In this document: positions 1 through 64,000 of the stretch, in pieces | Layout of the letters: each line of letters begins with the position of its first letter | Position numbering within the stretch: the first letter of the stretch is position 1 | Assembly: GCA_038087875.1 (NCBI GenBank) | Contig: CM075988.1 | Location: forward strand, 10,728,001-10,792,000 | Direction: 5' to 3' | DNA length: 64,000 nucleotides | From: Malacoraja senta | Lineage: Eukaryota | Notes under the pieces: model-generated | What the model was told of the DNA's origin: nothing | What the model saw: the letters and a program-made list of their open reading frames with translations, nothing else | Database searches by the model: none | Program-made: the position numbers and the translations under genes

Positions 1-1989
1 ATCCAAGTCACCTTGCAGTCTCCTAGCATCCTCCTCACAGCTAACACTGCCCCCCAGCTTAGTGTCATCCGCAAACTTGGAGATGTTGCTTTCAATTCCC
101 TCGTCCAGATCATTAATATAAATTGTAAATAGCTGGGGTCCCAGCACTGAGCCTTGCGGTACCCCACTAGTCACTGCCTGCCATTGTGAAAAGGACCCGT
201 TTACTCCTACTCTTTGCTTCCTGTTTGCCAGCCAGTTCTCTATCCACATCAATACTGAACCCCCAATACCGTGTGATTTAAGCTTGTATCCTAATCTCTT
301 ATGTGGTACCTTGTCGAAAGCCTTCTGAAAGTCCAGATACAACACATCCACTGGTTCTCCCCTATCCACTCTACTAGTTACATCCTCGAAAAATTCTATA
401 AGATTCGTCAGACACGATTTACCTTTCGTAAATCCATGCTGACTTTGTCCAATGATTTCACCACTTTCCAAATGTGCTGCTATCCCATCTTTAATAACTG
501 ACTCTAGCAGTTTCCCCACTACCGATGTTAAACTAACTGGTCTGTAATTCCCCGTTTTCTCTCTCCCTCCCTTCTTAAAAAGTGGGGTTACATTTGCTAC
601 CCTCCAATCCTCAGGAACTACTCCAGAATCTAAAGAATTTTGAAAAATTATCACTAATGCATCCGCTATTTCTGGAGCTACTTCCTTAAGTACTCTGGGA
701 TGCAGCCTATCTGGCCCTGGTGATTTATCGGCCTTTAATCCATTCAATTTACCCAACACCACTTCCCGACTAACCTGGATTTCACTCAGTTCCTCCATCT
801 CCTTTGACCCGCGGCCCCCTGCTATTTCCGGCAGATTATTTATGTCTTCCTTAGTGAAGACGGAACCAAAGTAGTTATTCAATTGGTCCACCATATCCTT
901 GTTCCCCATGATCAATTCCCCTGTTTCTGACTGCAAGGGACCTACATTTGTTTTAACTAATCTCTTTCTCCTCACATATCTATAAAAACTTTTGCAGTCA
1001 GTTTTTATTTTCCCTGCCAGTTTCCTTTCATAATCTATTTTCCCTTTCCTAATTAAGCCCTTTGTCCTCCTCTGCTGGTCTCTGAATTTCTCCCAGTCCT
1101 CTGGTATGCTGCTTTTTCTGGCTGATTTGTACGCAACATCTTTTGCTTTGATACTATCCCTGATTTCCCTTGTTATCCACGGATGCACTACCTTCCCTGA
1201 TTTATTCTTTTGCCAAACTGGGATGAACATTTTTTGTAGTTCATCCATGCAGTCTTTAAATGCCTTCCATTGCATATCCACCGTCAACCCTTTTAGAACT
1301 AATTGCCAGTCAATCTTGGCCAATTCACGTCTCATATCCTCAAAGTTACCTTTCTTTAAGTTCAGAACCGTTGTTTCTGAATTAACAATGTCACTCTCCA
1401 TCCTAATGAAGAACTCAACCATATAATGGTCACTCTTGCCCAAGGGGGCACGCACAACAAGTCTGCTAACTAACCCTTCCTCATTACTCAATACCCAGTC
1501 TAGAATAGCCTGCTCTCTCGTTGGTTCCTCTACATGTTGGTTTAGATAACTATCCCTCATACATTCCAAGAAATCCTCTTCCTCAGCACCCCTGCCAATT
1601 TGATTCACCCAATCTATATGTAGATTGAAGTCACCCATTATAACTGTTTTGCCTTTGTTGCACGCATTTCTAATTTCCTGTTTGATGCCATCCCCAACTT
1701 CACTACTACTGCTAGGTGGCCTGTACACAACACCCACCAGCGTTTTCTGCCCCTTAGTATTTCGTAGCTCTACCCATACCGATTCCACATCCTCCAAGCT
1801 AATGTCCTTCCTTTCCACTGCGTTAATCTCCTCTCTAACCAGCAACGCTACCCCACCTCCTTTTCCTTTCTCTCTATCCCTCCTGAATATTGAATATCCC
1901 TGGATGTTCAGCTCCCAGCCTTGGTCACCCTGGAGCCATGTCTCCGTGATCCCAACTATATCATAATCATTAATTGCTATCTGCACGTT
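1..1989 (-). mobile_element. CR1-clade LINE copy A, 5'-truncated inside the endonuclease, running off the window start
   Basis: Colinear with 2855-4843 at a constant offset of 2854 with scattered substitutions. Ends at ...ctgcacgtt, directly against the microsatellite tail of copy B. Confidence 0.95.
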
Positions 1990-4900
1990 ACATAGATACA
2001 TAGATACATAGAAATTAGGTGCAGGAGTAGGCCATTCGGCCCTTCGAGCCTGCACCGCCATTCAATACGATCATGGCTGATCATCCAACTCAGTATCCCG
2101 TACCTGCCTTCTCTCCATACCCCCTGATCCCTTTAGCCACAAGGGCCACATCTAATTCCCTCTTAAATATAGCCAATGAACTGGCCTCAACTACCCTCTG
2201 TGGCAGAGAGTTCCAGAGATTCACCACTCTCTGTGTGAAAAAGTTTTTCCTCATCTCGGTCTTAAAGGATTTTCCCCTTATCCTTAAGCTGTGACCCCTT
2301 GTCCTGGACTTCCCCAACATCGGGAACAATCTTCCTGCATCTAGCCTGTCCAACCCCATAAGAATCTTGTACGTTTCTATAAGATCCCCTCTCAATCTCC
2401 TAAATTCTAGCGAGTATAAGCCAAGTCTATCCAGTCTTTCTTCATATGAGAGTCCTGACATCCCAGGAATCAGTCTGGTGAACCTTCTCTGCACTCCCTC
2501 TATGGCTATAATGTCCTTCCTCAGATTTGGAGACCAAAACTGTACGCAATACTCCAGGTGTGGTCTCACCAAGACCCTGTACAACTGCAGTAGAACCTCA
2601 CTGCTCCTATACTCAAATCCTCTTGCTATGAAGGCCAACATACCATTCGCTTTCTTCACTGCCTGCTGCACCTGCATGCCTACTTTCAATGACTGGTGTA
2701 CCATGACACCCAGGTCTCGCTGCATCTCCCCATTTCCTAATCGGCCACCATTTAGATAATAGTCTGCCTTCCCGTTTTTGCTACCAAAGTGGATAACCTC
2801 ACATTTATCCACATTATACTGCATCTGCCAAACATTTGCCCACTCACCCAGCCTATCCAAGTCACCTTGCAGTCTCCTAGCATCCTCCTCACAGCTAACA
2901 CTGCCCCCCAGCTTAGTGTCATCCGCAAACTTGGAGATGTTGCTTTCAATTCCCTCGTCCAGATCATTAATATAAATTGTAAATAGCTGGGGTCCCAGCA
3001 CTGAGCCTTGTGGTACCCCACTAGTCACTGCCTGCCATTGTGAAAAGGACCCGTTTACTCCTACTCTTTGCTTCCTGTTTGCCAGCCAGTTCTCTATCCA
3101 CATCAATACTGAACCCCCAATACCGTGTGATTTAAGTTTGTATCCTAATCTCTTATGTGGTACCTTGTCGAAAGCCTTCTGAAAGTCCAGATACAACACA
3201 TCCACTGGTTCTCCCCTATCCACTCTACTAGTTACATCCTCGAAAAATTCTATAAGATTCGTCAGACACGATTTACCTTTCGTAAATCCATGCTGACTTT
3301 GTCCAATGATTTCACCACTTTCCAAATGTGCTGCTATCCCATCTTTAATAACTGACTCTAGCAGTTTCCCCACTACCGATGTTAGACTGACTGGTCTGTA
3401 ATTCCCCGTTTTCTCTCTCCCTCCCTTCTTAAAAAGTGGGGTTACGTTTGCTACCCTCCAATCCTCAGGAACTACTCCAGAATCTAAAGAGTTTTGAAAA
3501 ATTATCACTAATGCATCCACTATTTCTGGAGCTACTTCCTTAAGTACTCTGGGATGCAGCCTATCTGGCCCTGGTGATTTATCGGCCTTTAATCCATTCA
3601 ATTTACCCAACACCACTTCCCGACTAACCTGGATTTCACTCAGTTCCTCCATCTCCTTTGACCCGCGGCCCCCTGCTATTTCCGGCAGATTATTTATGTC
3701 TTCCTTAGTGAAGACGGAACCAAAGTAGTTATTCAATTGGTCTGCCATATCCTTGTTCCCCATGATCAATTCACCTGTTTCTGACTGCAAGGGACCTACA
3801 TTTGATTTAACTAATCTCTTTCTCTTCACATATCTATAAAAACTTTTGCAGTCAGTTTTTATGTTCCCTGCCAGTTTCCTTTCATAATCTATTTTCCCTT
3901 TCCTAATTAAGCCCTTTGTCCTCCTCTGCTGGTCTCTGAATTTCTCCCAGTCCTCTGGTATGCTGCTTTTTCTGGCTAATTTGTACGCATCATCTTTTGC
4001 TTTGATACTATCCCTGATTTCCCTTGTTATCCACGGATGCACTACCTTCCTTGATTTATTCTTTTGCCAAACTGGGATGAACAATTTTTGTAGTTCATCC
4101 ATGCAGTCTTTAAATGCCTTCCATTGCATATCCACCGTCAACCCTTTTAGAACTAATTGCCAGTCAATCTTGGCCAATTCATGTCTCATACCCTCAAAGT
4201 TACCTTTCTTTAAGTTCAGAACCGTTGTTTCTGAATTAACAATGTCACTCTCCATCCTAATGAAGAACTCAACCATATTATGATCACTCTTGCCCAAGGG
4301 GGCACGCACAACGAGTCTGCTAACTAACCCTTCCTCATTACTCAATACCCAGTCTAGAATAGCCTGCTCTCTCGTTGGTTCCTCTACATGTTGGTTTAGA
4401 TAACTATCCCTCATACATTCCAAGAAATCCTCTTCCTCAGCACCCCTGCCAATTTGATTCACCCAATCTATATGTAGATTGAAGTCACCCATTATAACTG
4501 TTTTGCCTTTGTTGCACGCATTTCTAATTTCCTGTTTGATGCCATCCCCAAATTCACTACTACTGCTAGGTGGCCTGTACACAACGCCCACCAGCGTTTT
4601 CTGCCCCTTAGTGTTTCGCAGCTCTACCCATACCGATTCCACATCCTCCAAGCTAATGTCCTTCCTTTCCACTGCGTTAATCTCCTCTCTAACCAGCAAC
4701 GCCACCCCACCTCCTTTTCCTTTCTCTCTATCCCTCCTGAATATTGAATATCCCTGGATGTTCAGCTCCCAGCCTTGGTCACCTTGGAGCCATGTCTCCG
4801 TGATCCCAACTATATCATAATCATTAATTGCTATCTGCACGTTCAACTCATCCACCTTATTACGAATGCTCCTTGCATTGAGACACAAAGCCTTCAGACT

Positions 4901-6115
4901 TGTTTTTACAACGCTCTTACCCCTTATACAATTATGTTGAAAAGTGGCTCTTTTTGATTTTTGTCCTGGATTTGTCTGCCTGCCACTTTTACCTTTCACC
5001 TTGCTACCTATTGCTTCCGCCCGCATTTTGCACCCCTCTGTTTCTCTGCTCACCCATTTAAGAACCCCACCACCTCTTATTCTCTGTTTATTATTGTTTT
5101 CTTCTTTCCCCCCTACATGTTGGGTCTGAGTGCTTTCCTTCTCTGCCTCCTGCCTCACACACTGTCTAATAGCATTCTCTATTTGAGTCCCTCCCCCCAA
5201 CCATTCTAGTTTAAAGTCTCCCCAGTAGCCTTTGCAGATCTCCCTGCCAGGATATCGGTCCCCCTCAGGTTCAAGTGCAACCCATCCTTTTTGTACAGGT
5301 CGTACCTTCCACAAAAGAGGTCCCAATGATCCAGAAATTTGAATCCCTGCCTTCTGCACCAGTCCTTCAGCCACGCATTTATCCTCCACCTCGCTCCATT
5401 CCTACTCTCACTGTCGCGTGGCACAGGCAGTAATCCCGAGATTGTTACCTTCGCTGTCCTTCTCTTTAACTCCCCTCCTAACTCCCTAAATTCTCCTTTC
5501 AGGACCTCTTCTCTTTTTTTACCTATGTCATTGGTACCTATATGTATCACGACTTCGGGCTCCTCTCCCTTCCCTTTCAGGATGTCTTGGACACGTTGAG
5601 ACACATCACAGACCCTGGCACCAGGGAGGCAAACTACCATCCGAGTCTCCCGACTGCATCCACAGAATCGCCTGTCTGACCCCCTAACTATAGAGTCCCC
5701 TATTAATATTGCCCTCCTCTTCTTACCCTTCTGAGCAACAGGACCGGTCTCTATACCGGAGGCCCGGCCGCTGTCGCTACCCCCAGGTAGGCTGTCCACC
5801 CCAACAGTGCTCAAACAGGAGTACTTATTGTCAAGGTGTACAGCCACCGGGGTACTCTCTAGTCCCTGCCTGTGCCCCTTGCCTCTCCCAACCGTGATCC
5901 ACTTGCCTGCCTCCTGTGGTGTTGGAGTGACCACATCCCTGTAACTCCTCTCGATGACTTCCTCGCTCTCCCTGACCAGACGGAGGTCATCGAGCTGCTG
6001 CTCCAGGTTCCTAATATGGTCCATTAGGAGCCCCATCTCGATACACCTGACGCAGATGTGGACGTCTGGAGGGCTATCAGACTCCATGACTTCCCACATC
6101 TGACATCCAGAACAG
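1990..6115 (-). mobile_element. Near-full-length CR1-clade LINE copy B (ORF1+ORF2+3'UTR, 5'UTR missing)
   Basis: Two long minus-strand ORFs, a short 3'UTR, and a (TATCTATG)n octamer tail at 1990-2011. Confidence 0.95.
2090..5215 (-). CDS. CR1 ORF2: APE endonuclease + reverse transcriptase, uninterrupted
   Basis: APE motifs LNARSI, ITETW, GDFN, SDH. RT motifs [32 protein letters not shown]1 C-terminus RPHLEYCVQFWSP. First in-frame ATG is at 5026; the frame stays open upstream across the ORF1 stop. Confidence 0.95.
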   Translation of the reverse strand, partial: FKLEWLGGGTQIENAIRQCVRQEAEKESTQTQHVGGKEENNNKQRIRGGGVLKWVSRETEGCKMRAEAIGSKVKGKSGRQTNPGQKSKRATFQHNCIRGKSVVKTSLKALCLNARSIRNKVDELNVQIAINDYDIVGITETWLQGDQGWELNIQGYSIFRRDREKGKGGGVALLVREEINAVERKDISLEDVESVWVELRNTKGQKTLVGVVYRPPSSSSEFGDGIKQEIRNACNKGKTVIMGDFNLHIDWVNQIGRGAEEEDFLECMRDSYLNQHVEEPTREQAILDWVLSNEEGLVSRLVVRAPLGKSDHNMVEFFIRMESDIVNSETTVLNLKKGNFEGMRHELAKIDWQLVLKGLTVDMQWKAFKDCMDELQKLFIPVWQKNKSRKVVHPWITREIRDSIKAKDDAYKLARKSSIPEDWEKFRDQQRRTKGLIRKGKIDYERKLAGNIKTDCKSFYRYVKRKRLVKSNVGPLQSETGELIMGNKDMADQLNNYFGSVFTKEDINNLPEIAGGRGSKEMEELSEIQVSREVVLGKLNGLKADKSPGPDRLHPRVLKEVAPEIVDALVIIFQNSLDSGVVPEDWRVANVTPLFKKGGREKTGNYRPVSLTSVVGKLLESVIKDGIAAHLESGEIIGQSQHGFTKGKSCLTNLIEFFEDVTSRVDRGEPVDVLYLDFQKAFDKVPHKRLGYKLKSHGIGGSVLMWIENWLANRKQRVGVNGSFSQWQAVTSGVPQGSVLGPQLFTIYINDLDEGIESNISKFADDTKLGGSVSCEEDARRLQGDLDRLGEWANVWQMQYNVDKCEVIHFGSKNGKADYYLNGGRLGNGEMQRDLGVMVHQSLKVGMQVQQAVKKANGMLAFIARGFEYRSSEVLLQLYRVLVRPHLEYCVQFWSPNLRKDIIAIEGVQRRFTRLIPGMSGLSYEERLDRLGLYSLEFRRLRGDLIETYKILMGLDRLDAGRLFPMLGKSRTRGHSLRIRGKSFKTEMRKNFFTQRVVNLWNSLPQRVVEASSLAIFKRELDVALVAKGIRGYGEKAGTGY

Positions 6116-6126
6116 TATGTGTACAT
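5206..6126 (-). CDS. CR1 ORF1: CxxC..CxxC knuckle, coiled coil, SGNH/GDSL esterase domain
   Basis: CSGC...CVRC, LEQQLDDL coil, and SGNH blocks GDS, PGA, GTND, DGLH. The first 3-4 codons probably come from flanking DNA. Confidence 0.92.
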   Translation of the reverse strand: MYTYCSGCQMWEVMESDSPPDVHICVRCIEMGLLMDHIRNLEQQLDDLRLVRESEEVIERSYRDVVTPTPQEAGKWITVGRGKGHRQGLESTPVAVHLDNKYSCLSTVGVDSLPGGSDSGRASGIETGPVAQKGKKRRAILIGDSIVRGSDRRFCGCSRETRMVVCLPGARVCDVSQRVQDILKGKGEEPEVVIHIGTNDIGKKREEVLKGEFRELGGELKRRTAKVTISGLLPVPRDSESRNGARWRINAWLKDWCRRQGFKFLDHWDLFCGRYDLYKKDGLHLNLRGTDILAGRSAKATGETLN

Positions 6127-6431
6127 ATGTGTACTGATAAGGTAGACTGTCGAGGAAGAGGTGCAATAGGTTTGTACTCTGCAACGATATTTTCTATCCT
6201 CTAAAAGTCCACTATAACAGCTTCAGGGTTTGATGAGCTTGGTCACTGTGGTGCAACTGAACCATTCTTTATGAAGGACATTGAGTTCATGTTCCAGACC
6301 TTATTTCATGCTCTTGATCTCTTTGTGCTGCTTCTGAGTATTACTGGCATTTGGGTGTACACCACCAATGAACTACAGGACGGCAAGAAGAGTTTTGGTC
6401 ACAAAACACTGGGGCTTCAGAATAGATCTAA

Positions 6432-6900
6432 GGTCGTCGTCGTGGCTATCCCTCGAGGTCGAGGTTGACGGTCTATGTTTTGTTGTTTTTATGGACTCTC
6501 AGGTGGCTTATGAGTCCAATCCTGGCTTTGCAGCTCACAGAACGAAGACGCCTGTGCATGTGTTTGTTTAACGTGTACTTGATGTTCCACTCCAAGAAGC
6601 ACATGGTCCTTCACAAATCAATCAACTTATTCCAATGGCAAGGGAACCAAGATGATTGGAGCTGATAGATCTGTTGCAGCCTTCATCCGCCTTCAGAGCC
6701 GTGGAGTTCAAGATAAATTAGTCCGCCTAGTCCGCCGTTGAGGTCTTGTAGGTTGGATCGTTCTTAGTCTGGACCCTCATCCTTGACCTTACCACCATGG
6801 GTGGCCCTCCCAGAAGCTGGTGCGTCCGACGGCATCGCTCTCGGAATAATGGGGTCACACAAGACTCTTCACCATGACAAGGTAAACGATCCAAAGATGT
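6432..6900 (-). mobile_element. Internally deleted, non-autonomous RTE-clade derivative (5'UTR joined to 3' end)
   Basis: 5' part ACCTTGTCATGGTGAAGAG...GGGCCACCCA resembles RTE 5'UTRs. 3' part encodes CKARIGLISHLRVH (RTE C-terminal motif), followed by a short UTR and an (ACG)n tail. Confidence 0.75.
6753..6894 (-). ncRNA. Putative HDV-like ribozyme core in the RTE 5'UTR
   Basis: P2 TTGGATCGTTT (6894-6884) pairs with GAACGATCCAA (6763-6753). P3 ACC/GGT encloses the 7-nt L3 TTGTCAT. J4/2 is CTAA. The P1 5' strand was not clearly found. Confidence 0.55.
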
Positions 6901-7074
6901 GCTATGAATATAGAAGGGAATGTCTTCATTGAAGATAAGTGTGGGAGAAATCTGTATCCAGTGCATAGAGATTAAAGATGCTGTAATCGTAATGTACGAA
7001 GAGGTATTCCTACTGTCCGCCACAGGGAGAGGCATCACCATGGTCTTCCTGACTGCAACCTCTCATTAGATGAA

Positions 7075-7775
7075 ATGCTACTTCCTGAATCGCACTGTAG
7101 ATTCTGCCCATTTTGAGGCACAGTGAACATGATCTTCAGCAACTCCAATAAAACTGCAGGGAGCAGCAACAACCACTGAACATAGGTTTTTGTAACATCA
7201 CAAAAGGCTTTGACTCCGTGACTAAAGGAACTGTGGAATACCTCACCCAGATACAATTGGCAACAAACATTTATTGCCATCTAACATTTGCTTCGTGATG
7301 TCATGCACACCATGATCCTATTCAAGTTGATGAAGGCAAGTCTCAAAAAAGGTTGCATCATTGCCCCAGCGCTTCTCTCAATCTTTTTCACTGCAACGTT
7401 ACACCTCATCTCTAACAGACTTCCCAATGAAGTAGACTTAAATTTTAGAACCAGTAGGAATCCATGACAACTAAACTGCAGAACCAAGGTCATCCATATC
7501 TCAAGACTGAGCTTCCAACCATAATGCAGAGATTGGTTTTGCTCAGAAGCTGAACTCCAGGCCCTTGTTAACTCATCTACTGTTGCATAGGAATTAATGT
7601 GCCTCACATTCAACATCTACAAATACAAGGACCTCGATCAACCTTCCCTTGCTGCATCACACTATCTTCTGAAAATGAAGGTTCACTGTGAGACCTGGTA
7701 TACATAGAGCATATACATCGAGGAGCCGTCTTTTGATGATGACAAGCATTGATGATGAAATTCATCATTGGCTCA
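7075..7775 (+). pseudogene. Degenerate RTE-clade reverse transcriptase relic
   Basis: Fragments ESHCRFCPF*GTVNMIF, CREQQQPL, TKGFDSV, KKGCIIAPALLSIF, with stops and frameshifts. Confidence 0.7.
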
Positions 7776-7784
7776 AATGCCCCA

Positions 7785-7874
7785 TCTGAAGAAGGGTCTC
7801 TAGCCGAAACATCATCCATCCATGTTCGCCAGAGATGTTGTATAACCCGCTGAGTTACCCAGCACTTTGTGTCC
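7785..7874 (+). mobile_element. Penelope-like terminal (pLTR) fragment
   Basis: CTGAAGAAGGGTCTC..CCGAAAC...CCCGCTGAGTTAC..CAGCA family. Further copies near 8453, 16752, 25077, 27083, 27735, 28343, 30812, 31343, 35036, 36540, 40572, 43067, 45226, 49509, 51108, 54978, 55586, 58069, 58568 and 60230. Confidence 0.8.
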
Positions 7875-7950
7875 AGATGCAAAGAATAAAGAGCAACACG
7901 GCCATTTGTGATAAGAGAAAGCTGAAACTATTACTGGGATAGAACCATAG

Positions 7951-8200
7951 GCATTCAAAACACTGGCGAGCTTATTGGTGTCTCAGACCACGGATGAATC
8001 CAATTACAAGGATGTTATAAGAGCTTTGAGGGCTCGTTTTAACTCAGCACCTTCAGTGACTTCTGTGAACTACAAATTTGATAAGTGGAACAAGGAACCA
8101 GAAGACACACTCAGCTAATTGTCAAGTTATAAGCATGGCTAAAAGGTGCAACTTTCAAATATTTTTAGATCAGGAGCTGCTAAGTTGTTTAGAGTGCAAA
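7951..8200 (+). pseudogene. Degenerate Ty3/Gypsy gag fragment
   Basis: AFKTLASLLVSQTTDESNYKDVIRALRARFNSAPSVTSVNYKFDKWNKEPEDTLS, then MAKRCNFQIFLDQ. This resembles the Gypsy Gag pattern L..HF.P.PS....R.KF....Q..GE. Confidence 0.55.
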
Positions 8201-8618
8201 TTCACTGTCAACCCAGAGAATTCAAGCGCAGTTTGAAATGTTGGATCCGATGTTCAAGGGAGCGTGCAAAGCAGTCACGTGTATGAAAGTGTATTGAAGA
8301 ATGCAAAATGCTTTGATCAGGACACAATTCAGAGAAGCAGGCGTGAGCAAGCCCACAGAGGCAGAAAATGGCAATGTGTCCTCTGTGCAATTGAAACCCA
8401 TGAGCGGACTCAGAGAGAACACAAAATGGGAAGGTAGCGGGTCATGGGGTTGGATAGACACAAAATGCTGGAGTAACTCAACGGGTCAGGCAGCATCTCC
8501 GGAGAAAAGGAATATGTGACGTTTCGGGTCAAGACCCTTAGTCATGATGGGTGGAATAGGTGGGAAATCATGATGTGAAACATGTTCAGCATGATGACAG
8601 GAAGTGGAAGTAAATAAA

Positions 8619-10442
8619 TCTATATTACTAAAAGTCTGATCTTGACCACTTCCTGTTGTTCTGTATATTGATTTTAGAAAAAACTCTGCCACTTACGGCT
8701 GTGATTTTTGGCCATCTTACTCATAGTCCCCCTCCGCTGTGCAGGACAAGAGGATTTTTCCCATCGATGAAAAATAAAACATTTTTATTAGTGTTTATAA
8801 AATGTTGAGATTCTCTCTCCCGAAGGCCACGCACCTTTCGGAGGGACTATAAAACCCGGAAGTGTTGAGTGCCTCAGTCAGTCTCTGCAAGATGGGGGAG
8901 CGAGAGGGTCACGTCTCTCAGTCTAAGCTGTAAATAACACTGAACACATGTCTACTAAACTGTGAGTGTGGTTTTACTGACCTTGTGCGCCCTTAATGTG
9001 GTTTGAAAATGAAAACGTGGTTAGATTGAGATAAAGCACAGCAAATGGTTGGTGGTGGTTGGTTTGAAATGGCAAATGATTAAAAGTCTAAACTTGACAA
9101 CTTCCTGTTTGCACGCTATATTGATTCTAGATAAAACGCTACCACTTACGTCTGTGATTTTTGGCCATCTTACTCAGTCCCCCTCCGCTCATCAGGTGCA
9201 GAATAAATACAAGTGTTATTAGTGTTTAAAAAATGTCAATGAAAAATAAAAGTGTTAGTAGTGTTTAAAAAATGATGAGAATCTCTCTCCTGTCAATCAC
9301 GCCATGAAGGCCACGCCCCTTCCGGTGCGAGGGGGAGAGTTATAAAACCCGGAAGTGTGGGTGTGGCTCAGTCTCTGCAAGATGGGGGAGGGAGCGTTTA
9401 CGACTGTCTGAGCTGTGAATCAACTGAAAACACTGAATGTCTACTGAACTGTGAGTCTGGTGTTGTGGTGTTTTGAAGTGTTTTGTGAGGTTTTATGGTG
9501 GTTTTATGGTGGTTTCACCCTGCTTGAATTGGTATGAAACTGCAATTGAATGTGGTGGCCTGGCACCCTGCAGGAAATGGTATGAAACTGCATTTGAATT
9601 TGGTGGCCTTGCACCCTGCTTGAAATAGTACAAATCTGCATTTGAATTTGGTTGCCTTGCACCCTGCTTAAAATGGCATGAAACTGCACTTGAATTTGGT
9701 GGCCTTGCACCCTGCTTGAATTGGCATGAAACTGCACTTGAATTTGGTGGCGTTGCACCCTGCTTGATGGCATGAAACTGCACTTGAATTTGGTGGCCTT
9801 GCACCCTGCTTGAAGTGGCATGAAACTGCACTTGAGTTTGGTGGCCTTGCACCCTGTTTGAAGTGGTAGGAAACTGCACTTAAGTTTGGTGGCCCTGCAC
9901 CCTGCTTGAAGTGGTAGGAAACTGCACTTGAGTTTGGTGGCCTTGCACCCTGCTTGATGTGGTAGGAAACAGCACATGAATTTGGTGGCCTTGCACCCTG
10001 CTTGAAGTGGTATGAAACTGCACTTGAATTTGGTGGCCTTGCAACCTGCTTGAGTTGGTATGAAACTGCACTTGAATTTAGTGGCCTTGCACCCTGAAAT
10101 GGTAGGAAACTGCATTTGAATTTGTTGGCCTTGCACCCTGCTTGAAATGGAATTTCAAGGAATATCCGTGAGTCAACTACCAGCCCACCAGCCGTGAGTG
10201 AGCTGCCAGCACATCAGGCTTGAGTGACTGAGCTTCCACCCCAATAATCCATTTGGCCCACAATGTCCATACTAGCCCTCTGGAAACCAGTCCCATCAGC
10301 GCACTACACCCATACTAGCACTCCAGAAGCCCCCCCCCCCACACTCCACTGGCCACCAATATTGGTGGAGAGGTGGAATATTATGTTGGGGGACCAGCCC
10401 TCCCGTGTGAACATGGGACCCAACGGGTCCAACTTATTCTAG
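8619..10442 (+). mobile_element. Non-autonomous Helitron, copy 1
   Basis: Starts A|TCTATATTACTAAAAG and ends CTAG|T. GGACCC-AAC-GGGTCC hairpin (10416-10430) lies 8 nt before CTAG. No TSD. Second copy at 32978-34025. Confidence 0.9.
9516..10150. repeat. 48-bp minisatellite (about 13 units) inside the Helitron
   Basis: Unit ccttgcaccctgcttgaagtggtatgaaactgcacttgaatttggtgg; 16-aa periodicity in the ORF track. Confidence 0.95.
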
Positions 10443-10459
10443 TATATTATAAATTGTGA

Positions 10460-10790
10460 GAGACATACAGTGTAGAAACAAGACCTTCGATCCACTGAGT
10501 CAGCACCAAACGTTACAATCCATTTTTGCACTAATCCTATTTCATTCTCTCCACATTCTCATCTTCCTCCTGATCCTGCTGCTCACGTATTCAGTAGGGA
10601 CAATTTACATTTACCTCTCAAGTGCATGCATTTTGGAATTTGGAAGGAAACCAGGAGCACCTGAAGGAAACCCGTGTCGTCACAAGAAAAACATGCAAAC
10701 TCCACATAAACAGCACCCGAGATTAGAATTGGATGTGGGTCTCTGGCACTGTGTAGTAGTGCCTCGACCATCTGTGCCACTGTACCACCC
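10460..10790 (-). mobile_element. tRNA-derived V-SINE (HE1-like)
   Basis: V-domain GTGGAGTTTGCATGTT, tRNA-like head, CR1-like tail. Confidence 0.8.
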
Positions 10791-11628
10791 CATTGTTATT
10801 ATTAAATTTCATTTCCCTGGGATTATTTGTAAACAATGTTTTGTTGTAAAAATTAGTGGCATACTAATTTATGCTAAGTTTAAGAGTAAGAATTGACATC
10901 GAGAAATGCATATGATGTATGCATTTCAATTAAAGTGACTTTTTAGTACAAAATGTGGGATTTGTCATTTCTGATGTTATTTGTTGGATTATCCTTAATG
11001 AGGTACATAATATAGAATTGTTAAGGTTAGTTTTTATCACAGCAATGTAGTTGAGAAGATTTGAGATAAGCAGCAGTTTCACTAAATCTGTCGTCGTTAA
11101 CTGTTTTGTAAGATTTTTTGTAAATAATTATTAGTATAACTTAAGTGAATTGATAAATTTTAATATATAAAGGTAGATATGGCAATAACACAGTTTGAAA
11201 GGAAAAGCAGTGTACTATATTAGCAAGTGCATATTCCTTTAAAGCTCCGCATCCAAGCTGCAATCGCTTTAGATACCTTGGAACATCAACCACTGCTGTT
11301 AATTAAACATTGTTGAGCAGCATCATACATAATCTTCTTCCTTGCCTTTCTAAACAGCAATATAGTGGAACCTATAAGTACAGCAAAAGCTAAAACAAAA
11401 TCTGGCCCCAAAGAGATTAAACCTATGTCAAGTTTAGTTATGTTTTGAGATACAGCACGGAAATAGGTCATTCGGCCCATTGAGTGCGCGCCAACCAGCG
11501 TTCCCCTCACATTAACACTATTGTGCACACACTAAAGGACAAGGACATTTATTGTCACGTACACCAATTGGTGCAGAGAAATTTGAGTTACCATGCAGCA
11601 CACAAATAAGATAAACACAACACTATAG

Positions 11629-14600
11629 AATAATAAGATTAAACGAGAACTTACCAGTTTGAAGTTTGATCTTTATTTTATGAGGAGTTACGTCGAGGGA
11701 TTACGTAAAGACCCCGCCAGCACGCATGCGCGACATTCTTCAAAGCAACGGTGTGGAATCACAGTAATAGTAAAGAAATAAATATAGTAAGATAAGAAGA
11801 ACTAGGATACCAGTTGATCTTTACAAGAGGGTGGGCGTGGAGGGCACGTAATCCCTCGACGTAACTCCTCATAAAATAAAGATCAAACTTCAAACTGGTA
11901 AGTTCTCGTTTAATCTTACTATTTTACTTCGGAGTCACGTGAGTGACTACGTGAAGATTTTAAAGATCTGTGATTTCATGCCGTGGAAATGAGTCCATGC
12001 TTCACACACTGCATCAGTTGACTACTGATGAGTGATCATTAATAATGCATTCAGACATGACTTAGATATAGACATGTTGATGCTTTTAATAAACAAACAA
12101 TGATAATAGTAACCTCACTCAACCGAGAGGGAACTATGAAACAGAACTAGCATAGAGTTGGCAACTACCCCCAATCTGGTAATGGGTTGTTATAAATGAT
12201 TGGAAAGATTGTTAGTTTGACCAGCCTGCAGTCCCTAGGATGTGGTCCCCCTAACGTCCATACCCTGCTGCTGTGGTAGTTACAGCCCTGGTGGAGTGAG
12301 ACTTGAATATTAGTGTTCACTCCTGTATAAGCCAGCCCCTTTAAAACCACCTGGAGATGGTCTGTAGTGATCCCTTCTTACAAGGCTAATGTAACTAACA
12401 ATATTGCTAGTTCAGAGTCTTTAATGCTCTAGTGACCTACATTCTGGTATAGATGTGTGACTACACACAACCAAAGGTCCATGAGATATATGAACAATCT
12501 AGTTAGACCTGATGCCCCTGGTCTATTCTGCTTGACTAAGTCATAAACATAATGTTATTTAGCTCGCAGATATTATCATCGTGTCCAGTTACTTCTAATG
12601 CCATGTCTGGAACCATTGTGCTGAACTCAGTGCCATGGGCATAACCACTTGTAGGCGAGTTTTACCAAGGACAGGGATGTAGCTGGAGCCCACCGACGAA
12701 CAACGTGGCACAATGTTAACATCCTATATCTCTGCGTACCCAGGCCTGGGAGGTTTAGAGTTGAAGATACCCTTCATTACCTGAATCCCAGAGGGTGAGA
12801 CCCAACAGAGTGGATTCTGTTCCCCGCAGCCAGCATAATGAGAACGCACTTTAGGCACAGTAAATAGCACTTTAACTTGATAATTATCAATCCCATACAA
12901 AACTGACCTTGAAGCCGTCAGTCATCCATGCCGAGCTGAATGTAATATAACATAAAACAAATACCTCCCATCTCCTTATGAGGAGATACTACTGTTTGGT
13001 GCTATCCCTGCATCTGCAGTGAGCACGACCAAGGTATGGTTTGACAACCCGAGCCGCAGGAATGGCCTTCGCAGAGTCTGTAATCAAAGCATAGGTTATA
13101 TCCTGCAAAGGATGGTTCCCCAAGTCACGGTAAAACCAGAAAATTGTATGTCCAGAATTAACCATATAAGGTTCTGTCATCATTCCCCACATCAGCGGGA
13201 ACCATGGCTGTAGAAGCCAGGCAGGCACTATGAAAATACCTGAAGCGGGAGCTTGCTGAATTTGCAAGTCCCGTCTGATGAGGCAAAATGGAGGAAGACA
13301 TTCCTCCCCTGTGTAGCGAGAATACATCCATCGCCATTGATATGCCACCTATATTGCAAATGGTGATTGAGCCTTGGATGCAGACATTTCGATCTTCAGC
13401 GTTTCATCGAGCCACAATGTCATTGAATACTTAGCGATCCAACATCAATTCTGTATTGACAATTGATGATATACCAGTGCTAGATGAGGTTAGATAATTT
13501 ATCACCGGATACTTTGACTGATTATACCCATGTGATCAACATATACCTCCACCAAAGTGAATCAACTTGGACTTAAGCATGCACCCCTTAATCCACAGAA
13601 TGCACCTGTTGTCTGTAAGTAGTTGATACCATATAACTGAACATTTGGTAACTCATGCAAATCCCATCCGTCTCCATAACTTAGAGCTGATATTAGTAAT
13701 TTTTCCATATTTAAGCAATAGCATCCGTTTGTAATTAACTGAAGATAATTGATGAAAAGTTAATGGAGCAATTCTGAATACTATTCGTCCATCATGGTGA
13801 CTTTGATAGTTTCAGCTGGGAATAGGAAAGGTCTGGTAACAATGGTACTTGAGAATTGATTCCAATCTCTTGCCTCAGGGCGGAGTCCCAGACATTTCTG
13901 TTGGTATCAACGTAAATTTAACTTAAATTTAACTGGATGGATGAGAACTCAATTCCAGCTAAATTTTGAAATACCTCTGGTGCCTTGTGAATGGAAACTG
14001 ATCCCATGGTAGTTAACAGTCACGAAGTTCCCTATTCAGAAATGTCTATACTGCACAAGCGAGTTGTACCTGTTAACAATGAACAGGCCTTATTGCCCCA
14101 ATTGCGATTCTGCCTAAAAAGTAAAACGCCAACCATGTTTTCGAGAACTCTGGTGCTTGAATCCTGTGCAGTATAAACTAATCTGATCTGTAAACCCCAA
14201 GTGTAAATATTACCAACTAGTATTCGTAATCGGAAGCTTCTCCTTCATACTCCAAATGGGAGGACTTATGCAACCTGCCCAGGAGCTGCCTCAACCAGCT
14301 TCATCCTTCAATCAGCTTCATCCTTCATACATCCGAATGGTAGGACTTATGCAACCCGAGTCAGGAGCTGCCTTAGGTAAGCACCATCTGCATCCATCTG
14401 TTTTATCGAGTGGGAGGAATTGCAACCCTGAAACAGGTGTCGCTTCAGGCATATGTGCACTTCAGTAGCACCCTCTACCACTCCGGCTCATTTGAGTGGG
14501 AGGAAATTTGCAACCCTGAACCAGGAGCTGCTGCCTGACATGCCTTCCACACTCTTGTGGGGTTGGCACATCTTCCACGAAGGCCGTTCTAAAAAAGACC

Positions 14601-15829
14601 TCTGTTCTGATCGTACGGCCTTCGGCTTTCACCAGCTTCGGTATCTCCTGGTGGGTGCATAGTAGACTTGTGGCATCTTCAGCCAACCCCATGTCTTCAG
14701 AGTCAGCCCAGAAGTGACTCCTAATGCTCCCCTCTGTCGAGGGAGATGCATTATGCAGCCCTCAACGAGGTGCTGCCATGGCCGTCCTAGGAGGCCCATG
14801 GTGACAAGGCTCCATATCCTGGAGCACGTCACATTGGAGCATCTGCTCCATCAACCGCCCATGCGGGATATGTGATCTCGGTCGCTGCCTGCCGGCGGTG
14901 ATTCTTCACGGCCCGACTCGTCCGAGTCTATGGCCTGTCCGTCCTCTGCTTGGTCTTTCAGCCAGTCTGTAGTGTTGATTCAGACTGTACAGGTGCCGGG
15001 ACGGAGACTGCTGACCGCATAGATTGCGATCCAGATGCAGTCGGCCGCTGCTGACTGCCCGTACTTCCGCGGTCCAGCCAGTCTGGATGCAGCCCGTTTG
15101 GACTTCATTACCGACTTGTCCATAGTTCCTTCCCTGTAACACAGAAATGGAACAAAATACGACCACAGAGTAAAGAACTTACCTGCACGTCTTGTTATCT
15201 GGAAAAAGCGGATTCGACCGCTGCCCGCTACCCGCAGTCTGCGGTCTCCCTGCGGCCCCTGTAGAAGGGATTCCCCGCAAAGCCCACATCGGGTTTTCCC
15301 CCATAGTTCTCGCAGCCGGAATTCCCTCTGCAGTCCCTGTAGAAGGGGTTTCCCGTGAAGTCCATGTCGGGTTTTGCACCAAGCCTGGTATCCCTGTGGT
15401 TCTTGCAGCCGGTACTCCCTCTACAGTCCTTGTAGAAGGGATCCCCGCGAGATCCATGTCGGGTTTTCCACCGAGCCTGGTATCCCCGTGGTTCTTGCAG
15501 CCGGGCTTCCCTCTGCAGTCACTGTAGAAGGGAATCCCCGCGAGATCCATGTCGCCCCGACCCTGTGGTCAGCGACTGAGGTTCCTCGCGGTCCATGAGG
15601 TTCTCCCGCGGCCTGGCAGACTTCGCCCAAATAAAGCAGGACCTCTGTAAGGCTACAGAGATTCCTGCAAAACACAACCTGGAAAAGTTTAAAAACTTAC
15701 CTTCCGGTTGGACCACAGGTGGAGCAGCGCTCCCCCCAGCCTGTCGTTTGCGCAATGCGATAGACGGTATGTTGCGCATGCTTGCTGGCGGGGTCTTCAC
15801 ATGGTCACTCACGTGACTCCGAAGTAAAA
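11629..15829 (-). mobile_element. DIRS-type tyrosine-recombinase retrotransposon copy 1 (coding region heavily decayed)
   Basis: ICR at 11846-11958 is complementary to both outer ends (11634-11706 and 15794-15829). Short ITR GACCCCGCCAGC. Relics VGSHPL..MKGIFNSKPPRP (YR) and VPAWLLQPWFP (MT-like). Confidence 0.85.
15250..15555. repeat. About 92-bp tandem repeat (3-4 units) in the DIRS copy 1 leader
   Basis: gtagaagg recurs at 15261, 15339, 15432 and 15524. Confidence 0.9.
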
Positions 15830-18464
15830 TTTAACATAAAACATGAAAACATCCCCACACAGCGGAATCAACGTTTCCCACTGAGAGGGAAGGCAACAAA
15901 GTTCAGTCCTCTTTCTCCTGTTCACCTGTGGTCGGGGCCTATTGAGGCTCCGCAGTCGCCGAAACGGCGGACTGATGTTTCGGGCCCTCTCACCGTGATG
16001 ATCGGAGCTCCGGCGTCGGCCTGGAGTTCCGAATCGGCCGCTTCCTACCGGAGACTGCGGCTCCCGAAGTCCACAGGCTGAGCTGGGCAGAGCTCCAACA
16101 CTGGCATTCCTCGGCGAAAGATCCCAGGCCTCCGCGATGTTTAAAGTCAGCGCCGCCCGCGGCTGGAAGCTCCGCAGACCACAGACCGCAGCTTCACAGT
16201 GTTCAAGTTGGCAGGCCCAACACTCCGGAGCTCCAATACGGCGATCCCGGTAAGGCATCGTCCCGCTCCGCGATGGAATTCAGCACTGCGCCGCTGCTGA
16301 AGCTGAAGCTCTTGCCGGTCTCGAGCAGAAAAGGCCGCGCCAATCCAGATGGTAGGCCGCGAGAAGGGGACGAAGATGCAGCTGGGCACAAAGACGCATC
16401 CTCGACCAGGTAGTGACTGAGAAAAACAGTTTCCCCCTTCCCCCCCCCCAACCCCCACATAAAAAAGACTAAAGACTTCCAAAAACAAACTTTTAGACAC
16501 TAAAAATAACAAAAAATGAAAGGACAGACTGCTGCTAGCGAGGCTGCCACGCTCGATGGCACCACCACTCCACTCGACACAATTAACACTATTGAGCACA
16601 CACTAGGCACAATTTACAATTTTACCAAGCCAATTAACCTACAAACCTGTATGTCTTTGGAGCGTGGGACATATCCGGAGCTCCCGGGTAAAACCTACAC
16701 AGATCACAGGGAGAATTTACAAACTCTATACAGATAGCATCCGCAGTCAGTATGAAGAAGGGTCTCTACCTGAAACGTCACCTATTCCTTCGCTCCACAG
16801 ATGCTGCCTCACCCGCTGAGTTTCTCCAGCATTTTTGTCTACCTTTGATGTTTCCAGCATCTGCAGTTCTTTCTTAAACACCCACAGTCAGGATCGAACA
16901 CGGGTCCGTGGCGCTGCAAGGCAGCGAACTCTATCTCTACATCAACATGCTGTCCTTTAAGAAAGAATTAACATGAAATGGCAAATCCACAGTTGGGGCA
17001 AATGTTTCTTGTGTCCTTTTTCATTTCATCGCTCAGAAAAGGAGCAGGTCAGTTGACAGCTGACTGTCTTTCTCACATGCAAATGCATGAACTTACCCTG
17101 GGAAGCACTCAATGCTGGCAGGATGGGTTGGACCTGGATTTGCCTTTATCTCACGTCTCTTAATGTGATCTCTCATTTGTCTCCTGAGACATCTCGCAAC
17201 ACATAACTCAGCATGTTTCTCATTCAGTCTTTGAATGTGGGTGTTGCTGGCAAGAACTGGAATTCATTGCTCTTTGCCATCTGTACTTGGTAGCCCAATG
17301 GTGGCTCCACGATGACCATTCCCATGATCTGACAGTCGGGAATCTGGCAATTCCACTCAAATAAAATGCTTTTAAGTTTGAGCCAGAGTTTGGCCATTAG
17401 GATGATTGCCACAAGTATTGTATTGAATAACTGCCAGTTAAAACACATACCAGGAATAAAGAGGGCACAGCCTGGTTAAATTTCAGCAGTTGGTTTATTT
17501 TGTTGCTACAACACAAATCTGGATGATGTGCATCTTTAATTTAATCACCATAAACAATGCAATGATACCACCTTCGAGTCACAGAGTCATTGTTTGTTGC
17601 ATTGCCAGAAGACAATTTAAATTCAGTCGTATAGTATTAATCTGGGCAATTTAACTAAATACAATTCACCTTTAGAATGAGAGTGCATCAGCTCTAGGTC
17701 AGCTTAGTTTAATGTAGCATAACCGTGGTGTGCAATTTTAAGGACTGCAGAATATGTGTTTGCCAAACATCGTCTCATAGACTTTAAACAGAGAGCAACT
17801 GCCTGCTAAGATTAGTTTATACAGCAATGTTAAAGATGTACGTCAACTCTTCCCAATATAAAAGGGAATTTATGCTGGAACACATGCTGCATTGAGCAAA
17901 GGAGAAGGCACTGGAATACTGGATGAGGCTTTTTGTGTTAAAGGAACTGAGGTAGAATGAGTTAAGGGACAGATCGGGCATACGCGAACCATCTTGCTGG
18001 ATGACCTGCTGCTGGCTTTAGTTCCTCTGAGAGTTCGTCTGATTTGGCCGAAGTCGGCGTTAATTGTTCCCAGTGTTTCATGGCCATTTTACTATGGGGA
18101 TGGTGATCAGGGTATGTGAACACACAATTGTGGAAAATAGCAGGTCATTAAAATAAGGAGAAATGTTCACATTGGAAGGTGAGTTTCAATATAATGTGAC
18201 AAAAAAGGAAGTGAAAATCTACAGCGAAAAGAAAAATTGAGGTGAAATGTCAAGCCATTGTTAAAGCTATGGGAGAGGCTATTTAGAACTGACAACCCAT
18301 CTTGAATAGAAAGTAACAAAAGAAGCAGCTTCAAATATAGAGGCAGGCGCCAGAGCGGCACACTAGTTTATTTGATGGTCACTCAAGAAGAGTGATGTGT
18401 TGCATACTAACTGTAGGAAAGGTTTCTCCCTAAATGATTCCAACACACTGTGCGCACTATGTTC

Positions 18465-19042
18465 ATGTTCATAGGTGATACAAGCAGAAATAGGCCATTT
18501 GCCCCATCAAGTCTACTCTGCCATTCAATTATGGCTGATCTTTCTTTCCCTCTTAACCCCATTCTCCTGCCTTCTCCCATAGCCCCCGAGCCTGTATTAA
18601 TCAAGAATTTATCGACCTCTGCCTTAAAAATATCAATGGACTTGCTCTCCACAACCTTCGGTTGAAAGGAAATACCACAAATTCACCACCCTCTGAGTAA
18701 AGAAATCCCTTGTCTTCTTCCTAATGGCTATGACCTCTAGTCCTAGAATCTCCCACAAGTGGAAACATCCTTTCCACATCCACTCTATCCAAGCATTTCA
18801 CTATTCGGTACGTTTCATTGAGGTCCCCACTCAATCTTTTAAACTCCAGCGAGTACAGGCCCAGTGATGTCAAACACTCATCATAAGTTAACCCACTCAT
18901 TCCTGAGATCATTCTTGTAAACCTCTACTGGACCCTCTCCAGGGCCAGCACATCCTTCCTCAGATATGGTGCTCAAAATTGCTCACAATACTCCAAATGC
19001 GGCCTGACCAGCGCTTTATAGAACTTCAGCATTACATCCCTG
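18465..19042 (-). mobile_element. CR1 3' fragment
   Basis: LGLYSLEFKRLSGDLNETY...SRTRGHS plus a CR1 3'UTR. Confidence 0.9.
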
Positions 19043-19689
19043 TCTCTATCCTTCCCTCCCAACCCATCCAGTTCCATCTATCTAATCTTAGATATTGGTG
19101 AAGAAGTTTTACCAGGACCAACAATATCAGAGAGGACAAAAATAGTAAGATTAAACGAGAACTTACCTAAGTTTGAAGTTTGATCTTTATTTTATGAGGA
19201 GTTATGTAGGTGATTACGTGAAGAACCCCGCCAGTGCGCCTGCGCGTCAATCTTCAAAGCAGCGGTGTGAAATCACAAAAAACAACAACCGAAGTAATAT
19301 AGTCTCATAATAAAACGAGTAATACAAGAACTTCCATCTGACCTTTATGATAGAGGGTAGGGTCGTGGTGGGCACGTAATCACCTACGTAACTCCTTATA
19401 ACATAAAGATCAAACTTCAAACTTAGGTAAGTTCTCGTTTAATCTTACTATTTTACTTCGGAGTCACGTGAGTGACTACGTGAAGATTTTAAAGCTTTGT
19501 GATTTCATGCCGTGGGTCAATCCCGGCTTCTCACTGCATAGATTGACTCGGAACGAGAATAATCAATCATGCATTCATAATAACATTTGTACCACAAATG
19601 CAGTAGTTCATTTCAATAATGAAATGAATCAGATCCCCTTTAAACCAGAGGAATTTACACAGAACTTAAAATAGTTTCTGCAAACAACC

Positions 19690-20620
19690 CCGCATTAACA
19701 ATAGGCCGATGGTAAAAATGTTGAAACATCAACTCATTGGACCACCCGGCGGCTTCGAGGATATGGTCGACGGGGCCGTCTTTTGCCCTGGCCGCCGACG
19801 TTTCTGCTGCCCTAGTCGAGTGAGACGTAAAAACATAAGTGTTAATACCAGCAGCTGTTAAGACTTATTTTATCCATCTGGAAATAGTCTGTATTGAAAC
19901 TCTCTTGTGTGGTTTCTTGTGTGTGATCAACAACCCAGTTTCCGTATTCTCAAATTCTTTGTGACCTCAATGTATTGTAATAAATATGTCTTAATACAGA
20001 GACATGGATCATTTGGATATGCTGCTAGCATAATTTTAAATCCTGTCACACCTGGCCTAATTTACTTTAGTAGGTCATAGATATAGAATGAAACCTTGTC
20101 TTCAGTTACTTCCATACTGTCTATTTGTAATTTTCCAAGTGTTTGCACTCTTTGTGCTGTCACTCATGCCATAAGCATGAATACTTTCATACTGAGCTTG
20201 ACCAAAGGTAAAGACACACTTGATGACCATTCACGAAGTAGTTTCAGTACCACACTTACATCCCAGATTGTCACGTACCTAGGTTTCGGTGGTTTGGAAT
20301 TAAAGATTCCTTTCATTAGTCTGGAAACAATTGGGTGTGACCCAATTGAGTTTCTTTCTGAATCCAGAACCAAATATGAGGACAATGCACTTCTGGCTGA
20401 ATTAATTGCACTTCAACTCAGACCTTCATCATAATAATGTTTTGACAGAAATTCTAAACATTTGAAATATCTGCAGTACTTTATTGTACATTCTTTTGTA
20501 CACAGAACTCTTCCCATTTCTTAATATAAGAAAGGTACTGTTTTTGAGTGCTCTTCCTCCAGACTGCCATAAGCATGTCCACAGTATACTCAGACAGTCC
20601 TCATCCCAGAAAAGGCATTC
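19690..20620 (-). pseudogene. DIRS tyrosine recombinase
   Basis: WRKSTQKQY, GSHPIVSRLMKGIFN, FTSHSTRAA (HxxR motif), ILEAAGWS; frameshifted. Confidence 0.85.
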
Positions 20621-20634
20621 TTAAAACCTGCAAA

Positions 20635-22439
20635 TCAACAAATCCAAACGATGATATAATGGATGTTGTTCCCCTGTACAGGGTGCATCAATAAATTACT
20701 CTTTTTTGGGACTTTCATCAACATTTGTGTTGTTAATTCTAATATCAACGGATACCATGGCTGTGTAGGCCAATCTGGTACTACCAATACCCTTGAAGCA
20801 GCATCTTGCCTGATTTTAAGCAAACATTGGCTTATGAGGCAGAAAGGTGTAAATATATATGAAAACATACCACCCCAATGTAGCGAGAAAACATCAATCG
20901 CCACTGCTCCTGGATCTGGTTTCCATGAGACATATCTCGATAGCTGATGATTCAAGTCGATGTTGGTCATTCCAAATCTGATTACTATATCATTGAATAC
21001 CTCTTGATTCAACATCCATTCTTTATTATCATGGAACTTTTCGTGACCTGGTGTCTGCTATCGTGTTCATTCTACCTGGTGGATAGATAGCTGAAATCCA
21101 AATGTTCTTTTCAATACACCAAGACCAAAGTTGATTTAACCATTTTGTCACATGACACCAACTTAATTCCACCCATATCATTAATATAGGCAACTACTGT
21201 TGTGTTTATTAATTTGAACTTGAACCTTCCTTTTAGTTGTGTTAGAACCATAAGCTTGGAGTCCATAGAAACCTCCTAAAAGCTCCAAATAGGTAATTCC
21301 CCATGTCGGCAGTAACACTAACTTTTCCTGATTCCATCTGCCTCCACAGCTCGATGTTAAGTCAGTTGCACCCCATCCTAGTGCACTGGCATCAGTTTGT
21401 AATATGATGGAAGGTTGTTCAATCAGCACTTTGCCTGAACTGCTTGAGACATGTAGAATCCACCACTGCAGATTACAAACAGCATTTGTTGTTACTTGCA
21501 TGGTTCTATCAAAATGACCAGCATTTACTCTCAGTGCCTGTTCTTTGATTCTCTGCAGCTGTTGATAATGTAATGGTCCATACTGGACTGCTGGGAATCT
21601 ACTAATTTTCCCAGTACTCGAGCCACCTGTCTGATTAGAGGTTTTTGCTCGTTTAACAGATTACTGCAATCTTTAATCAACTCCACCCTTTTTTCACTGG
21701 GCAAAGTAATTTGCATTTGGGCTAAATCAATTGTGAACCCCAAATAATCAATCGAGGTACATGTTTTTAACCTTGATTTCTTTGGATGAATTTAGAAACC
21801 CCCAAACTTTCAAAAGTTTGATTTTATTACTGCAACCGATGCTTCTGTTGACTGTTTTGTCCTTCCTATAATCAGGACATCATCCAGGAATGCCATTAGT
21901 ACATGCCCCTGGCTCTCAGCAACCCCAGAATTGATTTTAACAATTTTATGAATTTCTGGGAGGGAACGTTAACCCATTAGGCAAAGCTTTGAACTGCCCT
22001 AATTGGTTCATCCATGTAAATTTAAGATACTTCATATCTTGCAAGTGAACAGACACTGAACAAAAGGATTCAGACTTGTCAAGTCTATAATAATCCTACA
22101 TCCTCCATCCTTTTTTGATCGAGGGAATATATTTGACCCAAATTGGTGAATTTGGTGGACTGATTCTTCAATAACACCTTTTATATATAGGGTTTTGAAG
22201 CGCAACTTGAACCTCCATTACTTCGCAAAGTGGAGACTTCTGCTAGGAACATGCTGGACAGGCAAATCATAATTTGGATTGAATTCAATTCGAAATCCTT
22301 GTATATTATTCAGAATTACCACATCTGAAGTAATCTTCTTCCAATGTTTATAGAAGAGACGTAATCTACCTCCAACTTTTGGACTTAATCCAATTAGTAT
22401 GTTCCCCTGAGAACCAGGTCCACCTACCTCTTGAGTCAT
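20635..22439 (-). pseudogene. DIRS RT - RNase H - methyltransferase-like ORF
   Basis: VGGRLRLF..HW, KKDGGCRIIIDL, FKALPNGL, AFLDDVLI, QTDASALGWG, YLELLG, VPDWPTQPWY. Several frameshifts and an RT deletion near 22070. Confidence 0.88.
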
Positions 22440-23709
22440 TTGAGTATTCTGAGATCCCTGGATTCTCCCGGAAGCACCATCACTGGTCCTTACTCCCGCT
22501 GCAGGCCGCCAGCTACGTCCCTGCGTTAATGAGCGACTTGGTCCTGGTCTAGGATCCGTATGACGTCTGAAAGGATACTTCCTCTTTACAGACTTTGCAA
22601 CATTGATGTTTTTATCAATCCTGTTTTCGCTTCATCTTCCAACTCTTTAATACGTCTCCCGAGATCCTCTCCAAAGAGTAAGTTGGGTAATTGTATATTA
22701 CTTGGTTTGCAGAGTGCTGCGAATTTCGGATTCATAGTAGGCCGTATAGCACTTTCCTCAGATAATTGATCTCGAAGTGGGTGCTGCATAGCAACCCCAG
22801 TGCTTCCTGATGCAACTTCGTCATCTCTTGGCTGTTACCTGCTATTCTGGTAAAAGCAGTTATTCCAGAACCCAGCAGCTTTAATATTCTCTGCAACTGA
22901 TTCCAAATAATTTGGTTCACTGCTGCTGCTTTCAGCAACCCACAGTTACTTGGGGTCTCCTCTTTCTTGCAGTCTCATCCATCTCCTGCTGTTCCAGCTG
23001 ATGGTAAACCAAGTAATTTATTAAGGAGGCCAGTTCTTCTCCTAATGGCTCTCCTGACCCTGACGGGGCAGCGAATCCTACTGCCAGTGGTGGAACATCT
23101 GGCAGCTGCCGTTCATTGCCTTGTACAGCCTCACCGTCAGAGTCGGGATCTGAAATCTCATGACCCGTAGCACGCTCCTCATTCCTGAGGGTGCATTCCA
23201 TCAGCCCTGAGCCAGGTGCTGTTAAGCTGTTTCCTGCAGCTTGGATTACAGTACACTCCTTCCTGAGTGAACTTTGCTCCAACAGCCTATGGAAAAGGCT
23301 TTCTATTTGGGCAATACGCTCGAAAGCAGTATCTAGCCCTGTACCAGGAGCTGTTTGAGCTGCTTCCAGCAGCCTGGCTTTCAGTACACTCCTCCCTGAG
23401 TGAACTTTGCTCCAACAGCCTATGTAAAAGGCTTTCTATTTGGGCAATACGCTCGAAAGCAGTATCTAGCCCTGGAGCTACTTCCATTGCCTGGGACTCC
23501 CTCCGTGGGCCGTTGGGATTTAAACTTTGTCTTTTGCCCGACAGGCGCTGACTGTGTTTTCACCAGCCCCAGGTCCACAGTCGCTATGCTCACCGCTGGC
23601 GACTGTACCGGGGTTTAGAGGCGGTTGGTCTCTAACCGCAGACTCCCGACTTTCTCGACTTTCTGTCGGCTGTGTCGCTCGCCTCTTCCCCCTGTCCGTT
23701 TTTTTCCAT
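22440..23709 (-). pseudogene. DIRS gag-like ORF1 with an internal ~133-bp duplication
   Basis: GCCATGG start at 23709; LLFGEDL motif; duplicated segment starting near 23249 and 23382. Confidence 0.65.
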
Positions 23710-25099
23710 GGCGTCTGTGGAAAAAATCCCCATAGACCCACAGTAAACGGACCTGGAAAACCTGAAAAAAGTTTCTACTTACCTTGTAGTTGAAAAACTA
23801 CAAATTCACTGGAGCAGCTCTGCTCCTCACGTCCGTTTGCGTCAAGGCGTCTGACGTAATGACGCACAGGCGCACTGGCGGGGTTCTTCACGTAGTCACT
23901 CACGTGACTCCGAAGTAAAATCAATTTGGGAAATTGGTGCATGATAATTCCTGTATTCAGCTATCAAAAATAAATTGAAATCTTGACTTGTTTGTGTTGT
24001 GCAATTGTGGGTGAGAAATGTTGTTGAGCAATGGAATTGTTCTACAATTTGTTTATAAAAATGCTTGCTTGTAGATCATCCCACAAGTAGCATTGACTTT
24101 CAGTTTAACTTCTTTTGATATGTTATAGTTATTCAGAGACTTGATTCCAGAGAGATGACATCCTACCAACACCTTAATGAAGTGACAAATTAGTTCAACA
24201 GTGAACTTTGGGGGAGCAACAGATTAAATGAAGTTTCAGTCCAGATGCAATCTTAGTTTTGCATTTACAGAAGTGACAAGTAAACAATAGGCACAGATAA
24301 GAGGTGGAGCTGATCTTTCCTAATGCCTCCTTATCCCCATGGAGCTGTGCTCATTTGAAGCAAAGGCAAATAATGCTGTGAACTTGCACAAGCTAATTGT
24401 TCCTTTACCACCCCCTCATGTTGACAAAGAGGATGTCCAAACCAGAACAATTTGGTCACAGAGGGATGCCAGAATGAAATTAATCTCATTCTGTGGGGCT
24501 CTGTTAGTAATATTAATTACTACTGGAATCCTGATGAAATTGTAAGGTAAGATATTTGACACCAAAGGATATTGAAACCTTCAGTAATTGGTTTTACAGA
24601 ATAATACATGGTCACATTCTGGTAATGCTCATTCTTTGAAAACATCAACAAATTAAACACAAATAAATGGCAATGATCAGAGCAATAGGTAGATAATTAA
24701 ATAATGTTTCTTCTTTTCCTGTGCTTAGAACATGAACTTATTACATCATAAAGTTGTACAGAACAAGAAAAGAGCCTTCTAGCTTGCCATATCCGTGCAG
24801 ACCATCACATAGGCATCCATACTAATCCCATTTACTAGCACCTTGGAAAATCAATTGCTGATCGAGATACTTCTTAAATGTTATGAGAGTCTCTGCCTTC
24901 ATCGCCCCCTCAAACAGTGCAATAAGATTCAAACAATACTCTGGGTAGAAAAAAAACCTCCCAGATCCACTCTAAATCACTTACCTTTTACTCTAAACCC
25001 ACACCCTCTAGTTTTTAAACATCTGTCCTACAGGGAAAAGTTTCCTACCACTTACCCTAACTATGTGCTCAACATGGATAGACGCAAAAGCTGGAGTAA

Positions 25100-25408
25100 A
25101 GGGCCCGTCCCACTATACGAGTTTACCCAAGAGCTCTCCCGAGTTTAAAAAAAAAATCAAACTCGTGGTAAGTATGTAAAATGTACGTAACGGGTACGTC
25201 GGAGCTCGGGACGTCTCTTAGCGGCTCGTAACGCTAACGGCAGGTACGCGGGAAACGCGGTAAGCTCGTGAAGTTTTTTCAACATTGTTGAAAAATGTCC
25301 ACGAGAGCCCCGAGTACCTACGAGCGGCTATTACCGTAATTCTCCGCGTTCGAATCAGGGGAAACTCATGAGAACTCTTGAATTACCTCGTACAGTGGGA
25401 CAGGCCCT
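25100..25408. mobile_element. PIF/Harbinger-like MITE
   Basis: TIR AGGGCCCGTCCCACT / AGTGGGACAGGCCCT, TAA TSD. Removing it restores the Penelope repeat ggagTAActcagcggg. Confidence 0.88.
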
Positions 25409-26088
25409 TAACTCAGCGGGTCATGCCCTCATCATCGTGTGTATTGCTATGAGGTCCTCTCTTGAGGATATCTGCTATAGTTACACAAATAGTACAGCAC
25501 CATGCAGTGTGTCGATCTGTGTGCATATGATGTATGCTATCATTGTAGTGAGATTTAAGTAGTTGTGGTAATGATATTATTCTGCAACACTGTGTTCAGA
25601 TGCTCCTGGTAACTGAATGGTTATTAGATTGTATGCACCAACTCGAAACGATTGTTGACAGACCACTCTCTCCTGAATGTACCGCATATTGCAGTGTAAT
25701 TTTTCCGCAAAAGGATGCCACTTAGTATCATCCAGGGTTTACAGAATGTACCCAAGTTGCATCCTATTGACCTTAGCCTGGTTGACTTGCATGGACTGGA
25801 GTGGAATGTTTATGCAAGTCAGACCCTGCAATGAAGGACACAAACATATTAAATATTTCCCGCCACGATGGATGGAAGAAGGAGGTGTAAACTGACAGCA
25901 CCATCCTCTTTAAGTAATAACATCCTTCTTTGGAATTGATAGAGTGGGTGGGCATTTAAGTTTTCAAATTACAATTCATATAATGTGTTTGTTTCCTGTT
26001 GGAGGAAATGATTAAACTGTAAATTATAAAAAACACTTACCAAGAGAAGTAAGGTGCATTTAGACAGTGACTTCAGTGTCCTTTTCTG

Positions 26089-26900
26089 TCTTGGTTCTTG
26101 GTTTCTTGGTCCTCCAAAATATTCCAAATGGAATTTAAACTGGAGGTGGTGGAGGGAGGACTTAAGCCAGAAAGGGTTTTGGGGAAGAAAGAGCTACCTT
26201 AAATTTAGTTGCATCTGGTTGAGTAACTAAAGTAGGGTGGAGATTATTCCATGCTTTAATTGTGCGGGGGAAGAACGTATTGCTGTACACATCTGTCTTG
26301 GTAGCTGGAATCACAAATTGTATCGAATGCCCTCGTCTGCTCCTAGTTGGTTTGGGTTCGGTGTAGGTCTTGTAATCTATGTCGAGCTGACCATTTAACA
26401 TTTTGTAAAAACAGGTCAAACGGTGAGCTTCACGTCTGTCTTGGAGAGGGTTCCACCCCAGAGAATTCAGAAGTTTGGTAACACTCGCTTCTCTCTCATA
26501 GGTGTTAGTAACAAATCGAGCTGCCTGTCTTTGGACACCTTCGATGGAAGAAATGTTTTTATTTGTGTATGGGTCCCATGCTGCAACTGCATAGTCCAAA
26601 TGAGGTCTAACGAGGGTGAAGTATAGCTTCTCCTTGACAGAAGTTGAACAATGATGAAAGTTTAGCCTCAGAAAATTTAGGACACCTGTTGCTTTCACCG
26701 TTGCATGATGAGTCTCACCATTCCAACGCAGATCATTCTGCAATTTGATGCCAAGATACTTGGTTTGTTTGATTCTTCAAGGGTGGTACCAAGTATATTG
26801 TACGATGTTTCGCCTGGATTCCTCTTTCTGGTGACACGCATGTTTCACATTTGGAAGGGTTGAACTGCATGCCCCATTGGTGTGACCACTCAACCATTGT
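26089..26900 (-). mobile_element. 5'-truncated CR1-clade LINE of a divergent type
   Basis: EWSHQWGMQFNPSKC...LVRPHLDYAVAAWDPY...LGWNPLQDRR...FFPRTIKAWNNL; (CCAAGAA)n tail; ~19-bp duplication at 26065-26083 and 26918-26936. Confidence 0.85.
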
Positions 26901-28814
26901 CCTTAATTTCCTGACTTCAGTGACTTGAGTGTCCTTGTTTTTGCCCTTAATTTCCTGTTACAGTGCATGTAACAGGAAATTAAGTACTCCTTAAAAAATA
27001 ATCACTATGTAATTTAGGAAATGTTTTTACCATTAAGCACATGAATATACAGTTCTCACAGAGTCAGGATAACCTGACTGAGATGGACACAAAATGCTGG
27101 AGTAACTCAGCGGGACAGGCAGCCAATCTGGATACAAGGAATGGGTGATGTTTTGGGTCGAGACCCTTCTTCAGAATGAACATCAGGGGAGAGGGAGTTA
27201 CAGAGATAAGGAAGTGTAAGAGATCAAAAGAGATGAAGTTCAAGGACATTGTAGAATAGACCATTGTTAGCTAGGAGGTGACAAGAAAGCAGACAGAGAT
27301 ACAGTGTGATCAGCGGGACAGTCAGACTGGTCAGAGAACCTGGGAAGGTGGAGTTATGGAGAGAGAACTTGAATGAGATGTGTTATGCTATTGCAACAAA
27401 TAATTTCATTGTTCTGTTGTTAGTTAATATTACAATTAAATACTCTTGACATTTGATGCTTTAAAAACTTTAGTGTATAAAATCCCAACACTACTGTTTG
27501 CAACATCAGTAGTAATAATGCACCAATTCTAGATCTTTGGGTGTATATTTATATAATGGTATATGGACACACTGATCAGTTCTGTATTCATGCCTACTAT
27601 ATTCTGTTGTGCTGAAACAAAACAAGAATTTCATTGTCCTATCTGGGACACATGACAATAAACTCTCTTGAATCTTGAGTATATAGCCATGGCAAATCTC
27701 ACTCCTCACACTGGAGAATCTGCTGGGACAAGCTAAATGCTGCCTGACCCACTGAGTTACTCTGGCACTTTGTATCTATCTTCAGTGTAAACCAGCATCT
27801 GCAGTTCCTTTCTACACACTCAGGTTGAACGCAGTTCTGATAAAAACTTGCCTACTCATATCAAGCTATTGCATTCACTGGCAAAGTAGAAAGTATACAT
27901 GTTTTCAGGTTTAATTTGGGATTTTGTGTTTTTAAGTGGTTTTAAGTATTTTGAGATTTAAATTTTTATGATCTATAATTGTTCAATAGTTTGAATATAT
28001 TTTGAACGTTTTTGAATATCAGAAGCATTCAAAGTTTCTGAGAACATCATCAGCTGTCTACAACAGGGATGTGACTCAGCCAGTTGTCATTGTATTTGTT
28101 CATTGCTTTGTGATTACCTACTTAAGAAGCAATTAACATGGCAGAAGGCTCACCTGCAATTATTAGAGTTGACTTCTCCTTGTAAATACAACTGGGGCAG
28201 GAGGGTGGATGATAGGGGTTGAGGAGGAGTCAGGCAAGGTATCTGTGAGCTTTCCAAAGAGATCACTGACTGCGAACCACAAGACATTAATAATTATACA
28301 AATTCCACAAATGGAACAGTTTGAAATTGTTACTGAAGATAGTGATGTTTCGGGTTGAGATCCTTCTTCAGACTGAGCCCAGACTTCAAACTCACCTATT
28401 CCTTTTCTCCAGAGATGCTGCCTGTCCCGCTGAATTACTCCATTATTTTGTGCCTACTTTTGCGTAAACCAGCATCTGCAGTTCCTTCCTACACACTTGA
28501 AATTGTTTCTGTTCCAGTCCAGTTGCTGCCACTGATGGTGCTGAACTTTAAGGCCACAGGATCCTGGAGTTTAAGCAAAATGTTTAGAGATTAATCTCGG
28601 ATTGTTTCTCACTTGACCTACACGATCATATGGAGAACTTCGCACAGACAGCACCTGAGGTCAGGATTGAACCCTGGTGTCTGAAACTCAGTCAGTGGCC
28701 CAACCAGCTGTGATGTTTGGCTATCATGCCAGTACATTGCATAGCATCTATAATTATTCATTAGCATCAATATGTCAGATTGAGTATTTTGTTCCTAAAA
28801 TCTATTCATCTATC

Positions 28815-29460
28815 GTTTAGTTTTAGTTTAGAGATACAGCATGGAAACAGGCCCTTCAGCCTGCTGAGTCCACGGCAACTAGTTCTATGTTATCCCAAAT
28901 TCTCATCCACTCCCTACACACTAGGGGCAATTTACAGAGCCCAATTAACCTACAAACCTGCATGTCTGTGGGATGTGAGAGGAAAACCGGAACACCTGGA
29001 GGAAACCAACGTGGTCACAGGAAGAATGTGCAAACTCCCCGCAGACAGCACCCAAGGTCAGGATCGAACCTGTTTCTCTGCTGCAGTGAAGCAGCAGCTC
29101 CACGAGCTGCACCACAGTGGGTGACACAGTGACATAGCAGGTAGTGCTAATGCCTACAACTTCAGTGACCAAGGTTCAAAGCTCACCTTTGGTGTTGTCT
29201 GTGTGAAGTTTGTATGTTCTCCCTGTGACTAGGTGGATATGCAATGGATTCCTCTCATATTCCAAAGATGTGCTGATGGTAGGTTAATTTGTTGCTCTAA
29301 ATCATTCCCAGTATAGCTGTATGTAGTTGAGAATGTGGAGAATCACAGGAGAGTTCATCGACATGGAAAAGAGAGCCACAGGGAAATAAATGTTACAATG
29401 CAACTGATCTGAGAAATAGCATGGATTCAATGGGCCAAACGGCCTCCTAATATGTTGTAA
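28815..29460. mobile_element. Two V-SINEs head-to-head (28815-29120 minus, 29120-29460 plus)
   Basis: V-domains in opposite orientation; the heads meet near 29120. Confidence 0.75.
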
Positions 29461-30217
29461 GGAAACATAATGGTACATGGATAGATACATGGAAAAGAAA
29501 GGTTTGGAGGGATATTGGCCAAATATGGGTAAATGTGACGTTCAAATTTAGCATCTTGGTGCTTGGGCCGAAGAGATGGACCGAATGGCCTGTTTCCATG
29601 CTGTGTAACTCTAACTCTCCCTCAATGATGTATGGGGAAAATGAATTCCAACAAATCAAGTCCTTTATCTGTCCTAGTTGGGGAGTTATTTCAGCCAAAT
29701 ATAAGATGAAGATGGCAATTTATTTTGCGATAAATTGTATTTTTCAGATTAAATCTCTGTGTTAGCAGCTATCCTGGCAGGCATATTTAATTAGTGAATA
29801 ACAAAGCTAGACAGCAATCAATTGGAAAGGGAAATTAGTGACAAACGCACAACCTACAAGGAGATTGAAAATAGGTCAAATCTAGCCTCACATCGCATAC
29901 TGCACAATTAAAAAAAATTCCTGAGGCTGATTGTGATTTTTTACACCTTAAGAAATAAAAGAGATCAAGCATTTTTAAGCAGGTGAGAGTTAATTATTCC
30001 CCTTGTTTTGTTTTATGCTGCTTTTTGAACCTTTTCAGGAGATTTCAGTGTCAGATGTAGAGCAGCTGCGGGGGACTTAAATAAGAGGAGTTGATTGATT
30101 GGATTATTGATAGGCACGGCAATCAATAAGAAGACGGAAAAGAATAGCGGAGCAGCCAATTGTGAGTGACGTTGGGAGATGCTGAGTTCTGAGGTGAAGT
30201 GGTTTGTTTGAGGGTAA

Positions 30218-30750
30218 AGGGGCTGTCCCACTTGGGTGACCTAATTGGCGAGTTTAGAAGAGTTTAGGAGAGTTTGAAAAAAATGTAATGTTGAAGACCT
30301 CCTTCGACTATGTTGAAGACTAGCTTCGACTAGCTACGACTAGCTATGAATAGCTATGACTAACTTCGGGAAAATTGGACACCGAATAGTGGAGAGTGAA
30401 GACGACCTCCTTCGATCTCCCTTCGACTATGATGAAGACTATCTACTATGACTACCTTTGAATACTTTTGACTACCCTCGATTACCTATGACTAACATGC
30501 CGACCTACTATGACTAAACCTACGAGTAAAAAAAGTATCGATTTTTTTCCATGGCGACCTTTTTTATTCACGGGCATTTTTCAACATGTTGAAAAATACG
30601 CCGCGACCTAGCAGAGGCCTCGAGTACATGGGGACTACTCTCGCGCATGAAGGAGAGTTACAAAGACCTCCTACGACATTACTGCGAGTATGAGTCAAGG
30701 GCAAACTCGCCAGTACTCGCGGATTAGGTCGCCCAAGTGAGACAGCCCCT
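30218..30750. mobile_element. PIF/Harbinger-like MITE
   Basis: TIR AGGGGCTGTCCCACTTGGG / CCCAAGTGAGACAGCCCCT; TAA/TTA flanks; internal CGACTA repeats. Confidence 0.85.
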
Positions 30751-31883
30751 TTAGTGTTGAGGCTTGGGTCAAGAGACTTTGTTGAGGGGACTGAACAGGC
30801 TAAAGTACCAAAGACAGACACAAAATGTTAGAGTAACTCAACGGGACAGGCAGCATCTCTGGAGAGAAAGAATGGGAGACGATTCGGGTCAAAACCCTTC
30901 TTTTGAGAAATAGCATGGATTTAATGGGCTGAACTGCCTCCAAATCAAGTTGTCAGGAAACATGATGGAACATGGATAGATACATGGAAAGGAAACGTTT
31001 AGAGGGTTTTATTGGCCAAATACGGGCAAATGTGACAAATAAAGAGGAAAGAAGATTGGACTTTATTGCCTTGCATCACAGTGAGGAATGTGGGGAATTC
31101 GCTGTGGTGGATATTTATGTTAACTTTTATGTAGTTGTGTGCCTTGTTGCTTTTTTAAGTGTGACTGTATGATAAATCGAGTTTCACTGTACCTTAATTG
31201 GTACACGTGACAATAAAATACCTTTAAATCTTTGAGTTCAGATTTAGCATCTTGGTTGTCATGGATGAGTTGGGCTAAATGGCCTGTTTCCATGCTGCAT
31301 AACACTCTTTCAATGATGTATGGGGAAAATGAAGACTTTTTTTGAAGAAGGGTCTCGACCCGAAACATCACCCATTCCTTCTCTTCAGAGATGCTGCCTG
31401 CCCCGCTGAGATACTCCAGGATTTTGTGTCTATCTTTGCTTTAAACCAGCATCTGCATTTCCTTCCTACACAGTTTAAGGTACCATCTGTTTTTTTAAAT
31501 TAATTAATCCTTGGTCTTAATGCAGTAGAGATGTTAGGTGGGAAGGTGCAATACTCCTCCTGCAACTCCTGATAGTCTGCGTTAGGGAACTGGAACTGCA
31601 GCTGGATGACCCTGGGCTCAACCGGGAGTGTGGAGGTTTCATAGATAGGAGTTATAGTGAGGTGGTCATGCCTAAGGTGTAGGTGGAAAATAATTACTTG
31701 ACCACCGGGAAAGGGAGCAGGCAGAAAGTTCAGGAATCCTCTGGGCCCTGGGAAACGGGTGTTGCCTTTTGGATACTGTTGCACAGTGGATGTCGTCTAC
31801 ATGGAATTCAGTAAGGCATTTGATAAACACCACATGGTGGGCTGATTGAAAAGATTAAGATGCACAGGGTTCATGGTGCCTAA

Positions 31884-32412
31884 AGGGCCTGTCCCACTTT
31901 CACAAGGTAATTCACAAATTCTCACGAGTTTTCCCCTGATTCACACTCGCAGAATGTTCGTAACAAGTCGGTAGGATGCCGTAGGAGTTTGTAGATATAT
32001 CGTAGCGGCTCATTATGCTAGCCGTAGTACTCGGGGCATCAGGTAAATCGGGACGTTTTATCCAGCCCGATGAAAAATGTCCACGTGTAACAAAATAGTC
32101 GGGATGAAAAAAATTGCGACTTTTTACTCGTAGTTAGTTTGTGGGCAGACTGCAGTAGGCCATGAGGGTAGTCGTGGGCACTCGTAGATATTCGTGGGTA
32201 CTCGTAGCTCAGCAGCTGGACAGAGAAAAAAAGGTGAGTGAAAAAAAAAGATGAAGTCAACATCAGCACGTGACCTCTGTCACTCCAGCTCGTGGACATA
32301 TTCGTGGAAGGTCGTAGGAGTTCGTAGATTACCAAAATCTTGATTTTCTTTTTTTAGGTCCTTTAAACTCGGCAGAGGTTTTGGATTAAGTCATGAAAGT
32401 GGGACAGTCCCT
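31884..32412. mobile_element. PIF/Harbinger-like MITE
   Basis: TIR AGGGCCTGTCCCACTTTCA / TGAAAGTGGGACAGTCCCT; TAA/TTA flanks. Confidence 0.85.
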
Positions 32413-32424
32413 TTAGCGTTTTGT

Positions 32425-32725
32425 CTAGTTTAGAGATAAAGCACAGAAACAGGCACTTTGGCCCACAGAGTCCACGTCGACCAGTGAACCCCGCACACTA
32501 GCACTATCCTTCACACAAGGGACAATTTACCATTTGACCAAAGCCAATTAACCGATCAATCTGCACGTCTTTGGAATGTGGGAGGAAACCGGAGCACCCG
32601 GAGAAAACCCATGTGGCCACAGGGAGAAATACAAACTCTGTACAGACAGCACCCTTAGTCAGGATCAAACCCGGGTCCCTGGCGCTGTGAGGCAGCCACT
32701 CTAATGCTGTGCCACCGTGCTGCTG
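32425..32725 (-). mobile_element. V-SINE
   Basis: tRNA-like head, V-domain, CR1-like tail. Confidence 0.85.
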
Positions 32726-32977
32726 CTTGTGATGAGTAATAGCAGGTAAGTCACGATGGAGCTCTATAAAGTTTGGCTAGGCAGTTGGAGTTCTTGTCAC
32801 CATCACAAGGGTGACCATGACTATCACAGGGTGTGGAGGTTTTGGAAAGGGTGCAGATGTGGTTAATCAGAGTGCCTAAACTACATGATATTAAGTACAA
32901 GAAGAGATAAAACAGACAGATTTTGTTTTCTCTAGTGTGTCAGAGGTTGAGGGGGGATTTGATAGAAATATATAAGA

Positions 32978-34025
32978 CTAGACTAAGTGGGACCCGTTTG
33001 GTCCCAGCTGGTCCCCCAATGCAATATTCCACCTCTCCACCAATTCCAATATGGGTGGCCAGTGGTGTTGGGGGGGGGGGGGGACGGACGGACTGGGTTT
33101 TATTGTCCCTCCACCTCCCACCGGAAGGGGCGTGGCCTTCATGGCGTGATTGACAGGTGAGAAAATCTAAACTTTTTAAAACACTAATAACTCTTTTATT
33201 TTTCATCGATGGGAAACATCCTCAGCACCTGATGAGCGGAGGGGGACTCTGAGTAAGATGGCCAAAAATCACAGCCGTACGTTGTAGCATTTTTTCTAAA
33301 ATCAATATAAAGCGCAAACAGGAAGTGGTCAAGATTAGACTTTTAACTATACAGAAGGCAAGGCAACTTTAATTAGGCAAGGCAACTTTAATTAGGAAAG
33401 GCAACTTTAATTAGGCATGGCAACTTTAATTAGGCACGGCAATTTTAATTCGGCAACACAGCTTTAGCATTTCCAAACCAAAGGCAACACAGCTTTAGCA
33501 ATTCCAAACCAAAGGCAACACAGCTTTAGCAATTCCAAACCAAAGGCAACAATGCTTTAGCATTTCCAAACTAAAGGCAACACAGCTTTAGCACTTCCAA
33601 ACCAAAGGCAACACTGCTTTAGCATTTCCAAACTATATTTTCAAACCACATTAAGGGCACTGACAAGTCAGTAAAACCACTCACAGTTTAGTAGACATGT
33701 GTTCAGTGTTATTCACAGCTCAGACTGAGAGATGTGACCCTCTTGCTCCCCCATCTTACAGAGACTGACTGAGGCACTCAACACTTCCGGGTTTTATAGT
33801 CCCTCCGGAAGGGGTGTGGCCTTCAGGAGAGAGAATCTCAATTTTTTTTTAACACTAATAACTCTTTTATTTTTCATCGATGGGAAAAATCCTCTTGTCG
33901 TGCGCAGCGGAGGGGGGTTCTGAGTAAGATGGCCAAAAATTACAGCCGTAAGTGGCAGCGTTTTTTCTAAAATCAATACACAGAACAACAGGAAGTGGTC
34001 AAGATCAGACTTTTAGTAATATAGA
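32978..34025 (-). mobile_element. Non-autonomous Helitron, copy 2
   Basis: Same 5' TCTATATTACTAAAAG and 3' hairpin + CTAG. Inserted at A|T with no TSD; the host CR1 restores to TATAAGA|TTATG (YKIM). Carries 19-bp and 31-bp tandem arrays at 33356-33632. Confidence 0.92.
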
Positions 34026-35181
34026 TTATGAGATGCATAGATAGGGGTAGACAGTCAGAACCTTTTTCCCCAGGGTAGAAATGTTGAAGACTAGAGGTCA
34101 TCATGTTAAGGTGAGAGAGACAAGGATTTTAAAGAGGGAGGTGAGTGCCTCGGAGGCACTACCAGGGATGGTGGTGGAGGCAGATACAATAGTGGCTCTT
34201 TAGATAGGCACATGAATATACATATGAATCATCTGCCAACAGAGGAGATTAGTTCATATTGGCATCATATTTGGCATAGACATTGTGGCCAAAGCGCTTG
34301 TTCCTGTGCTGTAGTTTTCTATGCTTTTAATCTTGCTGTCAATTGCTCATTCATGGCCATAATGTTTAGCATGGTGCATGGATTTTATCACACCAGGAAT
34401 TATGTTTGCAAATGTTGCAAGAAAAAAATCTCCAGAAGTAAAATGGAATTGGAATCTAATTCTTGAAACAAACGTTCCACTTATTTCTATTGATAATTAC
34501 AGAGCTATGGCTGTCTGCAACAATACTCTTCTTCCCTCATCAGTAATTTGATTTCAAAGTTATCATCTGAATGATCCAATTTGATGACTATTGATGTTGG
34601 AGTGGATTTTTATCACCTCGGTGAAATATAGAGATTTACTTGATCTGAAAATAACTGCAGGTTGTTGCTATAGACATGTGTGCAAATAAAAGCCAGGTTT
34701 AGAGATACAGTGTGGAAACCGTTCCTTCGGTCCACCAAGTCCACTTGTTCCATGCACATTCTTCCATTTTATAATCCATCTGCCTTGTTCTTACTAACTC
34801 AACTTACCTCTGTCCTCTTGAAACCTTTTTACATTCTCCTCTGTACTTACTTTACCTAGTTTGGTCTGGTTAATTAACTAAGAAATGTGACATTTTGTCC
34901 CCCAGCCAAATTAATGAAATAGATTGTGAAAAACTGAGGCCTAAACACCGATCCCTGTGATGTACGGACTGTCACAGCCAATCAATCAGAGAATGTTTTC
35001 ACTTTCTATCTGATAGCAATTTCTCAATCCATATCGAAGATAGACGCAAAATGCTAGAGTTACTCAACAGGTTAGGCAGCATCTCTGGAGAAAAGGAATA
35101 GGTTATGTTTCAGGTTGAGACCCTCCATCAGACATTTTGTGTTTATCCTCAGTATAAACCAGCATCTGCAGTTCTTTCTTA

Positions 35182-35664
35182 AGGACCTGTCCCACGAGCA
35201 TGCGACTGCATGCGGAAGCGCGACCAAACCGGAAGCGGGGGCCGCGCGGAGGTCGAGTGATCCCGGTACAGGGCCTGTCCCACCAGCATGCGACTGCATG
35301 CGGCAAGCGCGACCAAACCAGAAGCGGGGGCCGCGCGGAGGTCGAGTGAGTGACGTGAAGTTCGAACGAAGTTCGCGGGAAGTTCGCACGTGACGTACGG
35401 CATCAAGACGCTGCGTATGGCGTCGAGATGCTGTGCACGCCCATCGAGGCGGCTGCGGGTCGGCAGGCCGGCAGGCCGTTGCCGCGCGGAATTTTTGAAC
35501 AGTGTCAGTTTTTCAGAGCCCCACACGATGTCGGGACCAGCTCCGCACAACTCCATACGGCTCCGGCGATCGAAGTGGGACCGGCCCCGCGAGGCCGTAC
35601 GGCTCAAACGACCACGTTATGTCGCGCTTGCCGCCTGCACTCGCATGCTCGTGGGACAGGCCCT
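35182..35664. mobile_element. PIF/Harbinger-like MITE, GC-rich, left end duplicated
   Basis: TIR AGGACCTGTCCCACGAGCATGCG / CGCATGCTCGTGGGACAGGCCCT; TTA TSD; second left end at about 35270. Confidence 0.88.
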
Positions 35665-36947
35665 TTATACTCTCAATCCATGCCTTTGTGTAACTCCTTT
35701 CTATCCACCTATTGCTTTTGTCTTTTTTGGTGGGGTTGTAGCTTTGACTGGTTTGCCTTGGAGATTAACTACAATGCATTTTGTAGATGGGACATGTTGC
35801 AGTGTACATTTTTGGTGGAGTGAGTGAAAGTTAAAGAACTGGATTCTTACTAATCATTTTATTTTACTCTAAGTGCTCTCGAGCACATTTGATTCAGCAG
35901 AAATGGCAAACTTTGACGAGGAAAACAGCAGACGATGTTAAAGTGATTGTTAATGGGTGAACGCTCATCTTCAGTTTCAAGACTCTTGGAAAAGATTGAT
36001 GATTTGTTTTATTAAAGACTGTGAGGACCACATCGTTATTCTTTGGAAGGAGACTGTATTAGCCGTACATGTCTGTATAACTGAGAAAATCTGCGTCTGC
36101 TAGAGTTTTGTGATTGGATCTCAATCACAATCATCAAATGTGATATTGCTAAATCTGAACACAGTCAATGTCTAGCATTGTAACTAACAATGTAGCTGGG
36201 TTTTACTTCAGTTGGATGAAGCATTGTGTGTTCATTCCAGATTGTATACATAATTTTGAAATTGTATGAGCATAATTTCACGGTGGGTGTATCATTGCTT
36301 TGGTTTATTTTCCTTTGTGTTTTTGCTGCACTTCTCATCAGATTCTGGAAACACTTCCACCCACACAACACCCAACATTCTTACTGTGAGTACGTCAGCC
36401 AATCTTGCTTTGGAGTATTGCTGCAATGCAGAACAATAAACTACCTTTAATAAAAAGGGCACTGTCAGAAACATCTGCATTAAATACATTTAATAGATTA
36501 CTGAACAAAAGAACCTAACAAAAAAGGCAAGTAGGCTAAAACAGATGCAAAGTGCTGGAATCACTCAGCAGGCCAGGCAGTAGCTCAGGAGAACATGGAT
36601 AGGTGATGTTTTGGGTCAAGACCCTCCTTCAGTCTGACTGTAGGTGGGGAGGGGAGAAGAAAGCTGGAAAAGGGGAGAGGCATGTCAACGCATGGCCGTA
36701 ATAGGTCAACATAGGCGAGGGGGGAGTTTTAATCAGCAGATGGTTGGAGCAAGGGCCAGAGTTAAGAACAGAAAATGTAAGCCAAGTTTGAAGAGTTTAA
36801 GGGGTTGTTCTAATCTTAGTAAACAGGACATAATGGGACAATTGTCTAAATTGTCAGATAGATTGGGAGGCACAGCGGCGCAGTGGTAAAGTTGTTACCT
36901 TACAGTGCCAGACACCTGGGTTTGATCCTGACTACGATGCTGTCTGT

Positions 36948-37083
36948 CTTCTTCTTTTGTGTGGCGTGCACAGCCTAAAGTTGTTGGACAACTTGTTCTA
37001 TGTGATCTTCCGTTTGTGCACGTCGAGTTGATTGCATTATTCGAAACAGGGCGGACCACGTGAAGGTTGCAATCTTCCACCCC
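36948..37083 (-). mobile_element. 136-nt retroposed element with (AGA)n tail and 11-bp TSD
   Basis: Perfect TSD atgctgtctgt at 36937-36947 and 37084-37094; 3' end CACACAAAAGAAGAAG. Confidence 0.9.
37030..37083 (-). ncRNA. Minimal HDV/CPEB3-like ribozyme fold (catalytic position is A in this copy)
   Basis: P1 GGGGTGG/CCGCCCT, P2 GATTGCA/TGCAATC, P3 ACC/GGT, L3 TTCACGT, vestigial P4, J4/2 ATAA. Confidence 0.75.
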
Positions 37084-37809
37084 ATGCTGTCTGTGGAGAT
37101 GTGGTACATTCTCCCTGTAACCTTGTGGGTTTACTCGGGGTGCTCCGGTTTCTCCCCACACTCCAAAGTCACATGGGTTTGTAGGTTAATTGGCTTTGGT
37201 AAAATTGTAAATTGGCCCGCATCTGTAGGATAGTGCTAGTGTATGGGAATCGCTGGTCGCATGGACACGGTGGGTCGAAGGGCCTGTTTCTGCGCTGTAT
37301 CTCTAAAGTCTACAGGCTAAAGTATAAAGAAACCAACACTGCAACTACTTTAAAAAGTTGTGGTGAGGAATGTAGAGTTCATGTCTAGAGGGCATGTCTT
37401 CAGTCAGGACACGAGGTACTTTCAGCTGTCCACGTGGGTAAAAATGCTTCAGCCTTCTCTTTATCATTCATTTTGTCCAACATAATTCATGACTCAAATC
37501 GCATTATGGATTCAGCTCAGAGCCAAGGAAAGAGGTCATGTCCATGCCAGCTTTGTAGATGTGGCATGCCAAGCTTTGATTTGTCCCTAGGATCCATCCA
37601 AACAGACCGTAAAATTCCTGAAATAGTATTGTATATAATGATCAATGAATTGAAATAACTTTTTGGATGCATAATGATCTAATTCTGGTGAGTAATTGCA
37701 ACCTTTTCCTCACAAAGTGGAATACTTCTCTATTGGTGTCATCAATTAAATCCTCTATCGCCACTATTGGTGGTTTCAATAATATAATTGACATTAAACT
37801 TTAATGAGT

Positions 37810-38490
37810 TTAGTTTATTATCATCACGTGTACTGAGAAATAATAAAAAGATTCACATTGTGTGATATCCAGGCAAATCATACCATACCACAGGAAAATA
37901 AACATAGTGCAGAATATAGTGTTACAGCTACAGAGAAAAGTGCAGGTAAACAAATGCAAGGGCCACAAGATTGGTTGGGAGATCGGGACTACATCCTTAG
38001 ATTTTGTGCGAACAATCCAATCATCTAATAGCAGGGAAGAAGCTGTTCTTGAAACTGGTGAGATGCACTTTCATGCTATTGCATCTTCTGCTTGATGGGA
38101 GAAGGGAGAAGAGGGACATTGTGCTTGATGTATGTTGGTTGCTCTCCTGCGGCAGCGTGAAGTGTAGATGGAGTTGATGAGGGGAGAAGCTAGTTTACAC
38201 GATGGACTGGACTGTACTCACAACTGCAATTTCTTGCTGTCTTGGACAGAGCAGTTGCCACGCCGAGCTGTGATGCATACAGACAGAATGCTGTCAATGG
38301 TGCTCCTGTAGGAATTGGCAAGAGTCTTTGGAGACATATAGAAGCTTTGGTGCGATTTCTTCCTATGCCATCAAAATGATTGGACCAAGACGAACTGCTG
38401 GTGATATTTATACCTGGGAACTTGAAGCTCTAGACCAACTCCACTTCAGCATCATTGACACAGTCCAGGGTATATATGCTATTCTCTGTG
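37810..38490 (-). mobile_element. Old Rex1/Babar-like LINE 3' relic
   Basis: FKFPGINIT and STGAPLTAFCL-like decayed segments; GTGATGATAATAAAC tail. Confidence 0.5.
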
Positions 38491-40934
38491 CCCCTCAAAC
38501 CAGATTAATTATTACATCTGTTAAAATAGCATCTAAAATAAATTCATTGCATTATTACATTTGAATCACTTTATCGTATTATTTGGGTTTTCATGGTACT
38601 GGCTAAATTATTGATCTCCACTGGAAATGTAATAAGCCAGTACTTAGAAGAAACTACAGGTACTAACTGCACAAGATAGTCTACCTGCAGTCTACTGAAA
38701 CTGGCAGTTAAGCTCAGTTGGTACCACTTTGTGCACTGAAAACAAAAATTAAAATCCACTGTAGAGCAAAGTACATTATTTTTGCCGATACATCAGCACG
38801 ATGCTGAAGGTGTTTTGTACTGCTGGAGGAACGTTTTTTTTCCGTTTTCCGGGCTTCCAAACTAATTATCTGCTCGTTGATTTTCTGTTTGTGGGGCCCC
38901 TGCTGTGTACAAACTGGTAGGTACATCTGCTTGCAAAGCAGACGGGTGACTTCAGTTCAATGCTCTGGGATATGTTGAGAATCTGATCAATGCTATGTAA
39001 ATACAAATGCTTCTTTCAGATACAAAGAAGCAGTGAGCTAGAAGGATTAGTAGAATGGTACTTCAATTCCTCACCGGTTCCCCCAAAAAATTACTGTCCC
39101 CGTGACATGCTCCCAGTCGACCTGTCTTTCATGTTAATGGACTAGGATGCACTACTTTAGCATTGTTACACCATCTTGCTCACTTTACCTGCAGAATAGC
39201 TTTAAGTGAATTATTAAGCAAGCTAGTGCAGATACTAATTAACCAATGACCCCGCAAGCGGTGTCTTGCCAACAGTCATCTATTCAGCGTTTGAAAAGGT
39301 CATGCAGTAGCATTAATATTCCTGTGTGGGCATGATACTAAGGAGTAAGTTTGAGAAGTCAGTGTGCAGGCCTCAAACACTTGTAATCTTTCGGTTGCAT
39401 TACCAGCTTCAAGGTACAAAACCTCTGTGGGTTGCCAACGTGTTTTGACTTGCAAATAACTGGAAACGTTCAGCTTCCCGAGGCATCAAGCCTTATTTTT
39501 CAGAAGGGAGATGATCGAGCCTGTGTGGACCCACCACCGAACTCCACGCCCCTGATCTAACTTGAAATGTAGTCACTATTGTTCTGTCAAAAAACATGCC
39601 AGTATTTTGCTCACAACAAAGTAACAGAAGCATCACTGAAAACCTGCCCAGGAAATTATTTTGGTGGATATTAAAGTTCCATGAGTTCATATTAGCCCAT
39701 AGACTCTGGGAGAAATTTATCCCCGGCAGCATGTGCTAAATGTACATAATACCAGCAATTGTCACCTGAACATGTCTTCTGAAATTTGACTCTATTGAAG
39801 ATAAAGGAACCATATTTTGGAAATTGAATATGATGCCCAGTTTCTATAACACATATATGTTTATTGCAAGTTATGGAAACAACTGCCTAACTATGAGGCT
39901 TGAGGTAAATGATTGAAAAGGAAAAAAACTTGCAGATACTGGACATTACCCAAGTTCTTTCTGCCCTCCTCCACCCTCTCTTTGTGACATAAAACTAATG
40001 TATTTTTTCACCTTTCCAATTCTGAAGAAGCGTTATTGGTCTGAATGTTTTCTCCCTCAACTCTGCTTGACCTGCTGAATGCGCCCAGCATTTTCTGTTT
40101 TTATTTCAGATTTCAGCTATTTGGTTTGCATTTTTTTAACTTTCAAGTCCTTGCAGTTTATCCAAATTCTTTGTGGATTCCATAGAAATAATTAACATGC
40201 ATTCAGCAAATCCTTCTCTTTGAAATAATAGACATGAAATGTTCAGAATTGTCATTAAAAGAAACTTAAGTACATTCATTGAGTGTTTTTCAAGTAACAT
40301 AAAATGTCACCTTCCGCTCTTTAGAAACTATGGTTACATAAATTGACGCATACGATATTTTTACATAATAAAGTAGTAAATAAGATTTTAAAGCCAAAAG
40401 TTTTGATATCAGTCTATGTAAGTGCATTAAAATCATGAATTTCAAAGATATTAACTATAAATGTTCTCCAAATTCATTCAAGGGAGATAAATGTCCTGAA
40501 ATTAAACAAACAAAAACATTTGTAGTAAAGCATTTGTTCAAACCTCCTTACAAACAGAATCAGAAAACAGAATCTGAAAAAGGGTCTCGACCCAAAACGG
40601 CACACATTCCTTCTATCAAGAGATGCTGCCTGTCCCGCTGAGTGACTCCAGCATTTTGTGTCTATCAGAAATTAGATGTTGGTGGATTCAGATACCAATC
40701 AGATTTGTGGCTGTATTCATTTGTAAAGGCTGATTCGTAAAGTGAGCTCTGTATTATAAACTGAAGGACACTCGCAAGGTATGTACTGAATCCTGGGTTG
40801 CCTATTCTGGGTTGCCTATTCCTTAAAGTTGCTTGCTACGCTTGAGTGAATTTCATTAGTTCATGGTTAGACAGGAGCGTTAGACTAAATTGGGTTAATA
40901 TAAGAAGTTAAAATAATTGGCAATCCCCTTGCAA

Positions 40935-42452
40935 TTTGGAAAAGCTGCAAGGCTGCTTCGCATGCACTGATTGGGAAGTTTTCCGCGCAGCTGGTGTCCT
41001 CCACGACTACACGGACACAGTGACGTCATATGTCCAATTTTGCGAGCAACTCTGTATCCCTTCAAGAACGGTTAAACAATACAACAATAAGCCCTGGTTC
41101 ACAAAAGAAATTCAACAATTAAGAACTGAGAAAAATGCTGCATATAAATCTGGAAATAAGCAGGACTACATGGCTGCAAAATATCAATTAAGGTCTACAA
41201 TAAGGAAAGCCAAACACAATTATGCCACCAAAATAGAACAAGAAATCTCAACCAACAACACTAGAACTGTCTGGAAAAAACTTCAGGAAATCACCAACTA
41301 CAAAAAGAAATCCACCCCCATCCCTGATAATGATCATCAACTCCCAGACAAACTGAACACTTTCTATGGCAGGTTTGAACAGTCTCCAGTCCCTCCACCA
41401 TCGTCCCCCTCTCCTCTTCCTCCCCCTCCATTCCACATCCAGGAGGCCGAGGTGAGGACTACCTTCAGGAGACAGAAGAAAAACAAATCTGCAGGCCCAG
41501 ACAACATCAGCCCAGACAACATCAGCCCAGCAGTGCTCCATCATTGTGCAGCAGAACTGGCCCCTGTGTTCACCAACATCTTCAATACCTCCCTCTGCCA
41601 ATGTTCAGTGCCCCAGTGCTTCAAACAATCCACCATCATTCCTGTGCCCAAGTCTAACACACATCCTGCCTCAATGACTACAGACCGATTGCCCTTACAT
41701 CTGTGGCCATGAAGTCATTTGAGCACATTATTCTCGTTCACCTCAAAACCAGCACTTCCTCCAACATGGACCCACATCAATTTGCATATAGAGCCAACAG
41801 GTCAGTAGAAGACACAGTCAACCTGGCCATCCATCACACTCTGCAACACCTGGAAACCGCCAACACTTACGCCCGCATCCTGTTCATGGACTTCAGTTCG
41901 GCATTCAACTCCATCAACCCGGTCAAACTCTTCCATAAATTAACGGACATGAACATTGACCCCCTGCATCTGTCATTGGATCTATAGCTTCCTTTGGAAC
42001 AGACAACAGAGGGTGAAGATACATAACACCATATCTCACCCTCTGCACCTCAGTACAGGAGCCCCTCAGGGCTGCGTCTTGTCACCCTGGTTATTCTCAC
42101 TCTACACAAATCAACTCACATCCCAGTATAGTTCAGTCAAAATATATAAATACGCAGATGACACAACCATCATAGGTCTCATCTCTAACAACAACGAAAC
42201 AGAATACCGCACTCAAACAAACAAAGCAGTCACTTGGTGCACAGATAATAACCTCCTACTCAACACATCAAAAACACATGAACTTATCATTGATCTCAGA
42301 CGTAAGGCACAACCCAATGTTGTTGTGTTTTATGTTATGTTTGACGGGAATCAGCCTATTGTGTAACATCCTGTACTGAACATGAATTCCACCAGCTTGA
42401 CTGTGTGGTCATTAAATAATCTGAATCTGAAGTAATCTGAATCTGATTCTGA
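40935..42452 (+). mobile_element. Rex1/Babar-clade LINE fragment (RT, frameshifted, 3' internally deleted)
   Basis: LQGCFACTDWEVF, NNKPWF, DPHQFAYRANRS, DFSSAFN, GAPQGCVLSP, YADD. Jumps to a 3'UTR near 42316; (TCTGAA)n tail. Confidence 0.9.
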
Positions 42453-44844
42453 ATGTGTAAGTTATGCCTGGGTGATTAGAAAGCAAAGTGCTTTATGATT
42501 ATAAAGAAGTCCAAAGCCCTAATTGTTAAAAGCTGAGATAGAGGCATACATGTAGCCCAGAACCTGAAGGGAAATGAGTAACAAGCTGAAACAAAATGAA
42601 AAAAAAAATTCAAATCTATAATATATAAAACAATAACGTAGGATCCAATAGTGCCCAAATGAATGTCCCAATGAACTACAAACAAAGAAACAATCCAAGA
42701 AGCTTTGGTAGGTTGACCACTGTGAATGTGTTGAGTGGAAAAATCTGGGTAAGTAAAATGTGATTAATACAGGACTGGTGTAAATGGGCGAAAGGACAGT
42801 TTGTTTCCATGCCGGGTGACACTGTGGAAAAATTTGGAACTGATCCATTACATGCTGAGAACGATATTCTGTACACAGTATCTTCGCCTTTGTTCTATCT
42901 ATTGTACTTGAGTTTGACTTGATTGCATCTGTGTGCGGTGTATCTGATCTGTTTGGATAGCATGCAAAACAAAGGTTTTCTCTGTACCTCGGTATACATG
43001 ACAACAATAAACCTAAACCCAAATGAACGCGTATCAGGAAAATACATTTTATGTGTCTTTGAAATGAGTCTGAAGAAGGGTCTCAACCCAAATTGTCACC
43101 AATTCCTTCTCTCCAGAGATGCTGCTTGTCCCACTGAGTTACACCAGCATTTTGTGTCTACCTCAGAAAAAGAAACAATAGGTTCATTAAAGTTTGCTGG
43201 TCGATACTTCATAAAATTGTTGAAATGAGCAAAGGGCTGATGATTGCACAAAGACTTTCAGTAAGTTATTTTGGTCTGCCACTTGCCCAGACTCCAAATG
43301 TGGCACTTTCTGGGACAGTTCATCTGGACCTAATTCTTTACCTGGTGCTTTGCTTTGCCACACAAATCTATTTTTCATGATCTCATGCCTATCAGGGGCC
43401 ATAAAAGTAGTCGCTGTGCGAAGGCCAAAGGGGAAAGATATTATCGTAATGGAGGATGTGTGCAATATTTTATGGGATGAACATAGTAAGAGAGGGCATT
43501 AAAGGATTTAGCTTGTTTGAAAATGCAAAATTATCCGAAGCAGTTCAGAGAAAAAAGGAGGAAATTACATAAGCTGTAACCACAATTCCACTTGAGAGGA
43601 CACAGCAATCCAAGGGAATACACAATGAATGGAGGAGTATGGAGAACACTGGAGGAACAAAGGGTTTTGGGTCTATGCCCACGGATTCTTTATGGTAGCA
43701 TAAGGCGTTATTAAGGCGGTGCTGGAAAAGCATATCGAGTATGTTACTCTGTTGGCTGAGTTGTAGACCATAAAAAAACAGGATGTTATGCCTGAACTGT
43801 GTACAACACAAGTTGTGTCACATTTTGAGTACTGAATGTAATTCTGGTCAACTCATTACAAGAGAGATGTGATTGTATTGGAAAGGGTGCAGAAATGTTA
43901 TGAGGATATCCCCAGGAATGGAAAATTGTAGCTATAATGAAAGAGTTTATTAGGATTTTTTTTTGTTGCTTTGCAACACATGAGGCTGAGGCCTGAATTG
44001 AATTGTAGAAACTATGATTAAATGAGAAGGACCTATTTCCCTTAGGAGCAAGATCTAAAACAGGACCCATAGACTTGAAGGCATATAAGTCTGCCATGTT
44101 GTATGCAGTCTGATTAGCTTCACCTTGACTACACTATATTGGCTAACATGAGCAAGCCCACTCCTCCTATGATATCCCTTATGAATCTTCTTTAACCCAC
44201 CTCCATTTTGTATTGCAATGCCTTCATAATGCTTCTGATGCAAGTGACGTGATTCAAGCCATTCAGCAATTGTGTAAATACAGTCGACACCAAAGCCCTT
44301 CGCAGAAGTATTGTTCGTGCCAAACATAATTGATATTGGCTCCTTACAGCATCCTGTGTTGAGCCTTTTGCTTCTCACTGTGTTCGTGGCATAGCTATTG
44401 CCCTACACCTTGGGTGAACGGGTTTTCTCATACCGATCAAACCAATTACAGGTTGTTGTTCTTAACTGAATAACATCTAGTTTTGTGAATTGTCCCATTA
44501 TTGCAAGGATCTTAAGTGGCAGTTGAAGCAATGCCTTTCACTCATGCTACAAACAGAAAATGATCTTCATTAACTTCAGAACATCTTCCCCTCTGGGACA
44601 CCACATGTCAGTCCAATTCTCTGTCATCCTGCTATTTTAGTTTGTAGGCCTATTTCTTAGCTTCAAGTTGATTGTTCTCAGTAGGTAGTTCTGTAATCAA
44701 TGCCTTCTGGCTTAGTATCACTAGCTTCATCTGCTAACTCATATGAAGTAGACATGTCCCGAGCAGTCACTGATAAAGATCCAAACTGTCTGAGATCTAC
44801 CTGGTGGAATAAAACTGGGTACTTCCACTACCTTCCACTACCAC

Positions 44845-44942
44845 TCAGTGTGACTGAGGAGTGAATGAATAATGCGATGTAAAGCGCCTTGAGTATTAGA
44901 AAGGCGCTATATAAATCCCATCCATTATTATTATTATTATTA
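44845..44942 (+). mobile_element. L2-type LINE/SINE 3' end
   Basis: GTAAAGCGCCTT-loop-AAGGCGCT stem, then ATATAAAT and a (TTA)n tail. Confidence 0.7.
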
Positions 44943-45203
44943 CCTGCAATCTCCGGCAATCACCTTCAACTAGCATCGCAACCGGCTTCAACTAAAAAAT
45001 TACCGATTTTTAAAACGGCAACCTATTTTTAGTCGCGGCTGGTTTTGAATTTTTTGAAATAATGGCCGGAACATAGAAGAAGCGGAAACCACTTTCGACC
45101 TTTAGGGAGACTGACAAAAACCTCCGGGAACCGCACGAAAACCTTGGGTGGGGCGCAAAGTCTCCAGAGGTTTCCGTTCAGGTTTCTAAGTGGGACAGGG
45201 GCA
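44943..45203. mobile_element. One-ended Harbinger-like MITE remnant
   Basis: Right end AAGTGGGACAGGGGCA followed by TTA. Confidence 0.55.
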
Positions 45204-45917
45204 TTAGGGTCCCCGGGGTTCTTTAGTCTGAAGAATGGACTTGACCCGAAACGTCACCTATTCCTTTTTTCCAGAGATGCTACTTGACCCGCTGAGTTAC
45301 TCTAGCTTTTTGTGTCTATTCCCGGGGTTGCTCCAGCACCTAACATTTCCATGCAGCAACCCACCTTCTGACTGAGCACCTTTCAGAAAGGACTGAGTTT
45401 AACTGAGAAGCTTCTCATTCAATCCAATTCAGTCTCATTCCTTGTCAGACTGAAGGGCCTGTCCCACTAAGGTGACTTTTTAGGCGAGTGCAGGAGACTG
45501 CGCTCGCCATATGGTCGCCACATGTTCGCTGGTGGTCTCTGGTGAGTCTCCTTCATGGTCGCGAGGAGTTCCTACATTCTGGTAACAAGTCTCGGCCTCA
45601 GTTTGGTCGGCGCAAATTTTTCAACATGTTGAACATTTTTCTGCGACCAAAAATTGGTTGCCATGGAGTAAATCGATAATCCTGTAGTCGTAGGTGCAGT
45701 TGTAGTGGGGTCGCCATGTAGTTATGAGTAGTCGTAGGTAGTTTTAGTTAATCACCTTTGCTGACCGGGCATTTTCATTGGCATATTGAGGGAAAAAAAA
45801 CGTAAGCACGAGATTTCAGAACCAAGAATAGCCGACCGGTAATGTTAAATGCCTGCCAAACTTCACAGCTGTATATCTCTGGCTTATTAAAAGTTGTCTG
45901 GCATCTTAAAAGTGTCT

Positions 45918-46356
45918 CCACTCCTCCCCACCACCATTCCCCCCCCACCCCCTTCTCCCCCCCCCCGTTTTCCCCCCCTTCTCCCCCCCCTTCTCCCCCC
46001 CTTCTCCCCCCCTCCTTCTCCCCCCCTCCTTCTCCCCCCTCTCTCCCCCCTTCTCTCCCCTCTTCTCTCCCCCCTCTCCCCCTCTTCTCTCCCCCATTCT
46101 CTCCCCCCTTCTCTCCCCCACCTTCTCCCCACCGCCCTTCTCCCCACCGCCCTTCTCCCCACCGCCCTTCACCTCACCGCTCTTCTCCCCACCCCTTTAT
46201 ACTCCCCCCCTTCTCTCCCCCCCTTCTCCCCACCACCCTTCACCCCACCGCCCTTCTACTCCCCCCCTTCTCTCCACCCCTTCTCCCCCCATTCTTCCCC
46301 CATCTCCCCCATTCTCCCCTCCCCCTCCCATATTCTCCCCTCCCCACCCCCCCTCT
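45918..46356. repeat. Polypyrimidine/polypurine low-complexity tract
   Basis: ccccttctcccc-type units. Confidence 0.95.
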
Positions 46357-46495
46357 TTTAAAGGACTTACGATACACTGTGCTTGCCATTGTAACCTTCC
46401 TGCTCATCGCAGTGTGTGTCTCTATTACCTGGGCTTTGCACCGTGTGAATTTCGGACAGCGCTCGCCCCCCCCGCTTTCCCTGGCCCCGCCTTTG

Positions 46496-46498
<3 letters not shown>

Positions 46499-46586
<88 letters not shown>
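46499..46586. repeat. (TG)44 microsatellite
   Basis: Direct reading. Confidence 0.98.
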
Positions 46587-46587
<1 letters not shown>

Positions 46588-46944
46588 TTCCAGGTTTTTC
46601 ACGCGTGTGCCGGGAACTTGCCAGTCGCCGGTAATTCGCTGAAAAATCGTCTAAATGGGATAGGCCCTTTACAGACATCAAGTTATATCTCCAATATTAT
46701 TTCAGATTATGGCAGACCTAATATTTATGCTTTTCCTAGCTATCACAATAAAGTGGCATTATCATCTGTCAGGCAAAGTCCTTTAATAGCCTACACCTGC
46801 TACACAACACCTCCCTCCAAGTTGAATGGCACATGACAAGGCCCTGAAACATTTTTGAGCACTTTCCATATCTCAAGGATCGTGAAATTCGCTATTTGAC
46901 ATGCATGGGCTTGGTTAATTGGGAAGATCCTAATGAATCAAACA

Positions 46945-47700
46945 ACATGGTTGAGAATCAATGTCTACCAGGCAGTCGTAATTCCTGCTCTCCTATGTGC
47001 TTCTGGAACCCAAACTACCTATGATAGGCATATCAAGCACCAGAAACAAATACCACTAGTGGTATCTCTGCAAAATCCACCTTCTTCAGCAGAAGGATAT
47101 GTGAATTAAAGTTAGTGTCTGCTCTGAGACCAACGTCACTTGCATTGAGGCCCACATTGCACTCACTTGTCAGTAATGGGTAATCCACTTCATTTGCATG
47201 CTCAAACTCAGAATCCTGAATCAGGCACTCCATTCTGAGCTCTGTCATAGGAGGAGGTTACCAAATGGACAGAGGAAAAAATCATGTATTTTGCTCCCTG
47301 GAAAAATGTAAGATGGATAGGATAAGTTTGGAGGGATATGGACCAAGTACAGGCAGGTGGGACTAGTGTAGCTGGGACATGTTAGCCGGTGTGGGCAAGT
47401 TGGCTGAAGGGCCTGTTTCCACACTGTATCACTCTATGACTTTATCTACTCTTAACTCTGGGACAATGAGTTTAAGGTTTAATATTGAACATAAGTTCTG
47501 AATAGGATTGAAAATCACAAGATCACACATCAGAAGTCCACAAATATCGAGCATGCTCACCCTGTCATGTTCCTCCCCCCTCGACTGTAGAAGAGTCTGC
47601 AGTTTCCATGTTAACCTTGACAGTTATCTCAGTCCCCACAAAACCAGTGAAGAGGCAGTTCATCCTCATTCCCACAGGTCTGCTTCAGAAGAAGAAGACA
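46945..47700 (+). mobile_element. Degenerate RTE 3' relic interrupted by a CR1 tail (about 47310-47440)
   Basis: INVYQAVVIPALLCASGT..TYDRHIK; CRRVC; (GAA)n end. Confidence 0.65.
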
Positions 47701-47875
47701 CGATTAATAAAACTCCTAATAATATAATTTAACAGAATAGCCTAACAGCATAGACAAATATGATGGTGTTAATCAAGGAAATCCCATAACTACTAACAGA
47801 AGGGCATAACATTGTATGTCAGTGAGTCATTGTATCCTGGAATAATCTCAACAATTCCCAGAAAATGGAAATGAT

Positions 47876-48020
<145 letters not shown>

Positions 48021-50234
48021 CATTTTTCCTGTGTAATGATTGAGATGGGTTTGTAGGATTCCTTTAATACCTTCAGCTTTTGTGAAGACTGTGTATTTAA
48101 ACCTTTGGGCATTTAAAGTTAATTTCCCAGATGGACACTGTTAACGTGGCATCTATGGAAATATCTGTGGGGAGACAAGCACACTATAAAGTCGAATTTG
48201 AGATCGAGGGAACCGATCACCAGTTCAGAACCAAATTGTTTTTGGTTGAATCAAAATCAGCTAATTATGCATTTCTATCTAAAATTTGTCCTGACATCCT
48301 GAAATCCTGAACAGAGTTATCAAACCTATTGTTTGATTTGTGAGCAAAATTGCCATTCCATTTTAATTTGTTAAGTAAATAATGCAGAAATGCATGTGGT
48401 TTCTGTGAAAAGAGTATTTGTTTCATCACATACAGTAAGGTCTGTCCAAATTTCTCCCATATCTTATGTGTGTAAGTGCTGAGCGCTGATATTTAATTCT
48501 AAAGTATAGTTAGAAGTGTTTTATGATACCTCGACAGAGTTCTTGGGGAGATTAAATTTCAGAGAGCCAAGAATTAAAAGAAAATAGTTTGTTAATGAAG
48601 AATTCAAATATCAGGAACACAGTCACAGAAATGAGACAGAGGCCAGGCTGATATTTGTGCTCTGGAAATAAGTGCAGTGTTCAATAAATTAGCAGCATTG
48701 AACTGAGCAGAGTAAATAAATGCAAAAGAAAAGGAGGAATGTTTGCTGAACTATTGACCAGTTGAATGGAGTTGGCAGAGTGGTGAATTTCCCCTTGTGG
48801 GTCAGGTATATTTTTAAAGGGCAAATGTAGGTTTTAGCGGAAATTTATTTCGACTGTAGTTGAAGAAAATAACATTGATAGATTCTACCGGAAGCTCCAT
48901 TCACACAAACAAAATGAATCAAGGTATACAGGTGAAGGAAAACAAAGGTAATTAGATCAAGACCTGAAGAACACTGGCATCAACCGGTGATTAAATTGTC
49001 ACCATACTGACGTTTCTATACATCTGCTGTGAAAGAGAAGGGATTGTGGATATGGTTTTTTAAAAATTATGATTTTTTAAAAATATAATTATTTGTATGA
49101 TCATTTGATTAAAATTAGAACATGCAATATTTATTTATCTAACTTCAACTGTCTTCTTCCTGTTTTAATTCTGTCTTTCTGACTTAATTCTGTCTGTAAA
49201 CCCAAATTCCATTCTTTCTCTCTTCAAACCAATTCCAAGATTATTTTTCCAGTCAGTCCCAAACTTTTTCCCATCATCCTACCTCAAACCCACAATCTCC
49301 CACGAAGAATCTTGAAAAGGTGTGATTTGTTGACAATGTTGTTGGAGGAAGGAAAATCAAGTGTCTACTTGAGCCTTCAAAATGTTCTCCATGACATCAA
49401 AATTGTCATCTCATATTTTGGTAAATGCATTTCATATGAAGACATGCATGTGCAGAGGCAGTGATCACATGCCAGGCATTATGCCTGCCGATGAAGGAAT
49501 TTTACAAATCTGAAGAAGGGTTTCGGCCTGAAACGTTGCCTATTTCCTTCGCTCCATAGATGCTGCTGCACCCGCTGAGTTTCTCCAGCATTTTTGTCTA
49601 CCAAGGAATTTTACAATGCCATTTTATTTTTGCTAGTTGTCAGAGCCAAGAGTAGGTAGAGATGCGATTAGTGATGCAATGATAGCATTATGGAATTTGC
49701 AATGCCCTTCTGCTCTTTGCTTTGCGTAAGTTACCAATAAAGAAAACTGACAGATGCTGCTTTAAGGAGATTATTTGGGAACCTCCTCCATTGTTTTGTC
49801 TGCATATGTTAATCTATGTTAATCAGGAGAATTATTAATTAATTACCAGGGTCTAATAGACCCAGTATGTCTTTAGCTACTGTGGCTTCCGTTTAGTGGT
49901 GATTGAAGACTGTTGGTGTTCTGCCCAGAAGACTTTAATTTTTCTAAGTTTATTCATTAACATGATTTATTAAGAATTGTTAATCACAATTAGCACTAAA
50001 CTTTGAGAAGCACATCTGATTTGTGTTTGGAATGTAGTGACCGCTAACATAATTTGGGACATTTGCTTGACTTGGACACAAGCCCACTTAACATAGGTGG
50101 TGAACATCAAATGATCACTGATGCTTCATTTAATATTCCATGGGGACATTAAATTTGCAAAGATGTTTTTGCTCAGTCTGGCATTCCAATGCAAAACTAA
50201 ACATCTCGATTGGAACAATGCGAATTATAATTTC

Positions 50235-50660
50235 ATAAGTAATAGGAGCAGAATTAGGCCATTCGGCCCATCAAGTCTGCTCCACCATTCAATCATTGCT
50301 GATCTATCTCTCCCTCCTAACCCCTATCTCCTGCCTTCTCCCCATAACCCCTTACACCCTTACTAATCAAGAATCTATCTATCTCTGCCTTAAAAATATT
50401 TTGATTGACGGCCTTCTGTGGCAATGAATTCCACAGATTCACCACCCTCCGACTAAAGAAATTCCTTCTCATCTCCTTCCTGAAGGAACATTATTTAATT
50501 CTGAGGCTATGACCTCTGGTCCTAGGCTCTCCCACCTGTGGAAACATCCTTTCCACATCCACTCTATCCAGGCCTTTTAATATTCGGTAAATTTCAATGA
50601 GGTCACCCCCTCATCCTTCTAAACTCCAGCGAGTAGAGGCCCAGTGCTGTCAAATGCTTG
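50235..50660 (-). mobile_element. CR1 3' fragment
   Basis: Homologous to 18465-18880 and to the 3' end of copy B. Confidence 0.88.
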
Positions 50661-51621
50661 TAAAACGTTTGAAGAACCACTTTATGCCCATGGCCCAGAT
50701 AACAACTTTCTCAGAACTCTCGCCTCTGTAGGTATGCAGGCTTATGTTCCTGCGGATTAGTTTGCACCCTAGGTTCCAGGAGGGGGCTGCAATACAGCAG
50801 ATACAGCTGCTGACACACAGCGCTGGCAATCTGATTTGATCCGGGCTTCGGTGCTGTCTACGTGGAGTTTGCATGTTTTATCTGTGACCGCATGGGCTTT
50901 CCCTGATGCCCCAGATTTCCTCTCGCATCCCAAAGACAAACTTGTCCCTCATATAGATGGATGACGGTCAAATCAAGGGGAGAGGCAGTGTTAGGAGGGT
51001 AACTTGCAGGGAAATTAGTGGGGGGATGGAAGTGAAGGGGCTGCTGAGAGTCAGCATTGACTTAATAGGTTGAATGGCCTCCACTGTTTCATAAGAAATT
51101 ACGACACAAGGTAGACACAAAAAGCTGAAGTAACTCAGCGGGACAGGCAGCATCTCTGGAGAGAAGGAATGGGTGATGTTTCGGGTTGAGACCCTTCTTT
51201 TGGATATCCTCAAGTGAAGTGGGACCTGCATGATACACCAGTACACAACCAGTATGGTAAATTCATTTTTTTTAAAAATATGCAACTGTATTATTTACAA
51301 CTGGAAGAAAATAGATTGTAAAACATTCTCCTTCTTTGCAAGAATTGTATGCATGTATTTTCTATGATTTTATTATAAATGGGGTAACATATTTAATTTT
51401 GTAAAATAAAACTGTATGGCTCCTCTCTAGCCTCTCTGCAGCTTAGATCATGTCTTTCTTTGAAACCATTCTCCCCAGACACCCATATCAATACACAGAG
51501 GCTGATAGATCATTTGATTAAAAACTAAGTATTATAGAGACTAGAGAAAAGTATACCTCCTTGTGGCTGGCTTAAGATACTCATTGGTCTCCTTTTATAA
51601 CCTTTTACCATTCTATGGGTA

Positions 51622-52487
51622 ACTGGTAGAGCTGCTGCTTCACAGTGCTAGAGACCCGGGCTCGATCCTGACCTTGAGTGCTGTCTGTGTGGAGTTTCCC
51701 TCTGTGCCCACGTGGGTTTTCTCCGAGTGCTCAGGTTCATTCCCACATCCCAAAGATATGCAGGTTTCTAAGTTAATTGGCCTCTGTAAGTTGCCTCTAG
51801 TGTGTAGGGAGTGGATGAGAAAGTGGGATAACAAAGAACTAATAGACAATAGACAATAGGTGCAGGAGTAGGCCATTTGGCCCTTCGAGCCAGCACCGCC
51901 ATTCAATGTGATCATGGCTGATCATCCACAATCAGTACCCCGTTCCTGCCTTCTCCCCATATCCCCTGACTCCGCTATTTTTAAAAGCCCTATCTTGCTC
52001 TCTCTTGAAAGCATCCAGAGAACCTGCCTCCACCGCCCTCTGATGCAGAGAATTCCACAGACTCACCACTCTCTGTGAGAAAAAGTGTTTCCTCGTCTCC
52101 ATTCTAAATGGCTTACTCCTTATTCTTAAACTGTGGCACTTGGTTCTGGACTCCACCAATATGTTTCCTGCCTCTAGCGTGTCCAAACCATTAACAATCT
52201 TATATGTTTCAATGAGATCCCCTCTCATGCTTCTAAACTCCAGAGTGTACAAGCCCAGCTGCTCCATTCTCTCAGCATATGACAGTCCCGCAATACAGGG
52301 AATTAACCTTGTACACCTACGCTGCACTCCCTCAATAGCAAGAATGTCCTTCCTCAAATTAGGGGACCAAAACTGCACACAATACTCCAGGTGTGGTCTC
52401 ACTAGAGCTCTGTATGGATCGCTGGTCGGTATGGACCCAGTGGTTTACAAAGGCTGTTTCTATGCTGTATCTTTAAACTGAACTAAA
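51622..52487 (+). mobile_element. V-SINE split by a CR1 insertion
   Basis: Head and V-domain at 51622-51840; tail at 52409-52487. Confidence 0.8.
51841..52408 (-). mobile_element. CR1 3' fragment with (TATTGTC)n tail
   Basis: ORF 51932-52402 RPHLEYCVQFWSP...GYGEKAGTGY. Confidence 0.93.
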
Positions 52488-54081
52488 TAATTCTTTTTAA
52501 TTGTGTTTTACCTTTGGCTTTCCATTGTCCTCCTCTTAGTAGTGACAATAACACTTTGATTGGAGGGGTGAAGTGGATGCTAGCTCTCACCTGCCTTGTG
52601 TGAATGGACATATAACTATAAAGGTGACATTTATATATATATTTTCTGTACAGTAGCTCACGAAAGAAACACAGGTCACTTCTTGAGTTGGTTCAGGTAA
52701 TGTACATTAATTCTGCTTTTCTAGTGTCAGCTTAAAATGCCAAATGAGGAATCGAGCATCTTACGTTGGTGCTTCAGTTCCCTTGTTCGCTTCCCCTGTG
52801 AACATCTGCTCACAGCCATTGTTATTTGCTTGTTATCAAAACAGGGCAAAACATTCCTTTACAAAAAAGAAAACCATGAAGAAAAAAATATCTAAAAATA
52901 ACAACCAAAATATATTTGACTATTTTACTACTTAAAACAAAATTAGATATGAACTGATGCCCCCTTCTTTAGACTCCTTCCAATGCAACTGTGCATTAAT
53001 GGTGAGCTGTCTTTTCAGTATATTTGCCATAAACATGCCGTGTCTCATCGCTGTAATCTAATGCTTCATCAGTAATCATCTAGAGACAACTTGGCCCTAT
53101 CGCCTCAGCTCACCATCTGCTGCTCAGGATAAAAGCAGAGGCAGGAAGACATTTTGATTGTAAGAAATGCTGTCCCATTAAAGGGCTGTTTTTCAAGAAT
53201 AATTGTGTTGATGAGTGAGATGTGATTCCAGTGACTTGTGTGTATAATGTCCTTTAATGTCATTGCTACTGACAAAAAAGCCATGAAGCATGTTACTCTA
53301 CACAGAAACATTGGAAACCAATTTAATCCAGGTCATTTGGAAGGAAGTGGGCAATGAGTAATTAAAATTGGAAGATCTATGTTTCTACCCTGGAAACACC
53401 ATGAAGTGACCATTTTCAATCCATGCACTAAGCACTTCAATACCTAAAAGCCGGATCTTGGTGATATCATCAGGAACCTTTGTAATTTTAATAATTGGAT
53501 AGCCAGAACATGAATTTTTCAATTGTCATACCACTAGATAAAATTAGTTTGGAAATGTTTCAGACAGATGAGATCCAAACTTTGTTTACTCACTTCTGCA
53601 TTGAAGTGCATAATCAAACAACATTGAATATAGCGCCACATAAGGATATATTAACAGAAGTTTATGATGGAGGGGGTTAAAGGAAAAAAGAAAGGTTGAG
53701 AAAAGAAAAGTTCAGACAGCACAATGAGAAAGATTAAATCAGGGATAATTGGAGGAGCAGGAGGTGGCTGTGATTGTTGTCGGATAGAAATAAATTGCAG
53801 AAACCAACTTTCAAACATTGTTGATTGGATTAACATTGATCAAGTGTCAATTAGCAAGAGTAGGATAATGTGTAATGTTACAATTTAGACATGGGCTGAA
53901 GATATTTGGACACCCTCACATTTAACACAGCTAAAGACGGAGGTCAACCAGGATTCTTTATTGTCATTAAGACAAGTTATGAATAATTATTCCATCAACT
54001 AATGAGCTTAGAAAAGCAGAATTAGATCACATTATGAAGATGGAAGTTGATTGTCTTATTAATGGTGTGGATTATGTGTTA

Positions 54082-56310
54082 TGAACGTGTGCGGACGTGG
54101 CTGAGAAGCCGAAGCAAAGAAGTGGAAGCCAAATAACCGAACGGAAACAAAGCCGAAAAGCCAAATAACGGAAAGCGTACAAAGCCGAAACGCCAACTAA
54201 CCAAAAGGGCGGGACGCCTAAAAGCCAACTAACCGAAAGGCTGCATCGCCTAAAAGGAAGCTCACCGAATGGCCACTCTGCCGAAACGCCAACTAACCGA
54301 AAGGCTGCATCGCCTACAAGCCAACTAACCGAATGGCTACTCAGCCTAAAAGTCAAAAAACGGACATGACATCGCCGGGGGGTGAGACTTGTCAGCGATT
54401 GGTCCAGGCCCCCGCGTCCATCACATAATTCGCCGGTGGAGACGGGAGGGTGGGGGTCATTTTCCCACACAAGCCATAGGTGACTGGGCACTCTGAACCC
54501 GAGCACCAAGTTGTAAGCGGCCGAAGGAGCGCATCCCTCGGGACAGCCCCCACTCTTTCACAGCCACGGCCGCCCTCTGCCTCGTCTCCCCAGTGCGGCC
54601 GCACTGTGACGGGCTGTGTGTAGGCAGCGCCGGGTGGAGCAGAGGTGTGTGACAGGCCAACCCAGAGTTACTGACCGCGATGCACCGCCATCGGACCCCA
54701 ACCCCCACACCGAGTGATTCACCCCCACCCCGGTCGCGGGGACAGAAGGCGCGGGGGATTGGCAGCCATAGTAAATCTCTTTTAAAACATGGGGGACGCA
54801 CAAATTCCCTGGCGGGCCGATGACAAGTATGCACGACAATGAACAATTTGATCTCCTCCCACTCCCCCCCCCAATGACAACAGGAAGCACATTTTATTTA
54901 TTACCATCTGGTTGCCTGTGTAACGCACACAAAGTCCCACGCACAAAACACCAGCTAATCTGTAAACTGTTTTAACCGAAGATAGACACAAAAAGCTGGA
55001 GTAACTCAGCGGAACAGGCAGCATCTCTGGGAGAGAAGGAATGGGTGACGTTTCGGGTCGAGACCATTCTTCAGACATGAAGACTGAGTCTGAATGGTCT
55101 CGACCCGAAATGCCACCCATTCCTTCTCTGCAGAGATGCTGCCTGTCCCACTGAGTCACTCCAGCATTTTGTGTCTATCTTTGGTGTCACAGTTGTCTCA
55201 TTTCATCGACTTCATGTATTGCGCGCATGGAAGAGATGCTTTACATGCCGCTTGCATCTATTTATCCAAGGGTGCTCTTAATGAAATCTCACATCTTTGC
55301 GAGGGAGGGATGGAATGGATGTGACCACCGGCTAAAGCAAAGGCATAGTTAAGACAGGGAAATAATCCCACCACTTAATTAACCAGGTTCCCGAATGTAA
55401 GAACTATTTATACATGTAAAATTTGTCATTTTTAAATCAATGTAACTCTTTTTTACTTTTAATGCCGAGGTAAAATCCTGTCCTGTGGAAGGGCTTGCGG
55501 CTGCTGGTTTCATAGTTCCTTCATTGTTGGTACGTGCTGTCCTTTCACATGGACCGCTGTCAGTGCCAGTTTTCTCAACTTCAGGTTTGAAAAATGGCCT
55601 CGACCCGAAACGTCACCCATTCCTTCTCTCCAGAGATGCTGCCTGTGTGGGGGTTGGGGTCCAATGGCAGTGCATCGCGGTCAGTGACTCTGGGTGGGCG
55701 GAGGGACCAGCTTGTCCCACACCTCTGTTCCAACCGGCGCTGCCGTCACACAGCCCGTCACAGTGCTGCCGCATGGGGGAGACAAGGCAGAGGGTGGCCG
55801 TGGGGGCTATTCCGAGGGATGCGCACCTTCGGTCGCTTACAACTTGGTGCTCGGGTTCAGAGTGCCCAGTAACCTATGGTTTGTGTGGGAAAATGACCCC
55901 CACCCTCCAGTCTCCACCGACCAGTGATGTGATGGATGCGGGGGTCTGGACCAATCGCTGACAAGTCCCGCCCCCCTGGCGACGTCATGTCCGTTATTTG
56001 ACTTTTCGGCTCAGCGGCCTTTCGGTTAGTTGGCTTGTAGGCGACGCAGCCTTTCGGTTAGTTGGTGTTTTGGCAGAGCGACCATTCGGTGAGTTTGCTT
56101 TTAGGCTATGCAGCCTTTCGGTTAGTTGGCTTTTAGGCGTCCCGCCCTTTCGGTTAGTTTGCATTTAGGCATCCCACCCTTTCGGTTATTTGGCTTTTCA
56201 GCTTCATACGCTTTCGGTTATCTGGCGTTTCGGCTTTGTTTCCATTCGGTTATTTGGCTTCCACTTCTTTGCTTCGGCTTCTAGTCCTTCGACGTCACGT
56301 TCAGGTACCG
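54082..56310. repeat. Long inverted repeat (arms 54082-54710 and 55645-56310) with subterminal AAAGCCAACTAACCGAA arrays; foldback-like element
   Basis: Arms are reverse-complementary; paired ORF translations on opposite strands (TTWCSGSECPVTYGLCGKMTPTL). Confidence 0.85.
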
Positions 56311-56919
56311 TTCTGAAATACACCGTCAACTATGTAATCAAGATGTTGAATGTAAAATTTTACGTATAATTTCATTATTTAAAAAAGCTGGGAAAGATAT
56401 GATGTAGATTACTTATATATCTGTTGTCAGGAATTGATCAATGCCTATAATTATGGTTACATTAACTGAACATCCCAAAGATTTTTAAATGATTGAGGGA
56501 ATCTCGTGTACATTTGCAAAGATAGATCATATTTGTTAACTTGATGGTGAATTCAATTTTGAACTTGAATTGAATTGCTTTCACTATTTCTATGGAGTTA
56601 GAGAAGGAATTTGGTAAAACTGAATCTTATGGAATTGATGTTGAATTAATGACCCGGTTAGTAAATTGCCTGAACAGATGGAAGAGAATGGCATGGGCAT
56701 TCTAAATGACGCAATGTGAGAAGTAGGATTTGTGCCAGGGCTTCATGCATTCACTGTGTTTAGATGATAGGATTCAAGTTTGTCAAGGACAAAGATAGCT
56801 AGTAGTACCATAAGAACTATAAACCTATGCATAAGAGCAATGCTTTTTTTTGTAAAGATGAACACCGAGACAACATACCATCACCTCCACAAAGTTAAAC
56901 ATGAGATTGATTTACAGCA

Positions 56920-57545
56920 TGCGTGTAGAAACAAGGAACTGCAGATAGTGGTTCACAAAAAAAAAGACAAAGTGCTGGAATAACTCAGCGGGTCAAACAG
57001 CACTTCTGGAGAATATAGATAGGTGATGATTCAGGTCTGGACCCTTCTTCTGACCAATTATGGCGGTGGAGTGGGTTGTTAGAAAGTTAGAAGAGATGAG
57101 GGGCAGGACAAAGCATGGCAGGTCATAGGTGAACAGAGGCGAGAGGGTTTTTGATAGGCAAATGATTGGACAAAGGCCAGAGATGAAAAAAAGTGTGAGA
57201 CAAAATGATTAAAGAGTTGCAAATTGTGAAGCTAGAGGAAGGAATGTAGGTGAAAGCAGAGGTTGAGGGGAAAATAGGTGCCAGTCGGGTCATGGGTGAT
57301 AAATGGGAGGAGGGCAGGGGGTGTTAAAGGTTACCTAAAATTGGATAATTCAATGTTAATACTGTTGGGTAAGCTACCCAAGCAGAATAGGGGTTGCTGT
57401 TTCTCCAGTTTGCATGTGGCCTCACTCAGGCAATGGAGGAGGCCCAGGACAGAAATATGAGTATGAGAATGGGAAGGGTAGTTATAATGGTTAGCAACCA
57501 GGAGATCCTGTCAACCTTTGGGGACCGAGAGCAAGTCTTCACGAG
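56920..57545 (-). mobile_element. Penelope-like element 3' portion (GIY-YIG C-terminus + pLTR)
   Basis: 57510-57331 reads QDLLVANHYNYPSHSHTHISVLGLLHCLSEATCKLEKQQPLFCLGSLPNSINIELSNFR*, continuous with the short abundant repeat. Confidence 0.85.
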
Positions 57546-60526
57546 TACCGTCATATACATACCAGCATTTTTTGTCTATTAAAAATTAGCAGTGGTTATT
57601 AGTACAAGCAAATGATAAACTGGACCAAAAGAATTTCAATAGAGGAGCTAATATAGAAAGTATTTCCAACCAATGTTAATCTAGAAACTGTGCAGGTCCA
57701 AGAGTCTTAATACTGCATGTAAAAGGATTATAAAAGTGCTAAGGGGCATATAGAAAATTATGAAACTGACTAATGGAATGCTGGCATTTATATCTGAAGG
57801 TCATGTATGCTGGAGTTAGATGCCATGCCAAGGCAAGATCAAGCCCTAGAGTACAGTGAGCAGTCCTGGCTATCACACCATAGGAAGGATGAGTGACATT
57901 GGAAGTAGCGTGGTGCCATTTTATTTGGAAACTACGTAAAGCAGAATTGTAATTTTTTGTAATTGAGAAGATTGGTGAATGACTTGCTTGAAACTTTCAA
58001 CTCTTTGGGGAAAATTGGTGGGTGTAGCCTCTGGTTCCATTCCCGCAGTGGATTTCATACGGGGCAGAACCAGTCTGAAGAAGGGTCTTGACCTGAAACG
58101 TCACCCATGACCAGTCTGAAGAAGGGTCTACACCCAAAATGTCACCCATTCCTTCTCTCCAGAGATGCTGCTTGTCCCGCTGAGTTACTACAGCTTTTTG
58201 TGTCTATCTTCAGAACTTGCCTTGCTGTGTTCCCCCAGCCTTATTCCCGGTACATTCCAATGGTGGGGACTGTGGTACAGTTTGATTCGACCTACTCCAG
58301 GGAAGCAGTCGAGTGGATGGAGAAAAATGATTCCCTCTGACTGGACGAAGGATGCAGGCTGAAAATTAAGACCAGGCCCTTCAGGAATAAAGTTAGGAAA
58401 CGCTTGAGTAAAGAAATGGTTGGAGAACTTTAACTCTTTTCTGGAAATACAGCTTGGTTCATTTTTAATATTAAATCTGTCTAAAATTATGGAATATCAG
58501 GAGAAGGAACGTATTTGGTTAGAGTTAAGTTTTGATCTCGTTGAGAAGCCATTTGACCTTTTGATTCGAAGGTAGACACAAAATGCTGAAGAAACTCAGC
58601 GGGACAAGCAGCATCTCTGGAGAGAGAAGGAATGGATGACGTTATTTTCTGAGAGCAGATTAATGTAAAAGTTGATTGAGATTTTAGATTGGATCAGTAG
58701 GTCGACATAGACAAGTATTTTTCTCTGCTATTTAGGGGCAAAGGATATTAGGTTTATTATTATTCCCATTGATAGTGAGGTACAATGAAAAACTTTTGTT
58801 TATTTGCAATCCCATCATATCATATAATACCATCCAAATGAGAGGTTGGCAAGCATTTCTTTATGCAGTATGATGGAACTGTCCCAGAGATAGCAGTAAA
58901 CAATAGTTTAATAATTTAAAGTTTGATATTGTTTGAATGCTTGATGTAAAATGGTGCCAGGGCAACTGGCGGAAGATGGGATACGACTAAACCATGATCT
59001 GAATGAATGGGCCGAATGGCATGTTGGCCTGTTCTTTCTGTTCAATGTTCCGAAAAGCAGCACAGTGCACAGAACTGTCGGTGTAGCTTACATTCCTGAA
59101 CACTGAATGGGTGTTAATTCACAACCTTCCGTGTCATGTCTAAAATGTATTGATTGAGCCCTTTAGATTGACCATGTAGCCATCAACCTTTACAGCATCC
59201 TCAGCAGTTTTCGTCATTGCAATCTCATTGCAAGGCTGGTCACTGCTGTATGTCTGCTGAGTTCTTGAAATGAATATGTGAGTTTCCTATTTCTTGTCTT
59301 CATCAGTGACTTGATGGACCCAATGCAGCTGAAATAGAGGCAATTACTGAATTACTGCAGTTATAGACAGAATTGGACAATGGCAGACAAATGATGTGCT
59401 ATTTCAAGTGCTGACTCAACGGATTCAATAATTATATTAAGAAAGATTGCCTCTGCTGTTACTCATCCAATAAGGGTATCAGAATGTGTTCAATTGCAGA
59501 CATTCAATGTGTTCCATTCAATCATGTCAGATCTATGTTGGAGTAAACAAATGATAAAGATGGTGAAAAAATGATAAGATTAGAGTCCACCAGAAAGTAC
59601 AGCTCCGTTTTCCATTAACAGCAGGTCCAATGCTTTTTGAATGAATGAATCTTTAAAGCAGAAGAATATCCCACAGAAGCTTAATCAAACCAGATCCTCA
59701 AATTGGCATCTGTGCAAAGAAAAGGGTATTAAAGATGATGACCAAAAGCATTTATTCATCAAAAAGTAAATTGCAAGATTAGAGATAAGTTAGTTTTAAA
59801 ACACAAAGTACTTGTGTGCGATATCACCAGGATATGTCCTCAACCAATATAACCAAGCCAAATGCCAAAGAGTATCTAAACTGTCTATACACACTTATGA
59901 TATCGGACAATAACTAACTCCATCTTCAGTAATAATGAAGAGGGTAATAGTGGTGTGGTTTCACTGCTAAATTTAAGGCCTAAGCAGTTAGCAATATGGC
60001 TGTTGATAACAGAACAGTGACAGTAGACCAAGGCGTCTCCATAACATTTTCTGAATTGGAGGTATATCAAAGTCAGTGTTCTCCCAAGTTAACATTGCCA
60101 CTGCTGAGGGTCCTGGCTGCAGATGTTCACTACAATGGACAGGCCGCATTGTTCATATGCCCATGCAAGACTCCCAAGGCTGGAACGCTATTCCAAGCTC
60201 TTCCAAGTGGAAGAATGATTGGGAATGAAGTGCAGATGCTGGTTCCCACCAAAGATAGACACAAAATACTGCAGTAACTCAACGGGTCTGGAGAGAAGGA
60301 ATAGGTGATGAGTTTTGGTTCGAGACCCTTCTTCAGACTGAGAGTCAGGAAAGAGGGAAACTGGAGGTATGAAAAGGTACAGAACAAACAGCCGACACCG
60401 ATGACTCTAGAAAGGTGGAGCCCACAATGGTCCAGATGGATGAATATCAGATAGATGGAAGAAAATACTTGATAGTGCACTGAAAGCCTCCATGAAGAAT
60501 AGTAACATCCTGACTGACTCCTGGGA

Positions 60527-60880
60527 ATTCCTAGAGTAGATGTGGAGAGGATGTTTACAGTAGTGGATGAGTCTCGGACCAGAGGACCAGAGGGCACAGC
60601 CTCAAAATAAAAGGACTTAGCTTTAGAATAGAGATGAGGAGGAATGGTTTTAGTCAGAGGGTTTTGAATCGATGGAAATCATTGCCACGGACAACTGTGG
60701 AGGCAAAATTATTGGGGGATTTTTAAACAGAGAAAAATTGGTTCTTGATTAGTTAGGGTGACAAAACGTTATGGGTAGAAGGCAGGAGCATGGGGTTGAG
60801 AGGGAAAAATAGATCAGCCATGATTGAATAACAGAGCAGGCTCAATGGCCAAATGGTCTGATTCTGCACACTCCTATGCA
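60527..60880 (+). mobile_element. CR1 3' fragment
   Basis: RVDVERMFTVVDESRTRG plus a CR1 3'UTR. Confidence 0.85.
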
Positions 60881-62832
60881 AGTGTGTATTTGATCTTATG
60901 GTCATGTTTTTATTGATCAAAGCTAAGTTACGCAAAACCTGCAAGAAAGTTCAGCGGGAAGCCAGCAGGTCACATGAATGCAAAGGCAGGAAGGATATGT
61001 GCCACTAGAATGGGAAAGGCAGGACACTTTGCCAATATGATGAGAGTCACACGTCCTCTGAAGGCCCAACCAAAATGACCTGGTGTGACAGCTGCCAGAA
61101 CAATGGAATACAATACTAAAAAGTACGTTCTTGAAGATTATGAATGATAATTAAGTCCTCTCTTACTTCAGAGACAATGTGCCTGCCATGGATTGAACCT
61201 ATTGAGATACCAAACATGTGAAGCAGAGATAGAAGTGGAAATACTCCATGGTATTTATTGGCAAATCTAAAGAGAGGAACACAGTTGATATATTTATGTC
61301 CACCATATAGTGCAATTGTTTGTCTTCCTTTGTATATTTGGAACATTTTTGCCTCCTTTGCTGAGCGGGACCAAGATCGTGTTATGCACTTGTTCAAGTC
61401 ATTGGTGAGATGGATTACAACATTAACAGGAATGGTTATGTGCTATGAATCTGCACCAACAATGAAAGAACTGGATCAATTGAGCTGCTTAGCCTTTGGA
61501 AGTGTGCACTTGGCATGACCTTTTTCTTGGGAAAGGAATACATTCATAAATCAGAAGCCACTGTGGGGTGAGTTGATTCAGCCCGAGTGGATGCATTAGG
61601 CAGGTGGTCTTGGGATGTGACAAGAGTTCTCAAACCAGCAGACAATGGAGTGCATGGGGTACAGATGGGCTAACTAGAGACACTGGTGATCAACTGAGGA
61701 CATTGCAGAGATAGGTAAGGTAATGGCACTTCAGAGAAAGAAACAACCTAAGGGAGAGAACAACATGAATCAGAAGAAGTCTTGAGAAAGATTTCGCTGC
61801 ATAGCATGAAAATGAATCCATTGGAAAGCAAGCTTGATCAGGTGAATTGTCTGCTTTGGTTTCCAACTGTGAAGCTGAGGTGAATGAATTAAATTAATGG
61901 ATGAAAAAGAAAATTGAGAATTCACAGAGCAGCATCTCAGTGAATGAAAGACAGAAGCAATAGGAAATATAGCCAACGAATGAACATCCCAGGAAGAAGA
62001 AAAATGTCTACACTACATTTGTAGTGAGCAAATTAAAGTGAGTCCTCAGTTGACACTGGAATTTCACAAAGACTCTGCGCTTTGGGAAACACAGTCCAGG
62101 TCATCAGGCTAACATAAGTTTTTTTTGCAAAGTGGTTTGGTGCACAAACAAAACAATGTTTTAAATCATAGATTGGAAATTGAAAATTGGATTTCAAAAT
62201 GGGAGTCCCAGAAAGACCGGATAGGCTAGGAAGGGTGAAAAGGATTACAACAAGTTCAAGCTGCAATATATATTGGAGATAAATTAGAGGACGATCCAGG
62301 GTGTGCATGTGGAATGTCAAGATTTGTTCACACATGTGTTGCTTGCTGATAGCAAGCCGATTCTCCAGGATACCATAGACTAATGTCCCTAGATCTTGGC
62401 TTGATCTAGGATGTCAGGGTGTTACATTTATTGGTGAGAATGAAATAGTTTGAGAAACAAGGATGGGTGGTCTTTCCAGGTTGTGGAAAGTGCACTCAAA
62501 GTGAAGGATACAAATATATAGTAGGATTTATAGATATTTATCACTTGTAAGATGGCAAGGTTTTGACACAACGAGGAGAGACATAAACAGCGCAGAATCA
62601 CTTGGGAAAAGAAGCATAAAAGGTGAGGGTTATAGGCAAGCATGATCTAATTCCCTAATACCTACCACAGTTGAAGAACTAAAAACATGAAGGTAGACTC
62701 AAGGCCACAGAAAATCTACACTCTGAAGGCGGAGTGCATAGGAAGTTGGGACAAAGGTTGATGCATTAAAGGAACTGAGTAAATGAAGGAGGTTGAAAGC
62801 AAAATAGATCGCGGCGCCCATCATTCATGTTA

Positions 62833-63202
62833 AGGGCCTGTCCCACTTTTACGAATTATTCACGAATTCTCCTGAGTTATTCATGAATTCGCCCGAGTTT
62901 TCAAACTCGCAGAATGTTCATAACGAGTCCGTAGGAGTCCGTAGATATATTGTAGTGGCTCGTTATGCCAGTCGTAGGTACTCGGGGCATCAGGTAAGTC
63001 GGGACGTTTTTTCAGCATGATGAAAAATGTCCACGAGTAAAAAAATAGCCCCGAGTACCTACAGCTGGCATAACGAGCCGCTACGATATATCCACGGACT
63101 CCTACGGACTCGTTACGAACATTCTCCGAGTTTGAAAACTCGGGAGAATTTGTGAATAACTTAGAGAATTCGTGAATAACTCGGGAAAGTGGGACAGGCC
63201 CT
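62833..63202. mobile_element. PIF/Harbinger-like MITE, almost wholly palindromic
   Basis: TIR AGGGCCTGTCCCACTTT / AAAGTGGGACAGGCCCT; TTA TSD; internal arms are complementary. Confidence 0.9.
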
Positions 63203-64000
63203 TTACTCCACACATACATCAGATCATAACTGTTTATGTAACTTCAGATTGAGAAAGTTTATGAACAAATCTTATTGTTTTGACTCAAAACCTTGGTGAA
63301 GGAAGATCAAACCCTCAGCAATTGACAATGCGGCCTTTATATGCTGTAGCCTCAAGTAGCAAGACTACAGATGGAGTGTTCAGTGGAGTTAGATGCAGAT
63401 AGATGATTCAAAAGAGCACATAATGGACGGGTCCATAGCAAATGTTTAAAAGGAGAGAAGCACTGTTGAGGAATTGCAAAAGAAGACGGAGAGACAGAAT
63501 GGAAGGCAGTGCAAAATCAATGGCAGGATAATGCAGACTTCGTTGAGTTCAGAGTAGTGAAATGCATGATATAACTGGAGCTGTTGTAAATATTAATCAG
63601 GTATTATCTCAAGATTTATGTAGACTGTTTGGGATGTACGCAAGTAATTCCAAGAAGGTAATGATCCAGATTGTATAATCGTAATTCTTCAAAGTTATGA
63701 AAGCAATTTTGTTAATGCAAAAAGGCAACAATTCTCTTGAATCATTAATGCATGAAGTCGACACTTCGGAGATGTTGAGTACAGCTTGCATTAATAGTTC
63801 AGTGCACAAGGAGACGAAGGGATTGAGTGCATTCATGCTTGTTTGAAATTATAACTCTATTTTAAAAAAATATTTAACTAATTACAATATTTCATAAACA
63901 TGTGTAGTTTGTGCAGGATACTGTTAAAAATTGTTTGCTATCATGTGGTGTGACTCTGATACATTGTGCGAGATACTGCCATTTAGTTAAGAGTTACTGT

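Follow-up and report, generated by a model that had tools for sequence, protein, structure and literature searches.

A conserved slippery heptamer at the end of ORF1 in CR1 LINEs, best read as a −1 frameshift site

The CR1 element of the window

The window, by which we mean the whole stretch of 64,000 nucleotides of Malacoraja senta DNA that was analysed, carries on its minus strand an element that is a CR1 LINE of the esterase type, with part of a second copy behind it:

6126-1989, minus strand: CR1-type LINE with a finger-helix-esterase ORF1 and an APE-RT ORF2
5206..6126, minus strand: ORF1, 306 aa from the in-frame ATG at 6126 (PF13472; PDB 4c1b)
2090..5215, minus strand: ORF2 counted from the putative slip site, 1041 codons, with APE at about 4897-4280 and RT at about 3421-2777
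1989..2089, minus strand: 3' UTR without poly(A), ending in three 8-bp repeats at 1989-2012
1..1989, minus strand: second ORF2 copy, 5'-truncated, head-to-tail, 98.6% identical, without the ORF1/ORF2 junction

ORF1 is built of a Cys-rich finger, a long helix and an SGNH esterase (PF13472), the structural match of which is the esterase of ZfL2-1 (PDB 4c1b, E 2e-41). Helices are predicted at 35-75, the long one, which is likely to form a coiled coil, and at 296-314, the last one of the esterase, which is closed by L314 and terminates at Leu-Asn. ORF2 carries APE and RT, the domain search found no protease domain, and the ORF2 frame is open over 5401..2090 of the minus strand. In a 10-row tree without named references the ORF2 clusters with bird-like ORF2s (100/100), away from teleost esterase LINEs, and the closest named ORF1s among the best 120 of 147 protein matches are those of a skate (79-83% identity). 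Short 8-bp tandem repeats without poly(A) at the 3' end are a feature of vertebrate CR1, and here the tail holds 3.0 copies of an 8-mer at 1989-2012, with similar ends in two bird-like loci (L003, L012). The second copy begins directly behind this repeat tail and is open as far as the window edge. A finger-helix-esterase ORF1 with an APE-RT ORF2, as here, is described for CR1 subgroup 7 with its type IVB ORF1 (PMC4120745) and for ZfL2-1 (PDB 4c1b, PMC3905857); unlike the CR1 of the window, ZfL2-1-like ORF1s have no LN end.

The likely 5' boundary of the copy lies at 6110-6140, where a short duplicated motif provides the in-frame ATG at 6126, and the native 5' UTR may be missing. As relatives differ before the first cysteines, the window copy may be cut just inside the ORF1 start, and our claim is therefore about the family and not about expression of this copy. 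Elsewhere in the window, older 3' fragments of related LINEs (67-77% identity) lie at 52402-51849, 50645-50243 and 19010-18727, and five stop-to-stop frames longer than 200 codons, including 9504-10154, 26162-26776, 40912-41712 and 45806-46836, gave no Pfam match.

The heptamer and the Leu-Asn end of ORF1

The junction between the two ORFs consists of the following features:

5209..5215, minus strand: slippery heptamer U_UUA_AAC in X_XXY_YYZ phase, seen in the sequence and conserved in relatives
5206..5208, minus strand: ORF1 stop TAG adjoining the heptamer; TAG, TAA or TGA in relatives
5189..5198, minus strand: G-tract GGGGGG-A-GGG after a 10-nt spacer, candidate linear stimulator

An initial sequence-only reading of this DNA had proposed that a −1 frameshift heptamer links ORF1 to ORF2, and its account of the window was borne out in most respects. 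The minus strand reads GAG ACT TTA AAC TAG, so that T_TTA_AAC at 5215-5209 stands in phase just before the stop, and it is the only in-phase X_XXY_YYZ heptamer within ORF1. The −1 frame is indeed that of ORF2, with 0 stops in the 110 codons past the heptamer as against 10 and 8 in the other frames. The long open stretch said to precede the first ORF2 ATG is there (5026, codon 64 from the heptamer), and the APE domain follows at about the 105 codons given, its first strand at codon 107 (4897) and the APE Asn at codon 113. The fusion, put at about 1,350 aa, comes by arithmetic to 306 + 1039 = 1345 aa from the ATG at 6126. The junction peptide, given as ..ETLK or ETFK.., has to be revised: canonical tandem slippage retains both slip-site residues, here Leu-Asn, and the main peptide would be ..ETLN-LEW... 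Given the amino acids, the background probability of T + TTA + AAC is 0.003-0.015 per lineage; a single heptamer could thus be due to chance, and conservation is therefore the deciding question.

A single metagenome scan, seeded on the esterase-core motif rather than on the junction, returned 33 loci, of which 13 are CR1 loci that reach the ORF1 end, 19 are cut earlier and one (L031) is L2-like and lacks the heptamer site. N_TTA_AAC stands at the ORF1 end in all 13 CR1 loci that reach it, N being T in 12 and G in one (L002), in a sample in which 12 of the 13 junctions are amniote-like and six come from one assembly. When these 13 and the window are aligned over 300 nt, TTAAAC is the sole invariant 6-nt run, at pairwise nucleotide identities of 38-84% (median 52%).

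Could the heptamer merely reflect a protein that needs Leu-Asn to end the esterase helix, with codons alike by descent? The closure of the predicted last helix by L314 and the invariance of both L and N in the ORF1 protein alignment A1 would agree with this, but equally conserved residues in the same loci change codon. Among the 11 loci with a readable ORF1 a single codon is used in only 4 of 53 conserved columns, two of which are the terminal Leu (TTA, 11/11) and the terminal Asn (AAC, 11/11); 49 of the 51 others vary in codon, including the other 10 conserved Leu columns and the other Asn column (AAT 7, AAC 4). AAC and AAT are silent alternatives in both frames and yet AAC is fixed, whereas the stop codon itself varies (TAG, TAA, TGA). 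Moreover, the ZfL2-1 esterase and teleost L2-type ORF1s end without LN. The codon comparison thus goes most of the way to refuting an explanation by protein constraint or common descent, which we regard as extremely improbable. As codons are fixed at silent sites while other columns and the stop vary, the constraint is on the nucleotides of the heptamer, whose synonymous sites are conserved across CR1s of skate-like to bird-like type. In runs X4 and X11 the contig depth shows a peak of about 3-fold over 5180-5229, as expected if many subfamilies share this stretch, and 5204-5236 is free of variants among the variants listed (40 of 109).

The locus with G in first position (L002:680-3601) belongs to a CR1-like element that is intact and branches deeply; its G_UUA_AAC is followed by two TAG stops in tandem and by a G-tract at +8. 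Its ORF2 is 43% identical to that of the window and forms a deep branch in the tree, and its ORF1 clusters weakly (89/59) with the KN/FF clade described below. Three proteins of a further CR1 group (P0292, P0294, P0297) read 'GVKL' before APE, which would agree with the G_UUA_AAC variant.

The Leu-Asn end recurs in the ORF1 proteins. Within the best 120 of 147 matches, the top 68 were examined, of which 55 align to the C-terminal helix: 49 end in LN, two in LN plus 1-3 residues and one in IN, one is cut short, and two run on as FKL into the −1 frame. They include entries from skate, ray, shark, chimaera, coelacanth and the frog Xenopus, at identities down to 29%; the LN end is absent in the 52 lower matches listed, mostly teleost L2-like or unnamed. 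For bird- and turtle-type ORF1s the best 120 of 257 matches gave 119 new proteins, 91 reaching the end, and 83 of these 91 listed matches end in LN. The residue before LN has no U-ending codon in only 2 of 133 LN-ending proteins, as against 35 and 49 at the two preceding positions, a test that is only suggestive since position −6 likewise gives 2 of 133.

In a divergent clade of esterase ORF1s, eight proteins (P0085, P0087, P0088, P0091-P0095) have 'KN' near the position of the vertebrate LN, and four of its sister group (P0071, P0074-P0076) have 'FF' nearby; these ends could reflect slip sites of the forms A_AAA_AAC and U_UUU_UUY in the corresponding position. Two CR1 ORF1 proteins carry bacterial names (P0022 and P0204; Pseudomonas, Klebsiella), which is probably host contamination of the assemblies, and scans of viral contigs and prokaryote genomes and a plasmid search found no relatives.

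Conservation by itself names no function, and the nucleotides might serve another purpose, such as a splice acceptor at the TAG, an internal promoter or a packaging or RNA-binding site, with ORF2 made from a separate or spliced mRNA. The motif does end in ..AACTAG, followed by the G-tract. However, pyrimidines make up only a fraction of 0.30-0.50 of the 20 nt upstream, so that a polypyrimidine tract is lacking, one locus (L023) has no AG at that place, no joint at 5205/5206 is found among the joints listed, and a separate mRNA would require an AUG, which is absent from several linkers. A role of this kind therefore seems to us very unlikely.

The −1 frame downstream of the heptamer

Three features of the window lie between the heptamer and the APE domain:

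4898..5209, minus strand: open −1-frame linker of about 105 codons from the putative slip site to APE, seen in the sequence
5051..5062, minus strand: relic of an older APE first strand (LKWV; LKC in relatives); subfamily contigs have loose ends at 5055 and a variant at 5054
5024..5026, minus strand: first in-frame ORF2 ATG (codon 64), inside a segment absent from short-linker subfamilies

The sequence-only reading had left it to other copies to show whether the heptamer, the −1 phase and the open linker are kept, or rather the ATG. In the alignment of junctions it is the heptamer and the open −1 linker that are kept, not the AUG. Relative to the heptamer, 10 of 11 loci have APE in the −1 frame, starting at codons 40-113, and nine of these ten in-phase loci have no stop before APE, the tenth (L010) having one; L028 has lost both stop and phase, and L020 the stop. 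Upstream of the heptamer the −1 frame is closed within 1-5 codons in 8 of 14 loci and a Met is found in 0 of 14, on which grounds an overlapping ORF2 initiated upstream was rejected. ORF2 is therefore entered at or past the heptamer.

A Met before the APE Asn is lacking in L024 and in 4 of 11 FKL-containing proteins, some of which may be spliced models; elsewhere it is scattered at positions 4 to 90. These proteins come from 159 ORF2-type proteins examined, 12 of which have FKL upstream of APE, one (P0393) being dropped for a mis-assigned APE start. Most of the remaining ORF2-type proteins begin at a downstream Met, by gene-caller convention, and 14 proteins annotated as long ORF1-ORF2 fusions are apparently spliced or chimeric gene models.

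Short-linker subfamilies, whose contigs from three runs were read by hand, leave the window sequence at about 5055 and go straight into the first APE strand. Their entry into APE (5056, from hand-read contig ends) precedes the AUG of the window, which is thus part of a stretch of ~55 codons missing from those subfamilies; the difference of ~55 codons between short- and long-linker subfamilies preserves the frame. The linker over 5062-4898 looks like a frame-preserving mosaic of a relic APE strand, ~55 codons and a second APE start, and in runs X1, X4 and X11 subfamilies of both kinds occur side by side. A related long-linker subfamily retains the window AUG (contig loose ends at 5017). Among the variants listed for skate-like runs (40 of 109), 10 of 11 in linker codons 1-54 are non-synonymous and 8 of 11 in codons 58-106 are synonymous; protein constraint is therefore visible only around and after the AUG, a pattern that fits an unconstrained tether and also use of the AUG in the skate-like lineage. 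Translation from a distant AUG would not need the phase lock.

Termination-reinitiation has been described for SART1 and suggested for L1 (PMC5972666); in CR1 it would mean a restart at an AUG or non-AUG codon near the stop and a free ORF2p, with the heptamer belonging to a signal for pausing or retention. A restart near the stop would likewise hold the linker in phase, an in-frame AUG lies 3-6 nt into or after the stop in 5 of 14 loci (once as UAAUG) and GTG at the same place in two more, and UGGGA, at the distance of a TURBS, lies 72-76 nt upstream of the stop in 4 of 14; caliciviruses, for their part, tolerate non-AUG starts (PMC5972666). Yet neither the AUG nor UGGGA is conserved, whereas the heptamer is. 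The window has no AUG beside the stop and no UGGGA 40-90 nt upstream, the nearest being at 117 nt. Reinitiation also leaves unexplained the constant, exact −1 frame, the fixed silent AAC/AAT site and the fixed base before TTA, and we consider it unlikely.

Downstream of the heptamer, a G-rich run does start after a 6-nt spacer, as had been noted, but the spacing typical of stimulators claimed for it did not hold: the conserved G5 follows a 10-nt spacer, and the window has no significant hairpin after the heptamer (z −0.7 to −1.5). G5 starts at +11 in 10 of 12 loci and at +10 and +8 in the other two, it usually precedes NN-RGG, and the residues encoded around the tract vary. In 10 of the 12 loci the 25 nt over the G-tract rank among the top 1.4% in G-richness. 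No significant or shared stem-loop was found 5-9 nt downstream in the 12 loci (z −1.0 to +1.6), Rfam gave no match at the junction, and a shared long-range partner for the G-tract was not found, the best partners in the 12 loci lying at unrelated places. Four bird-like loci (L004, L011, L012, L015) have a small hairpin at about +25 to +55, too far for a standard stimulator. A shared hairpin stimulator was rejected, this hairpin being absent from the window and other loci and its z-scores not significant.

Linear, factor-bound stimulation is known from PRRSV, at 11 nt, as against RNA structures at 5-9 nt (PMC5009743), and the spacing of the CR1 G-tract appears to match the former better. A G-quadruplex is predicted by ViennaRNA in only 3 of 12 loci, and the accessible text of a 2016 review names no natural G-quadruplex stimulator of frameshifting (PMC5009743). 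The G5-NN-RGG tract is the best candidate for the stimulator, as a factor-bound linear RNA or as a G-quadruplex.

Mechanism, precedents and meaning

What the comparison of the sequences shows is a genuine signal at the nucleotide level, conserved to great depth, for which a −1 frameshift site is the best reading. The frameshift interpretation first put forward for the window is supported: the heptamer is conserved at synonymous sites, 10 of 11 loci keep the phase and no AUG is conserved. We think it probable that esterase-type CR1 LINEs make their APE-RT as an ORF1-ORF2 fusion by programmed −1 ribosomal frameshifting. Most ribosomes would halt at the stop adjoining the heptamer and release ORF1p, whereas a minority would slip one base back with the Leu- and Asn-tRNAs, reading ..L-N-L.., and would pass through the variable tether into APE and RT, producing here a fusion of ~1,345 aa. 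As the heptamer lies at the end of the last esterase helix, the fusion would carry the whole of ORF1p. By way of its N-terminal helix it could enter assemblies of ORF1p, much as Gag-Pol is taken up with Gag, and, no protease domain having been found, it would either remain uncleaved or depend on an enzyme of the host. In the related ZfL2-1, the N-terminal part of ORF1p forms dimers (PMC3905857), which would let the fusion co-assemble. Frameshifting and use of the AUG could coexist.

The components of such a mechanism are known from other systems. On mammalian ribosomes few heptamers are as prone to shift as U_UUA_AAC, and coronaviruses of the IBV type have the same heptamer in the same phase between ORF1a and ORF1b, with the polymerase ORF in the −1 frame (PMC5009743). 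In CR1, in contrast, the stop adjoins the heptamer, no stem-loop is conserved at 5-9 nt and the host of the signal is a chromosomal LINE. A structural ORF in excess with an enzyme ORF fused to it by a −1 shift is likewise the arrangement of Gag-Pol in retroviruses and LTR retrotransposons and of PEG10 and PNMA3 (PMC5009743), although the ORF1p of CR1 is an SGNH esterase, not Gag, and no protease domain was found with it. In PRRSV nsp2, nsp1beta-PCBP acts on CCCANCUCC 11 nt downstream, so that there, as in CR1, a linear motif takes the place of a fold; the motif is C-rich in PRRSV and G-rich in CR1, and the PRRSV shift is mainly −2. Among APE-type non-LTR elements, TRE5-A and TRE3-A of Dictyostelium are said in a review to require a −1 frameshift for ORF2 (PMC5911963), so −1 frameshifting in a LINE has precedent, the likeness resting on that review's statement and the amoebal elements having a different ORF1. 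SART1 and mammalian L1 share with CR1 a bicistronic RNA and a low output of ORF2, but make their ORF2p as a separate protein, by way of a UAAUG overlap or of an AUG in a spacer, whereas the ORF2 of CR1 overlaps in the −1 frame without a conserved AUG.

Remarks on the overlap may be found in the first descriptions of CR1, from the late 1990s, and in Repbase. The literature that we searched, which lay outside those sources and included PMC10275272 and PMC4255032, held no report of CR1 frameshifting. A frameshift at the ORF1/ORF2 junction is not mentioned in the accessible parts of PMC4120745 and PMC3905857; the text seen of PMC5009743 names HeT-A and TART as the non-LTR cases and contains 'CR1' 0 times, and that of PMC8665684 has 0 matches to frameshift, ORF1 and ORF2. 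The start of LINE ORF2 is called an open and important question in a review, the cases described so far being reinitiation, and no frameshift is among the initiation routes given in its accessible part (PMC3894237).

A wider reading, which we offer as possible but doubtful, is that CR1, as the dominant LINE of birds, reptiles and cartilaginous fish, makes all its RT as an esterase-APE-RT fusion, through a new class of −1 frameshift stimulator, a linear G-tract at a fixed 10-nt spacer. The G-tract would then be a natural G-quadruplex or be bound by a factor, possibly ORF1p itself. We know of no trans-acting frameshift factor for CR1. On this view the signal would have persisted since jawed vertebrates arose, and non-vertebrate esterase LINEs may share it, with other heptamers.

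CR1 is the most abundant repeat of the chicken, at 11.8% of the model chromosomes (PMC11835228), and if the frameshift reading is true, the predicted ORF2 protein of this repeat would change to a Gag-Pol-like fusion. It would also explain why ORF2 models in databases begin inside the endonuclease, many at MGNKQ.., past the first APE strand. On this reading the site functions like that of a coronavirus or of Gag-Pol and yet fails the standard-hairpin test, and it would be a natural frameshift cassette without a hairpin. In skates, sharks and birds, a common LINE ends its ORF1 with a slippery heptamer of the coronavirus type, and its reverse transcriptase would be physically tied to a lipid-binding esterase.

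What the first reader, a model, noticed from the sequence alone, without database searches (positions are those of the whole stretch)
36937..37094. A 136-nt ribozyme-headed SINE: minimal HDV/CPEB3-like fold plus LINE tail
Seen (minus strand): GGGGTGG AA GATTGCA ACC TTCACGT GGT CCGCCCT G TTTCGA ATAA TGCAATC. This gives a 7-bp P1 with the hallmark G1-U wobble, a 7-bp P2, a 3-bp P3, and a 7-nt L3 UUCACGU followed by GU after P1 (as I recall, identical to the mammalian CPEB3 ribozyme). P4 is reduced to a UUCG stub; the fold totals 54 nt. G1, the predicted cleavage product end, is exactly the first base inside a perfect 11-bp TSD. The rest is about 80 nt with an AAGTTGT/ACAACTT hairpin and an RTE/RTEX-style (AGA)n tail. 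No tRNA or 5S head is evident. The catalytic C75-equivalent (37040) is A, so this copy is probably inactive. Inference: a promoter-less retroposon released from host transcripts by self-cleavage and copied by an RTE-type LINE. Active intronic copies could cut host pre-mRNAs.
Basis: partly seen in the sequence, partly recalled or inferred. Interest (0 to 1): 0.88.

Follow-up and report, generated by a model that had tools for sequence, protein, structure and literature searches.

The report
Ribozyme-headed mini-retroposon in a skate
This 136-base insert is one copy of a young, thousands-strong family of tiny mobile elements whose first 54 bases fold like a self-cutting RNA, the same kind as the mammalian CPEB3 ribozyme, and the same genome holds related ribozymes at the heads of a jumping gene and of other small elements.

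Summary
Window 36948-37083 (minus strand) is a 136-nt insert between perfect 11-bp target-site duplications. Its first 54 nt fit a minimal HDV-like fold without P4.

It belongs to a young family. At least 2,755 exact head matches occur in the 1.94-Gb genome. All 30 fetched copies carry duplications abutting G1. The predicted catalytic position is C in the family and A in the window copy.

The SINE head does not reach any Rfam threshold, but the only two Rfam matches are HDV families, aligned in register with G1.

The Rfam CPEB3-ribozyme model finds 39 above-threshold copies in this genome (up to 64 bits). They fall into at least five retroposon families. One is a young ~3.14-kb LINE with endonuclease and RT domains and a (GAA)n tail. 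Another is a second P4-less small element.

The SINE head shares their single-stranded core, while its stems differ with full compensation. A model built without it finds it, starting at G1.

Self-cleavage itself is untested, and the LINE partner is only a candidate.

A published statement says the CPEB3 ribozyme is unknown outside mammals. This genome, a skate by protein similarity, offers outgroups and a retroposon origin to test.

The parts
37084..37094 (-). upstream copy of the 11-bp target-site duplication ACAGACAGCAT
36948..37083 (-). the whole retroposon copy (136 nt), subfamily A, with private changes C44A and A82C
37077..37083 (-). P1 5' strand GGGGTGG; G1 (37083) is the predicted first base after cleavage and the first base of the insert
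37068..37074 (-). P2 5' strand GATTGCA, preceded by J1/2 AA at 37076-37075
37055..37067 (-). P3 (ACC/GGT) enclosing L3 TTCACGT (37064-37058), the same L3 as the CPEB3 ribozyme
37048..37054 (-). P1 3' strand CCGCCCT
37041..37047 (-). G37 (P1.1 partner of C22), U38, and the 5-nt linker TTCGA that stands where other family members have a P4 helix
37037..37040 (-). J4/2. It reads ATAA here and CTAA or CGAA in the family. 37040 is the catalytic-C position, mutated to A in this copy
37030..37036 (-). P2 3' strand TGCAATC (end of the 54-nt head)
36963..37029 (-). variable body. It has a long-range stem CGTGCACA/TGTGCACG (37022-37015 with 36972-36965) around the hairpin AAGTTGT-CCA-ACAACTT (36995-36979). 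Parts of it are deleted or replaced in other subfamilies
36948..36962 (-). 3' terminus ACACAAAA + GAA repeats (family: ACACGAAA or ATACGCAA + (GAA)2-7). The candidate LINE ends ACACGAAAA(GAA)3
36937..36947 (-). downstream copy of the target-site duplication
36860..37250 (+). older SINE-like host repeat (approximate limits) split by the insertion; its sequence runs on across the duplication
   Evidence: read by eye, with no tRNA called by ARAGORN

Best explanation
The insert is a dead copy (C44A) of a non-autonomous, promoter-less non-LTR retroposon. The family's first 54 nt form a minimal, P4-less HDV-like self-cleaving ribozyme of the CPEB3 type.

Inferred mechanism:
1. A copy lying in any transcribed region is read through as part of a longer RNA.
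2. The head folds (P1, P1.1, P2, P3) and cuts just 5' of G1, which frees an RNA whose first base is G1.
3. A LINE reverse transcriptase that primes on GAA repeats copies this RNA by target-primed reverse transcription up to that end. This gives copies that start exactly at G1, carry (GAA)n tails and are flanked by 5-14-bp duplications.

The most likely helper is the young ~3.14-kb RTE-like LINE of the same genome or a close relative. That LINE itself starts with a full CPEB3-type ribozyme and ends in ACACGAAAA(GAA)n.

Shown here: the family, its ends, its duplications, the fold with comparative support, and the related ribozymes. Inferred: cleavage, co-transcription, and which LINE does the copying.
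For: Family and ends.
- 1111 first-look candidates; the 40 scored are 98-100% identical, and 39 of 40 are full length.
- 2,755 exact matches to a 35-nt head pattern, against 0 for the reversed pattern.
- 29 of 30 fetched copies start GGGGTGG. 26 of 30 have exact duplications of 5-14 bp abutting G1, and the other 4 have one mismatch.
- In contigs of three other coded organisms, depth falls about 100-fold just upstream of G1. 89, 214 and 42 contigs run on into unrelated sequence there (consensus agreement 0.35-0.36).

Catalytic C. It is C in 26 of 30 copies, in 97 of the first 100 rows and in 92 of the first 100 rows. No variant reaches 5% at this place in the three runs.

Variable head positions at subfamily level are A8G (J1/2), T45G/A (the N of CNAA) and G32A. 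G32A turns U5.G32 into U5-A32 and is seen in 32 of the first 100 rows.

Rfam. Only 2 of 4227 families match at E<=10, and both are HDV families. They align full length, start at G1 and place C44 on the model's C. Scores: RF02682 16.0 bits and RF00094 14.8 bits on L005; RF00094 21.7 bits and RF02682 14.4 bits on L060.

Sister ribozymes. RF00622 gives 39 of 59 scored candidates over its 35-bit cut-off, best 64.2 bits.

Comparative support (23 sequences).
- Invariant columns: C18, T20, C22, C24, T26, C34, G37, C44, A46, A47, T48.
- 89.4% of cells are paired, against 73.4% in shuffles (0 of 500 shuffles reach it).
- 19 of 26 pairs change on both sides.
- 96 cells change on both sides, against 27.4 +/- 5.1 in shuffles.
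- Slid controls give 32-44% paired.
- P2 is 96.8% paired.
- SINE against the LINE ribozyme: 8 of 17 P1-P3 pairs differ on both sides and none is broken.

Independent model. A covariance model built from the 20 non-SINE sequences, without P2, ranks six SINE heads as its top six hits. All six start at G1, and five span the full 54-nt head (the window copy's match ends 3 nt early). They score 17-24 bits and E 4e-4 to 2e-2; the best background hit scores 12.8 bits.

Candidate LINE.
- One copy has an 11-bp duplication and one 940-codon open frame with Exo_endo_phos and RVT_1.
- It ends ACACGAAAA(GAA)3.
- There are 225 candidates for its 3' end, and the best 40 are 99-100% identical.

One subfamily contains a TTTT run inside the element, which fits poorly with Pol III transcription.
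Against: - No cleavage assay and no RNA 5'-end data. The RNA runs are held only as contigs, and the one raw-read run laid no reads.
- The SINE head itself reaches no Rfam gathering score: at most 21.7 bits against 50, and 16.0 against 44. It gives no RF00622 match at E<=10.
- Nested-fold energies are no better than shuffles: z = -0.04 for the head and -0.77 for nt 1-36.
- Within the SINE family no pair changes on both sides.
- P4 is absent.
- The covariation counts rest on related sequences, and on 23 of the 32 I had.
- The candidate LINE shares only 13-14 terminal nt with the SINE, mostly repeat. Its head differs in all three stems.
- No LINE carrying the SINE's own head or its 29-nt tail was found.
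Confidence: 0.8

Rival explanations
1. The head is kept for another reason, and the P4-less fold does not cleave. Possible reasons are an internal promoter, or a binding site for the LINE protein as in R2. G1 would then be a transcription start or a preferred stop of reverse transcription.
For: No activity data exist. The head reaches no Rfam threshold and shows no energy signal. TTCGA in the linker recalls the core of a Pol III B box (recalled consensus, not tested by any tool).
Against: - No tRNA, 5S or 7SL match.
- Every invariant core base of the sister ribozymes is kept, including C44, A46, A47, U20, C22 and G37.
- The stems differ from those of the sisters only by compensated changes.
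- A second P4-less family passes the CPEB3 threshold.
- Minimal HDV-like ribozymes without P4 are reported active (preprint 10.1101/2023.06.13.544163, passages).
- One subfamily carries TTTT inside the element.
Confidence: 0.1
2. It is just a 5'-truncated LINE tail, or a fragment of a longer repeat.
For: It has a GAA-repeat tail like a LINE. Truncated copies of about 48 nt exist.
Against: 29 of 30 copies start at the same base, with duplications abutting it. In three other runs 345 contigs diverge into unrelated sequence exactly at G1. No recurring upstream context turned up in five pattern searches.
Confidence: 0.01
3. It is a retropseudogene family of an unknown small RNA gene with an external promoter, under a master-gene model. 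The HDV-like look would be inherited but irrelevant.
For: The 5' end is sharp. There are several subfamilies, as expected of evolving master genes.
Against: No Rfam family other than HDV matches. At least four body architectures share one head. The same head type sits on a LINE and on another small element.
Confidence: 0.04
4. The ribozyme reading is right, but the helper is a different LINE from the one found. That would be an unsampled family ending in GAA repeats, possibly one bearing this very head.
For: The SINE and the found LINE share only ACACGAAA plus repeats, and their heads differ. 159,857 RT candidates exist in the genome, and only 150 were scored.
Against: The found LINE is young, like the SINE. 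It has the same tail repeat and an 11-bp duplication in the one copy examined. No other GAA-tailed LINE was seen in 311 kb of sampled DNA.
Confidence: 0.35

Closest known systems
R2 SIDEs of Drosophila (Eickbush & Eickbush 2012, PMC3414825; abstract read)
   Same: Short non-coding elements with an HDV-like ribozyme at the 5' end that sets the end by self-cleavage of a co-transcript, and a 3' end used by a LINE's reverse transcriptase.
   Different: SIDEs are internal deletions of their own LINE, insert only in rDNA and are rare. This family is dispersed, has thousands of copies, and has a P4-less head that matches no LINE found here. It shares only about 8 nt plus repeats with the candidate LINE.
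L1Tc / NARTc and related trypanosomatid elements (PMC3185411, PMC4035085; search listings and abstracts)
   Same: An autonomous LINE and its non-autonomous partners share an HDV-like ribozyme in their first 77 nt, which releases them from longer transcripts.
   Different: [quoted passage not shown] Here the host is a vertebrate, the head is 54 nt, and no promoter evidence exists.
Mammalian CPEB3 ribozyme (Rfam RF00622; PMC4836649 and PMC8233481, passages)
   Same: Same L3 UUCACGU at nt 20-26, GU after P1, a P1.1 of one G-C plus U-U, a 4-nt J4/2 CGAA (subfamily B), and G1.U at the cleavage site. Sister families in this genome pass the RF00622 threshold (44-64 bits).
   Different: CPEB3 is a single-copy intronic element with a P4 helix, reported only from mammals. 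The SINE head lacks P4, has other stem sequences and does not match RF00622 at E<=10.
Minimal (P4-less) HDV-like ribozymes and theta ribozymes (Riccitelli 2014, as cited; preprint 10.1101/2023.06.13.544163, passages)
   Same: A double-pseudoknot core without P4, with the catalytic C first in J4/2, and a size of about 50-60 nt.
   Different: Those come from metagenomes and gut phages, next to tRNAs. This one heads a eukaryotic retroposon.
HDV-like ribozymes at the 5' end of RTE, baggins and R2 LINEs (review PMC6765202, passages; Ruminski 2011 not held)
   Same: Promoter-less LINEs freed from co-transcripts by a 5' HDV-like ribozyme. The review also mentions hundreds of intergenic copies with conserved downstream and differing upstream sequence, and says that some non-autonomous SINEs use such ribozymes.
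   Different: From what I could read, those examples are described mainly from insects and other invertebrates. A CPEB3-type core, a cartilaginous fish and a 136-nt element were not found in the searchable library.

Membership tests
HDV-like (delta-like) self-cleaving ribozymes | Nested double pseudoknot: P1, P2 (crossing P1), P3 and P1.1 | tested here: met
   Complementarity of 7+7+3 bp plus C22-G37. Across 23 related sequences 89.4% of cells are paired, against 73.4% in shuffles, and 19 of 26 pairs change on both sides.
HDV-like (delta-like) self-cleaving ribozymes | Catalytic cytosine at the first position of J4/2 | tested here: met
   The family has C44 in 26 of 30 copies, 97 of 100 rows and 92 of 100 rows, and the column is invariant in A1. 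The window copy itself has A (37040), so this copy does not meet the feature.
HDV-like (delta-like) self-cleaving ribozymes | Cleavage 5' of G1, with G1.U closing P1 | tested here: inconclusive
   G1.U36 is present, and G1 is the first base of 29 of 30 copies. The cut itself was not observed.
HDV-like (delta-like) self-cleaving ribozymes | Divalent-metal-dependent self-scission, lost when C is mutated | not testable with these tools
   Needs an in vitro assay.
HDV-like (delta-like) self-cleaving ribozymes | P4 helix (present in classical members, absent in minimal ones) | tested here: not met
   A 5-nt linker TTCGA stands in its place. According to the passage read, P4 is not required.
Rfam HDV_ribozyme RF00094 / HDV-F-prausnitzii RF02682 / CPEB3_ribozyme RF00622 | Score at or above the curated gathering score | tested here: not met
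   The SINE head scores 14.8-21.7 bits against 50, and 14.4-16.0 against 44. RF00622 gives no match at E<=10. Sister families of the genome do pass RF00622 with 35-64 bits.
CPEB3-type ribozymes of this genome (model R1, built without the SINE) | Detected by a covariance model of the other families | tested here: met
   Six of six SINE heads are the top hits, at 17-24 bits and E 4e-4 to 2e-2. All six start at G1, and five span the full 54-nt head (the window copy's match ends 3 nt early). The best background hit scores 12.8 bits. With default filters only 2 SINE heads were reported in the 38 sources searched (232 kb).
SINE in the strict sense | Internal Pol III promoter derived from tRNA, 5S or 7SL | tested here: not met
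   ARAGORN finds none. No such Rfam match at E<=10.
LINE-dependent non-autonomous retroposon | Short, non-coding, dispersed, with target-site duplications of variable length and a simple-repeat tail | tested here: met
LINE-dependent non-autonomous retroposon | 3' end shared with an autonomous LINE of the same genome | tested here: inconclusive
   Only ACACGAAA plus GAA repeats are shared with the ~3.14-kb LINE. No LINE with the 29-nt tail was found.
Internally deleted LINE derivative (SIDE / NARTc type) | Both ends identical to those of the parent LINE | tested here: not met
   The head differs from the found LINE's head in 8 of 17 stem pairs, and the tail is shared only at its tip.
RTE clade (for the candidate helper LINE) | About 3.2 kb, a single frame with an N-terminal AP endonuclease and RT, a short repeat tail, and placement in the clade by RT phylogeny | tested here: inconclusive
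   The architecture fits: 3.14 kb, a 940-codon frame, Exo_endo_phos + RVT_1, and a (GAA)n tail. Homologues of 900-1000 aa lie on ~3.0-3.4-kb contigs in many animals. No phylogeny with named references was made, and the clade's features are recalled.

The most novel reading that the evidence does not exclude
Skates keep alive an old vertebrate lineage of RTE-like LINEs and tiny parasites of them, all headed by CPEB3-type ribozymes. The single-copy mammalian CPEB3 ribozyme would be a domesticated head of such a retroposon. One skate family matches the mammalian model even in P2 and P4.

The P4-less 54-nt heads would be the smallest natural eukaryotic HDV-like ribozymes. Thousands of still-intact copies in transcribed DNA could cut host RNAs.
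Probability: 0.5. Interest if true: 0.9.

Novelty: new variant of a known kind. Interest (0 to 1): 0.85.

Why it matters
HDV-like ribozymes at the heads of retrotransposons are known, and so are a few non-autonomous elements that borrow them. Three things are new here.

1. The element is a vertebrate retroposon of only 136 nt. Its whole 5' module is a P4-less ribozyme, a form so far described from metagenomes and phages.

2. The core is of the CPEB3 type, and the same genome holds dozens of copies that pass Rfam's CPEB3 threshold. [quoted passage not shown] This would supply those outgroups, and it makes the retroposon origin of a memory-linked mammalian ribozyme directly testable.

3. The family is a natural experiment on minimal ribozymes. 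There are thousands of copies, a natural C44A allele, natural stem swaps, and versions with and without P4.

Tried and rejected
LINE hunt by patterns that exclude the SINE.
- Tail 31-mer: 577 matches. 10 places that lacked the head match were fetched; all were mutated or truncated SINE copies.
- Hairpin plus tail with non-SINE bases before it: 131 hits, made up of subfamily B and copies truncated at C88.
- Head with non-SINE bases after it: 391 hits, made up of indel variants, a short subfamily and interrupted copies.
- Last 31 nt with a non-hairpin before it: 410 hits, made up of a hairpin-less subfamily and copies carrying a MITE.
- Last 27 nt: 356 hits with no recurring context.
- A GAA-run pattern was useless, because the tool drops leading N.

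Other LINE searches.
- PF00078 search: 159,857 candidates, 150 scored, and the loci could not be cut out.
- Open frames of 311 kb of held DNA, scanned with Pfam: only a CR1-like LINE with a (CTATGTAT)n tail, other RT fragments, and a Tc1-like transposase.

RNA evidence. The runs marked RNA are held as contigs only, which break at repeat borders anyway. Raw-read run X22 laid 0 reads.

Fold energies are not significant.

Apparent chimeras L050 and L057 are nested insertions of another SINE with their own duplications, not template switches.

The bodies of ribozyme families F3-F5, with 600 nt downstream of one copy each, show no frame and no clear end.

Earlier notes of this scan held nothing on this genome or sequence.

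Papers not held: Webb 2009 and Ruminski 2011. I opened no supplements of any paper, and they may list related ribozymes.
Full report
**What is at the coordinates.**
Read on the minus strand, window 37083-36948 is a 136-nt insert. Perfect 11-bp direct repeats ACAGACAGCAT flank it at 37094-37084 and 36947-36937. It sits inside an older SINE-like repeat whose sequence continues across the duplication.

The first 54 nt read as follows:
- GGGGTGG (P1 5')
- AA (J1/2)
- GATTGCA (P2 5')
- ACC (P3 5')
- TTCACGT (L3)
- GGT (P3 3')
- CCGCCCT (P1 3')
- GT
- TTCGA (linker)
- ATAA (J4/2)
- TGCAATC (P2 3')

ARAGORN finds no tRNA.

**It is a young, large family with one sharp 5' end.**
The window's assembly has 1.94 Gb in 6182 contigs. 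A DNA search gave 1111 first-look candidates. The 40 scored were 98-100% identical, and 39 of 40 covered nt 1-135.

I read 30 copies with flanks.
- 29 of 30 begin GGGGTGG; one has TT for the first two G.
- 26 of 30 have exact target-site duplications of 5-14 bp that abut G1. The other four have 10-11-bp duplications with one mismatch, as do two of the short exact ones.
- Two of the 30 are the same locus assembled twice.

Exact pattern counts are 578 for nt 30-60, 577 for nt 95-125 and 2,755 for nt 20-54 allowing the known variants. The reversed-pattern control gave 0.

The element's sampled words are held by runs labelled with seven coded organisms. I laid three of those runs as contigs. They gave 3626, 9217 and 1021 matching contigs. 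Depth fell about 100-fold exactly upstream of G1, and 89, 214 and 42 contigs ran on into unrelated sequence at that base (consensus agreement 0.35-0.36). The raw-read run laid nothing. So the element is not a truncated piece of something longer.

**The catalytic position.**
The family has C where the window copy has A.
- 26 of 30 copies have C; the rest are 2 A, 1 T and 1 G.
- 97 of the first 100 listed exact matches have C.
- 92 of the first 100 have C in the wider pattern; the rest are 6 T, 1 G and 1 A.
- No variant reaches 5% at that place in three other runs.

The next base is T, G or A, so J4/2 is C(T/G/A)AA. The window copy is therefore a mutated, presumably dead ribozyme. Published work treats substitutions of this C as inactive (passages of preprint 10.1101/2023.06.13.544163).

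**Subfamilies.**
At least four body plans share the head.
- A is the window's type.
- B has about 12 body differences and J4/2 CGAA.
- A short form joins the head directly to nt 73 onward. It accounts for 18 of the first 100 rows.
- A form lacks the AAGTTGT hairpin and contains a TTTT run. It accounts for 15 of the first 100 rows (loci L079 and L080).

Head differences at subfamily level are A8G (J1/2), position 45 (the free base of J4/2) and G32A. G32A changes the U5.G32 wobble into U5-A32 and is seen in 32 of the first 100 rows. Between A and B the head differs at 2 of 54 places and the body at about 12 of 80.

**Tests of the fold on the element alone.**
A 701-nt Rfam scan around the window copy found no ribozyme. 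Scans of 80 nt around a consensus-type copy and around a B copy each gave only two matches among 4227 families, and both were HDV families.
- L005: RF02682 16.0 bits (E 0.29) and RF00094 14.8 bits (E 2.3).
- L060: RF00094 21.7 bits (E 0.11) and RF02682 14.4 bits (E 0.68).

These matches span the whole models, start at G1, align L3, and put C44 on the model's catalytic C. P4 collapses to 5 nt. They are far below the gathering scores of 44 and 50.

A descriptor of my own matched the consensus at 1-54. It requires a 7-bp P1 with G1.U, a P2 of 6-7 bp, a 3-bp P3, an L3 of 6-8 nt, G after P1 with a C in L3, and CNRA before P2. It did not match the window copy. In 643,314 nt of real DNA it hit only this family, with 90 hits and none elsewhere.

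Nested minimum free energies are no better than shuffles (z = -0.04 and -0.77). I count this against the reading, although such energies ignore pseudoknots.

**The decisive result: sister ribozymes in the same genome.**
I searched the assembly with Rfam's CPEB3_ribozyme model (RF00622, gathering score 35). Of about 102,000 rough candidates, 59 were scored and 39 were over the cut-off. The best scored 64.2 bits (E 2.7e-14), and all 39 were full length. None of the 14 control genomes passed. A normal gathering-threshold scan of five of them confirmed scores of 59.7, 59.7, 51.4, 46.1 and 43.7 bits.

I fetched 29 of them, and they sort into at least five families.

Family F1 reads GGGGATC AA GGTAGAA GCG TTCACGT CGC GATCCCT GT, then an 8-bp P4, then CGAA TTCTACC. 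It is followed by a conserved leader and a reading frame. 5 of 7 copies start GGGGATC after unrelated flanks.

Family F2 is a second P4-less, 54-nt head: GGGGTC AA GGAAAGA GCG TTCACGT CGC GGCCCCT GT TTYCA CCAA TCTTTCC. It sits on a small element that ends CGATAAGAAG and has its own duplications.

**Comparative support for the fold.**
I aligned three SINE heads (A, B and the hairpless form) with 20 of the 29 sisters. I dropped L087, L102, L106, L108, L109, L111, L115, L116 and L117, which are truncated or failed my parse.

MAFFT put all helices in register without help. The invariant columns were C18, T20, C22, C24, T26, C34, G37, C44, A46, A47 and T48.

Counting the double-pseudoknot structure on that alignment gave:
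- 89.4% of 520 cells paired, against 73.4 +/- 1.1% after shuffling (0 of 500 shuffles as high).
- 19 of 26 pairs with a change on both sides.
- 96 such cells, against 27.4 +/- 5.1 in shuffles (0 of 500).
- With the 3' partners slid by 1-3 columns, only 32-44% paired and at most 13 such cells.
- P2, the pseudoknot helix, 96.8% paired with 6 of 7 pairs changed on both sides.

The unpaired cells lie mostly in the first four P1 columns of copies with ragged 5' ends. The sequences are related and the cells are not independent events, so these are counts and not probabilities.

Taken pairwise, the SINE head and the F1 ribozyme differ on both sides at 8 of their 17 P1-P3 pairs, and none is broken. 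J1/2 (AA), L3, the GU after P1 and J4/2 are the same.

**An independent membership test.**
I built a covariance model from the 20 non-SINE sequences only, with P1, P3 and P4 and without P2. I ran it without filters over the window and five loci (72,235 nt). It ranked six SINE heads as its six best hits, at 17-24 bits and rough E-values of 4e-4 to 2e-2. All six start at G1, and five span the full 54-nt head (the window copy's match ends 3 nt early). The best other hit scored 12.8 bits. With default filters it reported only 2 SINE heads in the 38 sources searched (232 kb).

**The candidate helper.**
The F1 ribozyme heads a LINE. One copy runs from C1:217,550,497 to 217,553,632, about 3.14 kb.
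- It is flanked by an 11-bp duplication.
- It has one uninterrupted frame of 940 codons with Exo_endo_phos at the start and RVT_1.
- It ends ...AAAGACACGAAAA(GAA)3, as does a second copy.

Its last 220 nt have 225 first-look candidates, and the best 40 are 99-100% identical. At least four head and tail matches lie about 3.14 kb apart.

Its homologues are proteins of 900-1000 aa on contigs of 3.0-3.4 kb from lancelet, sea urchins, insects, a lizard and fishes, at 50-65% identity and without clade names. By architecture this is RTE-like. I did not place it in a tree, and the clade's hallmarks are from memory.

SINE subfamily A ends ...GCCACACGAAA(GAA)n. The shared stretch is thus ACACGAAA plus repeats, 13-14 nt by BLAST. 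That is suggestive, not proof.

Six pattern searches designed to exclude SINE copies found no LINE with the SINE's own head or its 29-nt tail.

**Which organism.**
A TMEM74 reading frame in one fetched locus is 95% identical to that of Amblyraja radiata and 92% to Rhinoraja longicauda. It is 81% identical to a stingray's and 64-71% to most sharks listed (one catshark 54%). The genome is that of a skate or a close relative, not a mammal.

**How it most likely works.**
Shown: the anatomy, the ends, the duplications, the conservation pattern, and the kinship with threshold-passing ribozymes.

Inferred: copies have no promoter and are transcribed as parts of longer RNAs. The head folds and cuts 5' of G1. 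A GAA-priming LINE enzyme then copies the freed RNA to its very end. This explains why 29 of 30 copies begin at the same G.

The mechanism follows what is established for R2, L1Tc and RTE-type elements (review PMC6765202, passages; PMC3414825, abstract).

**Comparison with what is known.**
The kind is known. HDV-like ribozymes head R2, L1Tc, baggins and RTE elements. Non-autonomous users exist, namely R2 SIDEs and NARTc. The review also mentions hundreds of intergenic copies with conserved downstream sequence.

This case differs in four ways: its size, the lack of P4, the CPEB3-type core, and a vertebrate host. The CPEB3-type core is supported by the primer passage in PMC10919898, by CPEB3 features in PMC4836649 and by the Rfam consensus.

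[quoted passage not shown] My full-text searches for HDV-like or CPEB3-like ribozymes with shark, SINE, RTE or origin terms found no report of this. Webb 2009 and Ruminski 2011 are not held, and I opened no supplements, so prior mention cannot be excluded.

**Verdict.**
The ribozyme-headed retroposon reading is well supported in silico, at about 0.8. The RTE partner is plausible but open, and cleavage is untested. The wider finding is a whole set of CPEB3-type ribozyme-headed retroposons in a skate, and it raises the interest rather than lowering it.

Noticed in passing
L092:201-254(-), L093:72-125, L094:68-121, L111, L112 (G000 C13, C2, C6, C20): A second small element (about 150-180 nt) with its own P4-less 54-nt CPEB3-type head that passes the RF00622 threshold (43.7 bits for L092). 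Its tail reads ...CGATAAGAAG, and it has 10-11-bp duplications. Copies start GGGGTC, so P1 seems to be 6 bp without the G.U wobble.
   Followed up: partly
L091, L100, L102, L107 (e.g. G000 C1:380487059-380487137): Ribozyme family F4 resembles the mammalian CPEB3 model even in P2 and P4 (51.4 bits for L100; alignment). 600 nt downstream of one copy showed no frame or clear end.
   Followed up: partly
L082, L084, L085, L070: A MITE of about 250 nt with terminal inverted repeats GGGCCTGTCCCAC sits at the same TTA of the SINE's ACAACTTTAGG in several copies, and in both orientations. These are therefore repeated independent insertions into one site. 9 of the first 100 rows show its junction.
   Followed up: partly
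L039/L040, L051-L056, L065: Many 5'-truncated SINE copies of about 48 nt start at exactly the same base, C88, the foot of the AAGTTGT hairpin. Most of them show target-site duplications. Why truncation favours this base is unexplained.
   Followed up: partly
window 1-6222 (-): A CR1-like LINE. It has a first frame with a GDSL-esterase domain (5209-6222) and a second frame of 1103 aa with endonuclease and RT (2093-5401). Its tail of CTATGTAT repeats lies near 2010-1990. It is followed at once by another copy's frame (1-2061). Its 3' end is the commonest repeat seen in the fetched flanks.
   Followed up: partly
L072 (G000 C1:355371464-355372197, minus): A copy made of the ribozyme head plus about 18 unrelated nt, flanked by what looks like a 10-bp duplication (CAGCATCATA). 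It has no normal tail.
   Followed up: no
L003 vs L004; L039 vs L040: Pairs of loci on different contigs or 108 kb apart are near-identical, flanks included (99.5% over 7.3 kb for L039/L040). These are haplotigs or recent segmental duplications, so copy counts are slightly inflated.
   Followed up: no
L032:4152-5114 (-): An open frame of 321 aa with Tc1/mariner-type transposase domains (HTH_Tnp_Tc3_2, DDE_3).
   Followed up: no
G000 C1: The string TGAAGAAGAAGAAT recurs in about 25 of the first 100 GAA-run matches. It may be an internal motif of another repeat.
   Followed up: no
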